From: an archaeon
GTDB taxonomy: Archaea > Iainarchaeota > Iainarchaeia > Iainarchaeales > CSSED10-239
Direction: 5' to 3'
Length of the DNA: 9,212 bases
Assembly: GCA_035387745.1 (NCBI GenBank)
Contig: DAOOON010000024.1
Coordinates: forward strand, 1 to 9,212
The notes below the pieces were generated by a model that was not told where the DNA came from, made no database searches, and saw only the letters and a list, made by a program, of their open reading frames with translations. Positions 1 to 9,212 of this stretch are shown here, piece after piece. How positions within the stretch are numbered: position 1 is the first letter of the stretch; every line of letters starts with the position of its first letter. The position numbers and the translations under genes were made by a program.

Positions 1-3000
1 TTTTCTACTTCAATAAATGGATCTTCCATGTAAAGGGTTGCTGATTGTACGTTTATTTTTAAGTTCTTGTAGATGGTGGTTATTGGTGCATTATTGCTGT
101 TTAAGATTGAAACTTTTACTGGTATAAAATACCCTCCAGGAGTTTCTGGCTTTTTAATACCTGCAACAAGAGAGCTTTCTCCAAAATTAAAACTTAATTC
201 GTTTTCATTAAAGCCACTAAGATTGTTGTATTTTATATCTCCACAACCTTCAAAGGCATTTGGATTTGTTTCAATATCTTCACAGAAATTTAATCTAAAT
301 CTTCCAAGATCTGCACAGTTGTTCTTTACTGTGAGTTCTTTTACATCATAAGCATTTGTTTCTTTAGTAATAACAAACATGTCGTTTATCTTCTTACTAC
401 CATCATAGAAATCAATACAGTCTTGTATCTTTCTTATTGCTATGTTTGTTGTAAATGCTACGTCTTTTGTGGTATTTACATATTTTAGACCGTCGTTAGT
501 CTTAACTTGGCCATTAATGTAAATCTTTGTTTCTACATCTCCAAATTTCTTATCAAGAGAATAATAGGTAAGAACTGCACGATGTTCTCCTGGAGCTAAA
601 TTTTTTAATATTGTTGTGTAACTGCCTTCTGAAAGAGTTATGGTTTTTCCATCAACCATTAAATTATAACTACCAAAAATATCTTTAGAATTAACAATCT
701 TTGCTCTTATTGTGTCAAGAGCTAAACTTTGTTCGTCATTTCCTTTGACTTTACAATTATTAAATATATCAAAGCTAAAAGACACAGAATCATTACTGCT
801 TACAACTTGCTTCCAAGGATTATTTGCGCCTTGTATTACTAAACAATCATCTTCTTCTACGCCTTCGCCAACAGAGATCTTTAGGCTTATTGGAATATTA
901 AATGGATATTCTGATTCTGAGTTGTCTACAGAAACATAACCTATAATGTTACCAGTAATATTTAAAGTTTGAGTTAGCTCTTCTGCATCCTGAGAAGTTG
1001 CAATCTTTATTCTTAGATTTTCTTCACCGTTTGCTGGTATTACAATATTACCAACTTGGCTATTTAGAGATTGCTGTAATTTTGAAAGATTTAGGTAATT
1101 AGAATATCTAAAGCTAAAGCTATTGTCTTTAAATGGCTTTAATCTTAACGGATAATCTGTGTTATTTACTATTGTTAAAACCCTTTCTGTACCGTCAGGA
1201 TTTGCCTTGTTAATGTTAATTGTAAATGGCGTGTTGTCTGTTATTTTTGTATTATCCTGTTTTAAAGAAAGAATATTTTGTTCTACCGTAAATTCTACTG
1301 GCTCAGCATAATATCCGCTTTTATCAATATTAATAATTATTCTTTCGCCCATATTAAGAGATGGCATAGGTATTACTGCTTTACCATAATCGTTTGTTCT
1401 GATTGTTCCACTTGTTATCTTTATCTGTTGATTATTTGCTCTTCTTTGATAAATATTAACAAGAGCGCCAGCTACTGGTAAGCCGGACTCATCTAAAGAA
1501 ACAATTGTAAGATCAAATGGCTTATTTGGAACGATATTTTTTGGCTCATAATTAATAGTAAAAGGATATTGCTGAGATACATTAAAAGTTATAAACTCAT
1601 TATAAACAACAGATTGATTAGAAATAATCTTGTTCTGGAATCTGGAAGTTCCAAGAACTGCTGGCTTAATGTTTGTGTTAACATCAATTTTATCATAAAC
1701 ATTTATTTGTAAAGAATTTAGATATTCTGACGTAAATGGAATCTTGTTTCTTAACTGGTTTCCTGAAGACTCCCTAGCATTAAATCTGCCACCAGAAATA
1801 TTATAGCTAATAATATCAATTGCACTAGCAAGCATTTCTGTTGTATTTTCAACATTTGCTATTGATAGTCTGTTGTTATTGTAAACATTTGATTTTGCAT
1901 TAGTTAAAACATACTTTAGATTATATGCTTTATTTACAACTAGATTATTAATTTCTGCTAAATCATAAACAATATCTTCCTCAATATCTACATACTGGCC
2001 AGATAAACAAAAAGTCTCTGAACAGATTTCTGCAGTATCAATATAATATACTTTTTGATTTATTAAATCGTCTAATATTGGTGGAATAGTTGTAAACACA
2101 GAATAATAAATTGGTGCTGCTTGGCCCCTGTATGCTTGAACTGTTCCAACTGGAACTAATATTTCATAAACACCAACAGAAGCATTTACAAACTTTGCAT
2201 CAATTGCTTTTGCGTGAATGTCTGGTGTCACTATTGTTAAATTTTTATTACTATAATAACTAATATTTGCCTTTGAATCATACATTGTTCTTATATATAC
2301 TATATCCTCTTCTGCGGTTTCTTTATCTCCTGCTAAGAACCTCAAGCCAATATTTCCTGCTGTTGGATTGATTAGTCTAAACTTAAAATAGAACTTTGAA
2401 TTTTGAGTTAAATACTCTACTTTTTGATTTTGCTCATTAAACAGACCAACAAAGTCTGCTGTAAGAAGACTAACTGTTCCGGTTCTTATTAATTTTATGT
2501 CTTTGTTGATTGTTTCTCCACTAATTATTGGTATTAATTCTGTATAATAATCATAATATCCTTCTTTTGAAATCTTTGCATAAAGTATCTTGTCTGCTTT
2601 TATAGTTTTAGCATACTCTCCGTTCTGTGCTGCTTGGTCTGTTCCAATCTCTTCGCCTAATTGATTATATAATTTAATGCTTGCAAAGCTTATTGTTTCT
2701 TCATTTATGTTTTTAATATTAAATCTTATAGTTCCAGTTCCAACATTTATTGTCATTGGCAGATTTGTATCTGCTGGGGGTGTGTGAGTGAATTTTTGAG
2801 AAGAAGAAACTACATTTGTTTTTCTTAGTTTTATGAAATATCTGCCTTGAGCTATACTTTCAAAACTGACTTTCCCAGATTCATCAGTAACTAAAGAATC
2901 ATATCTTGTGTCCTGGAATTCGTTGTCTCCATTATAGATAATTAAAGTTGCACCAATTACTGGAAGGTTTTCTTCATCAATGACTGTAACATTAATATCT

Positions 3001-4292
3001 GAAACATTACTTACTGTTTCTTTTTCTAAATTTATAAGATAGCTGTTTGTATTTGGAGTAATCTCTCTAGTGGCTGCAAGATAGCCTGGGGCTCTAACTG
3101 TCAATGAATATTCTTTTGAAACATCTGTTCTAAATGAAATACTAGAACCTTCATAATTTTTAGTATCAACTGTTTGTAAACTGCCATTAGCATCAGTTAT
3201 CAATAATACTTGTGCTAAATCAGTAGAATCAAATTCTATACCAGTATCTAGATCTTTAACAATTACAGTTATGTCTCTTGTTTCTATTGTTGTATCGGTA
3301 TCTCCCGGATTTCCTTGCCCATTAACTGCTGGCATATCAATATTTATTTGTGTTTCTGTGTCTTTTGTTATAGTAAAAGTGCTTTCTGTGGATTCATATC
3401 TTAAGGAATCGTCTGTTGCAACAACTTTGTATTCTCCAATCTCAATATTAGCAAAAGATTTTGAACCCATTGTTGTTTGACCAGAAAAAACAGGATTAAT
3501 TCCGTCTTCTATTGTATATATCCTTAAAGTAATTCCATCAAGATAATTTGTGCCACTTTTTACTCTTATTGTTGCTCTACCTGTTCCTGTTACTGCGGCT
3601 TTTGGTGGAACATTTACAATGCCTGTTGCCTGATTTATTGGAATATTGCTACCAGAATAACTTGTACCAATTGCTGTTGCAACCATAGTTGTACAAGATA
3701 CTGGAACATCAAAGTTAGCTGTCCCGTTTGTTACTGTTGAAGAGGTTGGATTAATTGTTGTTCCATCTTGGCAAGTAATTGTTACATTTAGATTTTCAGA
3801 TATTGGTTGGCCATTTGATCCTACAAAAGTTAATATCTTTGATTGCGTACTTGGTAAATTAAAAATCAATACTGTAAAATTCTGTCTAGTCTTACTTAAA
3901 TCAATATCTGCTTCAAAATATTTATATCCTGCTTTATCAACAACAACAGAATAATTTCCAAACTTATTTAGTTCTAAAGAAAATTGACCATTATTCCCGG
4001 TTCTATAATTTTGAGTAAGGTCATTGCCATTATCTTTTAATTGAAACTCAAAATTTCTTAAGATTTCTCCACCGTCGTCTGCAAGTCCGATTGTAAATAG
4101 TATAGTTTGTGTGTTTTCTCCTGGTAGCCCAAATGGTTTAAATATAAGCAATAAAGCAACTATTATAATAATTATAAACAAAAAAAAAGAAGCTAATGGA
4201 TGTATTTTGTCAATTGGTTTTGTTAACAATTTGATTGGTATTCTGTTGTTTATTTTATCTAAAAAGCCTTGGTATTTTAAAGCAAATGACAT
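1..4292 (-). CDS. Giant membrane-anchored surface protein with tandem carboxypeptidase-regulatory-like beta-sandwich repeats; 3' end runs off the window (>=1430 aa)
   Basis: Hand reverse-complement translation in the frame of the ATG at 4292-4290 is open for 1430 consecutive sense codons down to nt 3, with no TAA/TAG/TGA. An in-frame TGA at 4301-4299 bounds the 5' end. It is absent from the ORF track, presumably because no stop codon lies inside the window. N-terminus: MSFALKYQGFLDKINNRIPIKLLTKPIDKIHPLASFFLFIIIIIVALLLIFKPFGLPGENTQ. Last residues in the window: ...NLKINVQSATLYMEDPFIEVE. A weak SD-like GGATGTGA lies at 4306-4299. An alternative TTG start at 4229 is possible but has no SD. Confidence 0.85.
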   Translation of the reverse strand, partial: MSFALKYQGFLDKINNRIPIKLLTKPIDKIHPLASFFLFIIIIIVALLLIFKPFGLPGENTQTILFTIGLADDGGEILRNFEFQLKDNGNDLTQNYRTGNNGQFSLELNKFGNYSVVVDKAGYKYFEADIDLSKTRQNFTVLIFNLPSTQSKILTFVGSNGQPISENLNVTITCQDGTTINPTSSTVTNGTANFDVPVSCTTMVATAIGTSYSGSNIPINQATGIVNVPPKAAVTGTGRATIRVKSGTNYLDGITLRIYTIEDGINPVFSGQTTMGSKSFANIEIGEYKVVATDDSLRYESTESTFTITKDTETQINIDMPAVNGQGNPGDTDTTIETRDITVIVKDLDTGIEFDSTDLAQVLLITDANGSLQTVDTKNYEGSSISFRTDVSKEYSLTVRAPGYLAATREITPNTNSYLINLEKETVSNVSDINVTVIDEENLPVIGATLIIYNGDNEFQDTRYDSLVTDESGKVSFESIAQGRYFIKLRKTNVVSSSQKFTHTPPADTNLPMTINVGTGTIRFNIKNINEETISFASIKLYNQLGEEIGTDQAAQNGEYAKTIKADKILYAKISKEGYYDYYTELIPIISGETINKDIKLIRTGTVSLLTADFVGLFNEQNQKVEYLTQNSKFYFKFRLINPTAGNIGLRFLAGDKETAEEDIVYIRTMYDSKANISYYSNKNLTIVTPDIHAKAIDAKFVNASVGVYEILVPVGTVQAYRGQAAPIYYSVFTTIPPILDDLINQKVYYIDTAEICSETFCLSGQYVDIEEDIVYDLAEINNLVVNKAYNLKYVLTNAKSNVYNNNRLSIANVENTTEMLASAIDIISYNISGGRFNARESSGNQLRNKIPFTSEYLNSLQINVYDKIDVNTNIKPAVLGTSRFQNKIISNQSVVYNEFITFNVSQQYPFTINYEPKNIVPNKPFDLTIVSLDESGLPVAGALVNIYQRRANNQQIKITSGTIRTNDYGKAVIPMPSLNMGERIIINIDKSGYYAEPVEFTVEQNILSLKQDNTKITDNTPFTININKANPDGTERVLTIVNNTDYPLRLKPFKDNSFSFRYSNYLNLSKLQQSLNSQVGNIVIPANGEENLRIKIATSQDAEELTQTLNITGNIIGYVSVDNSESEYPFNIPISLKISVGEGVEEDDCLVIQGANNPWKQVVSSNDSVSFSFDIFNNCKVKGNDEQSLALDTIRAKIVNSKDIFGSYNLMVDGKTITLSEGSYTTILKNLAPGEHRAVLTYYSLDKKFGDVETKIYINGQVKTNDGLKYVNTTKDVAFTTNIAIRKIQDCIDFYDGSKKINDMFVITKETNAYDVKELTVKNNCADLGRFRLNFCEDIETNPNAFEGCGDIKYNNLSGFNENELSFNFGESSLVAGIKKPETPGGYFIPVKVSILNSNNAPITTIYKNLKINVQSATLYMEDPFIEVE
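1275..1520 (-). repeat. Seventh CarboxypepD_reg-like module, separated from the first six by a 320-aa insert
   Basis: PFDLTIVSLDESGLPVAGALVNIYQRRANNQQIKITSGTIRTNDYGKAVIPMPSLNMGERIIINIDKSGYYAEPVEFTVEQ shows the same D..G.PV.GA.V / T...G / K.GY pattern. Confidence 0.6.
2481..4106 (-). repeat. Six consecutive ~80-87 aa beta-sandwich modules (protein-level tandem repeat, CarboxypepD_reg-like)
   Basis: Approximate module boundaries are 3861-4106, 3603-3842, 3330-3581, 3021-3278, 2742-3002 and 2481-2735. Module 5 is the clearest: SDINVTVIDEENLPVIGATLIIYNGDNEFQDTRYDSLVTDESGKVSFESIAQGRYFIKLRK. It fits the family pattern i.V.V.D..g.Pv.GA.v ... TD..G.f.f..l..G.Y.l.v.k.GY. Module 1 is TILFTIGLADDGGEILRNFEFQLKDNGNDLTQNYRTGNNGQFSLELNKFGNYSVVVDKAGYKYFEADIDL. 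The assignment is by motif recognition only; no HMM was run. Confidence 0.6.
4140..4193 (-). other. Signal-anchor / transmembrane helix of the giant protein (aa 34-51, ASFFLFIIIIIVALLLIF)
   Basis: An 18-residue uncharged hydrophobic stretch. It follows a Lys/Arg-containing 33-aa N-region and is followed by KPFGLPGEN. The positive-inside rule predicts N-in, with the bulk of the protein outside. Confidence 0.7.
4180..4188 (-). repeat. T9 homopolymer on the coding strand (A9 on + strand) within codons 35-38 (TCT TTT TTT TTG)
   Basis: Counted directly: c4179, a4180-a4188, g4189 on the + strand. Confidence 0.95.
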
Positions 4293-4330
4293 TATCTTTC
4301 ACATCCGTAAATATATATCTAAAATATATT

Positions 4331-4358
4331 TATAATTAAAGGAAATAAGGTATTTAAA
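4331..4358 (-). promoter_or_regulatory. Candidate promoter of the giant gene: TATA-box-like TTTAAATA (4358-4351) and TTTAATTATAAATA (4340-4327)
   Basis: Minus-strand spacer reads ...CTCACAGATACATTTAAATACCTTATTTCCTTTAATTATAAATATATTTTAGATATATATTTACGGATGTGAAAGATAATG. TTTAAATA matches the archaeal TATA consensus (TTTAWATA), 59-66 nt upstream of the ATG. The second element lies 35-48 nt upstream. In such AT-rich DNA these matches can arise by chance. Confidence 0.3.
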
Positions 4359-4370
4359 TGTATCTGTGAG

Positions 4371-4408
4371 GTTAAAAAGTTAATAAAAAAAGGGAAAGGA
4401 GAAAATAT
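4371..4408 (-). terminator. Hairpin-less oligo-T tracts immediately downstream of the 692-aa gene (possible archaeal-type termination signal)
   Basis: Minus strand after the TAA stop reads ATATTTTCTCCTTTCCCTTTTTTTATTAACTTTTTAAC, with a T7 run at 4391-4385 and a T5 run at 4378-4374. I could not find a convincing GC-rich stem-loop. Confidence 0.3.
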
Positions 4409-6487
4409 TTAAGGCTGCTTAGGATATTGCCAGGTCATACTTTCTGAACACCCGGTTTCTCCTGCTTTCCAACAGGATTCCTTTAATGGGCTTGGATATT
4501 CTCCTAAAATATAAGTATCTGCACCACTAAATATTCTGTTGTAAGGCCCATAAACAACAGCGGTGTTATATTCATTACATTTTTCTACACCGTAATAATT
4601 CTTTCCTTTATGCCTTACACAAACACATCTAAAGTGTGTTCCAACACCCGTATCAACACTATAATCTTGTATTATTGGATAGTTTTCTTTTATACAGGCT
4701 TTTCCTTTATTTGTGTAGATTATTTCATAATAATATTCATTTGTGACCACAGACCCAGTTTCACTTTCTGTTGTATCCCTTTTTGCTACGATACTTGGGA
4801 TGATTAATTGATCATCTGTATCAATATTTGCATTTAATCTTGATATTAATGATGCAATCTCGGAACCTTGATTAGGCATATTAATTAAATTATATTTTAA
4901 TTCAACACAAGTACTACAATAAAAATAATATAGTGATTTATAAACTTTTAATAATTTTTTATTATAAATGGTGTCTTTGTTTTTGAATATATCTAAGTAA
5001 AACTGAGAATAATAAATATTATTATCTGCGCCTTTATTTAAAATAAAAACGTATTTTTGAGTGTCTTTTGTTAGGCTATCTAAAGGCAAACTATAGCTGT
5101 TTGAATTAATTGTGTTAAAATTATTGACTCTTCCAAATTGATACATAGAGTTGATTGCCGAAATTATTTCGTTAGTTATTCTGTCTGCATTTTCTGAATT
5201 ATAATCAAATACTTTTATATAATTTACCTTATTAAAATACTCTGCGTCTAAATTAAAAGAAATATTAAGTGCACCATCTCCACTTACAATTTCATAAAAT
5301 TGTCCTGTATCGTCTAGAGCGGATGTAATGGATTCTGCTCCCCCGATAGAATAGGAAACAGTTTTATTTTTGTTTTCTATAATTTGGAAATCATAATCTT
5401 CGGGCAAATTAGAATTTAAAGTTACATTCAAATAATGATTAGTATAAATTATTCTTCCACTTCTTTCTTTTTTAAATAATAACACATAATAAACTCCTGA
5501 TGTTGTTGCCTCTAAATTAAAAGAATAATTTGAGCCGGTTCTTTTATCAAGATTTAGGGTGTCTTCAGAAACTAAATCTACAAACAAACTTTCTATTGAT
5601 TGTTTTATTGTATCTTTATTCTCTTCAGTAATTAAAACATAAGGATAAACAAAAAACTCGTCAAAACTTTCAGGAAGTGTAATATTAACTTGTAAATAGG
5701 TATCATCTATAGCCCAATTTATTTGACTATCTACTTTTTCAACATTATTAATTTGAGAATCTAATCCCCCAGTAGCATAATTATTTTCTGCAGTTTGATT
5801 TGATTCTTCTAAAGTCAATGCCGACAGTATGAGATTTGTATTTTCTGAATTTAGATGTTGCAAAAGGTTATTGCTAAATTTAATTTTAATAACTTCTGTA
5901 AATTCAGGATTTGCTAAATTTTCAGGGTTTTCTCCAAAATTTTCATAAGAATAAATTATAGTATATGCGACAGTATATTCTGAAAGCTCTTCTGTTTTAA
6001 TGGGAATTGATGTGACTGATGATTCTCCGGCGGTTTGTGCTCCAAAAACAACAGTGCCATCATTTCCAATATTTGTTTTTTGATTAACTACAATAGAAGA
6101 ACAAATAGTATTTTCTATTTCTAAATTGTTACAATAATCTGAAACTAATAGATTGCTATTTTGAGAATAAAAATCAGATATTAATTGATAAATTTCTGAA
6201 TCATTTTCAGTTTTAGAAAATATAAAAATAACATCTTTTGTTAAATTATTTTCTAACCAACTAGTATTGTATTTTAGATTAATTTCTGTTGGCGTTTGTC
6301 CTTCTGTTGCAGCGCCTGCAGAATTAGATTTAAAAATAGATATTTCTTCTAATATTCTCTGATTTGCTGACAGAGATTTGACTTCATAATTTTTTTCTGA
6401 AATTGCCACGGCTGAATAAACACTAGAAGAAAACACAATTAAAGATATAAAAATTATTAACAACTGAATTTTTTTATTTTTTATCAT
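4409..6487 (-). CDS. Secreted 692-aa protein of unknown function (three internal modules plus a Cys-rich C-terminal domain)
   Basis: ORF-track entry. ATG at 6487 lies 6 nt downstream of GGTG; stop is TAA at 4411-4409. N-terminus MIKNKKIQLLIIFISLIVFSSSVYS/AVAISEK is a canonical n-h-c signal peptide. I recognise no family. Confidence 0.85.
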   Translation of the reverse strand: MIKNKKIQLLIIFISLIVFSSSVYSAVAISEKNYEVKSLSANQRILEEISIFKSNSAGAATEGQTPTEINLKYNTSWLENNLTKDVIFIFSKTENDSEIYQLISDFYSQNSNLLVSDYCNNLEIENTICSSIVVNQKTNIGNDGTVVFGAQTAGESSVTSIPIKTEELSEYTVAYTIIYSYENFGENPENLANPEFTEVIKIKFSNNLLQHLNSENTNLILSALTLEESNQTAENNYATGGLDSQINNVEKVDSQINWAIDDTYLQVNITLPESFDEFFVYPYVLITEENKDTIKQSIESLFVDLVSEDTLNLDKRTGSNYSFNLEATTSGVYYVLLFKKERSGRIIYTNHYLNVTLNSNLPEDYDFQIIENKNKTVSYSIGGAESITSALDDTGQFYEIVSGDGALNISFNLDAEYFNKVNYIKVFDYNSENADRITNEIISAINSMYQFGRVNNFNTINSNSYSLPLDSLTKDTQKYVFILNKGADNNIYYSQFYLDIFKNKDTIYNKKLLKVYKSLYYFYCSTCVELKYNLINMPNQGSEIASLISRLNANIDTDDQLIIPSIVAKRDTTESETGSVVTNEYYYEIIYTNKGKACIKENYPIIQDYSVDTGVGTHFRCVCVRHKGKNYYGVEKCNEYNTAVVYGPYNRIFSGADTYILGEYPSPLKESCWKAGETGCSESMTWQYPKQP
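4412..4918 (-). other. Cys-rich C-terminal domain of the 692-aa protein (aa 524-692, 8 Cys)
   Basis: Cys at aa 524, 527 (CSTC), 598, 621, 623 (HFRCVCVRH), 637, 672 and 680. Only 2 Cys occur in the preceding 523 aa. Confidence 0.6.
4985..5695 (-). repeat. Two ~95-aa paralogous modules within the 692-aa protein (aa 265-357 and 406-501); a degenerate third copy lies at aa 40-107 (nt 6167-6370)
   Basis: Copy A: LQVNITLPESFDEFFVYPYVLITEENKDTIKQSIESLFVDL...SNYSFNLEATTSGVYYVLLFKKERSGRIIYTNHYLNVTL. Copy B: LNISFNLDAEYFNKVNYIKVFDYNSENADRITNEIISAINSM...SNSYSLPLDSLTKDTQKYVFILNKGADNNIYYSQFYLDIF. Copy 0: NQRILEEISIF...INLKYNTSWLENNLTKDVIFIFSKTENDSEIYQLISDFY. The block LTKD+[VY][IV]FI[FL].K.....IY recurs. 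Aligned by eye. Confidence 0.55.
6413..6487 (-). other. Sec-type signal peptide of the 692-aa protein (aa 1-25, predicted cleavage VYS/A)
   Basis: Basic n-region MIKNKK, hydrophobic core IQLLIIFISLIVF, and small residues at -3/-1 (V-Y-S before A). Confidence 0.7.
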
Positions 6488-6493
6488 ATTTTA

Positions 6494-6497
6494 CACC
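6494..6497 (-). promoter_or_regulatory. Shine-Dalgarno-like GGTG for the 692-aa gene
   Basis: Minus strand reads TAA CCGGTGTAAAAT ATG. GGTG is complementary to the conserved 16S 3' tail (CACCUCC), with 6 nt of spacing to the ATG. Confidence 0.5.
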
Positions 6498-6499
6498 GG

Positions 6500-6778
6500 T
6501 TAATTATTATCTACATTAATATTTTCATTAACATTTAAAGGAGTGTTTCGCACTATTATTTCTGGATTATAGTTTCTATTTACTAAGTCTTTATTTAGAT
6601 ATTGCGGACTTCTATTAATTTCTGTATTAGGGTCTTTTGCAGCATATTGATTATACATTAAGAAAATAAACGAAAATAACACAATAATTAATAAAATAAA
6701 CCAAAAAACAGAATGTTTTGATTTGTCTTTTACTTTTTTTAGTGTTATTTCTTTTTTCCTACTTTGTCTTCTATTCAT
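6500..6778 (-). CDS. Small (92 aa) single-pass membrane protein: basic N-terminus, one TM helix, Asn-rich exterior tail
   Basis: The ORF track lists 6500..6823 (107 aa) from a non-ATG start that overlaps the upstream gene by 44 nt. I prefer the ATG at 6778-6776. It lies 1 nt after the upstream TAA (TAAtATG), and AAGGA lies 5 nt upstream of it. Product: MNRRQSRKKEITLKKVKDKSKHSVFWFILLIIVLFSFIFLMYNQYAAKDPNTEINRSPQYLNKDLVNRNYNPEIIVRNTPLNVNENINVDNN. The TM helix is aa 23-42 (nt 6653-6712). Confidence 0.7.
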   Translation of the reverse strand: MNRRQSRKKEITLKKVKDKSKHSVFWFILLIIVLFSFIFLMYNQYAAKDPNTEINRSPQYLNKDLVNRNYNPEIIVRNTPLNVNENINVDNN

Positions 6779-6779
6779 A

Positions 6780-9212
6780 TTAATCCTTCTTTTCAGCAAT
6801 ATAATAGCCGCCTTGTCCAGCACTAAAATCTATATAATATTCTCCAGATTCGGTTTTTATAACAAAAATATTTGGATTATTATTTGTTTTTCCTGATAAT
6901 ATTGCTGGATTAGACCACAAATAAAAATTCTTTTCGTTGTTTGTATTTTCAAATCTGAAACAAATGTGATTATTCAATATTGAGGGATATCTTATGCCAC
7001 CAACTAATGGATTGTCTGTTGCTCCATAAATCATATAATTAAATCCGCTGGTGTTTATTTGTGCTTGATATTTCCCTAGCGTTTCTAGTTTTGAAGGCAA
7101 AGAATACAATATTTTATTATTCCTTATTTCTTTTCGTGAATCTGTATCTAATAAATTAAAATATAATTCTTTTTCAGATTCTATAAGCATCTGTGGTTTG
7201 TTGCCGCTGTCTTTAAAGTTATTAAATACAAACACACTAGTTTTTATTGGTGTTGTAAAATTATAGGTATGATCAGACGATAGATGGGTTGTAATTATTT
7301 GCGGAGTAGAATCGCTTGTTGGAATAAGACTTCTTAAAGCAATATTTGATTTTTTATAGTCTCCTCTTACAGAGTCATCATATACATCTATTGAAAATGC
7401 ATTTCCGGTTATGTCTTTAGAAGTTATTTGAAGTGGAATGATGTCTGCAAATTGGGAGTCTTGTATTTGCCCGTTTTGAGTTGTCTTTAATTCATAGATA
7501 TATCCGTCTTGAATATTTAATAAATCGGAATAATCAGAATATACTTTTATGTTGCTTGATTTTGTTTTAGCGTGTTGAGTAATACTTAAATCAAATGGAG
7601 TCTCTCCATAATCATTATATCTTGCATTAATGTTGATTGTAAAAAATAAATTATCTTTATATTCTAGGCGATTTTCGTAAATGTTTATTTTTGATTCAGA
7701 GATATCAGATAATTTTGATAATTTATAATTTGCTGTCTTTTTAGAATCATCAATATTTTCTAGATATAATAAATAAACATTTGGTTTATCTATGTTCTTT
7801 ATTTCTGAAGTGGCGTCTATATTATAAGTATAATCTTCTCTGTTACTTAAGAAGTATATTTCTGTTAGTATGTTATTTGTTTCTCCTGTTAAATCACCAA
7901 ATGGTTTAAGATTTACAAGCGATGGATTTAAAGCAACTCCGTAGTATATATCGAGACTACTTAAAAATGCTAACATATATTCCATATCTTCAAGTAAGAT
8001 TGTTTCTTTATCTGGTTTTGTAGAACTTAAAAAATTGTTTGCTGTAAAAGATATATAGGTTTTATTCGCTATATCTATTACATAGATATTTAAATCGTCA
8101 TTTAGCAGTTCTTTTGTTTTAAGTAAATACTCTTCTTTCTTAGAACTATCAAAATTAATTCTCATGATTGTTAACTTTTGTAATTCTTTTGGTACAGAAT
8201 TATTTAAATCTATCTTTAATCTGCGTATTATTTCTTTAGTATTGCTATTTCTTTCTTCTATTGGTTGTAAATTTATTTTAAACATATCGTCTTGATATTC
8301 TGAAATTAATGTTTCATCAATTACTGGGTCTACCGCTGGATTTAATCTAGAGTCTAGTATTGAGGGCCTTGCTAAATGTAGTTCTATAAGTTTAAAATCG
8401 TTTAATTTGAATTTAATGTCTTCTAATTCTATATAGTTATTATTATTTAGTTCTTTTATCTTTTTATTTAGTGCTAATCTAAATTGGTCTTGATCACAAT
8501 AGTTCTCACCATAGTCGCAGGAATTATAGTTGATCTGAGATTCTGACCATTCGAATAGTATCTTATCAAATCCATATTTCATATATTCTATTAAACCGGT
8601 CCTACCATAATCTTCATTAAATCCTTTAGGATCAAAACATAGGCCTTCGCCGTTGTATTCTACGTAATCTTCTAAATCAAACTTTGTAGTTAGTGATGAA
8701 TTCTCTCTTCCTAATAACTTATTAATATTTATTTTTATTTTGATATTTGCAACTTCTTTAGATTTATTATATATCTTAAATATCTTTGGTTCAGGGTCAT
8801 TACTTTCTGTTAAATAAAGGTCAGAAATGTTTTCAGTAGATAGTATTGTTTCTGGAGGTCCAAAGGTTATCAAACACATCGAATATTGCTTAGATCTTAA
8901 TAGTTTTAATTCAATATTATAATTTGGTTTTATAACATAACCAGAATTAACTTCTTGTAATCCTTTTGTTCTTATATTGTCTGGATTAATATTAACTAAA
9001 TTCTCTTTGCTTTCTTTTATAGTAATTAAATCCTTTATGTCTGAATAATTACCTTTAATACACCCTCTGTATTTTCCGGTTTCTTCATCTTTAATAAATG
9101 CTAAATTGCTAAAGGTATTCCCTAAATCAAGATAAACGTCCTTCTCTTGAATATCCCCTCTAAATCTTGGAACTTGTAATTTATTGAAATCTACATCAGA
9201 ATCCAATTTTAT
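6780..9212 (-). CDS. Large (>=808 aa) protein of unknown function; 5' end probably outside the window
   Basis: The ORF track starts it at a TTG at 9206, but the two upstream in-frame codons (ATA AAA, 9212-9207) are also open, so the frame reaches the window edge. Stop is TAA at 6782-6780. No signal peptide is visible in the available N-terminus, and there is no TM helix or C-terminal anchor. I recognise no family or catalytic motif. Confidence 0.8.
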   Translation of the reverse strand: MKLDSDVDFNKLQVPRFRGDIQEKDVYLDLGNTFSNLAFIKDEETGKYRGCIKGNYSDIKDLITIKESKENLVNINPDNIRTKGLQEVNSGYVIKPNYNIELKLLRSKQYSMCLITFGPPETILSTENISDLYLTESNDPEPKIFKIYNKSKEVANIKIKININKLLGRENSSLTTKFDLEDYVEYNGEGLCFDPKGFNEDYGRTGLIEYMKYGFDKILFEWSESQINYNSCDYGENYCDQDQFRLALNKKIKELNNNNYIELEDIKFKLNDFKLIELHLARPSILDSRLNPAVDPVIDETLISEYQDDMFKINLQPIEERNSNTKEIIRRLKIDLNNSVPKELQKLTIMRINFDSSKKEEYLLKTKELLNDDLNIYVIDIANKTYISFTANNFLSSTKPDKETILLEDMEYMLAFLSSLDIYYGVALNPSLVNLKPFGDLTGETNNILTEIYFLSNREDYTYNIDATSEIKNIDKPNVYLLYLENIDDSKKTANYKLSKLSDISESKINIYENRLEYKDNLFFTININARYNDYGETPFDLSITQHAKTKSSNIKVYSDYSDLLNIQDGYIYELKTTQNGQIQDSQFADIIPLQITSKDITGNAFSIDVYDDSVRGDYKKSNIALRSLIPTSDSTPQIITTHLSSDHTYNFTTPIKTSVFVFNNFKDSGNKPQMLIESEKELYFNLLDTDSRKEIRNNKILYSLPSKLETLGKYQAQINTSGFNYMIYGATDNPLVGGIRYPSILNNHICFRFENTNNEKNFYLWSNPAILSGKTNNNPNIFVIKTESGEYYIDFSAGQGGYYIAEKKD
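6784..6788 (-). promoter_or_regulatory. Shine-Dalgarno AAGGA for the 92-aa gene, embedded in the last codons of the upstream gene
   Basis: Minus strand reads GCT GAA AAG AAG GAT TAA T ATG, with AAGGA 5 nt upstream of the ATG at 6778. Confidence 0.55.

Follow-up and report, generated by a model that had tools for sequence, protein, structure and literature searches.

The window analyzed here, a 9,212-nucleotide stretch of an Iainarchaeota contig (DAOOON010000024.1), carries four genes on its minus strand: a surface-protein gene that runs off the left edge and of which the first 1430 codons are present (positions 3..4292); a gene for a secreted protein of 692 aa that starts with a signal peptide and ends in a Cys-rich part (4409..6487); a gene for a 92-aa single-pass membrane protein (6500..6778); and another large gene, also truncated, of which the last 810 codons are present in a frame already open at the right edge (6780..9212). 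No Rfam families, tRNAs, or notable DNA repeats were found in the window. Over positions 1–4335, the ORF list that accompanied the sequence shows five short plus-strand ORFs and nothing else, and the only reason for the absence of the large gene is that edge-open ORFs are not listed there. Such a track silently omits edge-open genes: two of the four genes of the window are truncated, and the largest goes unseen. The initial annotation reported this gene as missing from the ORF track, and that track is the only place from which it is missing, as NCBI nr and JGI both list it as a partial hypothetical protein of 1430 aa.

The long frame is a real protein-coding gene. Recomputed translation of the minus strand from base 4292 to base 3 meets no stop in 1430 codons, as the initial annotation had claimed (the open run is 1432 codons when counted back to the in-frame TGA at 4301–4299), and the other five frames of the same 4.3 kb contain 60, 113, 91, 140, and 163 stops. 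At ~31% GC, with a stop probability of 8.4% per codon, 1430 stop-free codons would occur by chance with P ~2e−55. GC contents at codon positions 1, 2, and 3 are 0.40, 0.35, and 0.18, and a codon-usage model trained on two neighboring genes gives the long frame a log-likelihood of +515 bits and the other frames −12 to −1180 bits. Neither of the outcomes that the initial annotation had named as refuting it, a stop within the frame or a coding score no better than that of the alternatives, was observed. Compared with the orthologous gene of another locus (L005, 86% identical), differences number 116, 79, and 412 at codon positions 1, 2, and 3, with 332 synonymous and 184 nonsynonymous codon changes; to judge from such sequence comparisons, the homologs of the long-frame product are under purifying selection. 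A chance, noncoding long frame, with the short plus-strand ORFs as the real genes, would have the presence of these ORFs in the list as its sole support. This reading is refuted by the chance probability, the codon-usage scores, and the purifying selection, and is vanishingly improbable; the short ORFs, whose own codon-usage scores range from −12 to −1021 bits, are the antisense artifacts they had been taken for.

The start codon is the ATG at 4290..4292, the first start after the in-frame TGA (4299–4301). Homologs at 54–87% identity share an MSF..KYQ N-terminus (MSFALKYQ in P0007 and P0010), which supports the assigned start. A putative Shine–Dalgarno-like element, GGATGTGA (4299..4306, minus strand), lies 6 nt upstream of the ATG, and a candidate archaeal TATA-box-like element, TTTAAATA (4351..4358, minus strand), lies 58 nt upstream of it, within the 116-nt intergenic spacer that precedes the large gene. 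A T-rich stretch is found just after the stop of the upstream gene.

The encoded protein begins with a charged, ~30-residue cytoplasmic tail (4194–4292), followed by a hydrophobic segment whose hydropathy peaks at 3.4 over residues 26–59 and whose transmembrane core spans ~residues 34–53 (4134..4193). This N-terminal helix is a single uncleaved signal anchor, in agreement with the initial annotation, and this anchor recurs in nearly all full-length family members. The repeated beta-sandwich modules that had been proposed downstream of it were also recovered. Pfam detects CarboxypepD_reg (PF13620; 80.2 bits for a cutoff of 32.3, 1.5e−22) and the SpaA prealbumin-like domain (PF17802; 50.2 bits for a cutoff of 23.1, 3e−13), and iterated HMM searches resolve six tandem prealbumin-like/CarboxypepD_reg repeats (2517..4094; residues 67–135, 157–220, 241–311, 340–416, 434–506, and 523–592), with i-E values from 5e−19 to 2e−3, plus a seventh. 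Cys174 and Cys200 are conserved in the repeat region. The seventh repeat, a prealbumin/MG4/Big_1-like beta-sandwich (residues 933–1006, 1275..1496; i-E 1.1e−11), coincides with a faint Pfam MG4 match, and a Big_1 match lies at the equivalent place in P0010. Searches of PDB sequences, with the single protein or with a 33-sequence profile, returned a best match of E = 0.009, which concerns the repeat fold only.

The remainder of the window product is a family-specific core of ~830 residues (residues 593–1430, 3..2516), with conserved cysteine pairs at 757/762, 1150/1180, 1292/1326, and 1337/1350. An AF2 model of residues 590–1430, built with a 6-sequence alignment, is almost entirely made of strands, albeit with low confidence (mean pLDDT 48.7). 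Foldseek matched this model only to MG/Ig-like domain arrays, at TM scores of 0.1–0.2; its top ranks were C3, TEP1, and bacterial A2M (E ~1e−9), and faint Pfam MG4/bMG3 matches appear both in the long-frame product and in a neighboring 2353-aa protein. Together these could suggest a protease trap composed of MG domains, of the alpha-2-macroglobulin or complement type. However, because of the low pLDDT and TM values, the Foldseek ranking (C3, A2M, PrgB) can be taken only as a sign of beta-sandwich arrays, and a string of beta sandwiches is all that the proteins would then have in common. Moreover, the MG4 match scores 10.7 bits, below the cutoff of 24.7, Pfam scans reveal no thioester or A2M-type receptor-binding domain, and the CxEQ thioester motif is absent from P0007, P0010, P0012, P0013, P0021, and P0112, five of which are full length. 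The alpha-2-macroglobulin-type reading is thus largely refuted, and we consider it very improbable.

The initial annotation had also held that the gene is incomplete and its product longer than 1430 aa, and this is borne out by other assemblies. In the ENA version of the same contig (L001), the frame stays open up to 1843 codons, and full-length orthologs are 2482–2496 aa long (2482–2489 aa for those at 87% identity), so that the frame in the window amounts to the 5′ 58% of the gene. One of the orthologs at 87% identity is an NCBI hypothetical protein from a 428-kb contig of a 'Candidatus Diapherotrites archaeon' MAG. A 1355-aa product listed as complete by JGI (P0001) was rejected, being an artifact of a 64-bp terminal duplication in its contig. 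The C-terminal sorting signal that had been expected was not found, as the full-length homologs have no C-terminal hydrophobic segment. The gene product is a membrane-anchored surface protein of ~2500 residues from a tiny DPANN archaeon.

Beyond the part encoded in the window, the orthologs contain a cassette of ~220–280 residues followed by a conserved C-terminal region of ~700–750 residues. No other part of the protein varies as much as the cassette, which is hydrophobic in most cases and is swapped whole between strains: in DNA, the genes of L005 and L010 share 98% identity outside a sharply bounded stretch of ~650 nt in which no similarity is detectable, and cassette identity stays at ~30–35% regardless of that of the flanks. 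A diversity-generating retroelement was set aside as the cause, since whole segments are replaced, with indels, and substitutions are not site specific. Besides the N-terminal anchor, hydrophobic segments of full-length members fall mainly within ~residues 1430–1630; one is present at the cassette position in ~60% of these members, and the present strain has ~100 hydrophobic, Gly/Ala-rich residues after ~1450 extracellular ones. The length of this stretch, its recurrence at the equivalent position, and its location in the most variable part of the protein would all fit an intercellular bridge, in which a Gly/Ala-rich segment ~1500 residues away from the anchor inserts into a partner membrane and tethers or breaches it. 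We find such a bridge improbable, as the ~40% of members that lack the segment show that it is not essential to the family, no host is known, and it is simpler to read the segment as a buried core or as a hairpin that stays in the cell's own membrane. An origin of the mid-protein hydrophobic hairpin by fusion, in which an N-type protein would have supplied its C-terminal transmembrane segment and a C-type protein its signal peptide, was not supported, because a 1553-aa N-type paralog has no clear C-terminal transmembrane segment and the intervening '97-aa gene' sits at an assembly gap of Ns. A segment that crossed the membrane an odd number of times would leave the C-terminal part in the cytoplasm, a topology against which we argue.

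The C-terminal region carries the motifs YCDATQ, FY..PFDG, RQGYG, FSPS.ATPV, and F.WNP, all encoded outside the window, and nine cysteine columns conserved in at least 90% of sequences, six of them invariant. The L001 product, up to residue 1843, aligns with the start of this region at 51–76% identity, the remainder being known from the orthologs alone. Stand-alone secreted paralogs of the region exist as proteins of 982 aa (hhalign probability 100%) and 501 aa (87.6%), the former with a signal peptide of its own. These paralogs and the conserved cysteines speak for an extracellular location of the C-terminal part. Pfam contains no family for the region. Its model is well predicted (pLDDT ~90 over residues 340–1024), and at the level of domains Foldseek relates it to CBM29/61/70, the FnBPA and SdrE adhesins, the EphA7 ligand-binding domain, and phage tail-fiber or receptor-binding proteins. 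Searches of PDB and BFVD gave no match to the region as a whole (whole-query TM at most 0.10, best E 5.6e−6). Because all these matches are weak, the term binding module would convey an impression of fold class drawn from a predicted model and not homology.

The Iainarchaeota, formerly Diapherotrites, are a DPANN phylum without a cultured member, and their lifestyle is disputed. The protein family comprises ~100 clusters at 50% identity, and matches typically fall at ~residues 750–1350 of full-length proteins of 2300–3090 aa. Members from 87% down to 21% identity share the same layout, namely N-tail and signal anchor, six repeats, a middle region with conserved cysteine pairs, and island synteny, into which the window gene fits. 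All 18 genome loci examined are archaeal MAGs; the three that bear a lineage name are two Candidatus Iainarchaeum, including the complete genome CP064981.1, and one labeled Thaumarchaeota. A viral or mobile origin is not indicated, as a 50-nt probe of the gene start has no exact match in IMG/VR, PHROGs yield no credible match, and orthologs reside on archaeal contigs of 208 and 428 kb and on a complete 1.05-Mb genome. The searches against NCBIfam and PHROGs gave nothing meaningful, with a single match to a gp105 phage structural protein at 16.9 bits for a cutoff of 80.

The window is syntenic with another locus (L008) and belongs to a conserved island of large secreted or membrane-anchored proteins encoded on the same strand, with several paralogs per locus and a layout kept across loci. 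The island takes up at least 27 kb; the single complete genome of the lineage among these loci has 1.05 Mb. The second large gene of the window encodes at least 980 aa on L001 and ~1882 aa in L008, its product being 57% identical to residues 917–1881 of L008_126_1882; the TTG start listed at 9206 is a window-edge artifact. The slot directly upstream of the large gene is occupied by unrelated secreted proteins in different strains. Here it holds the 692-aa protein, which belongs to no Pfam, NCBIfam, or PHROG family and whose only detectable relative among the fetched loci is a 677-aa protein (37% identity) at the equivalent position in L008. The idea that the 692-aa protein arose as a diverged duplicate of the C-terminal module was rejected (hhalign probability at most 1.2%).

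Several known systems resemble this protein in part. The nanohaloarchaeal SPEARE giants (SVXNc_0300, BNXNv_0298) are proteins of 5000–9400 aa with a VirB4/TraG-like ATPase domain (PMC10266531, PMC6642349). Like the present protein, they are found in DPANN archaea, have very large membrane-tethered ectodomains mostly composed of Ig-like/beta-sandwich repeats, and are encoded at strain-specific loci with a proposed role in cell–cell interaction. In contrast, they adjoin secretion ATPases, and the Iainarchaeota protein has ~2500 aa and a different conserved C-terminal module. We detected no sequence homology between the two, and Pfam and NCBIfam scans of the full-length homologs revealed no ATPase family, which sets the protein apart from the SPEARE type. 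Its initial assignment to a giant surface-protein class therefore holds insofar as it is large, but its length is well below that of the DPANN giants (PMC10266531). Candidate S-layer or surface proteins of Nanobdella aerobiophila, Nanoarchaeum equitans (NEQ300), and Micrarchaeum, of ~900–1300 aa (bioRxiv 10.1101/2023.10.27.564410), are likewise orphan DPANN envelope proteins rich in Ig-like domains, some with a lectin-like jelly-roll and single transmembrane anchors. They are, however, sequon rich and often anchored C-terminally, unlike the ~2500-aa Iainarchaeota protein, which is anchored N-terminally, shows no sequon enrichment, and has a hypervariable cassette.

Outside the archaea, Gram-positive stalk adhesins (SpaA pilins, SdrD B-repeats, and the MSCRAMMs FnBPA and SdrE) offer another parallel, in which a tandem beta-sandwich stalk presents a distal binding region. 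The likeness includes the above-cutoff SpaA domain and the domain-level C-terminal matches to FnBPA and SdrE; SdrD_B matches are below cutoff in the window protein and above it in P0010 and P0012. These adhesins are bacterial, with a C-terminal sortase/LPXTG anchor and stabilization by isopeptide bonds or Ca2+, whereas the Iainarchaeota protein is archaeal, with an N-terminal signal anchor, conserved cysteine pairs, and no LPXTG. NOMO of the BOS complex and carboxypeptidase-regulatory (transthyretin-like) arrays share the fold class of the repeats; precomputed Pfam matches of close relatives include NOMO1-like, and the best PDB sequence match mentioned above is NOMO2. NOMO is nevertheless a eukaryotic ER protein with a C-terminal transmembrane segment, and outside the repeats the two are not homologous. 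Alpha-2-macroglobulin, complement C3, and TEP resemble the protein in their MG-like beta-sandwich arrays and differ in their thioester motif and domain, the matches being below threshold.

We consider that the protein is probably an envelope-anchored adhesion or recognition protein and not an enzyme; Pfam, NCBIfam, and PHROGs contained no enzyme family matching it or its homologs. By its N-terminal helix it would be held, as a type II protein, in the membrane of the archaeon itself, and the repeats would form a disulfide-stabilized stalk that pushes the variable cassette and C-terminal module away from the cell. The ligand of this distal part may be an envelope glycan, a partner cell, or some other surface, and replacement of the cassette and of the neighboring gene between strains may tune or disguise binding specificity. 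Against an adhesive role, it has been argued (PMC10936187) that Iainarchaeota may be free-living, in which case there may be no host. The main rival reading gives the protein a structural role in the Iainarchaeota envelope, as a scaffold that resembles or anchors an S-layer: the stalk would fix how wide a pseudo-periplasm is, and the C-terminal module would form a lattice with the island paralogs. The family is seemingly lineage-wide, its length (~2300–2700 aa) and architecture are fixed down to ~20% identity, and one conserved island encodes several large secreted paralogs; this conserved length and the several paralogs per locus fit a structural component equally well, and candidate DPANN S-layer proteins are also Ig-fold-rich orphans (bioRxiv 10.1101/2023.10.27.564410). 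On the other hand, cassette replacement between 98%-identical strains and a swapped neighbor gene are more typical of specificity determinants, full-length members have no C-terminal transmembrane segment or PGF-CTERM-like tail, N-glycosylation sequons are no denser than composition predicts (1.40 per 100 residues, for 1.49 expected), and 2500 aa is far above the ~1000 aa of the candidate S-layer protein of Nanobdella (bioRxiv 10.1101/2023.10.27.564410). A scaffold seems rather unlikely, though it deserves to be kept in mind beside the adhesion or recognition role that we prefer.

As large Ig-fold surface proteins are an established feature of DPANN archaea, a finding of this kind is unsurprising. 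The gene is already present in public gene calls, as part of a family without a name, a Pfam entry, or a published description; our literature search found no account of this ~2400-aa surface-protein family. A long shot would be a tether between two membranes, with the N-terminal anchor in the cell's own membrane, a stalk of ~1450 residues, the cassette in the membrane of a partner, and the C-terminal module gripping the partner's envelope, cassette swapping then setting host range. If this were true, the island would encode the apparatus by which a DPANN lineage debated as free-living attaches or feeds. The exchanged cassette and the unannotated, well-predicted C-terminal region of ~700 residues provide handles on the questions of whether attachment to partners takes place in these archaea and how its specificity evolves.

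By translation, the minus strand of the window runs from an ATG at 4292 to base 3 through 1430 codons without a stop. In a six-frame count, the open run comprises 1432 codons, with an in-frame TGA at 4301–4299 past which this ATG is the first start, and each other frame contains 60–163 stops across the same 4.3 kb. The chance of a stop-free run of such length is about 2e-55 (composition about 31% GC, stop probability 8.4% per codon). GC content at codon positions 1, 2, and 3 is 0.40, 0.35, and 0.18, and a log-likelihood score for codon usage, with the two neighbouring genes as training set, gave +515 bits for this frame versus −12 to −1180 for the others. Comparison with the orthologous gene of L005, a related public locus, revealed 116, 79, and 412 substitutions at codon positions 1, 2, and 3; of the codon changes, 332 are synonymous and 184 non-synonymous. 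The frame is thus a real gene, truncated by the window. The initial annotation had described it as missing from the ORF track, where it is indeed absent: only five short plus-strand ORFs are listed over it. However, as its description states, the list leaves out ORFs that are open at an edge; this accounts in full for the absence, a tool artefact, and the gene is present in public annotation, both as a JGI call with a 1430-residue product (contig L003) and as a 1430-aa NCBI nr entry on a 9212-bp contig, which is the window's own gene call. The underlying reading of the sequence was correct with respect to the 1430 stop-free codons, the beta-sandwich repeats, and the anchor.

The window corresponds, with one mismatch, to bases 511–9722 of ENA contig k141_842039 (L001), on which the frame remains open to 1843 codons. 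Orthologs with 86–87% identity have 2482–2489 aa and relatives with 54–69% identity have 2476–2496 aa, all sharing the N-terminus MSF..KYQ. A "complete" 1355-aa JGI product (P0001) is an assembly artefact: its spurious stop stems from a 64-bp direct duplication (9416–9479/9480–9543, near the end of JGI contig Ga0116242_10018247). On the same strand, a GGATGTGA motif is found 6 nt before the ATG and a TTTAAATA box 58 nt before it, within a 116-nt spacer preceded by a T-rich tract; both were identified by reading the sequence, and their functions are putative.

The first 30 or so residues are charged, and a strong hydrophobic segment occupies residues 26–59; because a cleaved Sec signal would have a shorter N-region, the segment is probably a signal anchor. 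In the predicted cytoplasmic tail (about 30–40 residues; window 4194–4292, minus strand), the family N-termini inspected display a recurring pattern, aromatic..YY.F.D......P.....D...PSF, which hints at a conserved signal for targeting or for interaction in the cytoplasm. Iterated HMM searches delineated six tandem repeats, each about 90 residues long (residues 67–135, 157–220, 241–311, 340–416, 434–506, and 523–592) and a seventh at residues 933–1006. Two Pfam families scored above cutoff, CarboxypepD_reg at 80.2 bits against 32.3 and SpaA prealbumin-like at 50.2 bits against 23.1, and residues 593–1430 matched no Pfam family. The AF2 model of the middle region is almost entirely beta, at low confidence (pLDDT 48.7), and with this model Foldseek retrieved solely MG/Ig-like domain arrays (C3, A2M, TEP1, PrgB; TM 0.1–0.2). 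That the protein acts as an A2M-like trap is essentially excluded by the lack of a CxEQ thioester motif. The Cys pairs 174/200, 757/762, 1150/1180, 1292/1326, and 1337/1350 are kept in two family proteins (P0007 and P0010), and most recur near the same positions in P0012 (21% identical), which argues for an extracellular, disulfide-bonded protein. The gene product is a protein of about 2500 aa, N-terminally anchored and built of beta-sandwiches, whose Cys pairs are conserved family-wide.

In family alignments, the C-terminal 700 residues or so, encoded past the window, are the most conserved part, with the motifs YCDATQ, F.AYLI.D.Y..DF, FY..PFDG.VG, RQGYG, FSPS.ATPV, and F.WNP and nine Cys columns that at least 90% of sequences keep, including six that are invariant. 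A model of this region (33-sequence alignment, target P0112) reached a mean pLDDT of 79, with about 90 for residues 340–1024; the P0112 start, MDDPFLEV, matches the window's final residues, MEDPFIEVE, so the modelled region begins exactly at the window end. Foldseek found no whole-region match in PDB or BFVD (best E-value 5.6e-6, TM ≤0.10). Domain-level matches were CBM29/61/70, the FnBPA and SdrE adhesins, the EphA7 ligand-binding domain, and phage tail-fibre/receptor-binding proteins. The region matched nothing in Pfam, NCBIfam, or PHROGs. Stand-alone secreted proteins of 976–984 aa and 501 aa from the same islands are its paralogs (hhalign probability 100% and 87.6%); the former carry their own signal peptides, which supports an extracellular location of the C-terminal region.

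Sliding identity drops in all pairwise comparisons from 85–91% to 14–31% at residues of about 1500–1700, and then recovers. This hypervariable cassette (gene nt about 4390–5210; about 9820–10640 on L001) lies just past the window's left edge: similarity between the window strain and L005 stops at gene nt 4388 and restarts at about 5209, which places the cassette start about 100 nt beyond the edge. Between L005 and L010, the DNA of the gene is 98% identical save for about 650 nt (gene nt 4391–5040), a segment with sharp edges and no detectable similarity. Cassette protein identity is steady at about 30–35%, independent of flank identity. The cassette usually includes a hydrophobic segment of variable length, often Gly/Ala-rich (about 100 Gly/Ala-rich residues in the window strain, about 40 residues in P0007), which is present in about 60% of full-length members and absent from the rest. 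That the protein tethers two membranes through this hydrophobic cassette appears very improbable to us.

All four window genes lie on the minus strand. The rightmost (6780–9212) is a second truncated large gene of which the C-terminal 810 codons are seen, open from base 9212; the ORF list gives it as 808 aa from a TTG at 9206, which is artefactual, since the frame is open to the window edge. Its secreted product measures about 1882 aa in L008 and at least 980 aa on L001, and is 57% identical to L008_126_1882. Besides the 1430-codon gene, the others are a small gene for a 92-aa single-pass membrane protein and the upstream neighbour (4409–6487), which encodes a 692-aa secreted protein whose C-terminal tail is Cys-rich and which matched no Pfam, NCBIfam, or PHROG family. 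Related loci again contain tandem same-strand large genes with signal peptides or anchors, in the order 2353-1553-978-2484-136-147-792-1979-178 aa in L005 and 1882-677-2496-706-1409+ aa in L008; in each of L018, L020, and L023, a pair of genes of about 2500 aa encloses a polytopic protein of about 155–185 aa. The 1430-codon gene belongs to a conserved surface-protein island. Comparing the window with L005, L008, L009, L010, L011, and L012, the slot directly upstream of the large gene holds, by strain, mutually unrelated secreted proteins of 692/677-aa, 634–638-aa, or 980–982-aa types.

More distant lineages have another unrelated type (519–638 aa) in this slot. In L005 (1–27455), same-strand genes for secreted or anchored proteins extend over at least 27 kb, and the 1553-aa and 978-aa genes are stand-alone paralogs, the one of the N-terminal and the other of the C-terminal part of the 2484-aa protein, so that the large gene looks like a two-module fusion, or the pair like a fission. 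An assembly gap (N run, about 6400–6640; GCA_035451465.1) falls within the KEPDPN tandem-repeat tail of the 1553-aa paralog, and the 97-aa "gene" annotated after it is probably a gap artefact. A small, conserved polytopic membrane protein (about 150–185 aa; hydrophobic stretches fitting about 3–4 spans) adjoins the giant genes in the more distant loci of Iainarchaeota (L015 5637–6104, L018 7461–8015, L020 7617–8081, L021 15351–15818, L022 6010–6468, L023 7651–8130, L025 4687–5136), and in L018, L020, and L023 it is flanked by two of them. This protein may serve the island as an assembly factor or membrane partner.

Scanning the GTDB species genomes located 18 loci, every one in an archaeal MAG; a lineage name is attached to three of them, two being Candidatus Iainarchaeum (one of these, CP064981.1, is a complete genome of 1.05 Mb) and the third bearing the label Thaumarchaeota. 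The ortholog HRS42546.1, a hypothetical protein, lies on a 428-kb contig of a "Candidatus Diapherotrites archaeon" MAG, and Iainarchaeota are placed in the DPANN kingdom Nanobdellati. Exact searching of IMG/VR with 50 nt from the gene start gave no match, nor did a PHROG search. Exhaustive HMMER searches with residues 600–1430 yielded 100 clusters at 50% identity (60 below 1e-10), matched typically at about residues 750–1350 of full-length members of 2300–3090 aa, indicating a rare but architecturally fixed family, uncharacterised and so far found in archaeal MAGs only. The conserved length and lineage-wide distribution would suit an S-layer-like scaffold, the main rival explanation, which we nevertheless regard as unlikely given the behaviour of the cassette, the lack of a C-terminal anchor in the large protein, and N-glycosylation sequons that are not enriched (1.40 per 100 residues versus 1.49 expected).

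Among DPANN archaea, very large surface proteins with Ig folds are known, some of them SPEARE-type giants that carry a VirB4-like ATPase (PMC10266531, PMC6642349), as are orphan Ig-fold S-layer candidates (bioRxiv 10.1101/2023.10.27.564410). The large protein is of the same class as both, but lacks their defining domains, and we found no description of its family in the literature. We consider it reasonably probable that it acts in adhesion or recognition: the N-terminal anchor would have a type II orientation and the repeats would form a stalk, with the distal variable cassette and the conserved binding-type module jointly serving this function, and recombinational replacement of the cassette and of the neighbour gene would tune specificity. 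The unannotated C-terminal module and the exchange of the cassette, both outside the window, are what is worth following.

Follow-up and report, generated by a model that had tools for sequence, protein, structure and literature searches.

Giant exported proteins encoded in a chromosomal island of an Iainarchaeota archaeon, with a candidate exchangeable surface cassette

The 9,212-nucleotide stretch of DNA analysed here (the window) belongs to a chromosomal island that encodes giant exported proteins in a tiny Iainarchaeota archaeon. Sequence comparisons suggest that this is a recombining surface or adhesion island, in which a swappable cassette lies beside a conserved anchored giant and gives a variable adhesive surface; we put the probability of this reading at about 0.55. 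The original prediction had described the window as a single candidate cell-surface module. Its exported gene products, DPANN source and conserved gene order held up, but the single module and an analogy with the S-layer pair SlaA/SlaB did not.

Source and authenticity of the genes

The DNA belongs to a metagenome-assembled genome (MAG) of Iainarchaeota (Diapherotrites, DPANN), and the GC content of the window is 29%. The earlier guess of an AT-rich DPANN source was right: public contigs with relatives, up to 521 kb long, are labelled 'Candidatus Diapherotrites archaeon' or 'Candidatus Iainarchaeum'. The window proteins recur in at least 21 public contigs, and identical proteins are present in NCBI MAGs labelled 'archaeon'. 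Four genes, A to D, all lie on the minus strand with spacers of 1 nt (A-B), 12 nt (B-C) and 116 nt (C-D), the first two of which had been noted before. They are genuine genes and not chance open reading frames: frames as long as 692 to over 1,400 codons are found at this GC content, dN/dS is low, and the proteins recur in public contigs. The dN/dS values are 0.06-0.30 across unsaturated strain comparisons, with one outlier, a near-identical pair of C sequences with almost no substitutions (0.77 at a dS of 0.002), and all four genes are under purifying selection. Plus-strand ORFs of 65-92 aa, antisense to A-D, are unsupported.

A hydropathy scan and inspection predict an exported or membrane-bound product for each of the four genes, as had been proposed, the signal peptide of A having been recovered from longer contigs. 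Enzyme, nucleotide-binding and DNA-binding domains were not found in the four products, again as expected, and no catalytic domain was detected in the window-encoded parts with Pfam, NCBIfam and PHROGs. N-glycosylation sequons are not enriched. The AF2 models are poor (mean pLDDT 37 and 51), and Foldseek returned generic matches with TM-scores of 0.14 or less; the only structural signal, from these low-confidence models, is β-sandwich/FN3/MG/MSCRAMM-like.

Modular architecture of the encoded proteins

The window contains the 3' part of gene A (6780-9212, minus strand; 810 codons and a TAA stop, open to the window edge). The full gene, found on contigs L006, L007 and L008, encodes 2,022 aa, of which the window holds the last 810. 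The order is signal peptide (MRFKNTILILFIVIINLSFLPLFFA|QDN), seven-blade RCC1 propeller, repeats and C-terminal module, and dN/dS is 0.12-0.16. A had been regarded as an orphan, a label it loses through the propeller (RCC1/WD40_RLD, aa 26-410, outside the window; Pfam 6.8e-75) and through its C-terminal part, which defines a protein family. The last copy of a stalk repeat of about 150-190 aa (aa ~1208-1397) is encoded at 8658-9212 on the minus strand; phmmer with this unit against full-length A gave a second copy at aa 888-1044 (2.9e-19) and weaker ones. According to alignments and HMM annotation, the C-terminal module of about 600-630 aa occupies 6783-8681 (minus strand) and ends in C.F....W.NP. 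It has no relative in Pfam or PDB. It occurs in 13 GTDB loci, all 13 in archaeal MAGs and of Iainarchaeota type only, several being named Candidatus Iainarchaeum or Candidatus ainarchaeum. The module of A is 29-30% identical to those of an upstream paralogue (7e-38), a 1,097-aa protein of L016 and the protein P0010. Among A-like proteins the N-terminal head is variable and the C-terminal module conserved.

Some A-module paralogues in other genomes carry enzymatic domains, namely Peptidase_C1 in P0010 and, in L024, a YkuD L,D-transpeptidase together with a weak match to glucosaminidase. Such protease and cell-wall-enzyme domains would also fit a role in attack or feeding. In the case of feeding, tethered RCC1, Ig-like and hydrolytic heads would harvest polymers or debris in anaerobic digesters, independently of a host. 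The CHB_HEX_C and Fn3_assoc domains, which are carbohydrate-enzyme-associated and encoded in genes upstream of the window genes, point in the same direction, and a lower dependence on hosts than in other DPANN has been proposed for Iainarchaeota. However, the four window genes encode neither a hydrolase nor a carbohydrate-binding module, the loci examined show no linked transporter genes, and variable cassettes are more typical of recognition surfaces. We consider substrate capture improbable as the main function.

Gene B (92 aa; 6500-6778, minus strand) starts with an ATG 1 nt past the stop of A, in the context GGATTAATATG. Hydropathy indicates one transmembrane segment (aa 24-42, window 6653-6709), with a very basic N-terminus before it and a tail of about 50 aa after it, and B is predicted to be a bitopic membrane protein with a cytoplasmic N-terminus and an external tail. 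It has no family match above threshold in Pfam, NCBIfam or PHROGs. B-like genes at the same position and with the same TAATATG junction are present in L005, L017 and L030 (phmmer 5e-49, 1.8e-8 and 3.5e-8); most cassettes have no B.

Gene C (692 aa; 4409-6487, minus strand) starts 12 nt past the stop of B, with GGTG before the ATG. A signal-peptide-like segment ending in VYS|A (window 6413-6487) is followed by three repeats of α/β or β-sandwich-like character and by a C-terminal domain of about 120 aa, located by alignment and a domain HMM at 4424-4792 (minus strand). The motif of this domain is ...YP...[FY]RCVC...YYGVEKC...GPYN...YPSPL..CWK...TGC...W, and its six cysteines are invariant in 7/7 sequences. 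Searched exhaustively with HMMER, 1.84 billion representatives yielded only 6 relatives of C. The domain HMM matches the C-like neighbours of A-like genes (L006, L013, L016, L017, L020, L021, L030, L031), in which the body varies and the six-cysteine domain is conserved and common to all. In the AF2 model of C (mean pLDDT 51) three similar units reach a pLDDT of 60-80, with generic FN3/Ig/MG matches only in Foldseek.

Gene D begins 116 nt past the stop of C and runs off the window (5' part at 3-4292, minus strand; 1,430 codons). Full-length orthologues of 2,480-2,514 aa are found on contigs up to 521 kb, including one of 428 kb, and one of these two is labelled 'Candidatus Diapherotrites archaeon'. 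A polar N-terminus of 32 aa precedes a transmembrane segment or signal anchor (aa 33-51, window 4140-4196), after which about 1,400 aa consist of prealbumin/CarboxypepD_reg/Ig-like arrays. CarboxypepD_reg/prealbumin-like is the sole significant family in the window (1e-21 to 1e-22; 1.5e-22 in the window part), with its best Pfam stretch at aa 433-513 (window 2754-2996). The arrays of D are followed by a hypervariable Gly/Ala-rich hydrophobic block and then a module of about 700 aa, which is shared with the neighbouring protein E (5e-41); dN/dS of D is 0.17-0.20. In E, of 979 aa, this module is combined with a signal peptide and a Gly-rich hydrophobic segment; the protein is well conserved across species (55-83% identity).

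The modules of A and of D/E have a cysteine 'junction' domain of about 75 aa in common, encoded in A at 8442-8675 (minus strand) and following the pattern C..G..G.TG..KYGFDK..F.W...C.YG.YYCDQDQF. A joint motif HMM gave exactly one match in each A-like protein, D, E and other island giant, non-seed intermediates included, and hhalign of the A against the D/E family gave a probability of 76.6% (E 2.1e-5) over the junction region. The profile comparison does not extend the homology over the whole module, and supports a relationship limited to the junction domain and a short C-terminal motif (E 0.003). Proteins in L019 and L022 have the architecture of D but a terminal module of the A type.

The cassette and its boundaries

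A terminator/promoter-like element of 66-72 nt lies upstream of D (4332-4403, minus strand), with an oligo-T tract followed by a TATA-like ACATTTAAATAC at 4350-4361. A second copy is found upstream of A, outside the window, and the two copies therefore bracket the A-B-C cassette. In L006 and L007 a repeat search (family D5) places them 8,544 bp apart, 89-91% identical, making A-B-C an 8.5-kb cassette between direct repeats. The only occurrences of the TATA-like motif are 57-70 nt upstream of A and of D, and the element upstream of D is conserved in L013, L016, L017, L020 and L021. On the basis of this conservation, and of the archaeal promoter and terminator consensus, the element is a putative promoter/terminator. 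It is followed by a putative D-specific leader (4293-4331, minus strand), in which another TATA-like sequence, TATAAATATATTTTAG at 4319-4334, and the SD-like GGATGTGA at 4299-4306 precede the ATG of D. A-B-C and D are thus predicted to be separate transcription units, each with its own promoter copy, and the four genes taken together before appear to be a separately promoted gain/loss cassette next to D, a member of an E...D backbone.

Five species-level lineages have the order E / A-like / C-like / D. It is complete in L007, L016, L020 and L021, its A-like / C-like / D part is present in L017, L031 and L006, and the A-B-C triplet with its 1-nt coupling occurs in four lineages, the window group, L005, L017 and L030. 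The large / small-TM / large / giant order pointed out originally is conserved in related genomes, and the prediction therefore does not founder on a lack of conserved order. The site between E and D holds 0, 1 or 2 cassettes, each an A-like and then a C-like secreted protein; D directly follows E in L013. The window cassette is of the RCC1-propeller type and has in addition the small bitopic B tightly coupled between A and C. L006 and L007 (A 95% and D 98% identical) differ by one extra A-like/C-like pair. When the window is compared with L006, A has a dS of 0.26, B and C have values of 0.01 or less, and D has 0.08; this unevenness is a recombination mosaic. The conserved backbone formed by E and D belongs to a far more extensive island of giant genes, and many of the encoded giants have about 2,000 aa.

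The cluster could also be cargo of an archaeal virus or integrated element, such as structural or receptor-binding proteins. It has giant repeat proteins, its content varies between strains and its cassette ends carry direct repeats, and phage FN3 and tail proteins are among the Foldseek matches. The BFVD matches, however, are generic FN3 from a low-confidence model. No PHROG family is matched by the window proteins, and C, the A module and the D/E module have no relatives in 2.9 million IMG/VR contigs; phage homology, considered beforehand as a possible objection, thus did not appear. Integrase, capsid, terminase and tRNA are all absent, the flanking repeat looks like a duplicated promoter/terminator and not like an att site, and the island lies in 130-521-kb contigs of cellular MAGs. 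A viral origin is highly improbable.

A variable adhesive surface and its relation to known systems

In the favoured reading of a recombining adhesion island, A-B-C and D would each be transcribed from their own copy of one promoter, and recombination between the two element copies could delete or insert a whole cassette. Export of all products would be through the Sec pathway. In the archaeal membrane, D and E would project long β-sandwich stalks, while A would present a protein- or glycan-binding propeller on its repeat stalk and be held on the cell by its C-terminal module, which has the junction domain in common with the D/E module. B and C may be partners specific to the cassette, in membrane and accessory roles. 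By exchanging cassettes and by mosaic recombination, strains would come to have different surfaces, which could help them adhere to partner cells or substrates and/or evade viruses. The island might be host-attachment machinery; to our knowledge no host has been demonstrated for Iainarchaeota, and 'host attachment' may therefore not apply.

A different possibility is an S-layer, with D and/or E, perhaps together with A and C, forming the paracrystalline lattice of the envelope and B the membrane stalk of a two-component system like SlaA/SlaB. Large exported proteins with β-sandwich content from adjacent genes, and the good conservation of E, would suit this. Yet no S-layer family, DUF1608/MSTP included, was matched, and in a survey preprint the S-layer protein of Iainarchaeota is another one, an MSTP-like protein of 1,039 aa. 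A lattice protein would not be expected to vary among close strains as these divergent cassettes do, with 0-2 copies, and the island has its many giants instead of one or two abundant subunits. B, missing from most cassettes, has an N-proximal transmembrane segment and a 50-aa tail, and is not a C-terminally anchored stalk as in Sulfolobales SlaA/SlaB. The S-layer reading is doubtful.

Conserved modules could also deliver variable effector heads to neighbouring cells in inter-microbial conflict or predation, in which the small and accessory genes would provide partners or immunity factors. The enzymatic paralogues of A, the hypervariable block in D and the mosaic between strains are compatible with this, but toxin, nuclease, immunity and thioester (CxEQ) signatures were found in none of the window or island proteins, the head of A has the fold of a binding domain and not of an effector, and B, placed between A and C, does not resemble immunity proteins. 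We regard conflict as an unlikely primary role. A parallel on this side is the VARTIG module of Thermococcales, where a variable cassette locus likewise adjoins a giant Ig-domain protein (PMC8416519). In VARTIG, as in polymorphic toxin systems, the polarity is the reverse of that seen here, where the variable end is N-terminal and the conserved module C-terminal.

Four minus-strand genes of a chromosomal archaeal locus

The GC content of the window is 25–33% over its 9,212 nt, and besides four long minus-strand open reading frames it contains nothing else substantial. Scans of the window for tRNAs and Rfam families found none, and a scan with the bacterial σ70 consensus, uninformative for an archaeon, found 22 promoter sites where 20.2 were expected. 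Gene A (window 6780–9212, minus strand) has 810 codons and is open at the window edge, gene B (window 6500–6778, minus strand) encodes 92 aa, gene C (window 4409–6487, minus strand) encodes 692 aa, and gene D (window 3–4292, minus strand) has 1,430 codons and continues past the window edge. The spacers of 1 nt between A and B (TAA-T-ATG) and 12 nt between B and C, claimed in the original prediction, matched the coordinates exactly on inspection of the ORFs and junctions; C and D are 116 nt apart. The products had also been described as exported or membrane proteins, and a hydropathy scan agrees with this: B has a single transmembrane (TM) segment, C carries a signal segment at its N-terminus and D has a signal anchor.

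These ORFs are real genes, since dN/dS between strains is 0.06–0.30 in unsaturated comparisons and the same proteins recur on 21 or more public contigs. All window genes are under purifying selection; the exceptional ratio is that of the near-identical C pair, which has almost no substitutions (dN/dS 0.77 at dS 0.002). N-glycosylation sequons are not enriched in these proteins (z between -1.0 and +1.6). Searches of the window proteins against Pfam, NCBIfam and PHROGs found only CarboxypepD_reg/prealbumin-like domains, in D (1.5e-22), where the part within the window scores 80.2 bits with PF13620 (cut-off 32.3) and 50.2 bits with PF17802 (cut-off 23.1), both past the gathering score. That the locus encodes an apparatus for substrate capture is unlikely, since the four window genes lack a hydrolase or carbohydrate-binding module and there are no linked transporters.

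Proteins identical to B and C are annotated as hypothetical proteins HOZ36016.1 and HOZ36017.1 of an 'archaeon' MAG and also occur in GCA_964645375.1. Full-length D orthologues (2,480–2,514 aa, 50–76% identical) are encoded on contigs of 130–521 kb, one of which bears the label 'Candidatus Diapherotrites archaeon'. A search with the alignment of the A C-terminal module against one genome per GTDB species found 13 loci, all 13 in archaeal MAGs and several in Candidatus Iainarchaeum, a genus that the taxonomy record places in the phylum Iainarchaeota, kingdom Nanobdellati, i.e. in DPANN. The type of organism guessed in the original prediction, which had named DPANN archaea, was correct in view of this placement of the D orthologues and A-module loci. 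PHROGs gave only noise with the window proteins (E of at least 0.016), and scans of viral contigs (IMG/VR) with C and with A2 and A4, profiles of the A-type and D/E-type C-terminal modules, gave no confirmed relative of C, the A-module or the D/E-module. The locus is therefore chromosomal and not viral. An origin as viral cargo, which is also opposed by the position of the island, i.e. the surrounding run of giant exported-protein genes, within large cellular contigs, can hardly be correct.

The complete A protein, known from the longer contigs L006, L007 and L008, has 2,022 aa. Outside the window lie its N-terminal signal peptide and a seven-blade RCC1 propeller (aa 26–410 of the full-length protein, upstream of the window; WD40_RLD 6.8e-75). 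In full-length A of L006 (3931–9999) WD40_RLD scores 253 bits (cut-off 150), RCC1_2 matches seven stretches and RCC1 six, and the protein has the seven tandem ~50-aa repeats above the Pfam gathering threshold (PF00415/PF13540/PF25390) that characterize an RCC1-like β-propeller. Pfam found no match in the window part of A, which holds the last repeat of a stalk and a C-terminal module of ~630 aa. The stalk is composed of divergent ~150–190-aa repeats, for which phmmer was needed (aa 888–1044 vs 1208–1397 at 2.9e-19); BLAST self-comparison of A and D showed no repeats. Sequence and profile searches gave no Pfam or PDB relative of the A-type module. It is 28–31% identical to the same region of the upstream paralogue in L006 (7e-38), and a 1,097-aa protein of L016 matches it at a similar level. 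It is also matched by P0010 (1,288 aa), which carries a Peptidase_C1 head and whose gene lies beside NurA.

B has a strongly basic N-terminus, followed by the TM segment (aa 24–42) and a tail of ~50 aa. B-like genes with the same position and TAATATG junction occur in the related loci L005, L017 and L030. The 92-aa form of B is preferred because every public gene call, like the homologues of these three loci, starts at its ATG (6778); an alternative GTG start at 6823 would give a protein of 107 aa and overlap the end of A (window 6779–6823). Weak matches of B to Sigma_reg_N, LptC, CrgA and MAG1140 were all below the cut-offs and are rejected as TM-driven noise, and the label 'cell division protein FtsL' that one source gives to B is without support.

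Relatives of C are rare: an exhaustive search of 1.84 billion representative proteins found only six. The conserved part is a C-terminal domain of ~120 aa with six invariant cysteines. A word-indexed search returned only C itself and one 79% relative, and with the window part of A (6783–9212) one 30% relative and not A's own 2,022-aa protein, but negatives of this method are weak here since the queries, which are of low complexity and rich in N/K/I, seem to fill up the list of candidates. The AF2 model of C leaves its fold unresolved (mean pLDDT 51), with three similar β/α/β units reaching pLDDT 60–80, and Foldseek matched it only to tandem FN3/Ig/MG arrays at a TM score of about 0.1. The model thus weakly suggests 'β-sandwich-like extracellular repeats'. 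PDB sequence searches with C and A and profile searches with A2 and A4 gave nothing significant; a pestivirus E2 match from the PDB searches was rejected (E = 0.43).

In D, a cytoplasmic stretch of 32 aa precedes the TM segment, and prealbumin/Ig-like domains take up the next 1,400 aa or so, within which the window ends. Further downstream follow a Gly/Ala-rich hydrophobic block, which is hypervariable even among orthologues, and a C-terminal module of ~700 aa that is 50–77% identical across species. This module is homologous to E (5e-41), a conserved 979-aa protein encoded outside the window, in which a signal peptide and a Gly-rich hydrophobic segment precede the module. AF2 left the fold of the C-terminal unit of D unresolved (pLDDT 37), and Foldseek searches with this model and that of C found generic β-sandwiches only (TM of 0.14 or less).

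Several further features of D and E were observed. The hydrophobic block of D (aa ~1480–1600 in orthologues, outside the window) is wholly different in sequence and length between orthologues and also varies among strains with about 97% identity outside it; the sequences of L001 and L006 part abruptly just beyond the window's end. Many island giants (in L013, L018, L019, L022, L026, L028 and L029) carry directly before the signal-anchor TM a cytoplasmic motif of ~35 aa, ..YY.LEDKYY.F..K....YK..D.I(D/E)K..PSF, which has no Pfam match and may serve in targeting or docking; the version in D is divergent (KYQ.FLDKINNR.PIK.LTKPIDKIHPLASF, window 4197–4292). In E (L007 751–3690 and orthologues) a variable Gly-rich stretch and then a conserved hydrophobic helix of the pattern NP...G..G...S.Y..Y occupy aa 27–85, past the predicted signal-peptide cleavage site; the superficial similarity of this segment to the N-terminal membrane-inserting segments of fusion proteins is pure speculation. 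The gene upstream of E (L007 3–722, L016 3–587) encodes a protein that has CHB_HEX_C_1 and Fn3_assoc domains (about 1e-12) and is rich in Cys at its C-terminus. E starts 20–40 nt after it with a Shine-Dalgarno-like AAAGGTG, which suggests another coupled unit of the island. In L002 (9480–9787; JGI Ga0116242_10018247) 65 nt of D (window ~244–308) are duplicated and D is called as 1,355 + 103 aa, which is probably an assembly artefact or strain-specific frameshift. This repeat is absent from the other identical contigs.

A cassette site flanked by duplicated elements

The gene orders of all compared loci were derived from HMM annotation. L007 has the order E-A-B-C-D, and the same A-B-C-D series is preceded in L006 by a pair of cassette relatives (A-like, C-like). 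In L017 (A 56%, C 38% identical) the order is C-like, A, B-like, C, D, in L030 (C 32% identical) A-like, B-like, C, and in L031 A-like, short C-like, D. Three loci (L016, L020 and L021) have E, A-like, C-like, D. L013 (D 77% identical) starts with an A-like gene (2,354 aa) and one for a 1,951-aa protein with the six-Cys domain, after which D directly follows E, with genes listed as 136, 137, 792, 1980 and 178 further on. These arrangements, including the direct E–D succession in L013, identify the E–D interval as a cassette site holding 0–2 A-like/C-like pairs, of which the window has the RCC1/B type. The close strains L006 and L007 (A 95%, D 98% identical) differ by one extra A-like/C-like pair.

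A direct repeat of 66–72 nt flanks the cassette on both sides in L006 and L007, the copies being 89–91% identical and 8,544 bp apart. In the downstream copy (window 4332–4403) an oligo-T tract directly after the preceding stop codon is followed by ACATTTAAATAC. The element is found only 57–70 nt upstream of A and D, and upstream of D it is kept even where the D proteins are only 50% identical. Archaeal transcription signals include oligo-T terminators and a TATA box of the type TTTAWATA, and from these we take the element to be a combined terminator and promoter. If so, A-B-C and D would be separate transcription units under duplicate promoters, and recombination between the repeat copies would delete the cassette precisely and give the arrangement found in L013. 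The duplicated elements would thereby provide a simple recombination route to strain-level surface variation.

The divergence along the cluster is uneven. A comparison of the window with L006 gives a dS of 0.26 in A and 0.08 in D and of no more than 0.01 in B and C, a mosaic that indicates recombination between strains. The near-identical B–C segment (window 4412–6778) looks like the result of recent recombination or a sweep. The direct repeats in L006 and L007 included no template/variable repeats of the DGR kind.

Shared junction domain and possible functions

A motif of ~75 aa, C..G..G.TG..(L/F)(P/D)K..F.W...C..(Y/F)CDxxQ(L/F), occurs once each in A-like proteins, D and E at the start of the C-terminal module, and each module closes with C...(F/W/Y).NP. 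With a first, smaller set of alignments hhalign gave a probability of 11% for A versus D/E; with enlarged alignments it reached 76.6% (E 2.1e-5), for the junction domain only, which does not extend the support for homology to the whole A-type and D/E-type modules. The junction HMM gives exactly one match (1e-11 to 1e-33) in A (window 8442–8675), in D/E orthologues and in other island giants, with seeds taken from both groups, so that only the non-seed proteins of L028, L029 and L026 count as independent matches. These proteins (L028, 2,654 aa; L029; L026, E-like) combine A-type and D/E-type features at 1e-11 to 1e-17, and in L019 and L022 proteins with an N-terminus like that of D and with Ig arrays close with an A-type module. 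We propose a 'junction-domain' family of giant surface proteins in Iainarchaeota, in which the junction domain opens a C-terminal module of 600–700 aa and to which A, D, E and other giants would belong. From the shared domain, the mixed-type proteins and the L019/L022 architecture we conclude that the two module types are interchangeable ends of one lineage-specific family, with homology supported over the junction domain only.

The heads known on such modules are the RCC1 propeller, a papain-like protease, L,D-transpeptidase/glucosaminidase domains and Ig arrays. The protease gene (P0010, L012 1751–5617) lies between a Peptidase_M48 gene and NurA, outside the giant-gene islands. Solitary A-module proteins of 1,570 or 1,657 aa are also encoded among small ordinary genes in L024 (7961–12673, AMR_MDS_3992) and L025 (9161–14134, AMR_MDS_2477); the one in L024 has a YkuD L,D-transpeptidase domain that passes the cut-off (6.8e-16) and matches glucosaminidase weakly, short of the cut-off (3.4e-4). 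Such peptidoglycan-directed domains in a DPANN archaeon hint at action on bacterial cell walls. The protease and YkuD/glucosaminidase heads on A-module paralogues would fit a system for conflict or predation. Against this, Pfam and NCBIfam detected no toxin or immunity family of the kind that defines polymorphic toxins (a variable C-terminal toxin with an immunity gene), the thioester motif CxEQ is absent from every island protein over 600 aa, with MG4 and bMG3 matching only below threshold, and the C-termini are the conserved parts. On balance such a role is doubtful.

The island is conserved and lineage-restricted, each of its products is exported or lies in the membrane, its cassettes turn over, and its giant proteins combine modular heads with β-sandwich arrays. 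The reading that we favor, with a probability of about 0.55, is that D and E would be membrane-embedded bases and that A would be a secreted fibril with the binding propeller at its tip, retained on the cell via its C-terminal module. B could be a membrane partner of A and C an accessory protein, and the exchange of cassettes would diversify the surface.

A more far-reaching proposal, which we consider quite improbable as a whole, is an Iainarchaeota-specific modular system for surface display and contact. Here a previously undescribed C-terminal module of ~650 aa, with two subtypes and a common junction domain, would dock swappable heads onto D/E, and the Gly-rich hypervariable hydrophobic segments of D/E would insert into the membrane of a partner, forming the physical basis of DPANN–host contact or cytoplasmic bridges. 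Specificity for a partner would be decided by the swapping of cassettes at the duplicated promoters.

Little is known about how the surface of DPANN archaea is built and how they contact other cells, and for Iainarchaeota next to nothing. The locus offers handles in the form of an E/D backbone with a defined cassette site and three new modules that have no Pfam or PDB relatives. If the C-terminal modules do serve for retention, this would amount to a lineage-wide display system for binding and lytic heads and point to candidate host- or prey-recognition proteins. If these are merely further adhesin-like proteins, the value is mainly in annotation, by naming families that are 'hypothetical' in many MAGs. 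Islands of this kind are to be expected in DPANN genomes; the one described here is clearly delimited, conserved and accessible to testing, and the function proposed for it is putative.

Comparison with known surface systems

SlaB-type stalk proteins, of roughly 400–500 aa, are anchored by a TM segment at the C-terminus and have an extended stalk of the coiled-coil/β-sandwich type. The original prediction had compared the locus to the Sulfolobales SlaA/SlaB system, in which likewise a gene for a large extracellular protein adjoins one for a membrane-anchored protein. Its observation of four co-directional genes for exported or membrane proteins stands and its interpretation in part, but this analogy does not: B has only 92 aa with an N-proximal TM segment and no predicted stalk and is missing from most A-like/C-like cassettes, no sequence similarity was detected, strains can do without the cassette, and D and E are self-anchored. 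The PDB sequence and profile searches with C, A, A2 and A4 found nothing, and the Foldseek lists, which derive from low-confidence models, do not contain SlaA or SlaB. More generally, an S-layer lattice is an improbable function. Besides the dissimilarity of B and SlaB and the dispensable cassettes, no S-layer family was matched; Pfam gave no DUF1608 S-layer tile in A, B, C, D, E or other island proteins at E up to 0.01–1. Moreover, a survey preprint proposed a different, MSTP-like protein for Iainarchaeota (A0A2G9N319), set apart from the island proteins by description only.

Long prealbumin/Ig/MG-like arrays with a distal binding region are shared with MSCRAMMs (CNA, FnBPA), the extenders of RTX ice-binding adhesins and α2-macroglobulin/complement MG proteins. 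These are the top Foldseek matches of the modelled parts, at TM scores of 0.14 or less and with low-confidence models. In contrast to these proteins, the island has no sortase/LPXTG, RTX or thioester features, and anchoring is by an N-terminal signal anchor and an internal hydrophobic block. An archaeosortase (PGF-CTERM) signal, which has three parts at the C-terminus (motif, TM helix and basic tail), was not found either, as A, C, E and the D orthologues have no C-terminal hydrophobic segment and no NCBIfam match. The propeller of full-length A resembles BLIP-II of Streptomyces, an extracellular protein-binding seven-blade RCC1-like propeller, and may similarly be a secreted binding platform, but in A it heads a multidomain protein of 2,022 aa and lies outside the window.

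The giant SPEARE proteins of Nanohaloarchaeum carry protease, adhesion and restriction domains. The island differs from these by its RCC1 and new modules, and it is known from sequence alone, with no known host. Other symbionts of the DPANN group have Ig-like S-layer and lectin/pectin-lyase-like surface proteins (Nanobdella aerobiophila; 10.1101/2023.10.27.564410) or diversified surface proteins (Nanoarchaeota; PMC6142677). As in the window locus, small genomes there devote many kb to large, exported, fast-evolving proteins that are thought to act in cell–cell contact and lack sequence homology to characterised families; a sequence relationship to the island proteins was not detected.

The closest described kind are archaeal multi-gene loci of giant Ig/PKD/CARDB surface proteins, including VARTIG (PMC8416519); the surface proteins of DPANN symbionts, likewise large and fast-evolving, are also close (10.1101/2023.10.27.564410). 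VARTIG loci of Thermococcales are co-directional genes for giant secreted Ig-domain proteins with a hypervariable C-terminal Ig domain and variable downstream genes (Makarova et al. 2021, PMC8416519). The window locus shares with VARTIG-type loci the co-directional genes for giant secreted β-sandwich proteins and small uncharacterised partners, the lineage-restricted, recombining and cassette-like variability, and the hypotheses of adhesion, conflict and recognition. However, it belongs to Iainarchaeota, the C-terminal module of D is conserved and the variable unit is the whole cassette upstream of D. The A-type, D/E-type, junction and six-Cys modules have no Pfam or PDB counterpart. Since for each system a defining feature was looked for and not found, the locus is not a VARTIG, SlaA/SlaB, MSTP S-layer, polymorphic toxin, α2-macroglobulin or archaeosortase-substrate locus; what is new here are the uncharacterised modules and the promoter-bracketed cassette architecture.
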